A stretch of 64,000 nt of DNA from an uncultured Planctomycetaceae bacterium (lineage in GTDB: Bacteria > Planctomycetota > Planctomycetia > Isosphaerales > Isosphaeraceae): contig CAWIAD010000001.1 of the NCBI GenBank assembly GCA_963833985.1, forward strand, positions 2,080,001-2,144,000. The letters run 5' to 3'. The position numbers were made by a program, and so were the translations under genes. Of the stretch, positions 1 through 64,000 are shown piece after piece. The notes under the pieces were generated by a model. That model was given only the letters and a program-made list of their open reading frames with translations, searched no databases and was not told the origin of the DNA. Within the stretch, counting starts at the first letter, position 1. Every line of letters starts with the position of its first letter.

Positions 1-423
1 GAGCGGATCATCGGGCCGGGTCTGCTCGGCCTTCCGGAAGGCGGCGACCGCGGCCGCGTCACGCCCGCGCTGCGACTCCAGCAGCCCGAGAATTATCCAG
101 GCGACGCCATCGTCCGGGTGCTTCGCCGTCCGCTCGGCATAGGTCTTCACGAAGGCGTCCAGCGTGCCGCGCTCCACGTGATAGCCGTACACGCGGTCGA
201 GCGCCGTCCCCTTCCGCGGCGCCCGTTCCAGCAGGCTCAGGAACCGCCGCGTCATCTCCTCTTGCCGTTTCTCTTCGGCCGCCGCCGGGTCGACCTCACT
301 CGCTTGCGGCGCGGGGGAACGGGACGACGAGCCGGCGTGCTGAGCGAAACCGTGCCTGGCGCACGCACCGGCCAGAAACATGCCCGCGATCAAAGCGCAC
401 AAAAGCTTGCCTGGCCACGACAT
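1..423 (-). CDS. Secreted tetratricopeptide-repeat protein, N-terminal part (runs off the left edge)
   Basis: Not in the ORF track. Manual translation from ATG 423 gives MSWPGKLLCALIAGMFLAGACA (signal-like)...RRFLSLLERAPRKGTALDRVYGYHVERG...AWIILGLLESQRGRDAAAVAAFRKAEQTRPDDP (TPR-like helices), open to position 1. Confidence 0.75.
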   Translation of the reverse strand, partial: MSWPGKLLCALIAGMFLAGACARHGFAQHAGSSSRSPAPQASEVDPAAAEEKRQEEMTRRFLSLLERAPRKGTALDRVYGYHVERGTLDAFVKTYAERTAKHPDDGVAWIILGLLESQRGRDAAAVAAFRKAEQTRPDDPL

Positions 424-1174
424 GATGCGGTCCTTGATGAAGACGGGAGCCGGAAAGGACGCACGGGCCGCCCCGAGAGCCAACTCGCGCAGGATAGCCA
501 CTCCGAAAAGCATCGTCAATTAATCCAGCGAATCGCTTGCGAGCCGCCTCGACAGCCACGGCCTCCTCGAGCGCGGCGCCGACGCACCAATTCGCGGCCC
601 CGGCTTCCGCCGCAGTGCCCGGATATCTCCGACACTTGTAGGATGTGTCTAGCGCAGCGACGACACACCGAACCAATCACCGCGCGACCGATAGACCACC
701 GAGCACTGCTGGGCCGGCGATGATCAGAAAAAGCGGACCATGCCACACGATTCACTTGACCGACGCCGACGCCGGATTTACCTTCAGCGATTGTCCCGAT
801 GACGCATCTCCTGATCTGGTCTCTGTGACTCGTCCGCTCGCGGCTCTGAGGGCAACACAATCGGCGAGCTCCAGCTCTCGAGGGGCGACGTGTGGAGGTT
901 CGGCTCCGACGACCTCAACCGCAACCGCAACCCCATAACGAGCGCGGTCACGAAGAGCTCGGGAAGCACGAAGCCGGAGCGGGAGAACTCGACGTTGGGT
1001 GCGACGGGCCGCCCTTACAGCGCCGCCGCCTGGAGCGCCGGGACCGCAGGCTGCCTGCCTTGGAATATGGCCTCCGACCAGGGGAGGGCAGCTCCGAGCC
1101 ATGCATAAACAGAAAGCATGATCACGGCGTCTATCCCAGATTGCCCAGTCGTCGTCGGAGAAATGCAATATCCC

Positions 1175-2654
1175 GAATGCCACAAAGTTAGTCAGAAGTG
1201 CTTCATTGGCAACTGTTTGCGGAGTTCGGATCTGGGCCTAGTCATCCGCATGTATTGTTTTGGTCGTCGCTTTACGACTCGGGGCTCGACGCGTCCACGG
1301 CGCAATGGGTTGATGACGATCCGCGCGGGCTCAGAACCCCCTTCGGACCCGATCAGCCAGCGCACCGCGTCGATCAAGCCGATCCGATCCGGATCAACGC
1401 CGCGCATGCGTGCCGACTCCAGCATGACCGATCTTACCAGGTTATACGCCAGGCTGAAAATCGCCAGCTCTTTGAGAACCCCTTCGACTGTCTCGCAACG
1501 CAGAACATCCATCTTCATGCTAATCTTTATATGACGAAAATTGAGTTCGACTCTCCACCTCTTGTAGTAGAGTTCGGCCAGCTCTGTCGCCGGGTAGGTC
1601 GATGCGTCTAACAGAGTCGTGACCAGCGTGATTTCGCGCACCCGATACCCGGGTGTCTCGACCCGGTACCTCAGCTCGCGCACGGTGATCTCGGAGGGCA
1701 GCACCTCGAACTCATCCGCCGACATCCACTTCGGATGGGATTTCGATTTAAACCATGTGACAATCTGATCTGCGGTTCCCTGCGCCAACACCCACCGCGA
1801 ACTCGGCAGACCCTGCGGCCTGGGGTACGGACCCTTCCTCCTGGCCATCGGACGACCCGGCGTGAAATCGACGATCTGCTGCTGGTGCACGCGGAAAACC
1901 GCATGCAGACCGCGTTGCAGTAATATCGCCAGATGAGCATACGAGCAAAATCCGCGGTCACCGAGCACGATGTCTCCCGGCTCCAGGCCGTCGGAGATCG
2001 GGCCAACCTGGGACATCTCGTGGGTCCGCAAAGGGGCCGTCCTCGAACGCAGAAGCATGCCGGTGGTGACGTCGAAGAGGGCCAGCCATTTCGCCACCGG
2101 GAAGCCACAGCCCTTGCGTTGACCGCTGGGTTGGCCGAAGTGACGTTGCAGTTCTGGTTGGTCCGGCATGGAGAAGCTGGAGCTGTCGACGACCCAGATT
2201 CGGTGCCCGAGCCACCGCGCGCCATCCGAAGCAGTCCGCACGGCGGCAGCGGTCCGCTCCACGAGCCAGTCGAAGACGGCCAGCGGAAGCCGCTTTCGCG
2301 CCAGGCAGTAGGCGCTGTCGGTGAAGGTCCAAGCGCCGAAGTGCACCACGTGGCGACAAGCCGTGTTGCCATGAAGGACCTGGAGAAGGAACAGATAAAT
2401 GGTCGTCGCGGGGTCGAGAACGCGATTCCGCCAGCGGTGTTTCGCCTGGCGGCAGGCTTCTTCGATCGTCTCCCGGGACAATCCCGCGGCGATATCTTGG
2501 CGCAGTCGATCGAGAATAGGGATGATGCGAGGCGGCATGGGTGGGGCTCCCTCCAGCAACTGTGGGTCCTGGTACTTCCCACAGGATGCCCGGAGCCTCA
2601 CCCATGGCGCAAGATCAAATGGCACAATTAGTTAAAATTAACTTCGCGGCATTC
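1175..2654 (-). mobile_element. IS4-family insertion sequence, 1480 bp
   Basis: TIRs GAATGCCACAAAGTTA (1175-1190) and TAACTTCGCGGCATTC (2639-2654) match 14/16. Direct repeat TGCAATATCCC at 1164-1174 and 2655-2665 (11-bp TSD). Single transposase inside. Confidence 0.93.
1192..2538 (-). CDS. IS4-family DDE transposase (448 aa)
   Basis: Motifs VVDSS, LGDRGF and Y-x2-R-x3-E-x6-K (YYKRWRVELNFRHIK). A GGAGG RBS precedes ATG 2538. Confidence 0.92.
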   Translation of the reverse strand: MPPRIIPILDRLRQDIAAGLSRETIEEACRQAKHRWRNRVLDPATTIYLFLLQVLHGNTACRHVVHFGAWTFTDSAYCLARKRLPLAVFDWLVERTAAAVRTASDGARWLGHRIWVVDSSSFSMPDQPELQRHFGQPSGQRKGCGFPVAKWLALFDVTTGMLLRSRTAPLRTHEMSQVGPISDGLEPGDIVLGDRGFCSYAHLAILLQRGLHAVFRVHQQQIVDFTPGRPMARRKGPYPRPQGLPSSRWVLAQGTADQIVTWFKSKSHPKWMSADEFEVLPSEITVRELRYRVETPGYRVREITLVTTLLDASTYPATELAELYYKRWRVELNFRHIKISMKMDVLRCETVEGVLKELAIFSLAYNLVRSVMLESARMRGVDPDRIGLIDAVRWLIGSEGGSEPARIVINPLRRGRVEPRVVKRRPKQYMRMTRPRSELRKQLPMKHF

Positions 2655-2715
2655 TGCAATATCCCCTTCAGGCCTCCCTGGCAGGATGCCTACCACGACC
2701 AGCGGAGCCGAGTGA

Positions 2716-3096
2716 TCATTCTCTGGACACATCAACGATGGCCTGGTTTAGCGCGTCGAGAATTCGACTTATCTTATCCGCGTTCGAGCTTTCGTATGCT
2801 CTGATTTCTCCTCCCGCCGTGGCGAGGACGACCGCGTGAGTGGGTTTCCGATAGTAGAGAAGAAGGGAGCATGAACCTACAAGACACAGGCCGAGAATAA
2901 TCGCAACCGGATTGAGTGTGAGGATTAGGGCGATACCCAGAAGGGCGAAGGCGATCGGGGCAATGCGGCCTGGCCAGATCGTGGTTCCCTTAACTGATGT
3001 GACGTTTCGTATGGCATAGGTCTGGGTGGCTACTACGAAACGAGCGCTGCTCACCTGGACGGGTCCCTCATTGTAATAGCTCACTTCTTTAGTCAC
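2716..3096 (-). CDS. Small membrane protein, DUF6232-like
   Basis: VSSARFVVATQTYAIRNVTSV, two TM helices, then VVLATAGGE...RILDALNQAI. GTG start inferred; lower GC than neighbours. Confidence 0.65.
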   Translation of the reverse strand: MTKEVSYYNEGPVQVSSARFVVATQTYAIRNVTSVKGTTIWPGRIAPIAFALLGIALILTLNPVAIILGLCLVGSCSLLLYYRKPTHAVVLATAGGEIRAYESSNADKISRILDALNQAIVDVSRE

Positions 3097-3386
3097 GGGA
3101 TGAGCCTCGCCTTTGCATTTAAAGCGGAATCCGCCGCCTCCGGGGGCCGAGCACTGAAAGATCGTGCCAACCTGGCAACTACTTAATCGTACCCGTCCTG
3201 CCGCAACCAATCTACGAGGAGGGCCGCCTCGCCCTTCCCACCGAATTGAAGGCCACCCATCTTAAACAGTAGTTTCCACGAAAAACCGCACAATAACTGA
3301 TCGTATGTACCGTATTGAATGCAGCGTCTCCTGGTCGGAACCTGCCAGGTGGTCACTAACCCGTCCGGCCCCGACACAGGAGACGC

Positions 3387-3779
3387 ATGATGACCAAGGC
3401 TCAACTCACCTGGTCCATCTGGCAAGACTTGTTCAACGCCTTTGCTTGGGCCTTTACCCGCCGCGGCTTCCACCGCTTCGCCGAGTGGATCTCCGCCATG
3501 GCCCTGAACGTCGAGGAACACACCATCACCCAGTCGGTCCTGGCCCTGGAGCAGCCCGCCGCCTGGAAGGTGCTGGAGACCTCCGCCGAGTACGGCTCCT
3601 GGCATGAAGACCGCGTCACGCAGGCCCTCACGCGCCTCATCGCCAAGGCCCCGAGTCAGGACTGGCACGGCGACCATGTTTCGGCCATCGATGACACCAC
3701 GGTCCATCGCTCCAGTCCCCACGTCTGGGGCACCGCGCGGTGTCCGCGTGGAACGTGCAGTCTGGAAGAACGATCGTGA
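3387..3779 (+). pseudogene. Truncated transposase fragment, IS701-like
   Basis: N-terminus resembles IS701-type transposases up to the first catalytic motif (AIDDTTVHRSSPHVWG), then similarity is lost. Far too short for a full transposase. Confidence 0.7.
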
Positions 3780-3943
3780 TCATCCTCTCTGCCACTCCTG
3801 CCCCGCCCTCCCGGCCGGGAAAAGAACCAGAGATGCATCAACCGGTTCACTGATTGTGCAACGAAGAGATTCGGGTTAGGATATCGGACGATTGTCCGGT
3901 GGCCGGCTTCACGTCAGGTCCTTTGCGGCAGCAAGAGGTGAGC

Positions 3944-4954
3944 ATGGCGGGCGACGCGCAGGCGATCAAGGAGCAGCTCGACCAGTTCCGCACCGATTTC
4001 GAGGCCCTGCGGCGCGAGATCGGCAAGGTGATCGTCGGGCAGGGAGAGATCATCGACGGCACGCTGCTGGCTCTCATCGCCGGCGGTCACGTGCTGCTGG
4101 AGGGAGTGCCCGGCCTGGGCAAAACCCTGCTGGTGCGCACCCTGGCCGATTCCCTTCAGCTCAAATTCCAGCGCATCCAGTTCACGCCCGACCTCATGCC
4201 CGCCGACCTCACGGGAACCAACGTGGTCCTGGAGACGCCCGAGGGAGGCCGGCGGTTCGAGTTCCAGCCCGGCCCCGTGTTCTCCAACCTGGTACTCGCC
4301 GACGAGATCAACCGGGCCACGCCCAAGACGCAGTCGGCCCTGCTCGAGGCCATGCAGGAACGGTCGGTCACGATCGCCGGCAAGACGCACAGCCTGGGCC
4401 GGCCGTTCTTCGTGCTCGCCACGCAGAACCCGCTGGAGATGGAGGGAACGTACCCGCTCCCCGAGGCCCAGCTCGATCGCTTCTTCTTCAAACTGCTGGT
4501 GAAGTTCCCGTCGGCGGCGGAAATGGAGATGATCCTCGATCGCACCACCGAGGCCGCCGAGCCCCGCGCCGAGGCCATCTTCGATGGTAAGAGGATCGGC
4601 GAGCTTGCCCAGCTGGCACGTCAGATCCCCATCGCCGATGAGCTGCGGCGCTTCGGCATCGCCATCGTCCTGGCGACGCACCCGGAGCACGAGCTGGCCA
4701 CGGACAGGTCCCGGCGCTACGTGCGCTACGGCTCCAGCCCGCGCAGCGCCCAGGCGATCATCCTTGCCGCCAAGATCCGCGCCATCCTTGACCATCGCTA
4801 CCACGTCTCCCGCGAGGACCTGCGCGCGGTGGCTCATCCCGCCCTGCGCCACCGCCTGATCCTGAACTTCGAGGGCCAGGCGGAGAACATCGAGCCGGAC
4901 GAGATCATCGACGAGATCCTCGAACAGGTCGAGAGCCCCGCGCTGGTCGCCTGA
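3944..4954 (+). CDS. moxR: MoxR-family AAA+ ATPase
   Basis: [14 protein letters not shown] (Walker A), [55 protein letters not shown]. Confidence 0.95.
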
Positions 4955-4988
4955 GACCGGCTTCCTTTCGCGTGAACGGAGGCTGGCC

Positions 4989-5893
<905 letters not shown>

Positions 5894-5897
<4 letters not shown>

Positions 5898-7825
5898 ACC
5901 TCGTCAACCCCACGGCGCTCTTGCTGGCTGGCCTGGCCGTGCCGATCGTCGCCCTGTACATCCTCAAGGTCCGGCTGCGGCGCGTGCCCGTCTCCACGAT
6001 CCTCTTCTGGAGGCAGGTTTTCGAGGAGAAGAAACCCAGGTCGCTGTGGCAGCAGCTCCGGCACTGGATCTCGCTGGCGCTTCAGCTCGCGTTCCTGCTG
6101 CTGCTGGTGACGGCCCTGGCCGACCCGCTCTTCCGCTGGCAGAAGGCCCAGGCGCGGAGGCTCGTGCTGGTGGTCGACAACTCGGCAAGCATGAGCGCGA
6201 CGGACGTGCCGCCGAACCGGTTCGAGGCGGCGCGTGCCCAGGGACGCAGGCTCATCGACGGCATGCGCGTGGGCGATGAGATGGCCATCCTCTGCGCGGC
6301 GAGCTCGCCGCAGGTGGTGTGCACCATGACGGATCATCAGCGGACCTTGCACCAGGCGCTCGGCTCCATCACCAGCGGCGACGGCCCGGCCCGCATCCAG
6401 GACGCCGTCAGCCTGGCTCGCCACCTGCTGATCGACCCGGCGCGGCCGCACCGCATCATCGTCGTCTCCGACGGCAGCTTTCCGGGTGCCTCCGCACTCT
6501 CGAAGGAAGAGGACGTTGAGCTCGTCTCGGCCGGCGGCAGGACGCCCAACCTGGGCATCTCGCGCATGCAGGCCAGGCGCAGCCTGCTCGACCCGATCGG
6601 CTACGAGATCCTGGTCGAGGTAGTGAACGCCTCCGACGATGCGGCCGAATGCCGGCTCGAGCTCGATCTCGACGACGCTCCCATCGACGTCGTCCCGCTT
6701 CGCCTCCAGCCGGGCGAGCACACGACCCAGGTCTTCGAGAAGACCTCGGCCGAGGGGGGCCTGCTGCGTGCCCGCCTGAACCGCGATGACGCCCTGGCCG
6801 CGGACAACACCGCCTTCGCGCTTTTGCCCCGGCGCAGCCGCCAGCGCGTGCGGCTGGAGACCGGCGGCAACCTGTTCCTGGAGAAAGTCTTCGAGGCCAT
6901 GCCGCTGGTGGACCTGGAGATCGTCAAGGACCCGTCGCGAGAGCCGCCCGCGGCCCCCGGCCTCGCGCTCACGGTCCTGCATCGCCGGGTGCCGGCCGCC
7001 CTGCCGGCCGGGCCGGTGCTGGTGATCGAGCCGGATCAGCCGTCGCCGCTCTGGCAGCTTGGCGAGCCGCTCCAGAACCCCGTGGTGGCGAAGCAAGATG
7101 GCGATTCGCCGCTCATGGCCCACATTCGCCTGGACCAGGTGCTCATGCCCGAGGCCCGCCGGCTGACACTCGCCTCCGGCGCGGGGTTCAAGCTGCTGGC
7201 CGAGACCGCGACGGGCCACCCGCTGTACGCCGTGTGCGACCGGCCCGAAGGGAAGGTCCTGGTGCTCACAGTGAACCTCGACAAGAGCGACCTCCCGCTC
7301 CTGACCGCCTTCCCGATCATGATGACCAACCTCCTGAGCTGGCTGTCCGGAACCAAGGGAGAGCTGCGCGAATCGCTGCCCACCGGTTCCGTGACCGAGA
7401 TCGCACTAGCGCCCGAGGCCGATCCCCGGGCCCTGCGCATCCTCCGCTCGCCGGTGGGGAGCGAACGGACCTTGCCCGCCAGCGCGGCGAAGGTCAGCCT
7501 GGGGCCGCTCGACCAGGTCGGAGTGTGGAGGTTGATCCGCCGGCTGCCCGCGGGCACAGGGACAGAGAAAGCTGACTTGAAGGCGCAGCAAGCCAGCTTG
7601 AAGGCGCAGGACCCGGGCGTGCGGGAAGAGCTCTTGCTGGAAGTGGCCTGCAATCTCGCCGATCGCGGCGAGACCGACATTCGCCCGGGCGCGGAGATCC
7701 AGTCCCGAACGGTGCCGCGGCTGGCCGGTTTCCTGGTCCGGCCGGTCTGGTTCTACCTGCTCCTGTGCGCGTGGTGCCTGACCTCCTGGGAATGGTATCT
7801 CTACCAGCGAAGGTGGATCGACTGA
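5894..7825 (+). CDS. BatA N-terminal + vWA domain membrane protein
   Basis: N-terminal double-TM BatA motif (LAVPIVALYILK...VSTILFW), MIDAS DNSASM, VSDG, C-terminal TM ending EWYLYQRR. ATGA overlap with the DUF58 gene. Confidence 0.88.
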
Positions 7826-10436
7826 TGAGCTGGCTGCCCTATCAACTGGAGCTGGGACGGCCCTGGTGGCTGCTCGGGCTGGGCGTGCTGCCGGTGCTGC
7901 TGTATTACTTCCACCATAGCCTGGTCGATTTCACGCGCTGGCAGCGCTGGGTGTCGCTGGCGGTGCGGGCCTGCATCCTGCTGCTGCTGGTGCTGGCGCT
8001 CGCGGGCCTGAGCCTGTTGCGGCCCACGCGGGAACAGTTCCTCGTCTTCGCCATCGACCGCAGCCGGAGCATCGGCGACGAGGGCGCAAGCTGGCGGACG
8101 ATTTCGTGGCCAGGGCGATCGCGCAGGCCGGCCGCAATCGCTACGCGGTGCTGCCCTTCGCCGCGGGGCCAGGTGTGCTGCGCACGGAGGAGACCGCGCC
8201 CCGGCCTGCCGGCGCGGAGCAGCCGGACGACAGCAAGGTCCTTGATCTCCAGGGCACCGACATCGCCCGGGCCCTGGAGGTTGCGGCTGCCGCCATACCT
8301 CCGTTCTATGTTCCGCGCATCGTGCTCATCTCCGACGGCAACGCCACGGCCGGAGATGCCGTGCGGGTTGCGGCCGGGCTGCGCGGCCGGGTGGACGTCT
8401 CCACGGTGGCACTGCCGGCACGCACCGATCCTGAAGTGCAGATCTCGTCCGTGACCGTCCCGGCACAGGTGCAGCAGGGCGAGGCCTTCCGCGCCGAGCT
8501 GGTGATCGACAGCAATCACGATGACGAAGCCGGCCAGGTCGAGGTGTATCGCGGCGATATCAAGGTGGCCGACACCCCACTGAAGCTGAAGAAGGGTGAG
8601 AACCGGATCCGCCTGGCGCAGACGATCGAGCAGGGGGGGCTGACGCAGATCACGGCCCGGCTGCGCGGCTACCGCGATACGATCGTGGACAACAACAGCG
8701 ACTCCGGCCTGGTCTACACCGCGGGCAAGCCGCGCGTGCTTCTGGTGGAAAGCGATACCGACCAGGCCAAGCACCTGACCTGGGCGCTCGAGGAGCAGAA
8801 CATGCAGGTGGACGTCCGGCCCCCGCGCGGGGTGCCGGAGACCCTGGCGGAGCTGCAAAACTATGATCTGCTGATCCTCTCCAACGTCCCCGCCACGTCG
8901 CTGTCGATGCGGCAGATGCAGGTTGCCCGCACCTACGTGCAAGATCTGGGTGGCGGGTTGATCATGCTCGGCGGCGACCAGTCCTTCGGCCTGGGGGGCT
9001 ATTACAAGACCACGCTCGAGGAGATCTTGCCGGTGCGCAGCGATTTCGAGAAAGAGAAGGAGAAGCCAAGCCTGGCGATGATGCTGGTGATCGACAAGTC
9101 CGGTTCGATGGGCGGCGAGAAGATCGAGATGGCCAAGGAGGCGGCCCGCGCCGCGGTCGAGCTGCTGGGGCCCAGCGACAAGGTGGGCGTGCTGGCGTTC
9201 GAGGGCGAGAACTTCTGGGTCTCCGAGCTGCACCCGTGCAACGACAAGGGCTTCGTGCTGGACCGGATTGCCGGGCTCGAGGCGGGTGGCGGAACCGTCA
9301 TGGCGCCGGCCATGGAAGAAGCCTACGAGACGCTGCGGGGGGCGATCGCCAAGCTCAAGCACATGATCATCCTCACCGACGGCATCTCCCAGCCGGGCGA
9401 CTTTGAAGGCATTGCCCAGGCGATGGCCGCCGACCGCATCACCGTCTCCACCGTTGCCATGGGGGCCGATGCCGACCAGCAGCTCCTGGAGGAGATTGCC
9501 CACATCGGCAACGGCCGCTACTACGTCGCCGACGACCCGGCCCAGGTGCCGCAGATCTTTGCCAAGGAGACTGTCACCGCTAGCAAGTCGGCCATCAACG
9601 AACAGCCGTTCTCGCCCACGATCGTCCGCCCCACGCAGGTGCTGGCCGACCTCGGGCTGGATACGGCGCCCTTCCTGCTGGGCTACGTGATCACCCGCCC
9701 CAAGCCCACGGCGGAGGTGATCCTGGCCACCGAGTCGGGAGACCCGCTGCTGGCCTGGTGGCGTTACGGGCTGGGCATGAGCGTGGCGTTCACGTCCGAT
9801 GCCAAGGCGCGCTGGGCCGCCGAGTGGCTCTCCTGGCCCAGCTTCGCGCAGTTCTGGGCCCAGGTGGCCCGGCACGCCCTGCGCAGGGCCGAGGCCAGGG
9901 GCACGGTCGTGCAGGTGGAGAGGAAGGGACAGACGGCGAAGGTCACGCTCGATGCCATCGAGCCCTCGGGCAAGTATCTCAACAAGGCCGACACGGAGCT
10001 GATGCTGATTGATCCGCAGCTCAGCACGCGCAAGCTGGAAATGGCCCAGGTGGCCCCCGGCCGGTACCAGGCCGAATTCGAGACGGGCCTCTCCGGCTCC
10101 TACCAGTTACGCTTCGCCCAATCCCGGAGCGGCCAGCTCATCGGCCAGCAATCACGCGGCCTGGCCGTCGGCTATCCTGATGAGCTGCGGCTCCGCCCCG
10201 CCAATACCGAGCTCTTGCGGTCGATCGCCGAGACGACGGGCGGCAGGAGCGACGTGAAGGCCCAGGACGTGTTCGCGGATCCGGACCGCACCGTCCCGCG
10301 GACCACACCGCTCTGGCCCTACCTGGCGGGCGCCGCGGCGCTCCTCTTTGTGCTCGATGTGGCGCTGCGGCGGATCGACCTGGCCCTGCTGCGACGCGGC
10401 GGAAGTGCGTTATCGCTGTCGGCGGGCCGCGCCTGA
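7825..10436 (+). CDS. vWA + GATase1-like membrane protein, one frameshift near 8085
   Basis: Frame from ATG 7825 (TMs, DRSRS MIDAS) continues as KLADDFVARAIAQAG in the 8106..10436 frame. That part has LIMLGGDQSFGLGGY and a second MIDAS DKSGSM. Confidence 0.85.
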
Positions 10437-10505
10437 TCGTATACTGGCTGTTGAAGGATTTCGTGGGAGCTTGATGTCCAACTCACAGCACTGGGAGCCG
10501 CGGCC

Positions 10506-11996
10506 ATGCACGATCGCATCTTCGGTCTGCTCGATCCTGTCCGACGGCGGCAGCGTCTCCTGCTGGTGGTGCGCTGGGCGGCTTCCGGGCTGCTCGCGGG
10601 ATCGCTCATGAGCATGCTGCTCGGGCTCTGGCAATGGTGGAGCAGCAGCGCGATCTCGTTGTTCTGGCCGGTTGCGGCACTGGCCGGCGGACCGCTCCTC
10701 GGGGCAACCATCGGGGCTTTCCGGTGGCGCGGTTGGGGCAGCACCGCGGCCGTGGTCGACGCCCGCTACGCCCTCAAGGATCGCACGCTCACGGCCATCG
10801 ACCTGGTGCGGCGCAGCGCGCCCTCGGCGGTGCACGAACTTCAGCTCGCCGACGCCGAGGAGCACCTGGCGGTCCTCGACCCGCGCAAGGTCGCGCCCTT
10901 TCGGCTCTCGGCGCGCTTTCCTCTCGCCGCCGGCACGGCCATCGTCGCCCTGCTGATCCTGTTCTGGCCGCGTCCCACCCGGATCGAGGCCGGCCCGCCC
11001 GAGCCCTTGGAGGAGGTCGTGGCGGCCGCCGGCGACGCCAGGGCCAGCCTCGAGGAACTGGCCGAGGAGGCCAAAAAGCCGGAGAGCCGGGAGCTGCACA
11101 GCCTGGTCCAGAAGCTCGTCGAGAAGATCGAGGAGATGAAGCAGCCGGGTGTCGACGTCAAGGAAGCACTCGCCAAGCTCTCGGAGATGCAGGCGTCGAT
11201 CGCCGCGCAGCAGGCCATGTACAACGTCGGCATGGTCGACGCCCAGATGAACGCACTGGGAGAAGCCATGGCCTCCACCCAGGCGCTCGAATCGGCCGGG
11301 CAGGCCCTCCAGCAGCAGAAGTTCGAGAAGGCCGCCGACGCCCTCGAGCAGGCCGATCCGAAGTTCGACCGCAAGGAGGCGAAGAACCTCAAGGAGAAGC
11401 TCAAGAAGGCCGCGCTCGCGCAGGGCGACGCCGGACTGGGCGAGCTGAGCGAGACTACCGCCGAGATGGCCGACTCGCTGGAGAACGCGGCCGCCTTTCA
11501 GGATTCAGCGCGCAAGCTGGGGAAACTCGCCCGTTCGCACGGCCGCAGAAAGCAGATCAGCGACCTGCTCACACTCGCGACGGGAAACCTTTCCGAGTGC
11601 AAGAGCAATTGCCAGAAGAACGGCGGCGCAAAGGTCCGGCTGAGGGCGAAGTCGACGCGGCCCAGCAGCACCTGGGGCCGCGGAATCAGCGGCAACGTGG
11701 ACGGCGAAAAGACCAAGCTCGGCTCCGAGCACAAGCGCGATCAGGTGCAGGGACAGGCCGACGAGGGGCCCTCGGAAGTGGAGACCACCCGCTCACCCGA
11801 AGGCCGCCAGCTCGCCTCGCGCAGCTACCAGGAGACCTACGCCAGGTACCGCCGCAAGACCGAGGCGGCGCTGAACAGCGAGCCCATTCCGCTGGGCCAC
11901 CGGCAGACGATTCGCCGCTACTTCGAGCTCATCCGCCCGCAGAACGACGAGGTGGACAAACCGGCCGCACAGCCGCCAGCCCCGGACAGCAAGTAA
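10506..11996 (+). CDS. Membrane-anchored coiled-coil protein of the MoxR/vWA cluster
   Basis: Three N-terminal TMs, a long helical region and a C-terminal EPIPLGHRQTIRRYF motif typical of MoxR-operon terminal genes. Confidence 0.75.
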   Translation: MHDRIFGLLDPVRRRQRLLLVVRWAASGLLAGSLMSMLLGLWQWWSSSAISLFWPVAALAGGPLLGATIGAFRWRGWGSTAAVVDARYALKDRTLTAIDLVRRSAPSAVHELQLADAEEHLAVLDPRKVAPFRLSARFPLAAGTAIVALLILFWPRPTRIEAGPPEPLEEVVAAAGDARASLEELAEEAKKPESRELHSLVQKLVEKIEEMKQPGVDVKEALAKLSEMQASIAAQQAMYNVGMVDAQMNALGEAMASTQALESAGQALQQQKFEKAADALEQADPKFDRKEAKNLKEKLKKAALAQGDAGLGELSETTAEMADSLENAAAFQDSARKLGKLARSHGRRKQISDLLTLATGNLSECKSNCQKNGGAKVRLRAKSTRPSSTWGRGISGNVDGEKTKLGSEHKRDQVQGQADEGPSEVETTRSPEGRQLASRSYQETYARYRRKTEAALNSEPIPLGHRQTIRRYFELIRPQNDEVDKPAAQPPAPDSK

Positions 11997-12062
11997 CGTC
12001 TCGCAAGGCCGGCGAAACGAGGCGGCCGCCAGGCAGCCGCCCGTTGCCAGGTTCCGCACGGA

Positions 12063-13809
12063 TCAAAGCGTCTTGAGATACTCGACGAGCTGCCTGCGCT
12101 CGTCGTCGCCCAGGTTCGTCCCGTACTCCTCTCCCTCGTGGCCGGCGTTGCTGTTGCCCGTGATCGGACGCCCGGTGGCGTCAAACACGTTGAACTTCGG
12201 GAATCCGGGAACATCGGTCAGAAAACCGACACGCACGGGGTCGAACGTGCGAACGCCCACGCTGAACGACTTCGACCGCATTGCGGCGGGCTTGAACAGC
12301 TCGTCGAGGTTCGGCACCGAGCCGTTGTGCAGGTACGGAGCCGTGGCCCAGATGCCATTGAGCGGCCGGGCCTTGTACTGCACCGCCGGGACCGTCTGCG
12401 GAACGAATTGCCCCGCGGCAGCCACGTTGCCGATCCGGATTTGCGACAGGTAGTCGTGGGGCGCAGGCCAGTAAGAGCCGAGGATCGTACCGATCACCTC
12501 GTTGGTCACCATGACCGATGCGCTCGCGACTGGCGGGATCCGGGTCGTGAACGGAACCAGGTTCACGTTCGCTCCTTCAAGCTTGCCGGAGCGCCCGGTC
12601 CGGTTGAAGAAGTTGAGATACGTTGCGGGATCCGTCTGGTCTGGCTTCATGTAGGAGACGATCACCCGGTTGGGATCCTTGCGATTGGCCACCACCGTAT
12701 GGCAGGTGTCACACTTGAGCCGCTGGTAAATCGCCTGGCCCCTGGCCGCGTCGGCCTGCTGGATTGGAGGAAACCCCGCCGGCCACTGCGGCGACCAGAG
12801 GGTCTTCAAGAGGTTCTCCAAGTCTGCGAGATTGCGCAGTGCGCACGGACGACGAATACCCCAGGGGCGACGGGTCGTCCGGAATCGTGAAGTCGGCAAA
12901 GACGCCGAGGACCTCGCCGACATTGCGTGCGAGGCTTTCGGCATCCAGCGGTCCGCCGCTCTTGGCAATGCCGATCCACTGCTCCAGCTCCTGAAAGGGC
13001 GTATCCCAGATGAACGGATAACTCACCGGGGCGTTCGCCGGCTGCGTATTGTCGACCGGCGAGGCGGGTGACTTGAGCGCGTGGTAAAACACCTCGTTGA
13101 CGATCGCTCCGACTGCGTCGAGGCGGCCATACTCGTCCGGCGCGGGGGCGGGGCGAGCGGGGTCGTATCCCGGGAAATTCCGCTGGTTGTAAGCAACACG
13201 GCGGTCGATGACCGCGCCGATCTGGGCTTTCAGGTAGGCCTGTGCGGTGGGATTGTTCTGCTTGCCAAGCACCCGCGCGGCGAAGCGCGCGAGCTTTGCC
13301 GGATCGTCGCGCGTCTGCTGCATCGCCGTGACCATGCCCGAAAGCAAGGCCCGGACGTCGGCCTGGGTGGGCGCCCCGTCCACGCGGTAGGCGGTGTCGC
13401 CAAGCCGGATCTCGCTGGTATGGCACGCGGCACAGGTCAGTCCCAGCCAGGCTCGACCCGTACCCTGGTCTGCCACGAAACCAACCGGCAGACCGTCGGG
13501 ATTGAGGGCGCCAGACAATTGCGGCAAGTAGCGGTATTTGAGGATATTTTGATTATCCCGGAAGAGGGTCGCCGAATCGGGCTGCTCGAGTGCCAGGAAC
13601 CAGTCGTAGGGGATGATCTGCGATCCCTGCGACGTGAAGTAAAACCGCAGGCTGACCGCGGGGGACCAGCCCTGATCGAGATAGACGACCTTCGTCGCCG
13701 GTTCGCCCAGCGGGTCTGCCGTGGGCACGAACGCGTCGCGTGAAGGGCCCGGTTCGTCGGCCGCGGCCGGGCACGACAGCACCAGCGCCATGAGGACAGG
13801 GCCAAGCAT
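12063..13809 (-). CDS. Secreted di-heme cytochrome c, RoxA/peroxidase-like, one frameshift near 12840
   Basis: Signal peptide; heme motifs CAACH and CDTCH; YGRLDA; YKARPLNGIWATAPYLHNGSVP. The two ORF-track halves join at SSSVR/LRNL. Confidence 0.82.
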
Positions 13810-14093
13810 GGTGGAAGTCTCCGTGAAAGTTGCTCGCACGAGGTGGCAATTGCGTTGAGAAACGCCGAAAGCGTCCGAAAGGATTCCGTATTTTAGCGGT
13901 CCTCGGGAGCAAAGCCAGACACGAACCACACGAATCAGCAGAGAACGGCGCGAGCGGGACGGGCCTTCCGGCACCTTGACAGCCTCTTGGCGCGGCCCCG
14001 ATGATAGGCGTTTTGCCCGATCAACCTTCTTGACGGCCACGGCGCGTCCCGCCCGGGTTCTTCGGATATGCCGAAAAAGAGGAGCATACGCTG

Positions 14094-16181
14094 ATGTTCT
14101 TGCGTTCTGGACATGGTTTTCTTCTTGCCAGTCTCTGCCTCATGAGCATTGTTGCGACGGCCTGTGCGGATGAAGGCATGTGGGTCTTCAACAATCTTCC
14201 GCTCAACACTCTGAAGGCGCGGTATGGCTTCGAGCCGCCAGCCGGCTGGGCCGAGCACCTGAGGTCGGCCGCGGTGCGTTTCAACAATGGTGGATCGGGC
14301 TCGTTCGTATCGGCGGACGGACTGATCATGACGAACCACCATGTCGGTGCGGACACGCTGGCGAAGCTCGGGACCAAGGACAAGGACTATTACCGCGACG
14401 GGTTCTTCGCCAAGAGTTACGACGAGGAGGCCAAGGCCCCCGACCTGGAGCTGAACGTGCTGGTCGGCATCGAGGACGTGACCGGGAAGGTCACCGAGGG
14501 CCTGACCTCCGGAATGGACGACGCGGCCGCCGAGAAGGCGCGGCGCGGGGCGATGGCCCGCATCGAGAAGGAGTCGGCGGAGAAGACGGGGTTGCGCAGC
14601 GATGTGGTGACGCTCTACCAGGGCGGGCAGTACCACTTATACACCTACAAGAAATACACCGATGTCCGGCTCGTCTTCGCGCCCGAGTTCGACGCGGCCT
14701 TCTTCGGCGGTGACCCGGACAACTTCGAGTACCCGCGCTACGATCTGGACATCTGCTTCTTCCGTGCCTACGAGAACGGCAAGCCCGCCCGCCCTCCGCA
14801 TCACCTGAAGTGGAGCAAGAACGGCAGCAAGGAGGGCGACCTCGTCTTCGTGGCCGGCCATCCGGGGCGTACCGATCGCTTGAACACGCACGCGAGCCTG
14901 GAATTCCTGCGAGACGTCTCCTTCCCCGGACTCCTCGATTTCTTGCATACGAAGGAAGCCTTCCTGCTGGAATACGGCAAACGCGGGGCGGAAGCTTACC
15001 GGCAGGCGAAGGAGGACCTGTTCGGCATCCAGAACAGCCGCAAGGCCAGGGTCGGCGGCCTGGGAGGATTGCGCGACGAGACGTTCATGGAGCGCAAGAA
15101 GCAGGCCGAGAAAGAGCTCCGTGCACGGATCGCGGCCGATCCGAAGAAGAAGGAGGCCTACGGAGCGGCGTGGGAGCGAATCGCGGAGGCCCAGAAGTCG
15201 GCCGCCCGGCTGCTCAAGCCGTACAACTTCCTCGAGCGCGGGTTCGCGTTCGATTCAAGGCTCTTCCGGATCGCCCGGGTCCTGGTTCGACTTGCCGACG
15301 AGAAGACAAAGCCCAACTCCGAGCGGCTCAGAGAGTATCGCGAGTCCGGCATGCCGTCCCTGGAGCTGCAACTCTTCTCCGACGCGCCCATCTATCCCGA
15401 ATACGAGGAGGCCAGCCTCACGCAATCGCTGGAATACTGGAAGAAGCACATGCCGGAGCATCCGCTGGTCGAAAGCGTGCTCCACGGACGCCCACCGGCG
15501 GAGGCCGCGCGCGAACTCGTTCGCCACTCGAAGCTGGCCGACATCGCCCTGCGCAAGAAGCTCGCCGAGGGAGGCAAGGCCGCGGTCGAGCAGTGCGATG
15601 ACCCGATGATCAAGCTGGCACTCGCCGTTGATGCGGACGCTCGCGCTGTTCGCAAGGAGCGAGAGGATCTGATCGAAGGGGTGGAAGCCTCGAACTACGC
15701 CCTGATCGCCAAGGCGATCTTCGAGGACCAGGGAGACTCGGTCTATCCCGACGCCACCTTCACGCTCCGCCTGGCGTTTGGCGTGGTCAAGGGATATGAA
15801 GTCGACGGCAAGACGATTCCGGCCTATACGACCATCGCCGGCGCGTTCCAGCACGCCGAAAAGCACGGCAACACGGACCCGTACGCGCTGCCGCGCTCCT
15901 GGCACGAGGCCAGGAAATCGGGCATGCTGAACCTGGAGACCCCGCTCAATTTCGTTTCCACGGCCGACATCATTGGCGGCAACTCCGGCAGCCCGGTCGT
16001 GAACCGCGACAACGAGGTGGTCGGCCTGATCTTCGACGGCAACATCCAGTCGCTGGTCCTCGATTTCGGCTACGACGATCAGGTCGCACGCGCCGTGTCG
16101 GTGGACTCGCGCGGCATCCTGGAGGCGATCCGGAACATCTACCACGCCGAGCGGCTGGTCAAGGAGATCGAGACTCCATAG
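14094..16181 (+). CDS. S46-family dipeptidyl peptidase
   Basis: Signal peptide then ADEGMW; TNHHV; FGGDPDNFEYPR; catalytic DIIGGNSGSPV; GLIFDGN. Confidence 0.93.
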   Translation: MFLRSGHGFLLASLCLMSIVATACADEGMWVFNNLPLNTLKARYGFEPPAGWAEHLRSAAVRFNNGGSGSFVSADGLIMTNHHVGADTLAKLGTKDKDYYRDGFFAKSYDEEAKAPDLELNVLVGIEDVTGKVTEGLTSGMDDAAAEKARRGAMARIEKESAEKTGLRSDVVTLYQGGQYHLYTYKKYTDVRLVFAPEFDAAFFGGDPDNFEYPRYDLDICFFRAYENGKPARPPHHLKWSKNGSKEGDLVFVAGHPGRTDRLNTHASLEFLRDVSFPGLLDFLHTKEAFLLEYGKRGAEAYRQAKEDLFGIQNSRKARVGGLGGLRDETFMERKKQAEKELRARIAADPKKKEAYGAAWERIAEAQKSAARLLKPYNFLERGFAFDSRLFRIARVLVRLADEKTKPNSERLREYRESGMPSLELQLFSDAPIYPEYEEASLTQSLEYWKKHMPEHPLVESVLHGRPPAEAARELVRHSKLADIALRKKLAEGGKAAVEQCDDPMIKLALAVDADARAVRKEREDLIEGVEASNYALIAKAIFEDQGDSVYPDATFTLRLAFGVVKGYEVDGKTIPAYTTIAGAFQHAEKHGNTDPYALPRSWHEARKSGMLNLETPLNFVSTADIIGGNSGSPVVNRDNEVVGLIFDGNIQSLVLDFGYDDQVARAVSVDSRGILEAIRNIYHAERLVKEIETP

Positions 16182-16203
16182 AGCGGTTTGCACCTGGACC
16201 GGA

Positions 16204-16239
16204 GGGCAGGCATTCTCTGGCAGACAGGAATGTCTGCCC
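16204..16239. repeat. REP-like palindrome / possible bidirectional terminator
   Basis: GGGCAGGCATTC (16204-16215) pairs with GAATGTCTGCCC (16228-16239) between convergent genes. Confidence 0.5.
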
Positions 16240-16338
16240 CCCTTCCAAGACCCGTAAACTGCCTGCAACCCTTCAAAAAATGGCTCTGGCAGGTGCTTGT
16301 CGCCGGCCCCTTACCACGGAGTGCCATCGCAATACCGT

Positions 16339-17034
16339 TCACGGCCGCGCGTAGCGCCGGCCTTTCACGTGGATGTCGTCGAACATCCCGGTGTCGTCGA
16401 ACGAGCCGACACCAATCTGGCCGTGGCGGAACGTGCGATCGTGAGCGGTCATCGCGGGGTGATCCATGTCGTCGAAATAGACTTCGACAAGCCCGTCCGC
16501 GACCTTGCGGACGATGCGCACGTGGTGCCAGCCCTCGGTCCACGGAGTGCCGGCCGTGCGCGACCCGGCAATCGAGACGCGCGGGGTGCCGTTGACGATG
16601 AAGATGCTGTTGGCATGCTCGTCAGCTTGCTTGCCGAGATGAACATAATAGAAATGGCTGGCATCCTCGCGGCCGAAGAAGAAGCAGAGGTCGCGGTGGC
16701 CATAGTCGCGGGTCGTGGAGCGCACCTTCACGTCGAGCACGAAGTCGGTCACATCAAGATCATTCGCCAGCGCGATGTTCAGCGGCGAGCGCACCGCGGG
16801 CTCGTACTTGCTCTGCCGGAATTGCTCGAGCACGCGGTTTGACCCGGGCTGGACGGTACTGATACGCCAGGCGGCCGGGTCGGTGAACGTCCATCCGGAG
16901 GGCTCGGCGCGCTCGAAGTTGTCTTGAAGCAGCGGTGCAAGCGGCTCATCGGCATTCAAGGATGCGGCCAGGCCTGCCAGGACGGCAAAGCCGGTGAGGG
17001 CCGTCCGCAGCGAGTGTCGAAAACGGTTCGTCAT
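16339..17034 (-). CDS. Secreted beta-sandwich protein (DUF1080/concanavalin-like)
   Basis: Signal peptide ending LNA-DE; DNFE, WHHVRIVR, GQIGVGSFDD..FDDI pattern. GGAG RBS before ATG 17034. Confidence 0.65.
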   Translation of the reverse strand: MTNRFRHSLRTALTGFAVLAGLAASLNADEPLAPLLQDNFERAEPSGWTFTDPAAWRISTVQPGSNRVLEQFRQSKYEPAVRSPLNIALANDLDVTDFVLDVKVRSTTRDYGHRDLCFFFGREDASHFYYVHLGKQADEHANSIFIVNGTPRVSIAGSRTAGTPWTEGWHHVRIVRKVADGLVEVYFDDMDHPAMTAHDRTFRHGQIGVGSFDDTGMFDDIHVKGRRYARP

Positions 17035-17120
17035 GAGGAGTTCTCCTGTTTCGTGCAAGATAGCAGGTTTTCCAGGGGATGAAAGCATCGCCCGGGGCCG
17101 AACGCGGGTGAGCTGCGTTC

Positions 17121-17149
17121 TTGACAGCCGCGCTGGCGACTCCTATCAT
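17121..17149 (+). promoter_or_regulatory. Sigma70-type promoter upstream of the cobalamin riboswitch
   Basis: TTGACA (17121-17126), 17-bp spacer, TATCAT (17144-17149). Confidence 0.7.
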
Positions 17150-17164
17150 TCGGAGCGTCCTAGT

Positions 17165-17364
17165 GGTGCTGGTGGCCGGTCCGGTAGCCTGCCGGAACCG
17201 GCGAACAGGGAATCCGGCGCGAATCCGGAACGGCCCCGCCGCTGTGAGCGAGCGCTAAAGAGCGTCTTCCCCTCTTGTTGCCATTGTTGGTCCGGCCCGC
17301 GAGGGATCGGACCGATGAGAAGGCCAGACACTCCAGCTCGCGAGTCAGAAGACCTACCAGCACC
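17165..17364 (+). ncRNA. Cobalamin (B12) riboswitch
   Basis: Closing helix GGTGCTGGT/ACCAGCACC; AACAGGGAATCCGG-CGCGAAT-CCGGAACGGCCCCGCCGCTGTGA core; GCCATTG...GAGAAGGC; B12-box GAGTCAGAAGACCTACC. Confidence 0.9.
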
Positions 17365-17497
17365 CGTACTCGTATCGCTCTGCGCGGGACGAGCGATGCA
17401 GAACCGGTCCCCCCGGAATTCTTCCAGCCTCGGTGGCGCTGTGAATTGCGCCCTCGGGCGAAATTCACGGGGCGGGCACTGGAAGCCGAGGTTCTGA

Positions 17498-17725
17498 ATG
17501 ATGGCGCGCTTCTCGACACGGGCGGGCGCTCGGGCGCTCGTGATGACCGCGCTCGTCGCCGGATCCGCCGCGGTGTGCGGCTGCGGGGCGAGCTCGGCGC
17601 CGAGCGATGGCACGCTCTCCGAAACCGCCCAGAAAGCACTCCTGAAGCGCAAGGTTGATGTTCAGGACCGTCCCGGGCGCAAGCCGCGTCCGCCGGGCTC
17701 GGGCTCCAGACTCCAGGGGCATTGA
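17498..17725 (+). CDS. Small putative lipoprotein (75 aa)
   Basis: Basic N-terminus, hydrophobic stretch and lipobox-like AVCGC; lies between the riboswitch and the DUF1559 gene. Confidence 0.6.
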   Translation: MMARFSTRAGARALVMTALVAGSAAVCGCGASSAPSDGTLSETAQKALLKRKVDVQDRPGRKPRPPGSGSRLQGH

Positions 17726-17755
17726 ATCGCGCCCCGAGAACCAGAAAGGGCCACG

Positions 17756-18937
17756 ATGAGGCTGCATCAAACACTCGCTCGACCGCGTCTCATGGACCGG
17801 CGCGGCCGGGGTTTCACGCTGATTGAACTGCTGGTCGTGATCGCGATCATCGCCGTGCTGATCTCGCTGCTCTTGCCGGCGGTGCAGTCGGCGCGCGAGG
17901 CCGCGCGGCGGGCGCAGTGCGTCAACAATCTCAAGCAGCTCGGGCTGGCCCTGGCCAACTATGAATCCGGTCAGGGAAGCTACCCGTACGGCATGGCACG
18001 CGAGAACACGGGAGCGAACTCGTTCTCGCCCAACGGCTATTACATCGGCAGCAGCGTCTTCGTCCGGCTGCTTCCTTACCTCGAGCAGCAGGTCCTGGCC
18101 AGTTCCTACAATTACAGCTTGACGAACTGGGTTGCCGACAATTCCACCGTGGGAGCGACCGGCCTGTCGGTCTTGTGGTGCCCGAGCGACGGGGCTGTCT
18201 CCGGGCTGCACTTGCAGTTCCCGGGCTGGGGCTGGGACGGCTCGACGCAGATCCTCACCTACACGAGCTACGCCGGATCGATGGGCAACTTCTGCAAGGT
18301 GCCGATCCATGTCATATCAACGTCTCAGCATATGTCTGTGCTAGCGCAGGCCGACGGGCTTTTCTTCTACCTGGGCTGGCCGGGGATCAGCCCCCCCGTG
18401 CAGCCGAACCCGATCGCACCCCAGAATCCCGGCGGGATTCCTCCGGTGCGGCTGGCCTCGGTCACGGATGGGCTCTCGAACACCCTGGCCTTCGGCGAGA
18501 AGGCTCACGGCAAGTTCAGCCAGACCCCGGATGCTTACGGATCAATCGATTATCAGTACAACGGCGCCTGGGTTTCCGGCAACTTCGGCGACACGCTGTT
18601 CACGACGCTCTTCCCGATGAACCCGTTCGGCCGGATCAGCGACGACCCCAACCCCAACGGCGATTTTTTCTACAGCTACGACAACCAGGAAGACAACTTC
18701 TCCATCGCTGCATCGAGCTATCACCCCGGCGGCTGCAACTTCGCGTTCGCGGACGGCTCGGTGCGGTTCCTCAAGGACAGCATCAACTCCTGGCCGTACG
18801 ACCCCGCGACCGGCAAGCCGACCAACGTGGGCTATGACCCGACCACCTGCCTGTTCAGCGTGGCTCCGGCCCCTGGCGTGTACCAGGCGCTCGCCACGCG
18901 CTCCAAGGGAGAGATCATCAGCGCCGATCAGTACTGA
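17756..18937 (+). CDS. DUF1559 prepilin-type N-terminal cleavage/methylation protein (H-X9-DG)
   Basis: [61 protein letters not shown]. Confidence 0.95.
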   Translation: MRLHQTLARPRLMDRRGRGFTLIELLVVIAIIAVLISLLLPAVQSAREAARRAQCVNNLKQLGLALANYESGQGSYPYGMARENTGANSFSPNGYYIGSSVFVRLLPYLEQQVLASSYNYSLTNWVADNSTVGATGLSVLWCPSDGAVSGLHLQFPGWGWDGSTQILTYTSYAGSMGNFCKVPIHVISTSQHMSVLAQADGLFFYLGWPGISPPVQPNPIAPQNPGGIPPVRLASVTDGLSNTLAFGEKAHGKFSQTPDAYGSIDYQYNGAWVSGNFGDTLFTTLFPMNPFGRISDDPNPNGDFFYSYDNQEDNFSIAASSYHPGGCNFAFADGSVRFLKDSINSWPYDPATGKPTNVGYDPTTCLFSVAPAPGVYQALATRSKGEIISADQY

Positions 18938-18977
18938 GGCTGGCCGGCGCTGCTAAGTAGAGCCTCGACTCCAGGAA

Positions 18978-19031
18978 TGTGGGCCAGCCGCCCTCGGCTG
19001 GCTCAGGACGGCCGAGGGCGGCTGTCCCACA
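18978..19031. repeat. REP-like palindrome between convergent genes
   Basis: TGTGGGCCAGCCGCCCTCGGCTG and CGGCCGAGGGCGGCTGTCCCACA form a 23-bp near-perfect stem. Confidence 0.55.
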
Positions 19032-19054
19032 CTTTCCCTCTTCTGGGGAGCTAT

Positions 19055-20188
19055 TTAGACATCGATCACGTAGATATCGACATCCTTCGTCAGCTTCATG
19101 AGCTGATCGAGCAGCGCCCCGCCCAGGAGCCGCCGGTACCAGGGCCGCCGGCTCTTGCCGATGACGATGACCTTGATGGCGTATTCCCGGGCGAACGCAC
19201 ACATGGTGCTGGCCACGTTCGGACCACGGAACTGCATGGGCAAGCCGCCAAGCTGCTGGGCGAGTTCCAGGTTCTTGCTCAGAATGCGCTGGGTTGCCGC
19301 ATCGATGCGGGTGAGGTCTTCCGAGGGGGTCTGAACGTAGACCGCGTACCAGGGCGCATTGAGCCGGTCGGCAATCCGTGCGGTCTTGCGCAGCAGCGCC
19401 GAGGCGTTCGGGCTGAGGCTCGAGATGCCGACCATGACCCGGTCCGTGGTGGCAATGGGCGCCTGGTCGGCCTCGGCCCTGCGCGTGCGGCGGTCGATCA
19501 GGTGGGCGATCTCGGTGAGCGTGAGCTCGCGCAGCCGCGTGAGGTTGACGGGAGTGAAGAAGTTCTCCAGCGAGGTGTTGATCCGCTCCTCGGGATAGAT
19601 CTTGCCTGTCCTGAGCCGCTCGATCAGGTCCTCGACCGAAACATCGACGTTGACGATCTGGTCGGCGTCGGCCAGGACGCGATCCGGAAATCGCTCCTTG
19701 ACCTTCACGCCGGTGGTGCGTTCGATCTCGTCGTAAAGGCTCTCGAAGTGCTGGATATTCACGGTGGTGATGACATGGATCCCGGCGATGAGCAGGTCTT
19801 CCACGTCCTGGTACCGCTTGGAGTGCTTGCTGCCGGGAACGTTGGTGTGCGCCAACTCGTCCACGAGGCAGACGGTGGGCCTGCGCGCCACGATCGCCTC
19901 CAGATCCATTTCCCTGAGTTGAACGCCGCGGTATTCGATGACGCGCGGGGGGACGATTTCCAGGTCAGCAAGCTGCTCCTGGGTCTCCGCGCGGCCGTGG
20001 GTTTCCACGATGCCGATGACCACGTCAACGCCCTGCTTCTTCAGCCGCTGGCCTTCGCGGAGCATGGCGTAGGTCTTGCCGACACCGGCCGCCGAGCCGA
20101 GATAGACCTTGAGTCGTCCCCGGGCCTGGCGGCGGATCAGGGTGAGGAACTGCTCGGGGGTTGGCCGGGGTGGTTCGGCAACGCTCAT
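19055..20188 (-). CDS. kdpD: Stand-alone KdpD N-terminal sensor + USP domain protein (no TM, no kinase)
   Basis: GRLKVYLGSAAGVGKTYAML, ETHGR, VDELAHTN, KRYQDV, NIQHFES, LRELTL, then a USP-like domain and stop. Confidence 0.88.
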   Translation of the reverse strand: MSVAEPPRPTPEQFLTLIRRQARGRLKVYLGSAAGVGKTYAMLREGQRLKKQGVDVVIGIVETHGRAETQEQLADLEIVPPRVIEYRGVQLREMDLEAIVARRPTVCLVDELAHTNVPGSKHSKRYQDVEDLLIAGIHVITTVNIQHFESLYDEIERTTGVKVKERFPDRVLADADQIVNVDVSVEDLIERLRTGKIYPEERINTSLENFFTPVNLTRLRELTLTEIAHLIDRRTRRAEADQAPIATTDRVMVGISSLSPNASALLRKTARIADRLNAPWYAVYVQTPSEDLTRIDAATQRILSKNLELAQQLGGLPMQFRGPNVASTMCAFAREYAIKVIVIGKSRRPWYRRLLGGALLDQLMKLTKDVDIYVIDV

Positions 20189-20204
20189 GGCCGTACTCCA
20201 CGCC

Positions 20205-20770
20205 TCATTCCGCGGCCTGAAGCTCATCCAGGGCCAGGTTCAGCTTCAGCACGTTGATGCGCGGCGGTGCGCCGATGATCGCCGCAGAGTGATCGGTGTG
20301 GCGAGTGATCAGCGCCGGACCCGTTCATCGGGAAGATGGCGGGCGGCCGCGACGCGTCCTGCCTGGTAGAAGGCGGCCTCCGGGCTGATCTCGGGGTCGA
20401 GGCCGGAGCCCGAGGCCGTCACCAGGTCAACCGGAATGGGGTTTTCCGGGGTGGCCTTGAGCGCCTCCGCCCGCTCGACGACCTTCTTCCGGAGGTCGGG
20501 GTTCCTGGTGCCGAGGTTCGAGCCTCCAGCGGCGTCCGCCTTGTAGTCGACGGCCGAGGGGCGGGGGTGGAAATAACGGTCCGAGGCGAACGGCTGCGCG
20601 ATCAGCTCCGAGCCGATCACGGTGCGATCGCCCCTGAGGATCAGGCTCCCCTCCGCCTGGTGCGGGAAGGCAAGCTGGGCCAGCCCCCACACCACCGTGG
20701 GATAGGCCACGGAACAGAGGATGAAGGAAACGAGGCAAGCCAGCAGGGCTGTGATGGACTCGCGGATCAT
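20205..20770 (-). CDS. kdpC: K+-transporting ATPase subunit C, one frameshift near 20315
   Basis: GSELIAQPF, YFHPRPSA, GGSNLG, DLVTASGSGLDPEIS. The shifted tail reads ALITRHT...PRINVLKLNLALD to a stop at 20205. Confidence 0.9.
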
Positions 20771-20817
20771 GGTCAAGAATTCTCCAGTCCCAGAGCGTTG
20801 AAATGCAAGACCTCGCC

Positions 20818-22959
20818 TCAGCCCATGCCCACAAGGGCGAGCAGCGGGTCGATCAACATGTCGATGAGCTTGATGCCAGCGAACGGCGCGATCACGCCGC
20901 CCAGCCCGTACCAGAGCAGGTTCCTGCGCAGCAATGCCTCGGCACCGACGGGCCGATAGGTCACTCCCTTGAGGGCGATCGGAATGAGCATCGGGATGAT
21001 GACGGCGTTGAAGATCACCGCCGCCAGGATGGCCGAGTACGCTCCGCCGTGGGTCGCCAGGCCCATGATATCCAGGTTTTTGAGCTCAGGGAGTGTGACG
21101 ATGAACATCGCCGGGATCACCGCGAAGTACTTGGCCAGGTCGTTGGCGATGGAAAACGTGGTCAGGGCACCGCGGGTCATGAGCAGTTGCTTGCCGATCT
21201 CGACCACCTCGATGAGCTTCGTCGGGTCGCTGTCGAGATCGACCATGTTGCCGGCTTCCTTCGCGGCCTGGGTGCCGGAATTCATGGCCACGCCGATATC
21301 GGCCTGGGCCAGCGCGGGGGCGTCGTTGGTGCCGTCGCCCATCATCGCCACGAGCTTGCCGCCGTGCTGCTCCTTGCGGATGTAGGCCAGCTTGGCCTCG
21401 GGAGTGGCCTGGGCGATGAAGTCGTCCACGCCCGCCTCCTCGGCGATGGCCTTCGCCGTGAGCGGGTTGTCGCCGGTGACCATGACCACGCGCAGGCCCA
21501 TCTTGCGGAGTCGTGCGAACCGTTCGCGGATCCCCTGCTTGAGGATGTCCTCGAGCTTGACGATCCCCACGAGCCGATCGTTCTCGGCTACCGCCAGCGG
21601 GGTGGCTCCGCGCGAGGCAATAGAATCGACGGTCGGCTGATAGGCCTCCGGGATGGTGCCGCCTTGCTCCTGGATGTAGCGCGCGATCGTATCGGGCGCT
21701 CCCTTGCGAATCCGCGTTCCATCGGGCAGGTCCACTCCGCTCATCCGGGTCTGTGCGGTGAAGTCGATGAACCGGGAGCCGGCCGGAGCCTCGCCATCAA
21801 GAGCGGCTGGCCTGGCCAGGTCGAGGATGCTCTTCCCCTCGGGCGTGATGTCGGCCATGGAGGCCAGCCCAGCCAGCCGTGCCAGATGACGGTCGGACAC
21901 TCCGCCCAGGGGAACAAACTGGGTGGCGCGGCGGTTGCCGATGGTGATCGTGCCAGTCTTGTCCAGCAGCAGGGTGTCGATGTCGCCGGCCAGCTCGACG
22001 GCCTTGCCGCTCTTGGCGATGATGTTCGCCATGAGGGCACGGTCCATCCCCGCGATGCCGATGGCGGCGAGCAGAGCGCCGATGGTCGTCGGGATCAGGC
22101 AGACCAGGAGCGCGATCAAGGTCGGAATGTCGAGGGTCAGCTCGAAGTACCGGGCCATGGGGTAGAGTGCCGCGGTGACGATCAGGAAGATCAGCGAGAA
22201 GGCGGCCAGCACGATGGTCAGGGCAATCTCGTTGGGTGTTTTCTGGCGGATCGCCCCTTCCACGAGGGCGATCATCCGGTCCAGGAAACTCTGGCCCGGT
22301 TCGGAGGTGACCTCGATGATGATACGGTCGGAGAGGACGCGCGTGCCTCCGGTCACCCCGGAGCGGTCGCCGCCGGCTTCGCGGATGACCGGAGCACTCT
22401 CTCCAGTGATCGCGCTTTCATCCACCGATGCCACACCGGCCACCACCTCGCCATCGGCGGGGATGACCTGCCCGGCTTCCACCAGTACAAGGTCGCCGGT
22501 GCGAAGCTGCGTGGACGGAACGAGCTGGCCGTCCTGGGAAGCGAGGCTTTCGATCCGCAGAGCCGGCGTATCCTGTCGGGTCGCACGCAGGCTGTCGGCC
22601 TGGGCCTTGCCGCGCGCTTCGGCCAGGGCCTCCGCGAAATTCGCGAAGAGAACGGTGAGCAAGAGCAGCAGGGTCAGCGCGAACTGATAGACGACGAGCC
22701 CCAGCGCGGCACCGGTGATGATGGACTGCACGGTGACAATGGCCGTGAGCACGGTTCCCACTTCGACCAGGAACATGACAGGATTACGCATCATGGACCG
22801 CGGGTCGAGCATGATGAACGAGCGAACGGTCGCCTGGCGGATCATGTGGGGGTCGAACAGGCCGAGCCGGCGCGCCTGCCGCCTCTGGAGCTTGAACGCC
22901 TGGGCTTCGGCGGCGGAGCGCGGCGAGACCGTGGACTGGGTCGAGACTTCGACGCTCAT
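20818..22959 (-). CDS. kdpB: K+-transporting P-type ATPase subunit B
   Basis: [22 protein letters not shown] phosphorylation motif, [13 protein letters not shown]. Confidence 0.97.
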
Positions 22960-23035
22960 GGGCAAGGTTCCGATGGAAGATGGATGGTGTCAGACCGGGA
23001 AAAGCAGCGGCGCAGTCGGGCTCTCCGGACAGAGC

Positions 23036-24793
23036 TCACGGCGTGATGGCCGACAGGTGGTCTGCCACCGGGCCAAGCACGAGGGCGGGCATGAACGACA
23101 GCGCGCCGACCAGGAGCACGGTCCCGAGCAGCATGCAGGCGAAGGTCAGGTTGTCGGTGCGCAGGGTGCCGGTGGAGTAGGGCACGCGCTTCTTCGCCGC
23201 CAGGAACCCGGCCAGGACGATCGGCAAGACCAGGGCCGGAAATCGGCCCAGCAGCAACACCATTCCCGTGGCGACGTTCCAGGCCGGCGTGTTGTCTCCC
23301 AGGCCTTCAAAGCCGGAGCCGTTATTCGCGGACGCCGATGTGAACTCGTAGAGGATCTCGGAGAAGCCGTGCGCGCCGGGGTTCGCCGTCGCCTTCGCCC
23401 CCCAGTCGGTGGCCGCGAACAGGCCGGCCCCCGCCAGGATCAGCAAAGGATGCATGAGCATCACGATCATGGCGAGCTTGACCTCGCGCGCCTCCACCTT
23501 CTTTCCCAGGTACTCCGGCGTGCGGCCGACCATGAGCCCGGCAAGGAAGACGGCGACGATGATGAACATGAGCATGTTCTCAAACCCGGCACCAATGCCG
23601 CTGAACACCACGTTCAGCATCATCATGGACAAGGGCACGATGCCGGTGATCGGGTTCAAGCTGTCGTGCATGCTATTGACCGAACCGTTGGACGTTCCCG
23701 TGGTCATCGCGGCCCAGGTGGCCGAGGCGACCGGACCCAGCCTGGTTTCCTTGCCTTCCATGTTGGCGCCCTCGGCCACTCCGGAGAGGTTCGCCGTCGC
23801 GGCCGATGGCCTGGTTTCGGCCCAGATGGCCACCGAGGCCCCCACGACCATCAGGCTGAGCATCACGCCGAAGATCACCGCCGCGTGCTTCCGTTCCTTG
23901 AGCATCAGGCCGGCCATCACGATGGACGCCATGGGCAGCATGACAATGAGCGCGATCGATACGAGGTTCGTCCACGGGGTCGGGTTTTCGAATGGATGAG
24001 CCGAGTTGGGCCCGAAGAACCCGCCTCCATTGGTTCCCGCCTGCTTGATCGCCACCAGCGCAGCCACAGGCCCGCGGGCGATGGTTTGCGTCTCCATGCC
24101 GGCGCCTGCACCGTCGATCGTCTGCGCCGGGGCCGCGGCGCTGAAGGTCATGGGCGTGCCCTGGGAGACCAGGAACAGTGACACCACCACGGCGACGGGC
24201 ATGAAGACATAGAGCAGCCCGCGCATCATGTCCAGGTAGAAATCACCCAGGTGCGTGTCACCGCGCAGGCCGCGGATGACCGCGAGCATCGCCGCCAGGC
24301 CCACCGCCGGCGTCACGAACATGAGCCAGACGATGCCACCAAGCTGGCAGAAGTACGAGAGGTGCTGTTCACCGGAGTAATGCTGAAGGTTGGTGTTGGT
24401 GACGAACGAGCAGACCGTATTGAACACGACGGCCGTATCGGCGTCCTTGTGTTCCACTCCCGCGGCATCCTTGTAGCCGAGTGCGCCCAAGGAGCCCTTA
24501 CCGTCAGGGTTCAGCGGCAGGTGCGGCTGCGCGTAGAGCAGGCCGAAAGTGATCACGAAAAGCGCGGCGTTGAAGGTCAGAAGTGCGAAGCAGTACTGCT
24601 TCCAGTTCATCGCCGCGGGCTGCCGCCGGCCGAGCAGCCGGCACAGGAACATCGGCACGGCATCGAGACCGCGTCCGATGCGATCCGGCCGCGGATCGAG
24701 CGCGCGGAACATCGAGTATCCCAGCGGCAACGACGCTGCGATGGGCAATCCGAACGCCCAGAACGGGTGCATCCAGGCATAAGAAGATCCCAC
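23036..24793 (-). CDS. kdpA: K+-transporting ATPase subunit A
   Basis: SFVTNTNLQHYSGE, IKQAGTNGGGFF, NSAHPFENP, SNGSVNSMHDS, SANNGSGF. GAGGAG RBS before GTG. Confidence 0.96.
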   Translation of the reverse strand: MGSSYAWMHPFWAFGLPIAASLPLGYSMFRALDPRPDRIGRGLDAVPMFLCRLLGRRQPAAMNWKQYCFALLTFNAALFVITFGLLYAQPHLPLNPDGKGSLGALGYKDAAGVEHKDADTAVVFNTVCSFVTNTNLQHYSGEQHLSYFCQLGGIVWLMFVTPAVGLAAMLAVIRGLRGDTHLGDFYLDMMRGLLYVFMPVAVVVSLFLVSQGTPMTFSAAAPAQTIDGAGAGMETQTIARGPVAALVAIKQAGTNGGGFFGPNSAHPFENPTPWTNLVSIALIVMLPMASIVMAGLMLKERKHAAVIFGVMLSLMVVGASVAIWAETRPSAATANLSGVAEGANMEGKETRLGPVASATWAAMTTGTSNGSVNSMHDSLNPITGIVPLSMMMLNVVFSGIGAGFENMLMFIIVAVFLAGLMVGRTPEYLGKKVEAREVKLAMIVMLMHPLLILAGAGLFAATDWGAKATANPGAHGFSEILYEFTSASANNGSGFEGLGDNTPAWNVATGMVLLLGRFPALVLPIVLAGFLAAKKRVPYSTGTLRTDNLTFACMLLGTVLLVGALSFMPALVLGPVADHLSAITP

Positions 24794-24824
24794 AAATCAC
24801 TCCTCTTGTGCAAATGGCTGTGAG

Positions 24825-24905
24825 TCAGAACCGTTCCGGCCGCAGCATGGCGTAGACGAGGTACACCAGGGCCGCCACGGTGACAAGCGCGGTGACATAG
24901 AGCAC
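24825..24905 (-). CDS. kdpF: KdpF micro-subunit (26 aa)
   Basis: MLYVTALVTVAALVYLVYAMLRPERF with the YLxYAxxxPERF motif; GGGAGAG RBS; directly upstream of kdpA. Confidence 0.9.
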   Translation of the reverse strand: MLYVTALVTVAALVYLVYAMLRPERF

Positions 24906-24924
24906 GTCGATCTCTCCCGGGAAA

Positions 24925-25005
24925 CTAGAGCCGGTCGCACGCGGCGACCAGGCCGAAAAAGAGCCCGAACAGCAGCATTCCAAGGGCAAACGTCGCAATG
25001 GCCAA
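24925..25005 (-). CDS. Second hydrophobic micro-peptide upstream of kdpF (26 aa)
   Basis: TTG start with an AGGAG RBS 7 nt upstream: MAIATFALGMLLFGLFFGLVAACDRL*. One TM helix. Confidence 0.7.
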   Translation of the reverse strand: MAIATFALGMLLFGLFFGLVAACDRL

Positions 25006-25189
25006 GGTACGTCTCCTGAGAAGGGCCTTGAGGGTTCAAGAGACCCACGCGGGCCGTTTCCAAGCACCAGAAACGGGACAGAACAGTGATCTCGGCCGGG
25101 ACTGCGGCTGCGGCCAGCGCATGTTCTGGCGATCCCCGGAAGTCGGCGTCGATCCCGCTTCGGCAATCGCCAGTCGCCAGGCCCGAACG

Positions 25190-25813
25190 CTACATTTGCA
25201 GCAGCTCTCCGACGGCACGGAACGAGAAGGTGTCAGGGTGCAGTCGGCAGGACTGAAGTGCCTGACGCAGCTTCTGCACCTGCGGCGTGCCCGGCCGGAG
25301 GCTGTCCGACACACGCAGGAAGAACTCGGCATCGTCGAACTCGCGGCGCTCCAGAGCCAGCCGGCAACGCCTGAGGTTCTCCTCGAACAGGGCGCTTGGA
25401 CCAGGAGGTACCGGCTCCTGCCGATCCAGAGCGTGCCGGGTCGCGGCCCGGGCGCAGGCCTGGGCGGTGACGGACCGCAGCGTGGTCGGGCTGATGGGCT
25501 TGGGCAAGAAATCCAGGGCACCGAGCTTCATCGCCGCCACGGCGTCGGGAACGCTGCCGTGCGCCGTGATGATGATTACCGGTGTATCGTCGCCGGCATC
25601 ACGCAGCCGCGCCAGGGTCTCCATGCCGCAGGCCCTGGGCATCTTCAGATCGAGCAAGATCAGATCGGTCGGCACCTGACGAAGCTGCTCGAGCGCCTCG
25701 TCGCCGTCGCCCGCCTCGGTCACCTGGTACCCGATCGCTTCCAGGGCGGTCCGGAAGACGAGCCGGACATTGGGCTCATCATCCACGATCAGGATTCGTT
25801 GGCTCGTATCCAT
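25190..25813 (-). CDS. Response regulator, receiver plus short helical C-terminal domain
   Basis: ILIVDDE, LLDLKMP, ITAHG, FLPKP; no evident DNA-binding HTH. Confidence 0.88.
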   Translation of the reverse strand: MDTSQRILIVDDEPNVRLVFRTALEAIGYQVTEAGDGDEALEQLRQVPTDLILLDLKMPRACGMETLARLRDAGDDTPVIIITAHGSVPDAVAAMKLGALDFLPKPISPTTLRSVTAQACARAATRHALDRQEPVPPGPSALFEENLRRCRLALERREFDDAEFFLRVSDSLRPGTPQVQKLRQALQSCRLHPDTFSFRAVGELLQM

Positions 25814-25838
25814 GGACTCGCCTGCATCCTCCCCTGAA

Positions 25839-27734
25839 TCAAACCTGGCTCACGGTGAGCCGGTTCTGGCCGGACATCCCGGTCCCGTCCTGCTCTTCCA
25901 TGGCCGCCGGCAGACTGAACGTGAAGGTCGTCCCCTTGCCGAGCGTGCTCTGAACTTCGATCTGACCGCCGTGGGCGACGATGATCTCGTGCACGATCGC
26001 CAGCCCGAGCCCGGCCCCACCCTGGTGCCTTGCCCCGGGCGCACGGAAAAACTTGTCAAAGACGCGCGGCAGGAACTGTGCGGGAATGCCCTCGCCGCTG
26101 TCTTCCACCGTGAACCGTACCTGGCCTGGCTGCACGGCTGCCGCCCGCAAGGTGATGGTCCCCCCGCGTCCGGTATGCCGCAGCGCGTTGGTCATGAGGT
26201 TGTCGAAGACGTGCTGGATCCGCTCCCCGTCCACCAGGACCTGGGACAGATGCGGATCGAGCTGCGTCCGCAGCGTGATCCCTGCGTCCTGTGCTGCCGG
26301 CCTGTGCCGTTCGAGCGCATCGCTGACCAGCGACTCGGCGGCGGCCGGTTGCTGCTCGAGCGCCACGCGCCCCTGCTCGATCCGGGTCAGGTCAAGCAGA
26401 TCATTGATCATGCCCAGCAGCCGGTCAGAATCTTGCCGCGCCGCCAGGAGCAACTCCGTCTGCTTGGGCGAGAGCGGCCCCACCGCCTCCTCGAGCAGCA
26501 AGTGGACGACCATTTGCAAGCTGGTCAGAGGCGTCTTCAGCTCGTGGCTGACGGTCGAGATCATGTCGCTCTTGAGCTGATCCAGGAGATGGAACTTCGT
26601 GACGTCGGAAAGCACGACCGCGGCACCGAGCAGCTCTCCCGAGTCGCTGCGGATCCGCAGCACGCGCGGCAGAAAATAGCGGTCCTGGTTGCCGTCGCGG
26701 AGAAACATCGCCTGTTCCAGGCTCAGCGGGAGGTAGTCTGCCTGACCCTGGAGCACGGAATCGAGATGCGCCTTGAGCGCCGGCGGGGCGATCCAGGGCA
26801 ACGCCTCTCCCGCCGCATCGGGCATGACTTGCAGGAGCCTTCTGGCAGCCGGGTTGGCGCGCTCCACGCCTCCCTGGAGATCGACCACGACGACGGGATC
26901 GGGGAACGAGTCGATCGTGGCCTGAGCCGTCTTCTGGGCCCGCAGGAGGCGCAGCGTCCCCGCTTCGCGGTACTCACGAACCGTCCGGGCCATGGTATTG
27001 AACGCCTGACCCAGCTCTCCCAGCTCATCCTGGGTCGTCGCGGGCACCACCTGGTTCAGGTTTCCCTGCGCCACGGCACGCGCGGCCTGGGTCACGGCCA
27101 CGATCGGTTCCAGGATCAGCCGCGTGAGCACCCGCGCCGAGGCAATCGCCAGGCCGACGGCCACCAGCAGCGCCGTGATCATCAACCGGGTGGAACTGGC
27201 CGCGTTTCGAAGTGCCTGCTCGTTCATCTCTTCCATGTTGCGCTGGTTCAGGAACAGGACGCGGTCCTCAAGCTTGCGAAGGTTTTCAAACCGGGGGAGG
27301 AGCCTCGCGAAATAAAGGTCGGCCCGGTCGGCGGTGGTGGTGTTCCCCACCAGCCTGAAGTAGTCGTCGGCCTGCTTGAGATACTCCTGGTACTCGGCTG
27401 TCAGTTCGGCAACGAGTTCACGCTCGCCGGGAACCGTGATGTTGTTCTGCTCCACCTGGAGCTGGCGTTCGAATTCCTCCTTCGACCTGTCGAACGAATC
27501 GCGAGCGTGGCCATACCGCCCACTGAAGGAAAACATGAGCGCTGAGTCCATCCGCTCGAGTGCTTCTTTCATCCGTTCCACGGCAATCACGCTGCGGTAG
27601 TTCTCACGCAGGATCACGTCGATACTGCCTCCCAGTCCGTAGAACATGGCAATGGCCCAGAGCCCAAGGCCGATGAGGATTGCCAGCAACGGCAGGAAGC
27701 CAAACAGCAGCTTCAGTCGCAACGTTTTGAACAT
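25839..27734 (-). CDS. HAMP/PAS sensor histidine kinase (KinB-like)
   Basis: Two TMs around a helical sensor domain, HAMP (DELGELGQAFN), PAS, H-box SHELKTPL, N/G boxes (NLMTNA, DSGEG, GAGLGL). Confidence 0.92.
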   Translation of the reverse strand: MFKTLRLKLLFGFLPLLAILIGLGLWAIAMFYGLGGSIDVILRENYRSVIAVERMKEALERMDSALMFSFSGRYGHARDSFDRSKEEFERQLQVEQNNITVPGERELVAELTAEYQEYLKQADDYFRLVGNTTTADRADLYFARLLPRFENLRKLEDRVLFLNQRNMEEMNEQALRNAASSTRLMITALLVAVGLAIASARVLTRLILEPIVAVTQAARAVAQGNLNQVVPATTQDELGELGQAFNTMARTVREYREAGTLRLLRAQKTAQATIDSFPDPVVVVDLQGGVERANPAARRLLQVMPDAAGEALPWIAPPALKAHLDSVLQGQADYLPLSLEQAMFLRDGNQDRYFLPRVLRIRSDSGELLGAAVVLSDVTKFHLLDQLKSDMISTVSHELKTPLTSLQMVVHLLLEEAVGPLSPKQTELLLAARQDSDRLLGMINDLLDLTRIEQGRVALEQQPAAAESLVSDALERHRPAAQDAGITLRTQLDPHLSQVLVDGERIQHVFDNLMTNALRHTGRGGTITLRAAAVQPGQVRFTVEDSGEGIPAQFLPRVFDKFFRAPGARHQGGAGLGLAIVHEIIVAHGGQIEVQSTLGKGTTFTFSLPAAMEEQDGTGMSGQNRLTVSQV

Positions 27735-27765
27735 GCTCTTGCTCGTCACATCGAGACCCATTCAA

Positions 27766-27781
27766 AGCAAGCGCCATGCCA
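27766..27781 (-). promoter_or_regulatory. Sigma54 (-24/-12) promoter
   Basis: Minus strand TGGCATGGCGCTTGCT has exact GG-N10-GC spacing, about 30 nt upstream of the kinase ATG and next to a sigma54 activator gene. Confidence 0.75.
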
Positions 27782-27868
27782 GGCTCGTAGCCGCGAGCGG
27801 AAGTCATGGCCCGTCGTTGATTTATGATTTCTGGCCCAGTTCAGACGTGCGATCCGGGGCCGGCCGCC

Positions 27869-27919
27869 GTCATGCATTCCGCAAGACCTGGACCCCCGCG
27901 GGTCATGCAAGTTGCAAGA
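27869..27919. promoter_or_regulatory. Tandem candidate enhancer (UAS) sites
   Basis: GTCATGCATTCCGCAAGA (27869-27886) and GTCATGCAAGTTGCAAGA (27902-27919): 14/18 identical, 33 bp apart, about 90-140 bp upstream of the -24 box. Confidence 0.55.
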
Positions 27920-27998
27920 GCCAGAAGTGGGCGGCGTGCTTCACTCCAGGGCAGGGCGGGGGGGCCGTACCCGTCCCTGCCCAGCGTCGCCGACCCGT

Positions 27999-29347
27999 TC
28001 AAAGCCCCAGTTGTTTTCGCTTGCGGTAAAGCGTGCTGGGATCGATGCCGAGGATGCGCGCGGCCTCATCCCGCGTTTCCGTGTTCTGGAGGATGAGCCG
28101 GATGTGCTCGGCCTCGAGTTGCTCGAGCGTGAACCGGCCACCCGGCCGGATCATTCCCTGGGGCCTCTCTGTCTCACCGGAAGGCGCGCCGGCCACACGT
28201 CCGGGCAGATCACCGAGCTCGATTGGACCGTCGCAAGCGAACAGCACGGCGCGCTCGATGGCATTGCGCAGCTCTCTCAGGTTCCCCGGCCAGGAGTACA
28301 TGGACATTGCCTCCCGGGCCGCGGCCGAGAAGCCATCGGGTTTGTGGCCGAGCTGGCGGCTGAAGAAAGAGAGCAAGGCCGTGGCCAGCTCCATCCGGTC
28401 GGCACGCATACGAAGCGGAGGAAGAGTGAACTCGACGACATTGAGCCGATAGAGCAGGTCCTCCCGGAATCGACCGGCGGCGACCTCGGTCTCGAGATCA
28501 CGGTTGGTCGCCGCGATCAACCGCACCTCGGCGCTCTGCGTGCGGGTGTCGCCGACCCGCTCGTACTTGCGCTCCTGTAGAAACCGCAGGAGTTTGGGTT
28601 GCAGGGGCAAGGGCAAGTCGGCGATCTCATCCAGGAAGAGCGTGCCGCCGGCGGCCGCGGCCACCTTGCCGAAGGTATCACGGACCGCGCCCGTGAATGC
28701 GCCCGGACGTGACCGAACATCTCGCTCTCCAGCAAGTCGCTACTCAGGCTGGGGCAGCTTACCGTCACAAACGGCCCGGACGCCCTTCCGCTCCAGCCGT
28801 GGATCCGCCTGGCAAGAACGCCCTTTCCCGTGCCGCTCTCGCCCCTGACCAGGACGATCGCGTCGCTGGCGGCCACGCGCCGGGCCTGCTGGAGGATCCT
28901 GGCGAGCTGCGGATCCGAGCTTTCCAGGACCGCCTCCGGCACCTCGCTGCGGACCTGCTCCTCGAGATCCGCGACGCGCCGGTGCAGCTTGCGAAACTGC
29001 TCCGTGCGCTCCAGCACCGCACGGATCTGTGCTGGAGTGAAGGGCTTGGGCAGAAAATCGAAAGCGCCTCGGCGCATCGCCTCCACCGCGCTGTCAATGC
29101 TGCCATGGGCCGTGATGATCACCACGGCCAGGTGGGGCCGTTCCCGGAGCGCCTGCTCCATGAGGTCCAGTCCCGATTCCACCCCCAGACGCAAATCCAC
29201 CAGCAATGCGTCGTAGGAGTTCCGCTCGAGCTGCGCCAGGGCAGAGGACCGGTCGGTCGCCTCCGCGGCTTTGTGGCCCATGGCTTCGAGGGCGATCTTC
29301 AGGGTCTGGCGGATGTGCGGCTCGTCATCGACGACCAGGATGCGCAT
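27999..29347 (-). CDS. Sigma54-dependent response regulator (NtrC/AlgB-like), one frameshift near 28700
   Basis: Receiver domain, GESGTGK, ESEMFGH then GAFTGA restored by one added base, [39 protein letters not shown]. Confidence 0.9.
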
Positions 29348-29455
29348 GGCAAGGGGACCACAGCAGGTGAGCGAGTTCGCGTTCACCCTATTGTGGCACA
29401 CCGGCGGCAGCGGTGGGAATTCCGCCCTCGCCCTGAGGGGCGGAGCCTCGTTCGC

Positions 29456-31327
29456 TCATGAACTGGTGCAGGAGTGGTCCGCGGCGATGGGAGCCGCCCT
29501 GTCGGCCGCGCTCTGGCGGCCTCGTTTCTGCTCGGCGAAGAAGTTTTCGAGGTTCGACCGCGCCGTGCGGTCCTCGGGGCAAAGCTTGAGTGCCTTGACC
29601 AGGTGCGAGCGAGCCTCGTATGTCTTCCCCTGGAGGGCCAGGATCACACCCAGGTCGCGATGCGCCTCGGCGAGGTAGGGGTCCAGCTCCAGCGCCCGCC
29701 GCAACGGATCCTCGGCCAGGTCCGGGTGGTGCAGCAGCAGCAGCAAGCTGGCCAGGTGATGATGCATCTTGGGCAAATCGGGCGCGAAGTCCACGCCCCG
29801 GCGCATGGTACGGATGGCCTCGATATCATTCCCCTGCCGGGCCAATGCCTCGGCCAGGTAGAGATGCGCCTTGGCCGAACGCGGCGCGATCCGCACCGCC
29901 GCCTGGTACTGCACCATGGCGTCGTCGTCGAAACCCACCTGGGTCAATGCCAGCGCGAGATTGCCGTGTGCCTCGAGGGAACGGTCGGACCCGACCTGCA
30001 AGGCATGGTCCCAGAGCGCCACCGAATGACGCCAGGTCGCGCACTGGTACCAGCTCAGGCAGCAAAGGACCAGGGCTGCCGTGACCGCAAGGCCGGCCGA
30101 GGCAATCCGGATGGCCGGCCGACATCCCAGGAGCCGCACCAGCAAGAAGGCCAGTACGGGCACCCAGGGAAGGCTTGCGGCATAGCTGTAGCGGTCGGCC
30201 GCGAGCTGCGGGCTGTAGCGAACGAGCCCCGAGTTGGGTGCCAGGATGATGAGGTAGGCCACCCATGCTGCCGCGAAGGCCGGCCACCGTCTGCGCTCTC
30301 GCCAGGCGAGCAGGCTGACAGCGAGCACGCCGGCCGCGCACGCCGCGAAGCCTGGCTGCGTGAGCCGCACCCACCTGTCCTCCTCACGGGGATAGACGAT
30401 TGTCAGGCCGATGGGAAGCATCGTCTTGGCGGGATAGAACCAGAGCCCGTAGGCCGCGTCGGCGAGCCGTGCGGAGAGCGGAGCCGCCACCGGCTCTCCG
30501 CTGTCGAACTGCGGGTAGTTCTTCGCCCGGTAGGCCAGGTACATCATCACCAGGCTGAAGATGAGGAGGGGCAGCTTCTCCGCCAGGATGGTCGCCCACC
30601 GCCAGCAAGCGCAAATGCGTGTCCCGTCCTGCCGAAACCGGCCCAGCGGGTGGGCATCCAGGACCAGGAGCAGCAGCGGGTAAGTCACGGCCACGGCCTT
30701 GAAGAGCATCGCGGCCGCTCCAAGCAGGTAGCCGCCGGCCAGGTAGATTCTCCGGGTCGACCAGGGAATCTCCCCATCAAAGGCTTTCACGTATGCGGCG
30801 ATTCCCAGCAGCATGCATAGCACGCTGGGCAGATAGGGCTGAGCCGAAAGCCAGACCACCGCCTCGGTACGGAGCGGGTGAACGCCGTACAGGAGCGTGG
30901 CCAGACCCACGCCAAGCAATTCCGCTCGCGAGTTCCGGCCGGGCCGGCCGCGCCGGGCGCGATCGAGCAAGATCCAGGCGGCCGCGAACAGTGCCACGCA
31001 GGTCATGGCGTGCAAGCCAAGACTCACCGCGTGATAGCCGCCAGGGTGTAGACTCCAGAGCGCGAACTCCAGGAAGATGAGGACCCAGGACAGGGGCTGG
31101 TAAACACCCAGCCAGCAGGTTGTCCAGGCCCAGGCCAGCTTCTTACAAACCGCATAGTTAAGCGCCTGGTTGCCGACGAAGTTCCGGTTATCGTCCATGT
31201 TCACGAAATCACAGCCGATCGCCGGCAGGAAGGCGATGACCGCCGCAACCGCGATCCAGAAGCCAATGCGCAATCCCAGACGACGACTGGAGCTCTCCTG
31301 ATCCTCTTCCCCGCTCACCCGATTCAT
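29456..31327 (-). CDS. Multi-TM GT-C-like protein with C-terminal TPRs (TMTC-like)
   Basis: FVNMDD, YQPLSW, HPLRTEAVVW, ADRYSY, W-x5-LW, followed by several TPR repeats. Confidence 0.85.
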   Translation of the reverse strand: MNRVSGEEDQESSSRRLGLRIGFWIAVAAVIAFLPAIGCDFVNMDDNRNFVGNQALNYAVCKKLAWAWTTCWLGVYQPLSWVLIFLEFALWSLHPGGYHAVSLGLHAMTCVALFAAAWILLDRARRGRPGRNSRAELLGVGLATLLYGVHPLRTEAVVWLSAQPYLPSVLCMLLGIAAYVKAFDGEIPWSTRRIYLAGGYLLGAAAMLFKAVAVTYPLLLLVLDAHPLGRFRQDGTRICACWRWATILAEKLPLLIFSLVMMYLAYRAKNYPQFDSGEPVAAPLSARLADAAYGLWFYPAKTMLPIGLTIVYPREEDRWVRLTQPGFAACAAGVLAVSLLAWRERRRWPAFAAAWVAYLIILAPNSGLVRYSPQLAADRYSYAASLPWVPVLAFLLVRLLGCRPAIRIASAGLAVTAALVLCCLSWYQCATWRHSVALWDHALQVGSDRSLEAHGNLALALTQVGFDDDAMVQYQAAVRIAPRSAKAHLYLAEALARQGNDIEAIRTMRRGVDFAPDLPKMHHHLASLLLLLHHPDLAEDPLRRALELDPYLAEAHRDLGVILALQGKTYEARSHLVKALKLCPEDRTARSNLENFFAEQKRGRQSAADRAAPIAADHSCTSS

Positions 31328-31608
31328 CTCCAGGGCTCCCCGGCTAACCTCCGAGAGTGGCGCAACGCGGTCCCCACACCTTTTAAATAGAACATGAAAG
31401 GCAATCGCTCAAACGACGGCCATTCCATGATCTCATGCGACGATACGAGATCCGGATCGCCCGGCCGCTGCCGGGGCCTCGGCGCTCGACCACAAAGTGA
31501 GTCTTTGCTCGTGACTTCCGCGATGACACCGGTATTATTCAGAGGACGCACTCATCTAGCTATTCATAGCATCAACTTCGCCCGGAATTTGAGCGAGGAG
31601 GTCTGGAC

Positions 31609-32286
31609 ATGATCTCCGGTTCCCGGTGTATGCACTGCCAGCACGAACTGGCTCCCCCGGATGCACTGCGCCGCGGGCCACTCCGTTGCCCTGGCTGCGG
31701 CCGCGTGGTGGCCGACGAGGCTGCTTGCGAATCCGACCGGACAGCGCCCGTGGACAGGGTCGAATTGAGTCCGCCGGCCGCCGTCACGGCGATTTATGAT
31801 CTTGTCATCCCTGACACGGAGTTGCCCGGGGCAATGGCCCTGGACTCAGCCTTGCCGCTTCGCTGCACGGCTGCTGCGGTCACGGGCCAGGCGAGGGCAG
31901 CCGAGGAGCGTACGCTGCTCGAGATCGTCAAGGATAGCGCCCTGGGAGCAAGTCAGCTGCAAGGACTCAGCCTCTGTCTGGTGGCGCTGAGCATTGCGGA
32001 TATCCTGATGACGTTCGCGCTGCTGCGCAATGACGAGAGCTATTACGAGTCGAACCCGGTCGCAGGCTGGTTCTTCGCCCGCTGGAACATGGCTGGCCTG
32101 GTCGCGTTCAAGTTCTCGGCGATCGCCGGCGCCATCGCGCTGGGCGAGCTCATCGAGCGGCGCCGTGGTGGGCTCGGTAAGCTGGTGCTCGCGGTCGGCT
32201 GCGCGGCCGCGGCTGCCGTCGTCTGGCACAGCCTGCGTCTGTATCTGGGGACCTCCGGACTGCCGATCGTCGGAGACATCGGTTGA
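31609..32286 (+). CDS. DUF5658-like membrane protein with N-terminal zinc ribbon
   Basis: CxxC...CPxC at the N-terminus; D..MT...YESNPVA...FK membrane motif. Confidence 0.7.
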
Positions 32287-32317
32287 TGCGGAGAGGGCGA
32301 CCGGTTCCCGTGAATTC

Positions 32318-33405
32318 TCAGAACGCGTCCGCCGAGAGGATCTCGCCACCATCTCGTGTGGACAGGCTGCGCCAGGATGCCAGGCTGACGGAATCGCGCA
32401 CGAAGCCGACATGGCCGTCGCAATAAAGCACGTTGACCCCGCCGGGATGGAAGCTGCGCCGGCCTTCCAGCCCGGGTTGTGATAAGTCACGCAGTCGTCC
32501 CGGATGGAATTCGGTCCCAGGTAATGATTGTAGAGAGTGTTCAAATAATTGCCGTCCCACCAGCTCGAGCCCTTGAAGAGCATCCACCCGCGGCCGGCGG
32601 CGGAGCAGGCGTCGTCCGTGAGCGGAGCCGACCAGACACGCGCGAAGGCCCGCACGCGCGGGCTCGGCGCCGGGGATGGCGAGGTCTGCGTGTAGGTTCC
32701 GGGAATTCCCAGCGGCTGCTCGGACGCGGCTGCGGTGCCGCTGGCGCCGTCGCGGATCGTCGCCAGCGATTGCGACGGTCCGAGGATGAACGCCCCGTTG
32801 GCAAGAGTGGCGTCTCCTCCGTTGGAGCCGTCGCCGGCGCAGAAGGCGTAGTTCGTTGGCCCTGAGGTCGGATCGGGCGGAACCCCGCCATCGCTGGGGC
32901 ACAGAAAGAGCGCGACGCTGGTCCCCATGGCCGTGGCATTGGCCGGGTAGTACGGCCAGAAGGCCGAGCTGGAACCGGATGCCGGCTGGTGGGCGATCGG
33001 AAAGTTGAAATTGAGGGCGCCATAAAGCACGGTCTGCTCGAGGAAGGGCGCCATCTGGGCCAGCGCCGACCAGCGATACTGCTGCGGTGACGAGTCGGGC
33101 AGAACGTTGTTCTTCGTGGGATAGAGGAATCCCACGGGGAAGCAGTTGAGGGCCGAGTGGTAATTGTGCAGCGCGATGCCGAGCTGTTTCAGGTTGCTCA
33201 GGCACTGGGTGCGCCGGGCGGCCTCGCGCGCGGCCTGCACTGCTGGCAGGAGCAGCGCGATCAGCACCGCGATGATGGCGATCACGACCAGCAGTTCGAT
33301 GAGGGTGAACCCCGGTTGCGGCCGGGCATGCAGCCGGAGACGCGCACGCGACGTTCCAGCGTCCCTCGCATCATCCGGCCAGTCAGTCGTTGGGTCTGGG
33401 CCCAC
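32318..33405 (-). CDS. DUF1559 prepilin-type protein, one frameshift near 32460
   Basis: [14 protein letters not shown]...AREAARR. The shifted tail [17 protein letters not shown]...[10 protein letters not shown] ends at 32318. Start uncertain. Confidence 0.88.
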
Positions 33406-35294
33406 GCTTCAGATCCTCCGGAATCCGATCCGCGTTCGTCGCAGTCACGCCGCTCGGGGTCGGGGCGGCAAGGCCGTACACATCGACCCGCCCGTCATAG
33501 GTCGCCACCAGGACCTTTCCGTCCGCGACGCTCGGAGGGCAGAATTTGCTGAGGTTGAACGTGTTCCCCGGTATGTGCGTGCTGTCCCAGAGTAACTTGA
33601 GTCGGGGGGTGCCGTCGAGGTTCTTCACGGGGTCAAGCCGCGTTGCATCGTAGGCGCGGAGGATTCCTTCCACCACGTAGCGGTTGGCATCACCACGAAT
33701 CGGGGCGGTCGCCCAGACAATCGCCGTGTTCGGCTTCGATCCGTTGGCCGAGATCACCGGGAACCCCCCTGGCATGCCTCCCTTGCCGCCGAACCCCGCG
33801 GACGCGACCTCCGCGCTCCTGGCCAGGAAGGTCGCGGCACCGCTGGTGCCGATGGACCAGGCTCGAAGGCTCTCGTTCTCCCCCCAGGCGAACAGGGTCG
33901 GCCCCTGGGCCGGGATGTTGCAGAACGCGGGCGAGCCATGCAGGTGGTGCGTCTTGCCGTCATAGAGATGATCAAGGTTGCCAACCTGCGACGCGTCGAT
34001 GCCGAACCCCGGAAAATACGTGAAGAAGATCGGCGGTGCCTTGAGCCGCGTGAAGTCCGCTCCCTGGCCGAAGGCGGCCGTGTCCCTGGGCAGAACGTAG
34101 AGCACGCCGTCCTTGCCCGCCCCGATCACGAGGTCCAGGCCGGGCAGTGGGACCGGTCCCGCCGAGCCCAGGTCGTAGTCCTGGAAGTTGTCGTCCCCCT
34201 TGCGGTTTCGCACGGTATCGCGAAAGGGCGTGAACCAGGCGACCGCTTCCAGCTTCCCCTGGGCGGCCGGCCCCGGCGGGGGCGTGTACCGGAGCTTCAC
34301 GAAACTGTCCGGCAAATCGCCGGCCGCCGGCGGCTGGGTGTTGCCGGCCTCGTCCTCGACCCCGTAATTGCCGGTCATCACGTAGAGATCGCCGTTCTCG
34401 TCGGCCGCCGGCCCCTGGGCGGCCTGCCAGATTCCCGCGCCCGTCCCGTGTGGCGTGGTCGTCCAGGCGGCCGTCTGGCGGAAGGATCCGGCGTCAAAGG
34501 CAATGACCCAGCCATGCGTCGGGTCGTGCTCCTCGTGGGTCATGGCGAAGGCCACGAAGATGGTTTTCGTCGCCACGCCGGCGCTGCTGGGCCGGCTTGT
34601 CAAGAGCAGGCCGGAGCGCTGCTTCTGCCGCGAGGGAACGAACCGGGCGGTGGGGACGCCCTGGTCCGTGGCCGCGGCCTGGATCACGACCGGCGGATGG
34701 GCATCGCTGCCATTGGCCAGGTTCAATGCGTGCAACTGAAAGATCGCGCTGGCCACGCTGCCGTCGCTGCTGGTCCAGCTCACCACGTACATCGTTCTGG
34801 CATCCAGGTCGATGACCGGCGTACTGAGGATTCCCCAGAGCTTGTTCACGCCCCAGAGGTCGATTTCCGTCGAACCCGGAAACCCGCCCATCGGGGTGGG
34901 CTTCGGCTTGACGGGGCGGCCCAGCGAGCGCGGGCTGGACCAGATGGCCTGCCCCGCCCTGACGTCGAACGCCCATACGTTGTCGGCCATGGTGCACACG
35001 AAGACCACGTCGTGCACTTTGCCGTCGTTCATGGTCAGCCCCGGGACATAGAGCGGCTGCGCCTCGATCCGGGGGTCATCGGTCACCTGCAAGCTGAGCA
35101 GCTTGACCATCAGGTTGCTGCCCACCTTCTCCGGCGTGAGAGCGATCTCCCGCTGGTTCGCGCTGGTGCGCGCTGTTGCCGGAGCGCGTCAGCCAGGGCG
35201 TCTGCGCGGGAAGTGACGCGGCCGCGGCCAGGAGAATGAGCGGAAGCCCCAGGACGGCATAAGCCTGCGTCGAGCCGCGATGGTTCCCGATCAT
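33383..35294 (-). CDS. Secreted PQQ/BamB-like beta-propeller protein, one frameshift near 35170
   Basis: Signal peptide and WLTRSG join [52 protein letters not shown]. Confidence 0.75.
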
Positions 35295-35404
35295 GGTGAG
35301 TTCCCGGCGGACGGTGAAGCAGAACGTGTCTCTCATGCAATCCAATCATGATTCGCGTGGGCAGACCGAAGCAGACAAGGACCGTTGCGCTCTGGCTACT
35401 TCGT

Positions 35405-35761
35405 TCATCGTGGCTCCCTGACGCCCAGAGTCGCGGGCGGTTCCCGCCAGCGCTGGCGGCGGCGGTCGATGAGGCGGGCGACGAAGGTCTCATACTCCTC
35501 ATGGGACCGGCGCCTCTTCGGGTCCCAGCGCCTCCCTTTCTCCCAGTTGCAAGAACCATGGACGAGACCCAGGTTCTCCAGCTCGTCAGTGCCTCCCCGG
35601 GAGCGTGCGCGGATGTGCTCCAGGGTGGCACCCACACCGGTGGCGCGATCGAAGGCCAGTGGTCCATTGCAGATCAGGCACTTGCCAACCCAGGTGGCTC
35701 CCACCAGCCGGAACGTCGTATCGGTCTCGGCAACCCGGCCGAGTCGTTCGGCAGGCTTCAT
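35405..35761 (-). CDS. HNH endonuclease domain protein (118 aa)
   Basis: CLIC...TLEHIRARSRGGTDELENLGLVHGSCNWEKG. Confidence 0.85.
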   Translation of the reverse strand: MKPAERLGRVAETDTTFRLVGATWVGKCLICNGPLAFDRATGVGATLEHIRARSRGGTDELENLGLVHGSCNWEKGRRWDPKRRRSHEEYETFVARLIDRRRQRWREPPATLGVREPR

Positions 35762-35969
35762 GAGGCACCCTCAATGGATCATGCCATCTCGGATTTGACA
35801 GGCCCCACTGGTGACCTAGATTCAGAATGCGGGCTGGTGCTGCTCGGTGCCCTGAATCGAGCCCGCACGCAGGGATCATCGAAGAAGCGCGGAGATGACG
35901 GCCCCTGGGAACGATCTCGTCGGCGACCCAGGTTTCCGCGGCCGGTGTCGTGCAGCAGCGAGGCTCAAC

Positions 35970-36951
35970 ATGGATGCTCGGGGCAAAACGCAGATCTGCA
36001 TCTCCACCGTGGCCGGCGAAGATCCCGCAGCCGTGCCCACGGACACATCTCCCTTGCTCCTCTACCTGATCATGGTCCGCGGCGGAGTACCGGGCACCAT
36101 GCTCCGCCTTGCCCAGAAGTCCAGCAGCCTCGGCCGCTCGGCGGACAACACGTTCCAGATCCACGACAGCACCGTCTCCCGGCGGCACGCCCTGATCACG
36201 GTTGATACCTCCGCGGCCGCGTGGCTCATGGACCTGGGCAGCACCAACGGTACGTTTGTCAATGGCCGGCGCATTCCCATGCACACGCCGGTCCAGATTG
36301 GTGATGGATCCAGAATTCAGCTGGGCTCGGCCACGCTGCTCAAGTATCTCAAGCTCGACCCCTGCGAGGAAGGCTTCCAGCGCGAGCTTTACGAACGCTC
36401 GGTCCGAGACAACCTGACCGGCCTGTACAACCGCGGCTACTTCCTCAGCCAGATCGGACCGCTTGCCGAGCTGAACACGATGTGCGAGCTTGGCCTGGCG
36501 CTGATCCTGGTGGACATTGACCATTTCAAGCAGGTCAATGACACGCACGGGCACCACGTCGGCGACCTGATCCTCCGCGAGGTGGCGGACGTGCTCCGCG
36601 AGTCGGCCCGGGGAGAAGACCTGGTGGCCCGCTATGGAGGTGAGGAGTTCATCCTGGCCCTGCCGAGCTGCTCCCTGGAGCAAGCGTCGGAACTCGCCGA
36701 GCGGATTCGCGTCCGGCTCTTCGAGCCGGCTGGTCGAGGCCTCGGACGCGCGGGTGAGCGTGACCGCCAGCCTCGGCCTGTCGTTCGCACCTCCCGGCCG
36801 GATCCGCGACATCGCCGCCCTCATCACCGCGGCCGATCAGGCGCTCTACAGGGCCAAGCGAACCGGTCGCAACCGCCTCGTCGCCCACTCGATGAGCGAC
36901 CAGGAACCGGGGCGCAAGACCGAATCCGCGGACGCCTTCGTCCTCTTCTGA
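35970..36951 (+). CDS. FHA-GGDEF diguanylate cyclase, one frameshift around 36715-36750
   Basis: FHA motifs GR, SRRHA, DLGSTNGT; RDNLTGLYNR, DIDHFKQVND, RYGGEEF. The shifted tail reads VTASLG...ADQALYRAKRTGRNR. Alternative start at 35895. Confidence 0.88.
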
Positions 36952-37027
36952 ATGCTCCGCCCAGCAGACCCGCCGCACTCTCATGTCCTGCCGCTTTCCG
37001 CCGGACTGGTCCGGGCACGACGCGCTC

Positions 37028-37056
37028 TTCACAAACCGGAGCCAGCGGTCTAAAGT
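37028..37056 (+). promoter_or_regulatory. Candidate sigma70 promoter
   Basis: TTCACA, 17-bp spacer, TAAAGT; directly upstream of the structured segment. Confidence 0.45.
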
Positions 37057-37062
37057 CTTCAG

Positions 37063-37285
37063 GATCATCATCTTATGGCCCTATTTGATGGTCCGTCCGG
37101 GGACCGCAGCGAGCGTCCGATCTGCGCTTCGGAGTGGGGCAGGCGGCGAACCCGTGGTCCTCGAGTTCGCCCGCGGACATGCAGTCTCGGACCGCGCGGC
37201 CGGCGGTAAAGAAGCCTGCTGCGTTGCAGTCATCGGGCGGATATGCTGGTGCGGGGCTGCGCCGTTTCGGCCCCGGCATCCTGGT
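37063..37285 (+). ncRNA. Candidate structured RNA or long 5' leader, unclassified
   Basis: Nested helices 37092-99/37234-41, 37102-11/37222-31, 37115-20/37187-92 and 37145-54/37162-71, a crossing pair 37139-44/37214-19, and flanking hairpins. Confidence 0.4.
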
Positions 37286-37319
37286 TTGCAATGCTTGTCA
37301 CGATCGGGAGAGACCACCC

Positions 37320-38186
37320 GTGCCGCAGTCGAACGACAGTCCTGGATCGGACCTTGCTCCCTGTTGCCTGGGCGTCTGTAGCTGGAGCCTTCAGGTTCGC
37401 AGTGTGCCAGAGCTGCAACGGCTGCTGGAGCGTCTGGGAATCGACGTGGTTCAGATGGCCTGCGGAGATCCGCAGCACGCGAGCTGGGACGAGGCCGACA
37501 CCCTCCCCGAGGCTGCGCGTGCGTCCGGGATCGTCATGTCGGCGGCCATGCTGGGCTTTCCCGGCGAGGATTACACCACTCCCCAGACCATCCAGCAGAC
37601 GGGTGGATTTGGCAACCCCGCGACCCGCAGTGAACGGCTGGAACGGCTCGGCTGGGGGCTGAAGCGGACCGTGGACCTGGGACTTCGCGACCTCACGCTG
37701 CACGCCGGGTTCATTCCCGCAGTTGCCGATCCTGCGCGTCCGGCGTTCCTCGACACACTCAGAAAGGCCGCGGAGCTCGCCCGGCAGTACGGGGTGACCC
37801 TGGCGTTCGAGACCGGGCAGGAGACCGCCGGGCTGCTCCTTGCCACCCTGGAAGAGTTGCAGGCGACGAACCTGATGGTCAACTTCGACCCGGCCAACAT
37901 GCTGCTGTACGACATGGGCGACCCGATCGAGGCCGTGCAATTACTCGGGTCGAGAATCCGCTCCGTGCACGTCAAGGACGCGCGCCGGCCAAAGGCGAAG
38001 GGAGAATGGGGAGAGGAAGTCCCCCTGGGTGAGGGCGAAGTCGGGATCGGGCGGTTTCTCGGTGCGCTGCGGGAGATCGGATATCAGGGCCCGCTGGTGA
38101 TCGAGCGCGAGGTCGGAAACCAGGAGCAGCGCCTGCGTGACGTGGCCCACGGTCTGGAAGTTCTTCGCCGCTGCCTGGCCGAGTGA
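37320..38186 (+). CDS. Sugar phosphate isomerase/epimerase (AP_endonuc_2 TIM barrel)
   Basis: GVCSWSL, LHAGF, AFETGQE, VNFDPAN, VHVKD, GPLVIERE metal-binding pattern. GTG start inferred. Confidence 0.88.
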   Translation: MPQSNDSPGSDLAPCCLGVCSWSLQVRSVPELQRLLERLGIDVVQMACGDPQHASWDEADTLPEAARASGIVMSAAMLGFPGEDYTTPQTIQQTGGFGNPATRSERLERLGWGLKRTVDLGLRDLTLHAGFIPAVADPARPAFLDTLRKAAELARQYGVTLAFETGQETAGLLLATLEELQATNLMVNFDPANMLLYDMGDPIEAVQLLGSRIRSVHVKDARRPKAKGEWGEEVPLGEGEVGIGRFLGALREIGYQGPLVIEREVGNQEQRLRDVAHGLEVLRRCLAE

Positions 38187-38285
38187 TCGCCGGCAAACGG
38201 CAAGGAGCAGGCACTAGGCCTGCTCCGGCAGCCGTGAACCGGTGCGGGTTTGCTGGCGAAGATGATCAACTGATGAAGATGCTGA

Positions 38286-38621
38286 TCAGCTGACCACGCT
38301 ATCGACGACGTGGGCGAGTTCCCGCCCAGCCTCGGTCAGCGCGTAGAAGTTGTGCTTGCCCGACCGCCGGGGCTCGATGAGCCTGCCGTGCCGCAGCAGC
38401 GCCAGGTGATGGCTCACGGCGGGCTGGCTCTGCGTGCCGAGGTCGGTACAGAGTTCGGACACGTTACGCTCCTTTTCGCTCAGGAGCATGAGAACTTGTA
38501 GCCGCGTGGGGTCCGAGACCTGCTTGAGCAGTTCCGCGACCCGCCGGATCTCGGCCAGTGACCGGCCTGCCGCCGTGGACTTGGCCGTCCGGGTTGCTGA
38601 CTTCGTGGTGGACGCTGCCAT
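38286..38621 (-). CDS. ArsR/SmtB-family transcriptional regulator
   Basis: SDPTRLQVL, NVSEL, SQPAVSHHLALLR, RRSGK..FYAL. Upstream TTGACG-N17-TATCAT at 38745-38717. Confidence 0.92.
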   Translation of the reverse strand: MAASTTKSATRTAKSTAAGRSLAEIRRVAELLKQVSDPTRLQVLMLLSEKERNVSELCTDLGTQSQPAVSHHLALLRHGRLIEPRRSGKHNFYALTEAGRELAHVVDSVVS

Positions 38622-39042
38622 GGTTTTCCTCAACCATCCGTCTATCAAGGGTTTGCGCGAACAGTGACTCGGCCATGTGGAATCACGGTATCGTTAGTTA
38701 TGGATCGCTAGAGGTCATGATAGGATTATCCGTAGATCTCGTCAAGTGCTTCTGTCACTTTCATTCAATTCAGTTCCAGGGCCGACGACGTCCTAGAAAT
38801 GCCGATGCGTTTGCATAAGGCGCGGCGGTCCTCAAGGTACGGAATTTGCAGACCCAATCGCTGAATTGAACGGGTTTGTTTCAATTTGCGCTGCTTCCCC
38901 GGCTGCCGCGAAGCGATCCGGGGGGACTTGCTCTGCCGGTTATCTGAACTTATGATGAGATCACCGCAAGAAAACGGCGTTCAGGACGTGATCTCCAGCA
39001 CGGGGCGCCTTGCCACTACTTCTCCGACGAAGGTCGTGATCC

Positions 39043-40506
39043 ATGCCCGGGGCCGCTGCCGCATCACAAGGGACCCGCACCGCACTTGAAGTTGCCTACC
39101 AGCAGTGCATCCACCCCGAGTGCGGCGCGACCTACCCGGTCACGGAAACACATTTCGCGTGCCCTGCTTGCGGCGATCTGCTGGACGTCGTCTATGACTG
39201 GGACCGCCTTCCCGTCCCCCGGAATCTCGCCGAGTTCCAGTCTCGATGGGCTGATCGACTGGATCCGCTCAACTTTTCCGGAGTCTGGCGCTTTCGCGAC
39301 CTGCTTCCGTTCGCTCCGGCCGAGAGTGTGGTCACCATCGGCGAGGGCCAGACCCTGCTCCAGCAAGCCGACAAGGTCGGGCAATATGTCGGCATGGCAC
39401 CCGGTCGGTTGCTTCTCCAGTACGAGGGAATGAACCCCTCTGGGAGCTTCAAGGATAATGGCATGACGGCCGCGTTCACGCATGCTCGCATGGTTGGCGC
39501 CAAGCGAGTGGCATGCGCCAGTACGGGCAATACCTCCGCGGCACTGGCAGTTTACTGTTCAGCGACAGGCCTCGGGTTTCGGGCCATCATTTTTGTCGGT
39601 TCGGGGAAAATCGCCTACGGCAAGCTGGCACAGGCGCTCGATCACGGCGCGCTGACCATCCAGATCAACGGCGACTTCGACGATGCCATGCTCCGCGTCC
39701 GGCAAATCGCCGATCGCCTTGGCATCTACCTGATGAACTCGGTGAACCCGTTCCGGCTGGAAGGCCAGAAAACCATCATGTACCGCGTGCTGGAGGCCAT
39801 GCGCTGGGAGGTTCCGGACTGGATCGTCGTCCCCGGAGGTAACCTGGGCAACTCCAGCGCATTCGGAAAGGCATTCATCGAACTGAAGCATCTTGGCTTG
39901 GTCGCCCGGGTCCCGAGGCTGGCGGTCATCAACGCCGCTGGCGCCTGCACGCTTGCCGAGCTGGTCGGCCAGCGCAAGCTTTCGTGGCGGAGCGGCCTGC
40001 CCGCGATGGACGTGATCAGCGGCTATTATGGAGAGCTCGATGCGCAGCAGCGGAAGGCGTCGACGATCGCCTCGGCCATCGAGATCAACCGGCCGGTCAA
40101 CCTCAAGAAGTGTCTCCGGGCACTCGATTTTTGCTCGGGCGTGGTGCGGCACGTGAGCGACCAGGAAATCCTGGACGCCAAGGCTCAGGTCGGGGCCGGC
40201 GGTCTGGGTTGCGAGCCGGCCAGCGCGGCGACCGTGGCCGGCGCCCGGCGGTTACGCGAGGAGAACGTCATTGCCGCCTCCGACCGGGTGGTCTGCATCC
40301 TCACGGGACATCAGCTCAAGGACCCGGGGGCAACGGTCGCTTACCACGGTGCCGACGAGCAGCAATTCCAGAAGGTCCTGGGGAGCCGGGGAGTGCACGC
40401 TGCCCCGTTCGCGAACCGGCCGGTCGTGGTCGCCAATGATCTGGATGAAATCGTGGAAGCGATTGCCCGCCACGCCCGGACCGCGGCTGCCCCGGTGGCT
40501 TCCTGA
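39043..40506 (+). CDS. thrC: Threonine synthase
   Basis: N-terminal zinc ribbon, [11 protein letters not shown] (PLP lysine), [38 protein letters not shown]. Confidence 0.95.
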
Positions 40507-40554
40507 ATCCAAACACGCAGGGCCGGCTGGACCGGTCAGGAAGGACAGCATCGC

Positions 40555-41352
40555 GTGAATCAGAAAACAGTCCGCCTGGGACTCCATGGAGCAGGGGGCC
40601 GGATGGGCTTGCGGCTCGTGCAACTCGTCACCGAGGATCCTCGCGTGGAGCTGGGCTGGGCCATCGATCGGCCCGACCACCCGCGCCGGGGCGAGGACGC
40701 GGGCGTGCTGGCCGCCACCGGCCCGCTCGGTGTGCCACTCTCGACGCTCGCCCAGCACGGAGTGCACGTCGATGCTATGATCGATTTCTCACATCCCCTG
40801 GCCACCCTCGAGCTGGCCCGCGCCTGTGCGGAGCGGTCCATCCCCCTGGTCGTGGGCACGACCGGCCTGACCGGCCCCCAGCGCGCTGAGCTGGAACAGG
40901 CCGCGGCGCGGATCCCGCTGCTGCTCTCGCCGAATATGAGCAGGGCCGTGAATCTGCTCATGCGACTGGTTGCGGAGACGGCCAGTGCACTCGGGCAATC
41001 GGCCGACATCGAGATCATTGAACGTCATCATCGACTCAAGCGTGACGCGCCCAGCGGCACAGCCCTGCGGCTGGCGGAGATCGCCGCCGGCGCCGCCGGG
41101 ATCACTCGGTTCATCAGCGGCCGTGAAGGACAGGTGGGGCAGAGACCCGGCAACGAGATCGGCATCCATGCGGTCCGCGCGGGGGACGATCCCGGCGAGC
41201 ATACCGTGATCTTCGGCCTGCCGGGAGAATCGCTGGAACTGTCGCATCGCGCCCTGAACCGCGATGGTTTCGTTCGCGGCGCCATCGATGCCGCGGTTTT
41301 CCTGGCAAGGCAGCCGGCGGGACGCTACACCATGAGCGACGTTCTCAGCTAA
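40555..41352 (+). CDS. dapB: 4-hydroxy-tetrahydrodipicolinate reductase
   Basis: GAGGRMG, IDFS, VGTTG, EIIERHHRLKRDAPSGTA, GEHTVIF. Confidence 0.95.
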   Translation: MNQKTVRLGLHGAGGRMGLRLVQLVTEDPRVELGWAIDRPDHPRRGEDAGVLAATGPLGVPLSTLAQHGVHVDAMIDFSHPLATLELARACAERSIPLVVGTTGLTGPQRAELEQAAARIPLLLSPNMSRAVNLLMRLVAETASALGQSADIEIIERHHRLKRDAPSGTALRLAEIAAGAAGITRFISGREGQVGQRPGNEIGIHAVRAGDDPGEHTVIFGLPGESLELSHRALNRDGFVRGAIDAAVFLARQPAGRYTMSDVLS

Positions 41353-41407
41353 GCGGACCGAGGATGCGTTGCCCCAGAAGCTCCTGGCCCCGAAAGGCGA
41401 GATCAGC

Positions 41408-41803
41408 ATGGCTCGTTGCGAACAGGGTTACCTCTGCGAGGTTTGCGGACAGGAGGTTGAGGACTTGACCGACTCCGACCTGTATCTGCGCTACGTCCTG
41501 GGCGAGGTCGCCCCCGAGCGGCTGCACTTGCTTCCCGAGCGGCACATTCGCTGCAATCCCGTGCTGGCCCAGTTCATCGCGACCGAGGGCTGGTTGCCCG
41601 TGGTGGTCGAGGGGGCCTTCTCCAGGAGTGCGCTGGACCGGGAATTCGTCGACCACGAGGAATCTCGAGTCACGCGCGGGTATCATCGACTCCGCGAACT
41701 CGTCCGTCTCGGGCTCCCCATCGAGGACTACCCCCTGGCATTGACGGCCGGGGATACCGATCACCCGGACGGGCAGGGCGGCGCATCGTCCCCGCATGCA
41801 TGA
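41408..41803 (+). CDS. Hypothetical protein with Cys/His putative metal site
   Basis: MARCEQGYLCEVCG...ERHIRCNP; host-like codon usage; co-oriented with dapB. Confidence 0.7.
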   Translation: MARCEQGYLCEVCGQEVEDLTDSDLYLRYVLGEVAPERLHLLPERHIRCNPVLAQFIATEGWLPVVVEGAFSRSALDREFVDHEESRVTRGYHRLRELVRLGLPIEDYPLALTAGDTDHPDGQGGASSPHA

Positions 41804-41836
41804 CCGACGGCGGTCAAGTTTCCAGAGAGAACACCC

Positions 41837-42430
41837 ATGCTACCTGGTTGGCTCCACTTCTCCGGGTCTGCTCTGGGGCCGGCAACTCCCGATGAGTACC
41901 AGCAAGCGGAGGCTCCATCACAATCGCCGGCCGCCCGCATTCTCTTTCTGGATGACGATCCCGGCCGGGCCCGGTTGTTCCTCAAGCGCCATCCCGTGGC
42001 CGTCTGGGTGCAAACCGCGGAGGAATGCATCATGCACCTTCAAGAAGATTGGGATGAGGTGCATCTGGACCATGACCTGGGGGGCGAAATCTTCGTGGAT
42101 CCAAACCGCGACGATTGTGGCATGGAGGTTGTTCGCTGGCTCTGCACCGACTCAGGACGGCCTCGAGCCGGGACCTGGTTTTTCGTTCATAGCCACAACT
42201 CCGAGGCCGCCGGCCTGATGGTACGTATGCTCCGGCAGCACGCTTACCAGGCCATCTATCGACCCTTCGGAGTGGACGTCCTGCACCGGGTTTCCAGCGA
42301 CGAAGACACCACCGGCGACGGCGCCGAATTGCCGGCGGGACCCACCGGCGCGACGGGTTGCGCACCGCCAGCGAGCGCACCGGGTGTGCGCAGGTGGCTC
42401 GGTCGCTGGCTCCTCCGGTACCGCCGCTGA
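41837..42430 (+). CDS. Cyclic-phosphate-processing receiver-like domain protein
   Basis: [21 protein letters not shown] and VHSHN motifs of this atypical receiver family. Confidence 0.75.
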
Positions 42431-42605
42431 GCGCCCTGGCGGGCCATCTCCGGCCAGCGGTGAAGGCGTCGATGCCCTTCGGTTCGGGGCTGCGCGGGAC
42501 CTTGCCGGTTTTGAAATCGCACCCGCTGCCGTATCATGGCGTACTGGTGAACGTGACCGCCGCGGTCACGGGGCTCGGGACGAGGTTCATGTCCGGAGGG
42601 TTGCC

Positions 42606-43538
42606 TTGAGAACCGTCATCACGGGAGGAGCCGGGTTCATTGGCTCGCATCTGTGTGAGCGCTTCCTCGACGAGGGCCACGAGGTGGTCTGCGTGGATAA
42701 CCTGCTGACGGGAACGCGTCGCAACATCGCGCACCTGGAGGGCAATCACCGGTTCCGGTTCCTGGAACACAACATCTCCGAGCCGGTGGAGATCGACGGT
42801 CCGGTGGAGAACGTGCTCCATTTCGCCAGCCCCGCCAGCCCGGTGGATTACCTCGCCCACCCGATCCCCACGCTCAAGGTCGGCTCGCTCGGGACTCACA
42901 ACGCGCTGGGCCTGGCCAAGGCCAAGAATGCCCGGTTCCTGCTGGCCAGCACCTCGGAGGTTTATGGCGACCCCGAGGTGCACCCTCAGCGCGAGGACTA
43001 CTGGGGCCACGTCAACCCGATCGGTCCGCGGGGCTGCTACGACGAGGCCAAGCGGTTCGCCGAGGCGATCACCATGGCCTACCACCGGTTTCATGGCGTG
43101 AAGACTCGTATTGTCCGGATCTTCAACACCTACGGCCCGCGGATGCGCCTGAACGACGGTCGCGTGCTGCCCAATTTCATTAACCAGGCTCTGCACGGCG
43201 AACCGATCACGATTTACGGCAAGGGGGACCAGACGCGGAGCTTCTGCTACGTCAGCGACCTGGTCGAAGGTCTTTACCGCTTGCTCCTTTCCGACCACTC
43301 GCTGCCGGTGAACCTGGGGAACCCGTCAGAGATCACCGTGCTGGAGCTGGCCAGGGAGATCATCGCTCTGGTTGAGGGGACGAAGAGCACCGTCATCCAC
43401 TGCGACCTGCCTCAGGACGACCCGAAACGGCGCCGGCCCGATATCACCAAGGCGCAAACGCTGCTGGGCTGGAATCCGACGGTCGACCGTGGCGCGGGCT
43501 TTCGCCAGACGCTCGAGTATTTCCGGTCGGTCATTTGA
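42606..43538 (+). CDS. UDP-glucuronate decarboxylase-family SDR
   Basis: [56 protein letters not shown] start after GGAGG. Confidence 0.93.
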
Positions 43539-43655
43539 GTGGCCCGCGCGCTGCGATGCGCGTCTCCGGCCCCAGCCGACCGCTCGCAGTCTCGCCAGCC
43601 GGGACGAAATCAGCCTATCGTCCGTTGTCATGCATGAATCACGAAGCGGAGTCCC

Positions 43656-46600
43656 ATGGTTCGCTACATCATCACGTGGAGTCTGCACAACCGGCTGATC
43701 GTCCTGCTCGGCGTGACCGGGCTGATCATCCTGGGTCTGAACTCGGCCTGGAACCTGGATGTCGAGGCCTATCCCGACCCCACACCGCCGCTCGTGGAGG
43801 TGATCACCCAGAACCCTGGCGCCAGCCCTGAGGAAATGGAGCGGCTGATCGGCATTCCGATCGAGACCGTGCTCAACGGCATGCGCGGGCTCAAGTACAT
43901 GCGAAGCACGTCGCTGGCAGGGCTCAACGACATCAAGTGCGTCTTCGAATACGGGGCGGATTACTGGGCCGTCCGCCAGGAGGTGATCAACCGCCTCGGC
44001 TTCGTGAGCAACCTGCCGCAGGGCGTGACTCCGGGTCTTTCTCCCTGGAGCCCCACCGGAGAGATTGTCCGCTACGTCCTGGAAGGACCGAAGTACACGC
44101 TGAACCAGATCAAGGCGGTGCAGGACTGGGTGCTCACCCGTCAGCTCAAGCAAGTGCCTGGCGTGATTGACGTCACCGGTTTCGGCGGCACGGTGAAGGA
44201 ATACCAGGTGCTGCTGGACACCCGGCTGATGCAGCAGTACGGCGTGACCCTCGACCAGGTGGAAAAGGCGATACAGGGGGCCAACGCCAATGTCGGAGGC
44301 AACATCCTGACGCTCGGCAGCCAGGCCCACAATGTGCGGGCGCTCGGCCTCATTGGCGAGGGCATTGACAGCCTTGATCCGGCCAATGCCTCCCAGTCCA
44401 CCCGGCTTGAGGGAATCAAGGTCCATGACATCAACCGGGTGGTCATCAATACCCAGGCCGACGGCACCCCGATCTTTGTGCGGCATATCGCCAAGGCCAT
44501 CGTCGGGCATCACCCCCGGCTCGGCCTGGTCGGCCGGGCGACCATCAATCAGAGCAAGGGCGGTAGCGCCAGCGATGAGGACGACGTCGTCGAAGGCATC
44601 GTCCTCATGCGGAAATATGAGAAATCCAGGCCGACGGCCGACATGGTGCTCCAGAAGCTGAAGGACATTGAACGCGAGAAGCTGCTGCCCGAGGGCATGA
44701 AGGTCACGCTCTTCAACAACCGCACCGACCTCATCGAGGTCACCACGCACAACGTGCTGCACAACTTGCTTTTCGGCATGGGTCTGGTGATCGCCGTGCT
44801 GTTCGTCTTCCTGGGAAACCTGACCAGCGCCGGGGTCGTGGCGCTGATGATTCCGCTGGCGCTCTTCTTTTCGGTGAGCGTCCTCTACGCCCGGGGCGAA
44901 TCGGCCAACCTGCTGTCCATCGGCGCCGTTGACTTCGGCATCATCGTCGATAGTTCGGTCATCATCGTCGAGAACATCTACCGGCACATCGCCACCCCGA
45001 GCGCTGACCGCAGCCGGAGCTGGATCGACCGCATCGCCGATGCGTCCCATGAGATCGAGCGGCGCTCTTCTTCTCCACCACCATCATCGTCTGCGCGTTT
45101 ATTCCACTCTTTTCCATGACGGGGCCTGAAGGGGCCCTCTTCGGCCCCATGGCCAAGACGTATGCGTTTGCGCTCTGTGGCGCGCTCTGCCTGGCGGTGA
45201 CGCTGGCGCCTGTGCTTTGCTCGTACCTGTTCCACGACGGCCTGCGCGAGAAGGACACCATCGTGGATCGGCTGATGAAGCTGCGTTACCTGCGGAACCT
45301 GAACCGGGTCCTGCGCTTCCGCTACCTCACCCTGAGCTTCATGTTCGCGCTCATCATCGTGACGGTCGTGCTGATTCCGCATCTCGGCGGCGAGTTCATG
45401 CCCCCGCTCGAGGAGGGGAACCTGTGGATCCGCGCGGTGATGCCGCGGACCACGTCGCTGGAGCAGGCCGCGAAGCTTGCACCCCGGCTGCGCGACGTGA
45501 TCACCACGATTCCCGAGGTGCGGGGCGTGATGTCGCAGATTGGCCGGCCCGACGACGGCACCGACGTCACGGGCTTCTTCAACATCGAGTTCAACGTGCC
45601 GCTCAAGCCGATGGAGCAATGGCGGAAGGATCGCTGGGGAAGGCCCATCTCCCGCGAGCAAATCCAGGACGAGCTGGCGAAGCGTTTCGACGAGTTTCCT
45701 GGCCTGAACTTCAACTTCTCGCAGTACATCCGCGATAACGTGGAGGAGGCGCTCTCGGGCGTCAAGGGCGCGAACTCGGTGAAGCTCTTCGGCAACGACC
45801 TGGCGCAGCTCGAGGAGATCGGCAAGCAGGTGCTCCAGGTGCTCAGAACCGTTCCGGGAGTGGAAAACGCGGGGCTCTTCCACATCGTCGGCCAGCCCAA
45901 CCTGGAGATCAAGATCGACCGCGACGCCTGCGCCCGCTACGGCGTGAACATCGCGGACGTCGAGGACGCTGTGCAGGTAGCCATCGGCGGCAAGGCCTTC
46001 TCGCAGATGGTCGAGGGAGAGAAGCTCTTCGACATCGTCCTGCGGCTCCCGCTGGAGGCGCGCGACGATCCGGGCGTGATCAGCCGGCTGCCGGTCAGCG
46101 TTCCCGGCAGCGGCCCCGACCAGCCGAGCTTCCGCATTCCGCTCTCACAGCTCGCCCAGATCACGCCGCACAAGCCGGGCGCCTCGTACATTTATCGCGA
46201 GAACAACCGCCGCTACATCCCCATCAAGTTCAGCGTCCGGGGCCGCGACCTGGCCTCCACCATCGCCGAGGCCAAGCGGAAGGTGGACGACCCGATCAAC
46301 GGCGTCAAGCGGCCGTCCGGTTACAACATCGAGTGGTCCGGCGAGTTCGCCCAGATGGAGCAGGCCAACAGCCGGCTGCTCTGGATCGTTCCGCTGTCAG
46401 TGGGCCTCATCCTCATCTTGCTCTACAGCGCCTTCAACAACTTCAAGGACGCCATGCTGGTGATGGTCAACGTCATCGAGGCCTCGATGGGGGGCGTCTG
46501 GGCGCTCTGGCTCACCGGTACGCCGTTCTCGATCTCGGCGGCGGTGGGTTTCGTATCAATCTTCGGTGTCGCCGTCCAGGACGGCGTTCTGTTGATCTCT

Positions 46601-46945
46601 TACTTCAATCAGATGCGGGCCGCCGGCCGCGGGGTGCGCGAGTCGATCCTCCGCGGAGCCGAGTTGCGCGTGCGGCCGGTGGTCATGACCTCATTGACCG
46701 CGGCCCTCGGCCTCTTTCCCGCGGCCATCGCCACATCGATCGGCTCGCAGGCGCAGAAGCCGCTGGCGATCGTCGTGGTCGGCGGCATGCTCGTGACGCT
46801 CTTCCTGACGCGCTACCTCATGCCGGTCCTGTACAGCTTCTTCCCCGGTCCGCGCGGGCACTCCGGGCAAGGAGACCTCGTCGAGGGATCTCACTACGCG
46901 GACCAGTTCCTGGCCATGCCCTCTCGGCTGGACCGGAAAGATTGA
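43656..46945 (+). CDS. CusA/CzcA-family RND efflux permease, one frameshift near 45062
   Basis: EAYPD, SANLLSIGAVDFGIIVD, then ALFFSTTIIVCAFIPLFSMTGPEG restored across the shift; FGVAVQDG, RVRPVVMT, QKPLAIVV. Confidence 0.92.
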
Positions 46946-47070
46946 AAATGGTGTGCTGATGCCAGTGCAATGGCACGGCCCCTCGCGTGCGCACGGAACG
47001 CGGAGCGAGGGGCCGATGCGGTCCTCATGGAATCACGCCCGCGACCCCGGGAGCAGGGGCAGGGTCCGCA

Positions 47071-49143
47071 TCATTCCTCCTCGCTGCCGGCCTCCTTGAG
47101 GCTCTCGAGCTCTTCGACCAGTTCCTTGACCTTACGCTCGAGCGCCTCGATGCGCGCGTCTCGGTCCTTCCGGACTGGCTTGACCCCGCTCTTCCTGGAT
47201 GCGGCCTTGGCCCCGACCCGCTGCTTGAGCTCCGCCTCGTGTTTCCTGGCCATGTCCTCAACCATGGCTTTCATCTTCTTCTCGAAGCCCGAACCCGGGC
47301 CGAACTGCTGCTTGATCTCCTTTTCAAAGCCCGAACCCGGGCCGAGCTTCTGCGTGATCTTCTTCTCGAAATCCGAGCCCGGACCGAGCTTCTCCTTGAT
47401 CTTCTTCTCGAAATCCGAACCCGGGCCGAACTGCTGATTGATCTTCTTCTCGAAATCCGAACTCGGGCCGAACTGCTGCTTGATCTTCTTCTCAAAATCC
47501 GAGCCCGGGCCGAACTTCTCCTTGATCTTCTTCTCGAAGTCCGAGCCCGGGCCGAGTTCCTTGGCCATCTTCTCGCCCATGGCTTTCATCTTCCGGGCGA
47601 ACTCGGATTCCTCACCGAACTGCTTCTCCATGTCCCGGGCCAGGATCTCCGCATACTTGGCATGCTCCGACTGGCTGAGCATTTTCTGCTTGATGTCCCG
47701 GGAGAGCTTTTCGAGTATCTCGGCGAGCTTTTTCTCAAAATCCGGGCCGAGGGCGGACTCGATCTGCTTGTCGATGTCCTCCGCCTCATGATCGCCCTTG
47801 GTTTCTGCCCTGGCAGAGTTCGATTTCGCCGGCTTCGTCCTGCTCTTCGCCACGTCCTTCCCTTGAGCACTGCCGGGGCCGTCCTCGTCGTCATCGTCCG
47901 GGGCAAGAGCAGCAGCCTTGTCCTCATCGGGTTCGCCGCGCTCGGCGAGCTCCGAGGATTCAGGGGAGCCGGCCCGCGCGGAGGCCTCCACACGCCGCGG
48001 CTCGTCAGTGGAGGCGAGGATTCCAGACGGCAGCGACGCGATGATCATGAGGCCGGCGGCCAGCATGGCCATGGGGGAGACACGGAGAGTCGCATGCTCA
48101 TGCAAGATCATGGTTAACCTCTTTTCAAAGAATTTGCCCGCCCCGCCGATACCCAGTGCGGGCGACGGCACCTCGGTCCTGGAACACTGCGCGCACACGT
48201 GGAGAAGGGCCTCGGCGTAGTCGAGCCGCTCCTCGGGGAGGGCCCACACAGCCCAGGCGTCACAGGACAGCTCGGCCTCGGCATCGAGCTGTCGGCAGAC
48301 GAACCAGTACAGCGGGTTCCACCACCAGAGCAGACCCGCCACCAGCTCCATGCGGCAAACCCAGGGATCGCCGCGCTTGATGTGGGCCAGCTCATGGGCG
48401 AGGATTCCCCTCCAGCGCTCGGCCGCAATCGACTTGACCAGGTCAGCCGGCACGAGCAGCCTGACCGGGCCCAGACACCAGAGCATGGGAGTTGTGATCT
48501 CCGGGACAAAGCAGATCTCGGGTACCTTCACCCGGAGCCGCTCGCCAATCGCCCTGGCTTCCTCGACCAGCCAGAATGGGGCCGGTGACGCTTCATCGAG
48601 CAGCCTCCGGAACCGGGCCAGCCGGTATCCCTGCAAGACCGCGATGAGGACGGCTCCGCAACCCCAGAGCCAGAGCGTGAGCCTGCCGATCGGAATCCCG
48701 GCGCGGGCAGTTTGTTTCCCTGGCGCGCCGCGAGCGGCCCGCGGCATTTCCGCCGGCTGCAAGACCGGGGCAGGGGCCGGCCCCTCGTTACGATTGGCGT
48801 TGCCGGCGACAGCAGGGACGTGATCCGGGTCCGATCCGGCCGTCGCCGTCGCCTCGCTGCGATCGCCGAGCGCTGCGCGGAGGGCGGCTTCCGCACTGGA
48901 GTCTTCGCCCGGCATCGCGGCAGGCCCCGCGATCATGCCGGCCCGAGCGCCACTCCAGGGCGACTGCGGCATGGGAAAACGCCAGGGTGATGCAACAATC
49001 GGAGGCATGATCAGCCTGATGAGCACCACCAGCCAGAACGCATGCCGTGCCGACGAATTGCTGAAAGGCAGCCGCCCGAACGCCCCGGCAAGAGCCGCCA
49101 GCCCCCCGGCCACGAGCGTCGTCTCGATCAACCACCCGAGCAT
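47071..49143 (-). CDS. BlaR1-like M56 metallopeptidase with repetitive C-terminus
   Basis: HAFWLVVL, HELAH zinc motif, WWWNPL, ELSCD, EKRLTMIL; directly downstream of a BlaI-type gene. Confidence 0.9.
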   Translation of the reverse strand: MLGWLIETTLVAGGLAALAGAFGRLPFSNSSARHAFWLVVLIRLIMPPIVASPWRFPMPQSPWSGARAGMIAGPAAMPGEDSSAEAALRAALGDRSEATATAGSDPDHVPAVAGNANRNEGPAPAPVLQPAEMPRAARGAPGKQTARAGIPIGRLTLWLWGCGAVLIAVLQGYRLARFRRLLDEASPAPFWLVEEARAIGERLRVKVPEICFVPEITTPMLWCLGPVRLLVPADLVKSIAAERWRGILAHELAHIKRGDPWVCRMELVAGLLWWWNPLYWFVCRQLDAEAELSCDAWAVWALPEERLDYAEALLHVCAQCSRTEVPSPALGIGGAGKFFEKRLTMILHEHATLRVSPMAMLAAGLMIIASLPSGILASTDEPRRVEASARAGSPESSELAERGEPDEDKAAALAPDDDDEDGPGSAQGKDVAKSRTKPAKSNSARAETKGDHEAEDIDKQIESALGPDFEKKLAEILEKLSRDIKQKMLSQSEHAKYAEILARDMEKQFGEESEFARKMKAMGEKMAKELGPGSDFEKKIKEKFGPGSDFEKKIKQQFGPSSDFEKKINQQFGPGSDFEKKIKEKLGPGSDFEKKITQKLGPGSGFEKEIKQQFGPGSGFEKKMKAMVEDMARKHEAELKQRVGAKAASRKSGVKPVRKDRDARIEALERKVKELVEELESLKEAGSEEE
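47263..47556 (-). repeat. Coding tandem repeat, 7 x 42 bp (14 aa)
   Basis: Consensus (F/L)GPGSDFEKKIK(E/Q)(K/Q), seven contiguous in-frame copies. Confidence 0.93.
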
Positions 49144-49188
49144 GTTGGGCCTCCACGCGGTCGGAGAAGATTCTGGGTATCCGGCTGG

Positions 49189-49593
49189 TCAACCCCTGGG
49201 TTTTCGTGATTTCCGGGCGCTCGCGGCCTCATCCAGCAAGCGCCGGAACCGTACCAGTTCCTCTTCCGAAAAGCGGTGGCCCTGCACGAGCGCCAGGACC
49301 AGCGGGGCAGTCTTGCCGTCGCACAGTTCCTCGGCGGCATCCTTCAGCCGGCGATCGAGCAGCTCCTCCCGCGTGACCGACGCCCGAAAGACGTGGGGCG
49401 TGACGGATGCGTCCGACTCGACATACCGTTTGGCTTGCAGCCTCTGCAAGAGCGTCGCCACCGTCGTGTAGGCCCAGGTACGTCCCAGCTGCGTGAGAAC
49501 CTCCCTGATCCCGCGCACCGAGGCCGGGCCGTGGTCCCAGAGCACCCTGAGAACCTGGCGCTCCGCCTCGCTCATCTCCGGCTGACCTGACAT
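49189..49593 (-). CDS. BlaI/MecI/CopY-family repressor
   Basis: SEAERQVLRVLW, WAYTTVATLLQRL, ELVRFRRLL; paired with the M56 gene. Confidence 0.92.
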   Translation of the reverse strand: MSGQPEMSEAERQVLRVLWDHGPASVRGIREVLTQLGRTWAYTTVATLLQRLQAKRYVESDASVTPHVFRASVTREELLDRRLKDAAEELCDGKTAPLVLALVQGHRFSEEELVRFRRLLDEAASARKSRKPRG

Positions 49594-49630
49594 GGCTGCT
49601 CCCGTACTTCCTGAAACCGATCGCCATTCT

Positions 49631-49676
49631 CTACAGGCTGTAGTAGGACGTTACTACAAACCGTAGGAGGACGCAA
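49631..49676 (-). promoter_or_regulatory. BlaI-type twin operators overlapping a sigma70 promoter
   Basis: Palindromes CTACAGGCTGTAG (49631-43) and CTACAAACCGTAG (49654-66) flank the -10 of minus-strand TTGCGT-N17-TAACGT. They resemble TACA/TGTA BlaI/CopY boxes. Confidence 0.75.
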
Positions 49677-49822
49677 GGGGCAATTCGCAGCTCTCTGGGA
49701 ATTCCTGGATTGAATCTCTGTTTTTCGGCATTGCATACTTGAGGAAGCGATTCAAGCTGAGAGGGGAGCAAGGCAATGCACGGGCGTTTTGCTGGTCTGC
49801 GCGCGGGCTCTGGCCCGGGGTC

Positions 49823-51685
49823 ATGGTCCTGGCGGGTCTCGCTCCCGTGGGCTTCGCGCAGACTCACGCCGCGAAGCCAGGGCGCCAGGTGGAAACACTC
49901 GGCCGCGGACTGGTCGCCCTCAGCGCGGGGCAGGGCCAGGTCTTTCTGAGCTGGCGACTGCTGGGGACCGAGCCCGATTCCATTGCCTTCAACGTCTACC
50001 ATGCACCGGCCGGCGGCGCGGCGAGACGGCTCAACGACCGACCCTTGACCGGAGCGACATGCTATGTGCACAAGATCAAGAGTCCGGGCGGGACGTACTG
50101 GATCAGGCCCGTGCTCGACGGTCGCGAGCTCGAGGACGGTCCCTCGCGCATGCTGGCCGCGGGCATGGCGGATCGACCTTACCTCACCATCCCGTTGCGG
50201 ACCCCGGAAGGCTACAGCCCGAACGATGCCTCCGTGGGTGACCTGGACGGCGACGGCGAGTACGAGATCGTCCTGCACCAGGCCGCCGGCGGGCGCGACA
50301 ACTCGCAGCGCGGGCAGACCGGTGAGCCTCTGCTTGAAGCCTACAGGCTCGACGGTACGTTCCTCTGGAGGATCAACCTCGGCAAGAACATCCGCGAGGG
50401 GGCGCACTACACACAGTTCCTGGTTTACGACTTCGACGGCGACGGCAGGGCCGAGGTGGTCTGCAAGACGGCCGACGGCACGGTCGACGGTCGCGGCCAT
50501 GTGATCGGCGATGCCCGCGCGGACTGGCGCAACCCGGCGGGGTACATTCTGGCCGGCCCAGAGTTCTTGACGGTCTTTGATGGCCTGACCGGAGGTGCCC
50601 TCGCCACGGCTGATTACCTGCCGCCACGTGGCGACGTCGGCTCATGGGGAGACACGTATGGCAACCGGGTGGACCGCTTCCTGGCGTGCGTGGCCTTTCT
50701 TGATGGAGTTCGGCCCAGCATCGTCATGTGCCGCGGTTACTACACGCGCACCGTGCTGGTTGCCTGGAACTGGAGGGACGGAACGCTCAGCCGGGTCTGG
50801 ACCTTCGACAGCGACGATGGCACTCCTGGCAACCGTTCCTACCGGGGGCAGGGCAACCACAACCTGAGCGTCGGCGACGTCGATGGCGACGGCAGGGACG
50901 AGATCATCTTCGGTGCCTGTTGCATCGACCACGACGGCAAGGGGCTCTACTCGACGGGATGGGGCCACGGCGATGCACTCCACCTCTCCGACCTTGACCC
51001 GGATCGGCCCGGCCTGGAGGTTTTTGACATCCACGAACGCCCCCGCCACCCCCATGGCGCCGAGTTTCGCGACGCCGCGACCGGCGCATTGCTCTGGAGC
51101 AAGCCATCGCCCGACGTGGGTCGCGGCCTGGCAGCCGATATCGACCCACGCCATCTCGGCTACGAAATGTGGGCGTCGGGCGCGGGACTCGCGGGACTGT
51201 GGGACGTGAAGGGAAGGTCGGTCTCCGACCGCAAGCCCCGATCGTGCAACTTCGCGGTCTGGTGGGACGGCGACCTGCTCCGGGAACTGCTCGACGGCAA
51301 TACCATCAGCAAATGGCAATGGAAGACCGGCTCGGAGACGACCCTGCTGCGTGCCGATGGCTGCATCGCCTGCAACGGAACCAAGTCAACCCCCTGCCTC
51401 TGTGCCGACATCCTGGGCGACTGGCGTGAAGAGGTCGTCTGGAAAACCACCGGCAACCGTGAACTGCGAATCTACACCACCACCATCCCTACCCTGGTCC
51501 GCCTCCCCACCCTGATGCACGACCATCAGTACCGGCTCAGCGTGGCCTGGCAGAATGTCGGCTACAACCAGCCCCCACAACCCGGCTATTACCTGGGCGA
51601 GGGCATGAGTGCTCCGCCTCGGCCCGCGTCCACGACACAATCACCCGCCGACACACAGCCTCTCCGCAAGACAGCCTTGCCATGA
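49823..51685 (+). CDS. Rhamnogalacturonan lyase, PL11 (YesW/YesX-like)
   Basis: ETLGRGLVA, SWRLLG, repeated GDLDGDG calcium motifs, NIREGAHYT, GQGNH, GHGDALH, WQNVGYNQPP. True start may be ATG 49776 with a nearby frameshift. Confidence 0.92.
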   Translation: MVLAGLAPVGFAQTHAAKPGRQVETLGRGLVALSAGQGQVFLSWRLLGTEPDSIAFNVYHAPAGGAARRLNDRPLTGATCYVHKIKSPGGTYWIRPVLDGRELEDGPSRMLAAGMADRPYLTIPLRTPEGYSPNDASVGDLDGDGEYEIVLHQAAGGRDNSQRGQTGEPLLEAYRLDGTFLWRINLGKNIREGAHYTQFLVYDFDGDGRAEVVCKTADGTVDGRGHVIGDARADWRNPAGYILAGPEFLTVFDGLTGGALATADYLPPRGDVGSWGDTYGNRVDRFLACVAFLDGVRPSIVMCRGYYTRTVLVAWNWRDGTLSRVWTFDSDDGTPGNRSYRGQGNHNLSVGDVDGDGRDEIIFGACCIDHDGKGLYSTGWGHGDALHLSDLDPDRPGLEVFDIHERPRHPHGAEFRDAATGALLWSKPSPDVGRGLAADIDPRHLGYEMWASGAGLAGLWDVKGRSVSDRKPRSCNFAVWWDGDLLRELLDGNTISKWQWKTGSETTLLRADGCIACNGTKSTPCLCADILGDWREEVVWKTTGNRELRIYTTTIPTLVRLPTLMHDHQYRLSVAWQNVGYNQPPQPGYYLGEGMSAPPRPASTTQSPADTQPLRKTALP

Positions 51686-51828
51686 ACCTCGTGGGGGTCC
51701 CCGGCGTCTTCGCCCACCCGCGCTGCGGAGCCGAGGCACTTCTGGTCTTCCCTGCCGCCACGCTGTAAATTGGGAGCAACTGCTCCTGGCTTGCTCTCTG
51801 GATACTGTGAAACGAGGAGTTTTGGTTT

Positions 51829-52845
51829 ATGATCATGCGTTTGGTACCTGTTTTCATCAGCTTCGTGATGATCTTCATCTCCGGCGCAGGCCGGCTCTCT
51901 GCGCAGGACGAGTTCGCGGGGCTGAAGACCTTCAGCTCGATCGGCAAGGGCTCGCCGGCGCTCGATGGTTACAAGGAGGCGGAACTGCTCGCCCACACGG
52001 GCAAGGGCTGCCTGACGCACATGTGGTTCGGGGGTGATTGGCCGGGATACGATCGCACGCGCCTGCGCATTTACGTGGACGGCGAATCGGAGCCGTCCAT
52101 CGACATGGAACTGGGTCTCGGCCACGGCCAGGCCTTCGAGCATTCCGGTCCGTGGGGCGGCGACCGGGTCGGCCGCACAGGGCAGCCCAGCGGCATCTAC
52201 AACACCTACAAGATTCCCTTCGGCAAGTCGATCCGGGTCACCGCCCAGCGCGACAAGGAGTCGCCATCAGCGTCGGCATTCTGGTGGATCATCCGCGGAA
52301 CGGAAAACCTGCCGGTGAGCATCGCGGGCGTGCGACTGCCGGAGACGGCCCGGCTCAAGCTCTACCGCCTTGAGAACTACACCGCCCGGCCGCTGGAGGA
52401 GTTCAAACTCTGCGACGTTGCCGGCTCCGGTGCCCTGTACCAGGTGACCATTGCCGCGAAGGGCCTGCGTCAGACCGGCGACTGGAAGAACCTGAGCTTC
52501 CTGGAAGCCTGCATGCGCGCCTATATCGACGGTGCCACCGAACCGATACTGCTTTCGTCCGGGCTGGAAGATTACTTTCTGGGCACTTATTACTTCAACA
52601 AAGGCCGGTATGCGAATAACATTGCCGGTCTTACGCATCTGGATGTGAAGGAACAAACCTTCTCGGCCTACCGCTTCCACGATACCGACCCGGTCTTCTT
52701 TCACTCCGGCCTGAAGCTGACGTGCCGTTGCGGCGAGAGCGAGGATGGCTCGAAACACGGCAAGACGGTTGGCGACCCGCCCGAGACGCGCTACACCACG
52801 TACACCTGGGTGTACTCATGGCCAGAGACAGGCGGCAGGCCCTGA
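51829..52845 (+). CDS. DUF2961 (GH172-like) secreted protein
   Basis: THMW, LRIYVDGE..PSI, IPFGKSIRVT, SGLEDYF, AYRFH.DPV.F. Confidence 0.8.
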   Translation: MIMRLVPVFISFVMIFISGAGRLSAQDEFAGLKTFSSIGKGSPALDGYKEAELLAHTGKGCLTHMWFGGDWPGYDRTRLRIYVDGESEPSIDMELGLGHGQAFEHSGPWGGDRVGRTGQPSGIYNTYKIPFGKSIRVTAQRDKESPSASAFWWIIRGTENLPVSIAGVRLPETARLKLYRLENYTARPLEEFKLCDVAGSGALYQVTIAAKGLRQTGDWKNLSFLEACMRAYIDGATEPILLSSGLEDYFLGTYYFNKGRYANNIAGLTHLDVKEQTFSAYRFHDTDPVFFHSGLKLTCRCGESEDGSKHGKTVGDPPETRYTTYTWVYSWPETGGRP

Positions 52846-53034
52846 GCAGATGGACATCCCGAGCCGGCTCAAGGCACGTTTCCAGCCCTACCCCCAGGGC
52901 ATCCCGCGGCGCCCCGCGGCAAGGATTCCTCGCTTGTTGACGTTTTCCCATACGAAGCAGGGCGATTCGACGATATAAGGAGCGTAGAGAGCAGGGTCCG
53001 TCGTATATTTTCGTGATCGCAGGAGCCCGATGGC

Positions 53035-55038
53035 ATGGATGCCAGCAAGATCGCACCTCAGCCCGCCCCCGGTCAAACGCTGGAGGATTCGCCCTGGTTC
53101 ACCAGGCTGGCCCCGAGGTTGGGCCTTCCGCTCTTCGTCGTCATCGCGGCGTTGCCGTCTCTGCGCCGCTTGCTCCATCCAACCATCTTTGGCGATGATG
53201 TGATCCGGATTTGCAAGCTGACCGCGCGGCCGCTTTCGGAACTTCTGTTCTCGCCTTTCTACGAGCATGTCTGTCCACTCTTCGAGTTCGTGTCGTGGAC
53301 GACCTGGCAAATGATAGGCCGCGACGTCGGCCTGGCCCCGCTCGGCTTCAGCATCGCTTCCGTCATTGCGTGGTTCCTGGTCCTGATCTTGCTGGCCATC
53401 TGGCTTGAGCGCGAGACCGGCTCGCGAACCGCCTCGCTGCTCGCCGTGGCGGTTGTGGCGCAATCGCCCCTGGTGGTTCAAACCGCGTGGTGGTACTCCG
53501 CCAGTACCTTCTCCTGGGCCATCGCCGGCATCCTGCTTGCACTCATTGGCGCCGGGCGCGCGGTGGACCGGCCGCGGCGATCGTTGCTGCTGGTCTGGCT
53601 GGGCTCGGCGCCGGGGCCGGCCGGCACATCGCTCGGTCACCTGGCCATGCCGCTGGCAATCCTCCGCGCGGTCGCGGACCCGGCGCTTTCCCGGAGGTCC
53701 AGGCTCGGCGTCATCTGCGCCGCTCTGGCGGGGACAGGCTGCTACGTTGCGGCATGCACTCTGGGCGGTGCGGATCTGCTCGGTCCATTCCGAAGCCATG
53801 GCGGGGGCATCCGTGACGCGCTCACGGGTGACTTGATGCCCAATGCCGGATCGCTCGACCTGGCGCTGGCGCTCAAGTACGCCGTCATCTTACCCGCACA
53901 GGTCCTTCTGCCTTCGTTCGTGGGCGTACCAGCTTCGTGGAGCCTCCATGCGTTGCCGGGCTGGTTCAACTGGGCGCTGGGGTCGCTGTTCCTGGGCGGC
54001 GTGGCCTGTGGCTGTCTCTGGCCAGGGCAGAGGCGGAACCGCCCGCTCCTGCTGGTCGCCGCTGGAATGGTCTACATGGGCTACGTGCTGGCGATCGCAC
54101 CCCGGATCGGCTACATCAAGGAGGGGTTCACCACCAGCGCCAACCTGGTCTACTTCCACGGATCGCGTTACCAGGTGCTGCCGTTGCTCGGCCTGGCCGC
54201 TCTCTTTGCGGTATGGCTTGCCTGTTTCGAGCGCTTGCGCCGCTGGGATGCGCGTCCCGGCAGGTCCGCGATGATGGCGAGCCTGCTTGGCCTTGTGTTG
54301 CTGGGAGTGCAATTTCCCGAGGTCTCGCGCCACTGGGTCCCATTCTTCCTGGATCATCCCGACCAGAAGCGAACGCTCTCGGCGCTGCACCGGGTAGAGG
54401 TCGTGGTGCGCGACGAGGGGCTGACGCGGACCCAGTTGCTCCGGATCAATGCTCCGGTCTTGCGGGCCTGGTGCGGGGGACTGGTGGCCAACCAGCCACT
54501 CGGGTTTCCGCTCATGATGATGATCGCCGCCCCGCAGCAGACCACCGAGGTCAAGAGCGACGACGAGGCACGTGCGCTGTTGCGCCAGCGGCTGACACGC
54601 GTCGAGAAGGCCGCGATCGGGATGGGATCGTGTGCGCCGTTCGGACCAGCGGAGCCCATTCCGGCGGCCCGCACAATTGCGGTGGCCAGGTTGGCCGAGA
54701 CGATCGACATGGAGGAATGCGGTCCCGGCAAGTACCGGGCGCCCGCTGGCCAGGGAGTGCTCTGCTATGAGTTCTCGCCGGCCGCCAGGGCACGGTACCT
54801 GGTGTTTCCCGGTCTCCGCGCCAATCAGGATTTCGCGATCCAGTGGAGTGAGGCGCCCGGCCGGTGGCATCCGGCTCAAACCCTTTACTGGCTCATACCA
54901 CCCACTCCGACCGAGATGGCAGTGATCGACCTCGGGTCGATCATGCATATGGCGGATGCGCCCATCACCCAGGTCTCGCTCCGACTGGCCAAACCCGGTG
55001 AACTCTCGCTCCAGGCCCCCCCGCGGTTGCTGCGGTGA
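53035..55038 (+). CDS. Polytopic membrane protein, possibly GT-C-like
   Basis: About 11 hydrophobic segments, an early FGDD...PFYEH motif, RY in a late loop and a soluble C-terminal domain. Confidence 0.65.
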   Translation: MDASKIAPQPAPGQTLEDSPWFTRLAPRLGLPLFVVIAALPSLRRLLHPTIFGDDVIRICKLTARPLSELLFSPFYEHVCPLFEFVSWTTWQMIGRDVGLAPLGFSIASVIAWFLVLILLAIWLERETGSRTASLLAVAVVAQSPLVVQTAWWYSASTFSWAIAGILLALIGAGRAVDRPRRSLLLVWLGSAPGPAGTSLGHLAMPLAILRAVADPALSRRSRLGVICAALAGTGCYVAACTLGGADLLGPFRSHGGGIRDALTGDLMPNAGSLDLALALKYAVILPAQVLLPSFVGVPASWSLHALPGWFNWALGSLFLGGVACGCLWPGQRRNRPLLLVAAGMVYMGYVLAIAPRIGYIKEGFTTSANLVYFHGSRYQVLPLLGLAALFAVWLACFERLRRWDARPGRSAMMASLLGLVLLGVQFPEVSRHWVPFFLDHPDQKRTLSALHRVEVVVRDEGLTRTQLLRINAPVLRAWCGGLVANQPLGFPLMMMIAAPQQTTEVKSDDEARALLRQRLTRVEKAAIGMGSCAPFGPAEPIPAARTIAVARLAETIDMEECGPGKYRAPAGQGVLCYEFSPAARARYLVFPGLRANQDFAIQWSEAPGRWHPAQTLYWLIPPTPTEMAVIDLGSIMHMADAPITQVSLRLAKPGELSLQAPPRLLR

Positions 55039-55117
55039 GGGCATCGCTCTTACAGTGGAATGAGGGTTCGCTCAAACCGATGTCAGATTTGAATCCATGT
55101 GGGAAAGGGGCGAAGCG

Positions 55118-55666
55118 ATGCGCCCACCGGCTATCTCGCTCGATCTGATCGCTGACTTGCCAAAGGTCTACCGGGTGATGATTCCACCCGCCTATGAGGA
55201 CCGGAACGGCCACATGAACATGCGCTGGTACCTGGCACTCTATGATGAGGCCGGTGATGCGCTGTACCCGCTGCTCGGGCTCAATGTGGAAGAGCTGGCA
55301 GCCTCGGGCATGGGGGGGTTCGATCTCGAGCACCACATCTGGTATCTGGCAGAGGTACGCATCGGGGACACCGTGGCCATCAGGGTGCGCCTCGTCGCAA
55401 GAAGCGAGAAGCTGCTGCATTACCTGATGTTCATGGCAAACGAGACGCGGGGCGTGCTCTCGTCGATCTTCGAATGCGTGCACGCGCATGCCGACCTGAG
55501 GATACGCCGCACCGCCCCTTTTCCCACACCGGTTGCGGCCAGGATCGACGCTTTCCTCGCCGCGCACCGTGCACTCGCCTGGCCCGCGCCGGTCTCTGGA
55601 TCCATGGCCATCCAGACCAGCCACCGGTCGCCGACCTCTCGACAGTCCGCGGTCGGCGAGTCCTGA
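55118..55666 (+). CDS. Hot-dog fold thioesterase
   Basis: DRNGHMN..WY...D, EHHIWYLAEV..GD, HADL..RR..PFP. Confidence 0.85.
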   Translation: MRPPAISLDLIADLPKVYRVMIPPAYEDRNGHMNMRWYLALYDEAGDALYPLLGLNVEELAASGMGGFDLEHHIWYLAEVRIGDTVAIRVRLVARSEKLLHYLMFMANETRGVLSSIFECVHAHADLRIRRTAPFPTPVAARIDAFLAAHRALAWPAPVSGSMAIQTSHRSPTSRQSAVGES

Positions 55667-55770
55667 CCCTGGTGAGTCATCACGCGCAAGCCAATCTGGG
55701 GTAGACCCAACAGTCGTGTCACCAGGGGCCATTTGGGGCCAAGGGAAGCGAGGCACGACCCCGCCCCGCT

Positions 55771-56318
55771 CTACGAGTGCAGCGCCCGATAGAGCGTGGC
55801 ACAGTGAACGTTGAGGACCTTCGAGGCTTCCGGGATCGAAGTCCCCTCGGTCACCAAACGGCGTGCGAGTGCAACCTGGTCGGAGATCAGCTTCGGTGGG
55901 CGGCCGAAGCGCACGCCACGCGCCTGGGCGGCCTTGCGCCCGGCATGGGTATGCTCCCTGATTAGTTCGCGCTCGAACTCTGCGATGCCCGCGAAGACCG
56001 TCAGCACCATCCGGCCCGCTGGCGACGTGGTATCCGCCCACGGTTCGTGCAGTGATCTCAGGCCAGCTTGCGCCTCGTTCAACTGCTCGGCGATCTCCAG
56101 CAAGTCCCGCGTCGACCGCGCCAGCCGGTCGAGTCGTGACACGACCACCACATCACCGGCCCGAAGCTGGTCGAGCATCCGAACTAGTTGCGGGCGATCC
56201 CGCTTCGCGCCCGTTACCTTTCTTCGTAGATCCGCTTACAGCCGACGCCCTCGAGCACCGCGCGTTGCAAGGCGAGATCCTGATCATCGGTCGAGACGCG
56301 GGCATAGCCGATCAGCAT
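55771..56318 (-). CDS. tnpR: Serine resolvase, one frameshift near 56220
   Basis: MLIGYARVSTDDQDL (catalytic Ser) joins VTGAKRDRPQL; RLDRLARS, EFERELI, GRPP, C-terminal HTH. Confidence 0.88.
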
Positions 56319-56331
56319 GTCGGGACCGCCT

Positions 56332-56444
56332 CGTTGCAAATGTCGTCGCAAAACATTCTCCTTTTGCGACAGACTTTTGCAACGCAGAAATGAGGCGTTT
56401 CACCCGTCTGCCGGGGCCGTCGCAAAAGTTAGGAGTTTCGCGAC
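56332..56444. promoter_or_regulatory. Candidate res (resolution) site
   Basis: Inverted repeats CGTTGCAAA/TTTGCAACG (56332-84), GTCGCAAAA/TTTTGCGAC (56345-70) and GTCGCAAAA/TTTCGCGAC (56419-44), between divergent tnpR and tnpA. Confidence 0.7.
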
Positions 56445-57786
56445 TTGGACGGCGATGAGCGGGACATCCCCGAGGGCTGGACCCTGACACCGGCGGACCT
56501 GACGCTCGTCATGGCCAAGGGCCAACCTGACCGCTCTGAAGGCCGAGGTCACCGCGACCTGGCCCATGACCAGCCTGCTCGACATGGTTAAGGAAGCCGA
56601 CCTGCGTCTGCACTTCACCGAGGCCCTGAAGAGCCCGACCGCCTACGAGGCCCTGGATCGGTCCGTCCTGCGACCACGGCTCTTGCTCTGCCTACACGGG
56701 ATCGGGACCAACGCCGGCTTGCAGCGCATGGCCGGGCAGGAGTCCGGGGTGACCTACAAGGACCTCGCCTACGTGCGGCGGCGCTATCTCAGCGTCGACG
56801 CGCTGCGGCGGGCGATCGCCGTCGTGACCAACGGCACGTTGCACGCCCGCAACCCGGCTGTCTGGGGCGAGGGGACGGCGGCCTGCGCGTCCGACTCCAA
56901 GCACTTCGGCGCCTGGGACCAGAACCTCACGACGCAGTGGCACGTCCGCTACGGCGGCCGCGGCATCATGATCTACTGGCACGTCGAGCGGAAATCGCTG
57001 TGCATCCACTCCCAGCTCAGGTCGCCCTCCTCGTCCGAGGTCGCGTCCATGATTGAGGGCGTCGTGCACCACTGCACCGAGATGGAGGTCGACCGCCAGT
57101 ACGTCGATTCCCACGGCCAGAGCACGGTGGCGTTCGCGTTCTGCCGGCTGCTCGGCTTCCAGCTCCTGCCACGGCTCAAGGCGATCCACAAGCAGAAGCT
57201 GTCCCGGCCGGACGTCGGCCAAGTCGACGCCTACCCGAACCTCCGGGCGGTGCTGACGAAGCCGATCAACTGGGAGCTGATCCGCCAGCAGTACGACCAG
57301 ATGGTCAACTACGCGACCGCGGTCCGCCTAGGCACGGCCGAGACCGAGGCGATCCTGCGGCGGTTCACGCGCAACAACGTGCAGCATCCGACGTACAGAG
57401 CGTTCGCGGAACTTGGCAAGGGCGTCAAGACGATCTTCCTGTGCCGCTACCTTCATGGCGAGGGGCTTCGCCGCGAGATCTACGAAGGGCTGAACGTCAT
57501 CGAGCAATGGAACGGCGCCAACGACTTCGTGTTCTTCGCCCGCCGCGGCGAACTGGCCAGCAACCGCCGTGAGGACCACGAGGTCAGTATGCTGGCGTTG
57601 CACCTGCTCCAGAACTGCATGATCTACGTCAACACGCTCATGCTACAGCAGGTGCTGGCGCAACCGCACTGGAAGCAGAAGCTCGAACTCCGCGACCTGA
57701 GCGCGCTTACGCCACTGATCTGGGAGCACGTGAACCCGTACGGCCGCTTCGAGCTTGATATGAACTCACGGATATTACTTAAGTGA
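56445..57786 (+). pseudogene. tnpA: Tn3-family transposase with large internal deletion
   Basis: 25 N-terminal codons (…[18 protein letters not shown]) are fused out of frame at 56520/56521 to the DDE region (ASDS, VDSHGQ, LLPRLK, ELGK, GLNVIE, NPYGRF). Tn3 TnpA is normally about 1000 aa. Confidence 0.88.
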
Positions 57787-58127
57787 CACGATACGCGTTC
57801 ACGGGCCGATGGTGACAATCATTCAGGGACAAACAAGGTGCGGCAGCGTGAAAGCCGATCCAGTCGACGTGGGATCAGAGGCAAGCTCGCAGGGCGCGTC
57901 GGTCTTGTCGGACCGGAGCGGATGATTCTCAGACCGAGACAAAGTCGATCCCCGCAGCACGGGCCGGACCGGTCGATTCGGCGGCCAGGCCCTGGCAGGA
58001 TAGGTCCCATGGCACGCCGGGTGGCCGGACGGTCCAACCATCTCCCTCGACCGGGGAGGGAGTCGCTGGGAAACGGCCCTTTCGCCCATGATCCCTGACT
58101 TCCGGGATCTCCCCCACCTGGCAATCC

Positions 58128-59993
58128 TCAATTTTTCACCTTGTCCCCATCATGGACCTTTCCGACTCCATCGCTGACGATCCTGTCGCCCACTTTGATC
58201 CCCGCCTCGACGACGAATTCGTCATCCACCACCGCCCGAACGGTAATCTCTCGCTTGCGTGCAACGTTGTTATCCTCGACGAAGTAAACATACCTCTTGT
58301 CGTGATCTTCGAACGTCACCCTCTTGGGGATGACGATGGCGTCCTTCAACACGCGGTTGATCGACACGGTGCCCGTCTGGTCGCGTTGCAGGATACCGTC
58401 CGGGTTCGGAAAATCCGCGCGGTGGGCGATCATCCCATTCACGTCCTTGGATCCGGCATCAATCGCACCGAGCTTGCCGGGGTGCGAGAACTTGCGTCGA
58501 TCCGCCAGCATGAGCTCGATGGCGGGACTTCCTTCGCCTTCCCGCCGTCCGGCCATAGATTCGAGGTAGCTCTTCTCCGGCACGTTGAAATAGACCCACA
58601 TCACGCTGTTGTCGGCCAAGCTCGTGAGCTTGTCGCCCTCCTTGACTTTGCTGCCCACCTGCGCGTTCAGGCGACCGACGATGCCGTCGAAAGGTGCCTT
58701 GATGGTGGCGAAGTCCAGTTCGGCCTTCACCAGGTCCACCTTAGCCTGGGCCTTCGCCAGCCTGGCCTTGGAGAGCTTCACCTCATCGTCGGAGACGGCC
58801 TTCTGCTCGGCCAACTTCATGGCGTTATTCAACTTCACTTGCGCGAAGTCTCTCTCGGCCAGCTCGACGCCCAGCCTCGCCTTGAGGATGGGCGACGTGA
58901 TCTCGAACATCCGATCGCCCGCCTTCACCGCCTGGCCTTCCTTGATCGGGATCGGCGCGAGAAACCCTTCCACGAGTGCCTGGATCTGTATGTGACGACG
59001 CGAATGGATCTGCGCTGCGTATTGTTGCTTGATGGTGACGGTGGTCGGCCGGACCGTCCGGACCGAGATCCTGGGGGCCTGGTCATCCTGCCCCGGAGGG
59101 CCTGCAATCTCCCCCGCCTCGCCCCGCGTCACGCCCGCGACGCGACCCGCGCCAACCATGCAGACGAGCGACGCGGCCATCAGGCCGGCCGCGATCATCG
59201 ACGTTTTCAAAATGGTCATCCCCCTCAGCGTCGTCCCCACCAGCGCGGCGACGGAAGCCGGGACCGTCCCGGCCGCGCCCGTCCTGACCGCCATCCGGAT
59301 CGTCGCCGAGACCAGGGACGCCGGCACGACCGCCGCGGCCTCCGCCTGGCCCGAGGCCGCGAGGATCGCGACCGAGGGGGCCACGCCCCTCCTCAGGAGT
59401 CGAGGCCGGAGCCGGACTCGGGCCTCGGCCAGGCGGCTCCGCACGGTACCGACCGCCCAGCCGAGCTGGCTCGCGGCCTCGTCGTGCGTCAGGCCCTGGA
59501 AATAGCAGAGCACCAGCGGCTCGCGGTACTTCGCCGGCAGCCGGTCGACCTCCTCATGGAGGATCGGCGCCTCATCGAGGCGATCGACGTGAGCCATGGA
59601 TTCCTCCGGCCCCGGCCCGGCATCGACCCGTTCCCGATCCCTCCGCCGCATCGCGCATCTCCGGGCGGATCGGGCGACCCGCAGCGCGACGCCGTGGAGC
59701 CAGGGCCCGAGCGACGATCGCTTGCGGATCGCGCCCGCTCGACGGACGAGGACCAGGAACGTCGCCTGGAAAGCGTCGTCGGCGTCGTTGGACTCGCGGA
59801 GCGTGTCGCGGCAGACGCGCCAGACCATCGGCCCGTGCCGCTCGACCAGCGCCGCGAAGGCTAGCTCGGCGGCCGGCCCGCCCGTCGTGAGGAAGAGATC
59901 GAGTAATTCTCCATCCGACTTCCCGACGACGGTCCCCACCCCGAACAGCGTCCGAAGCCCTGCCCCCACCGAAGTTTTGGTCCCGTATGCCAA
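58128..59993 (-). CDS. ECF sigma factor fused through a TM segment to an RND periplasmic adaptor (MFP) domain
   Basis: SDGELL, AFAALVERHGPMV, DAFQATFLVL, GTVRSRL (ECF regions 2 and 4); TM; then KEGQAVKAGD...IKAPFDGIVG...WVYFNVPE...GDRIVSDG (MFP). Confidence 0.88.
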   Translation of the reverse strand: MAYGTKTSVGAGLRTLFGVGTVVGKSDGELLDLFLTTGGPAAELAFAALVERHGPMVWRVCRDTLRESNDADDAFQATFLVLVRRAGAIRKRSSLGPWLHGVALRVARSARRCAMRRRDRERVDAGPGPEESMAHVDRLDEAPILHEEVDRLPAKYREPLVLCYFQGLTHDEAASQLGWAVGTVRSRLAEARVRLRPRLLRRGVAPSVAILAASGQAEAAAVVPASLVSATIRMAVRTGAAGTVPASVAALVGTTLRGMTILKTSMIAAGLMAASLVCMVGAGRVAGVTRGEAGEIAGPPGQDDQAPRISVRTVRPTTVTIKQQYAAQIHSRRHIQIQALVEGFLAPIPIKEGQAVKAGDRMFEITSPILKARLGVELAERDFAQVKLNNAMKLAEQKAVSDDEVKLSKARLAKAQAKVDLVKAELDFATIKAPFDGIVGRLNAQVGSKVKEGDKLTSLADNSVMWVYFNVPEKSYLESMAGRREGEGSPAIELMLADRRKFSHPGKLGAIDAGSKDVNGMIAHRADFPNPDGILQRDQTGTVSINRVLKDAIVIPKRVTFEDHDKRYVYFVEDNNVARKREITVRAVVDDEFVVEAGIKVGDRIVSDGVGKVHDGDKVKN

Positions 59994-60474
59994 GGTTGTC
60001 TAACCCCCAGTCCGGCGCGATCTCACTCTGTAGTGGCGCGAGGGCAGCAAGCCAATCTGATTTTCTCGGGAAATCGGCGAAGAAGAGCCCGAGACCCTCA
60101 TGGTCATCGCCGGCCACTCAGGCATCAACTCTCCGCCCGATCCTACTGACGAGCCGGATCAGGGAAGAACGTCACGCAGGCATGGCCTAGCCGACTTGAC
60201 CCGTGGGCTCACCCTGCACACGTCCTCAGAGGATTCCATTGCCTGCTTCGGTGTGGTCGATCAACGCGCCCGGAAGTAGCTTCGCGGGTCGACGCCTTCT
60301 GTAGGCTTGTCGCCCTCGACTCGTAAACGGCTACCTGACCCAGATGGCCCCTGGTGACACGACTGTTGGGTCTACCCCAATCTCACAGAACCGATTCCCT
60401 TCGACCCACAGGACACCGAGTGATGTCTTGGCGGCGGACTGGTCCCACCGGTAAGGAAGTGGTAAGCAAATCAA

Positions 60475-60549
60475 TCGGGCCGAGGAGATTTGAACTCCTG
60501 ACCTCTTGCACCCCAAGCAAGCGCGCTAGCCAAGCTGCGCTACGGCCCG
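60475..60549 (-). tRNA. tRNA-Pro (anticodon GGG)
   Basis: CGGGCCG acceptor stem, anticodon arm CTTGC-TTGGGGT-GCAAG, T-loop TTCAAAT. CCA not encoded. Upstream TTGACA-N16-TACAAT at 60635-60608. Confidence 0.96.
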
Positions 60550-60660
60550 ATTCCTGGCCAAGAAAAACGGCTCGTTGCCGAGCCGGCTTGTCCCTGGCGG
60601 AAATCTTATTGTAAGATACCCGGCTGATCTGTCAATCCGGCCCTGACGGGGAGCCGCTTC

Positions 60661-61596
60661 TTGGACTTCGCTGACCAGCTCATTGACGCCGTTCGGACCA
60701 AGGGCAACCCGGTTCTTGTCGGCATCGATCCTCGGCCCGAGGAACTGCCACCGGGATTCCTGGATCGGTTCCCGGGCGACCGACCCGGCATCGCGGCCGC
60801 GCTGCGGACCTTTGGATGCGATGTCGTCGACACGGTCGCCAGCCTCGTCGCGGCGGTCAAGTTCCAGTCGGCGTTCTATGAGGCGTATGGGCCCGACGGA
60901 CTGGCCGCACTCCATGCCACGGTGGAATACGCCAAGCAAAAAGGCCTGATCGTCATCTTCGACGGCAAGCGGAATGATATCGGCTCGACCGCCGAGGCTT
61001 ACGCTCGGGCCTATCTTGGCAAGGTCCCCGTGGGCGGTGCCTTCGACCCGTCCTGGCATGCCGACGCCATGACCGTCAACCCCTACTTCGGGACTGACGG
61101 CGTGCTGCCCTTCGTGAAGATCGCCGCGCGGGAACAGAAAGGCGTCTTCATCCTGCTGAAGACCAGCAACGCGTCGGCGAGCGAGTTTCAAGATCTCGTG
61201 GCCGACGGCCGTCCCGTCTATCGCCACGTGGCCGAAAAGCTCCTGCACTGGGCGAGCGGCCATCAGGGCAGGTCAGGATATCATCTGGTGGGCGCGGTGA
61301 TTGGGGCCACGTATCCGCGTCAGATCGAGGAACTTCGTACGCTGCTTCCGGGAATCCTCTTTCTCATCCCCGGGTACGGGACGCAGGGCGGCCAGGCGCG
61401 AGACCTGGCCGCCGCTTTCGATGAGAATGGCCTGGGGGCACTCATCAACAATTCGCGCGGGATCACCTTCGCCTACGAGCGCCACGCGTTTCAAGCCCGG
61501 TTCGCCGATCGCTGGCAAGGGGCCGTTGAAGAGGCCGTTCGAGAAATGATCGACGACCTGGCGGTCAATACCCCGGCCGGCCGGCTCCGCGGCTGA
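60661..61596 (+). CDS. pyrF: Orotidine-5'-phosphate decarboxylase
   Basis: VGIDP, VKFQSAFYE, DGKRNDIGST, KTSN, GAVIGAT, LIPGYGTQGG, NNSR. Confidence 0.95.
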   Translation: MDFADQLIDAVRTKGNPVLVGIDPRPEELPPGFLDRFPGDRPGIAAALRTFGCDVVDTVASLVAAVKFQSAFYEAYGPDGLAALHATVEYAKQKGLIVIFDGKRNDIGSTAEAYARAYLGKVPVGGAFDPSWHADAMTVNPYFGTDGVLPFVKIAAREQKGVFILLKTSNASASEFQDLVADGRPVYRHVAEKLLHWASGHQGRSGYHLVGAVIGATYPRQIEELRTLLPGILFLIPGYGTQGGQARDLAAAFDENGLGALINNSRGITFAYERHAFQARFADRWQGAVEEAVREMIDDLAVNTPAGRLRG

Positions 61597-61745
61597 AGAG
61601 TTGACGATGGAAAGTGCAGGCGCCATCCTGGCTGTTAAATAGGTCCCCGTAAGATGGAAAGTGTGGAACGACCGCCCGGAGCCAGCCGAGGGCGGCTGGC
61701 CCACTTTCCAAGAGGCGAGGATCTATTTAGTGACGTTCCATCGGC

Positions 61746-61991
61746 TCAGAATTCCGGAAGCGTTCCCTGCTTCACGGCCCGGCGAACCATGAAGGCTCCC
61801 GTGGTGAGGAGTGAGAACGGAGCCCCGAGCAGGAGCATGATGCTCCAGTTGTAGCCGCGCGCCATGTTCGCGACATCTTCAGCGGGCGCGGAGACAGCCT
61901 CCTTGCAGTTCGGGCAAGCGGAGGCCGAACCAGCCAGGCCGATCGCCAGCACACCAGCCAGTGCCACGTTCCGGAACCGAAGAAGAGTCAT
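61746..61991 (-). CDS. Small membrane protein with CxxC after the signal peptide (81 aa)
   Basis: ASA-CPNCK, GYNWSI followed by a TM. Upstream TTGACG-N17-TACACT at 62087-62059. Confidence 0.7.
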   Translation of the reverse strand: MTLLRFRNVALAGVLAIGLAGSASACPNCKEAVSAPAEDVANMARGYNWSIMLLLGAPFSLLTTGAFMVRRAVKQGTLPEF

Positions 61992-62131
61992 ACAAGACCT
62001 CTCGCGAGAAAAGCAACCCATGCCAGGTGCACGAAGCATGACCGGTCTGACTTTAGAAAGTGTAGTCGGATCGTCGTCACGCGTCAAACGGTGCACCCGG
62101 TGGAACTGGCAGAGCGGCAGAGCCGAACGGA

Positions 62132-64000
62132 TCAAGCACGACCGATCAGCCGCCGGCCCCTGGCCATCGAGAACGGATACTGACGCACCAGGAACGGCGG
62201 GCTCTTGAGGTTGACGCGAATGTCGCCGAAATTGCCCAGGCCGCCGATCGCTGCCAGTGTCGTCACGCTGCTGCGCTGACCGCGTGATCGCCCCACGGAG
62301 CCAGAGATCACGGTCCTGTGCGGCACGCCCCCCTCGAGCGTGAGCACGAGGCCGTTCCCCGATGGATCACGCGTCAAATCAAGGTACCCACCGCCGGTGA
62401 CCTTGAGCGTGACCAGATTGCCCGAGCCGTCATAGTATCTCAGCGACGTGCCCATGCCGACGAGTACCACGTAGTTCGTACCAGCCAGGCCGGCGCTGGC
62501 GCCCGCAAGCGGATTGCCCGCCAGGTCGCGCACCGGTGCAGCCCCGGTGCCCGCGACGGCGATCTGGTAAAAATGGCCGGCCAGCATGGGCGACTGCGGG
62601 GTGAGAGTGACTGTATCGCTGGCAGCGTTGTAGGCCGGCGGAGCCAGCCCGAGCTGCCAGCTTCCCGGCGCATTCGCCAGGCCGCTCGTCCCCATGTCAC
62701 AGACCTGATAGTCGGCAGGGTTTGTGGCCGAGCCTGGCTGAAGCGGCTTGCTGAAGGAAATCGTCAGGCTCGTGATGACGGTCGAGGATCCGCTCCATTG
62801 AACGTTCGTGACCAGGGGCGGAGTGAAGTCCGGGTCGGTATCATGAATACGCAGGATGGTCGTTGTTGCGGCTCCCAGAACCGCCCCGCCTGTAGGCGAG
62901 CTGATGGCGAGCGCCACGTACTCATCGTGGTTGTCGTACGGGTTGTTCAGCACGGGGACCAGGATCGTACCGGAGGTCTGACCGTTTGCGAGCAGCAACG
63001 TGCCCGCGATCGGGGTGTAGTCCAGACCGGGCGTTGCGGCCGGTCCCGAAAGCGTCTGGTAAGAGACGGTCACCGGCCCCAGGGCCCCCACCGTCCGAAC
63101 CACGGAGATGGCGGCCACACCGGCCGTCTCATTCACCGTGGTCATCGGGCTGGCGAACTGAAGCACGCCCGGCGACTGGGCCACGGCCACCGTGGCGGTC
63201 GCCTGGTTGCTCGTGAGGTCGAGATCGAACTCGTTGCCGGCGACCGTGGCCGTCCAGGAATCCTGTCCGGAGGCCATCGGCACCAGCACGATCGAGAGCT
63301 GGGCGCTGGCTCCAGCAGCCAGGCTGCCCAGCGGCACAACCATCAATCCGGGCTGGACGAACGGCTGCCCCGCCGGCAGGCCTCCGGGCGCGGTCACGGA
63401 GCGAACCTGCGAACCGTTGGCAAGCGGCAGACTCAGCACCACTCCGGTGGCCGGCGCGGGGCCGAGGTTGCTGATGCTGGCAAAGAGCGTCAGGGTCGTT
63501 CCAACCTCACCGCTGGCCTGAGCCGGCAGCAGCGCCACGGCGAGATCGTCCGAAGGCAGCACAGCAACAGAGGTCCCGGCCGAATTGTCGCTCGGATGGG
63601 GGTCGAACGCATTACCAGCGACCGACGCGGTGATCGGCAGCCCCGGTGTGGCCCCGACGGACTGAGACGGGCGGACGAGGATGGTGACCGCGGCCGACTG
63701 CCCCGCGGACAGGGAGCCGATGACCGAGGTGATCACGCCATTCAGCAGCGCGGGTGGATTGCCGACGACCGACGTCCCCGAGACGAAGGCGGTTCCGGGC
63801 GGCAGGGGAGCGCTGATGATGACGCCGGTGTCGTCGGACGGACCGGTGTTCTTGACCACGAGCGTGTAGCTCAGGTTCTGGTCCTGATGGGCCGGTGCGG
63901 ACTGGGGCACGATGGCGATGGTTAGCGCGGCCGAGGGCGCAACAGCCACGGAGGTGGTCGCCTGTGCGAGCGCCGGGTTGAGGTTTGCATTGTAGCCCTG
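62132..64000 (-). CDS. Large surface protein, C-terminal part (DUF11-like repeats, Calx-beta, Ig-like)
   Basis: YTLVVKNTGPS...DPHPSDN repeats; LQFA...VNETAG...ATPGLDY (Calx-beta); FSKPL. Frame open to the right edge. Confidence 0.8.
   Translation of the reverse strand, partial: QGYNANLNPALAQATTSVAVAPSAALTIAIVPQSAPAHQDQNLSYTLVVKNTGPSDDTGVIISAPLPPGTAFVSGTSVVGNPPALLNGVITSVIGSLSAGQSAAVTILVRPSQSVGATPGLPITASVAGNAFDPHPSDNSAGTSVAVLPSDDLAVALLPAQASGEVGTTLTLFASISNLGPAPATGVVLSLPLANGSQVRSVTAPGGLPAGQPFVQPGLMVVPLGSLAAGASAQLSIVLVPMASGQDSWTATVAGNEFDLDLTSNQATATVAVAQSPGVLQFASPMTTVNETAGVAAISVVRTVGALGPVTVSYQTLSGPAATPGLDYTPIAGTLLLANGQTSGTILVPVLNNPYDNHDEYVALAISSPTGGAVLGAATTTILRIHDTDPDFTPPLVTNVQWSGSSTVITSLTISFSKPLQPGSATNPADYQVCDMGTSGLANAPGSWQLGLAPPAYNAASDTVTLTPQSPMLAGHFYQIAVAGTGAAPVRDLAGNPLAGASAGLAGTNYVVLVGMGTSLRYYDGSGNLVTLKVTGGGYLDLTRDPSGNGLVLTLEGGVPHRTVISGSVGRSRGQRSSVTTLAAIGGLGNFGDIRVNLKSPPFLVRQYPFSMARGRRLIGRA

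Follow-up and report, generated by a model that had tools for sequence, protein, structure and literature searches.

A gene for a prepilin-type protein of the DUF1559 family was found behind a cobalamin riboswitch in the window, the whole 64,000-nt stretch of planctomycete DNA that was analyzed, and comparison of sequences makes its membership of the B12 regulon well supported. Among 121 genomes of the same family, 26 orthologues of this gene (lineage A, at least 72.9% identity) were detected and a switch was located upstream of 25 of them. No switch preceded any of the four sister paralogues (57-58% identity) in these genomes or any of 68 more distant paralogues, so the pairing is not due to chance. 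Few paralogue families of planctomycetes are as large as DUF1559. The accessible parts of earlier reports describe it as an expanded family of unknown or putatively solute-binding function (PMC10632474, PMC8567305, PMC2754498, PMC4807772, PMC5352709), and 68 paralogues, two of them essential, are given for P. limnophila in the available text of PMC10632474. With the riboswitch come the name of a ligand, a condition for induction and a way to select by growth, and the function of the family thereby becomes directly testable. The pairing also touches the question of how planctomycetes, with TonB receptors few or lacking, take up large solutes.

The riboswitch-led unit

The features of the unit, in window positions, are the following.

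17121..17149, + strand: sigma-70-type promoter-like site, TTGACA-17-TATCAT; the -35 box is kept in 12 aligned leaders
17153..17375, + strand: cobalamin riboswitch aptamer RF00174, full length (86.1 bits, E 8e-20)
17372..17399, + strand: P13-like hairpin (predicted fold) with a CGCGGGAC-like core conserved among orthologues
17426..17494, + strand: window-specific leader structure (predicted fold) enclosing the hairpin at 17441-17468; candidate translational expression platform
17498..17725, + strand: predicted lipoprotein, 75 aa, with a lipobox (Cys29), a short helix and a tail of basic residues; type generic among DUF1559 partners
17756..18937, + strand: DUF1559/H-X9-DG prepilin-type protein of lineage A, 393 aa
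18722-18757, + strand: H-X9-DG motif of the 393-aa protein
18985..19024, no strand: 14-bp perfect inverted repeat, read from the sequence, between the unit and a convergent KdpD-domain gene

An earlier note on this DNA had described a near-consensus promoter and a complete B12 riboswitch, and both were borne out. The promoter at 17121-17149 matched the consensus at 11 of 12 positions (the promoter scan gave 2 sites against 0.3 expected), and TTGAC was invariant across 12 aligned orthologous leaders. The Rfam match spanned model positions 1-189 and exceeded the gathering cut-off of 31.5 bits. By this full-length covariance-model match the element is a cobalamin riboswitch, for which ligand binding and B12-dependent repression are predicted. 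The loop of the P13-like hairpin, TGCGC, is complementary to the L5 loop region in the window and in most orthologues, a deviant L5 being present in the orthologous leaders L088 and L048; the two loops presumably pair as a kissing loop. Orthologous leaders vary in length and sequence, and the aptamer, the P13 core, the -35 box and the Gly-Cys of the lipoprotein were all conserved across the 12 that were aligned.

The hairpin reported downstream of the riboswitch, at 17441-17468, is real in terms of predicted stability (-12.9 kcal/mol, without a U-tract), but it is not a conserved control element of the orthologous leaders. Neither the hairpin nor the structure enclosing it was conserved in the 12 aligned leaders, and the hairpin is therefore specific to the window. 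It was not among the terminator calls of the scan, and this together with the lack of conservation rules out a conserved terminator. In the predicted fold of 17424-17500 (-34.8 kcal/mol), CCTCGG pairs with CCGAGG, the latter containing GAGG, the ribosome-binding site for the lipoprotein. Since this larger stem would hide the GAGG before the lipoprotein start, translational control of the lipoprotein gene is plausible in the window. An upstream 33-aa ORF (17396-17497, + strand) runs from the 3' edge of the P13 hairpin to a stop immediately before the lipoprotein start; it was rejected as a functional element because its start codon is not conserved in orthologues.

The 75-aa ORF gave no Pfam match. 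Its frame, the Gly-Cys lipobox and a KxKVDV-like stretch all recur in orthologues, Gly28-Cys29 being invariant in five aligned lipoprotein sequences and present in further orthologues. With a hydrophobic signal ending in a conserved lipobox cysteine, the product is classed as a lipoprotein and its lipidation is predicted. The lipoprotein-like ORF of the earlier note is accordingly present with its lipobox kept in orthologues, but it is not a B12-specific component: a lipoprotein-type neighbour was found, using a crude filter, beside 20 of 74 host DUF1559 paralogues as compared with 4 of 299 control genes, which makes the lipoprotein a generic DUF1559 partner. This agrees with the available text of PMC8567305, in which DUF1559 genes typically adjoin signal-peptide genes.

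The 393-aa ORF matched PF07963, PF07596 (E 3e-49) and TIGR04294, all above the curated cut-offs, which confirms the prepilin-type gene seen earlier and makes the protein a member of the DUF1559/SBP_bac_10/H-X9-DG family. NCBI labels the orthologue P0016 as 'DUF1559 family PulG-like putative transporter'. The protein carries a class III signal, judged from a predicted prepilin cleavage site at Gly19/Phe20, a Glu at +5 and a long N-terminal helix. The His, Asp and Gly of the H-X9-DG motif were invariant in 97 sequences, and the cleavage motif and Glu5 are invariant as well. The unit contains only two genes, as had been noted: the DUF1559 gene is followed by the inverted repeat at 18985-19024, likely the end of the transcript, and then by the convergent KdpD-domain gene. 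A Kdp potassium-uptake-like cluster, for which the Pfam check covered the KdpD domain only, occupies 19055-27761 on the - strand; it includes a KdpD sensor/Usp gene that stands alone, besides a kinase and a response regulator that are separate from it. Several relatives of the same genus share with the window, in synteny with the switch, the two genes at 14094-17034, one for an S46 peptidase and one, divergent, for a secreted protein that has no Pfam match.

The model of the 393-aa protein (pLDDT 89.5) showed an N-terminal helix of 52 residues (8-59). Pilins made up 16 of its 17 fold matches in VIA, with weak Z scores of at most 3.9, and PilA4 aligned with an rmsd of 3.3 over 119 residues; the matched residues run from the helix to the H-X9-DG strands. 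A lineage-B model gave a Z score of 5.4 against pilins. Foldseek returned nothing at E up to 0.001 for the model of the 393-aa protein, and the pilin helix was the only part matched in a sequence search of the PDB. BtuJ, BtuG, BtuF and other B12-binding folds were absent from the fold matches listed, and neither ORF of the unit matched the Pfam families of BtuJ (DUF4465), BtuF or BtuG. On these models the protein probably has the core of a pilin, into which a large region differing from paralogue to paralogue is inserted. Met, Tyr and Trp residues typical of the lineage were noted, but they do not point to a binding site, since many of them are common to the switch-less sister group and no lineage-specific invariant His was found. 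A likeness to glycyl-radical domains, seen in ESM Atlas leads below 0.9 only, was rejected.

Recurrence and lineages of the pairing

The pairing was surveyed from the side of the switch using all 55 over-cut-off cobalamin switches in 41 genomes of the class Planctomycetia. A pairing was counted when a same-strand DUF1559 ORF started within 1.3 kb. Of the 55 switches, 38 preceded a DUF1559 gene, in 33 of the 38 switch-bearing genomes, and two negatives reach to within 500 nt of the edge of their contig. DUF1559 genes account for about one gene in 100 in the host (74-103 ORFs, the gene total being estimated from genome size). A further 37 switches, 17 supplied with their loci and 20 hand-picked with weight on families f1 and f3, gave 23 pairings. 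Recurrence in related genomes, for which the earlier note had suggested a survey, is thereby found both among switches and among orthologues.

From the side of the protein, 75 loci retrieved with the protein of the window were inspected. A switch was present at all seven loci with 71-79% identity (two of them duplicates of other loci in the survey) and at none of the 68 with 58% identity or less (five of which had less than 900 nt upstream). In the 25 switch-linked orthologues of the 121 family genomes, which span 12 genera with differing neighbours, the switch lies 339-723 nt upstream, and Rfam agreed on the 20 loci given. The orthologue search misses frameshifted copies; three frameshifted lineage-A copies, seen separately, likewise carry the switch. 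A metagenome scan of 79 prepilin loci found the switch in three, which took ranks 1, 2 and 4 when ordered by similarity to lineage B, and in none of the other 53 loci with at least 600 nt upstream. None of 12 TPP riboswitches in 61 genomes preceded a DUF1559 gene, and the two that were tested by Pfam lead thiC.

The single orthologue without a switch was found in genome G004, where an intact copy of 80% identity is kept together with its lipoprotein gene. The two genes start 15 nt behind the S46 peptidase gene that the window and several relatives have upstream of the switch, and the promoter and switch appear to have been deleted. G004 carries one switch on a lineage-C gene and another on a DUF4465 gene. 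This case contradicts a strict linkage, and one system seems at the same time to have been replaced by another.

An even sample of the phylum was taken, in which 89 of more than 200 switch matches were examined in order of score, about one per genome. TonB receptors were 20 of 88 first genes behind the switch. Outside Planctomycetia, a DUF1559-type gene was first in 2 of 85 loci and present within the 1-3 kb available in 8; the arrangement is thus typical of Planctomycetia and not of the phylum. Outside the class (L164, L201, L212, L237, L235 and others), switches lead clusters of 14, 12, 7 and 5 members encoding secreted-looking proteins of about 300-650 aa with little or no Pfam match, which are candidates for new B12-binding surface families. 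Cobalamin switches also precede ATP-cone ribonucleotide reductase genes in L187, L406 and L424, as expected for B12-independent isozymes, and metE in L074, L423 and L425.

Trees were built with FastTree (186 rows) and with IQ-TREE (53 rows, pilin helix left out). The switch-linked genes fell into three groups (A, B and C) and three singletons, with lineage A nested in a well-supported subfamily that includes five switch-less host paralogues. The linked paralogues do not form the one clade that had been considered: under the LG+G4 model, with groups named after seeing a tree, A and C as a single clade were rejected (p-AU 0.004), and A and B as a single clade were not (p-AU 0.20). The profiles of A and B align over 76 N-terminal columns only. 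Switch linkage is present in at least two separate lineages (A and C). Repeated recruitment of DUF1559 to the switch would be the simpler reading of these trees, which are unrooted and in which gain and loss are indistinguishable.

B12 genes of the host and partners of the switch

The host genome (G000; 10.16 Mb, 2 contigs, 96% complete) contains 103 ORFs matching a DUF1559 profile, fragments included, 74 of them with a prepilin motif. About a dozen of the paralogues are frameshift-split, probably by sequencing errors; the copy in the window is intact. Close orthologues carry the Isosphaeraceae label from their sources. A look-up of sequencing runs listed none, a result that carries no weight here. 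Nine matches to B12-binding domains were found, one of them within a foreign segment, and by reading of their sequences these ORFs include MetH-, mutase- and radical-SAM-like types. The second over-cut-off cobalamin switch of the host sits in the last 150 kb of contig 1. This region (G000:C1:3360000-3511121, L004) has a tetranucleotide make-up unlike the rest and alphaproteobacteria-like genes, and is possibly a chimeric assembly join. As the DNA around the second switch is foreign in composition and sits at the end of a contig, the switch of the window is probably the only native one of the host.

Profile searches of the 96% complete genome found no TonB barrel or plug (PF00593, PF07715), no CbiC and no DUF4465 (PF14717). 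By tblastn there was no match for BluB, CobN, CobQ, CobO, CobT, CobS, CobC, CobU or BtuB, nor, with one query, for a BtuC-like permease, and the PEP-CTERM-type partner proteins tried gave no match. A plug and beta-barrel receptor under riboswitch control, the mark of a BtuB-type system, is by these searches absent from the host. The uptake route had been proposed to be independent of BtuB, and as far as a missing BtuB is concerned this holds. The TonB plug was also missing from all 121 family genomes, and its absence is therefore not specific to B12. A DUF6580 gene and a BtuF-like gene are present in the host, unlinked to the unit and without a switch. Three PilT matches over cut-off, several PilB/GspE-type ATPases, one prepilin peptidase and three secretins were found as well; with this machinery at hand, cleavage of the 393-aa protein by prepilin peptidase and its incorporation into a filament are predicted.

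In genome G006, the orthologue heads bluB-like, cobQ, cobO, cobT, cobS, cobC, cobU, btuF/C/D-like and cobD genes, with cobT, cobS, cobC and cobU identified via close counterparts in G011. The 3' fragment of a second lineage-A gene closes this cob/btu operon (L279:18539-19069), like an insertion with partial duplication. Other switch-linked DUF1559 genes precede DUF4465-PEP-CTERM, DUF6580, BtuF/FecCD or CobN genes. A Pfam-less family of 280-340 aa with a PEP-CTERM-like tail (L061:2009-2869, L072:5199-6026, L073:4892-5908 and L083:6997-7848) adjoins switch-controlled DUF1559 and DUF4465 genes. DUF6580, BtuF-like and diphthine-ligase-like (PF01902) proteins recur in various combinations under cobalamin switches (L049, L034, L064, L422), the BtuF-like protein of L049 being accompanied by DUF5522; the PF01902 protein is possibly an enzyme of corrinoid salvage not recognised so far.

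Lineage A and DUF4465/BtuJ almost exclude each other. DUF4465 was found in 69 of the 121 family genomes, namely in 2 of 26 lineage-A carriers (one being G004) as against 67 of 95 others, and CbiC in 19 of the 121 and in none of the 26 carriers; a good many of these genomes are incomplete, and related ones do not count as independent. The contrast between lineage A and DUF4465 is visible inside four genera (g1, g12, g158 and g178). A similar pattern was seen for TonB receptors in family f3 (11 genomes), in which the switch stands immediately before a TonB plug gene in seven. Both plug-less genomes, which were fetched as a prediction, show the switch on a DUF1559 gene. Of the remaining two, G304 has unlinked receptors plus a switch-DUF1559 pair, and G307 has a TonB receptor and no switch was found in it. 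One of the seven, G298, has both arrangements. In eight genomes from other families the switch is on DUF1559 even though a TonB barrel match occurs elsewhere.

Proposed role of the prepilin

Since 25 of 26 orthologues keep the pairing and the searches turned up no standard outer-membrane importer for B12, the pilin likely captures the vitamin. The reading preferred here, at slightly better than an even chance, is that it would be a corrinoid-capture subunit assembled into a retractable type IV pilus or pseudopilus and doing the outer-membrane job of BtuB. In the model of uptake by pilus retraction, a minor pilin captures the ligand first. At low B12 the switch would permit expression, and at high B12 the L5-L13 kissing loop would favour the fold that hides the ribosome-binding site. 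Prepilin peptidase would cut at Gly/Phe, the pilin core (N-terminal helix and H-X9-DG strands) would join a filament and the large inserted region would form the ligand site. Retraction driven by PilT through a secretin could then carry the corrinoid to the periplasm, where the unlinked BtuF-like and DUF6580 proteins may hand it on to the cytoplasm; for the lipoprotein, the part of a generic chaperone or adaptor is proposed. Import of a vitamin by such a pilus route, if it holds, is not known to have a precedent. In the part of the proteome study at hand, DUF1559-type proteins occur in membrane fractions and filaments are not demonstrated (PMC8567305).

That fractionation would also suit a corrinoid binder that its pilin helix keeps in the inner membrane, serving as periplasmic feeder of DUF6580- or BtuFCD-type importers, with B12 crossing the outer membrane by another way. 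All of the linkage evidence fits this alternative equally well. The head domain of the model is large for a filament subunit, the short name in Pfam is SBP_bac_10 and the domain is termed a solute-binding family in the accessible portion of PMC2754498. It is nevertheless considered unlikely: BtuF-like proteins are already present in such operons and in the host, the DUF1559 gene occupies the position of btuB and not that of btuF, and the cleavage motif and Glu5 are invariant. Taken jointly with the preferred reading, a role in corrinoid capture is likely.

The absence of CbiC from all 26 carriers would also be in line with an adhesin-type minor pilin that is made at low B12 and attaches the cell to B12-producing neighbours without binding the vitamin. 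Modular minor pilins are reported to be able to serve adhesion (PMC8179133). This is improbable, as the operon partners are import and salvage genes and an either/or relation with btuB and DUF4465 suits a transport step better. A very improbable reading is that of a cargo-specific pseudopilin aiding type II secretion of B12-scavenging surface proteins such as PEP-CTERM DUF4465. The N-terminus is similar to GspG/PulG and lineage-C genes adjoin DUF4465-PEP-CTERM genes, but 24 of 26 lineage-A genomes, the host included, gave no DUF4465 match, the host gave none to the PEP-CTERM-type partners tried and the operon of the window holds no cargo gene. The earlier note had left room for capture of cobalt, to which one switch-DUF1559 gene preceding cobN, another preceding a cobN fragment and the lineage-typical Met residues could point. 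With CbiC missing in 26 of 26 carriers and CobN in the host, there would be no way to insert free cobalt into a corrin ring, and capture of cobalt ions instead of corrinoids is highly improbable for lineage A. A passenger gene that landed behind an orphan riboswitch is scarcely credible: there are about 100 paralogous ORFs per genome and one orthologue persists without the switch, but the link is kept in 25 of 26 orthologues across 12 genera with differing neighbours and recurs in at least two separate lineages.

The proposed capture pilin resembles several known systems. With the btuB leader, which controls the TonB-dependent receptor BtuB working with BtuFCD, it shares the riboswitch family and the first-gene position, and switches of this family lead TonB receptor genes in f3 and in the wider phylum; in contrast, the controlled protein of the window is a prepilin with neither barrel nor plug. 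The accessible parts of two reports on the Bacteroides relay BtuJ1/J2 (DUF4465), BtuG and BtuH (PMC13398666; bioRxiv 2025.07.01.662609) likewise describe riboswitch-regulated envelope proteins that capture B12, and it is there that DUF4465 proteins are found to bind B12. The position of DUF4465 genes beside lineage-C DUF1559 genes is a further likeness. As far as these texts go the relay ends at BtuB, whereas nearly all genomes with lineage A gave no DUF4465 match. The prepilin motif and the putative pilin-like core are common to DNA uptake by type IV pili with the receptor pilin ComP and to the type II pseudopilins PulG/GspG, and ComP, PilV, EpsG and PilA4 were among the fold matches of the DUF1559 models. 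The differences lie in the proposed cargo, a vitamin, in a head about 240 residues larger and in the riboswitch control.

Lineage A differs from the rest of the DUF1559 family in its cobalamin riboswitch; in the portions of literature consulted no ligand or regulator is assigned to the family. In literature searches that took in few subscription papers, none of the papers covered contained both DUF1559 and cobalamin and no report of a link was found; riboswitch-survey tables could list the gene as hypothetical. The link is not mentioned in the accessible part of PMC2667541. A broader proposal, tentative and possible rather than probable, is that Planctomycetia bring scarce solutes across the outer membrane by a set of interchangeable DUF1559 pilin receptors on retractable pili, in place of TonB receptors, that B12 uptake was passed to this scaffold at least twice independently and that lineage A is a self-sufficient B12 receptor replacing BtuB plus BtuJ. 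If true, the about 100 DUF1559 paralogues found in a genome would correspond in function to a repertoire of TonB receptors.
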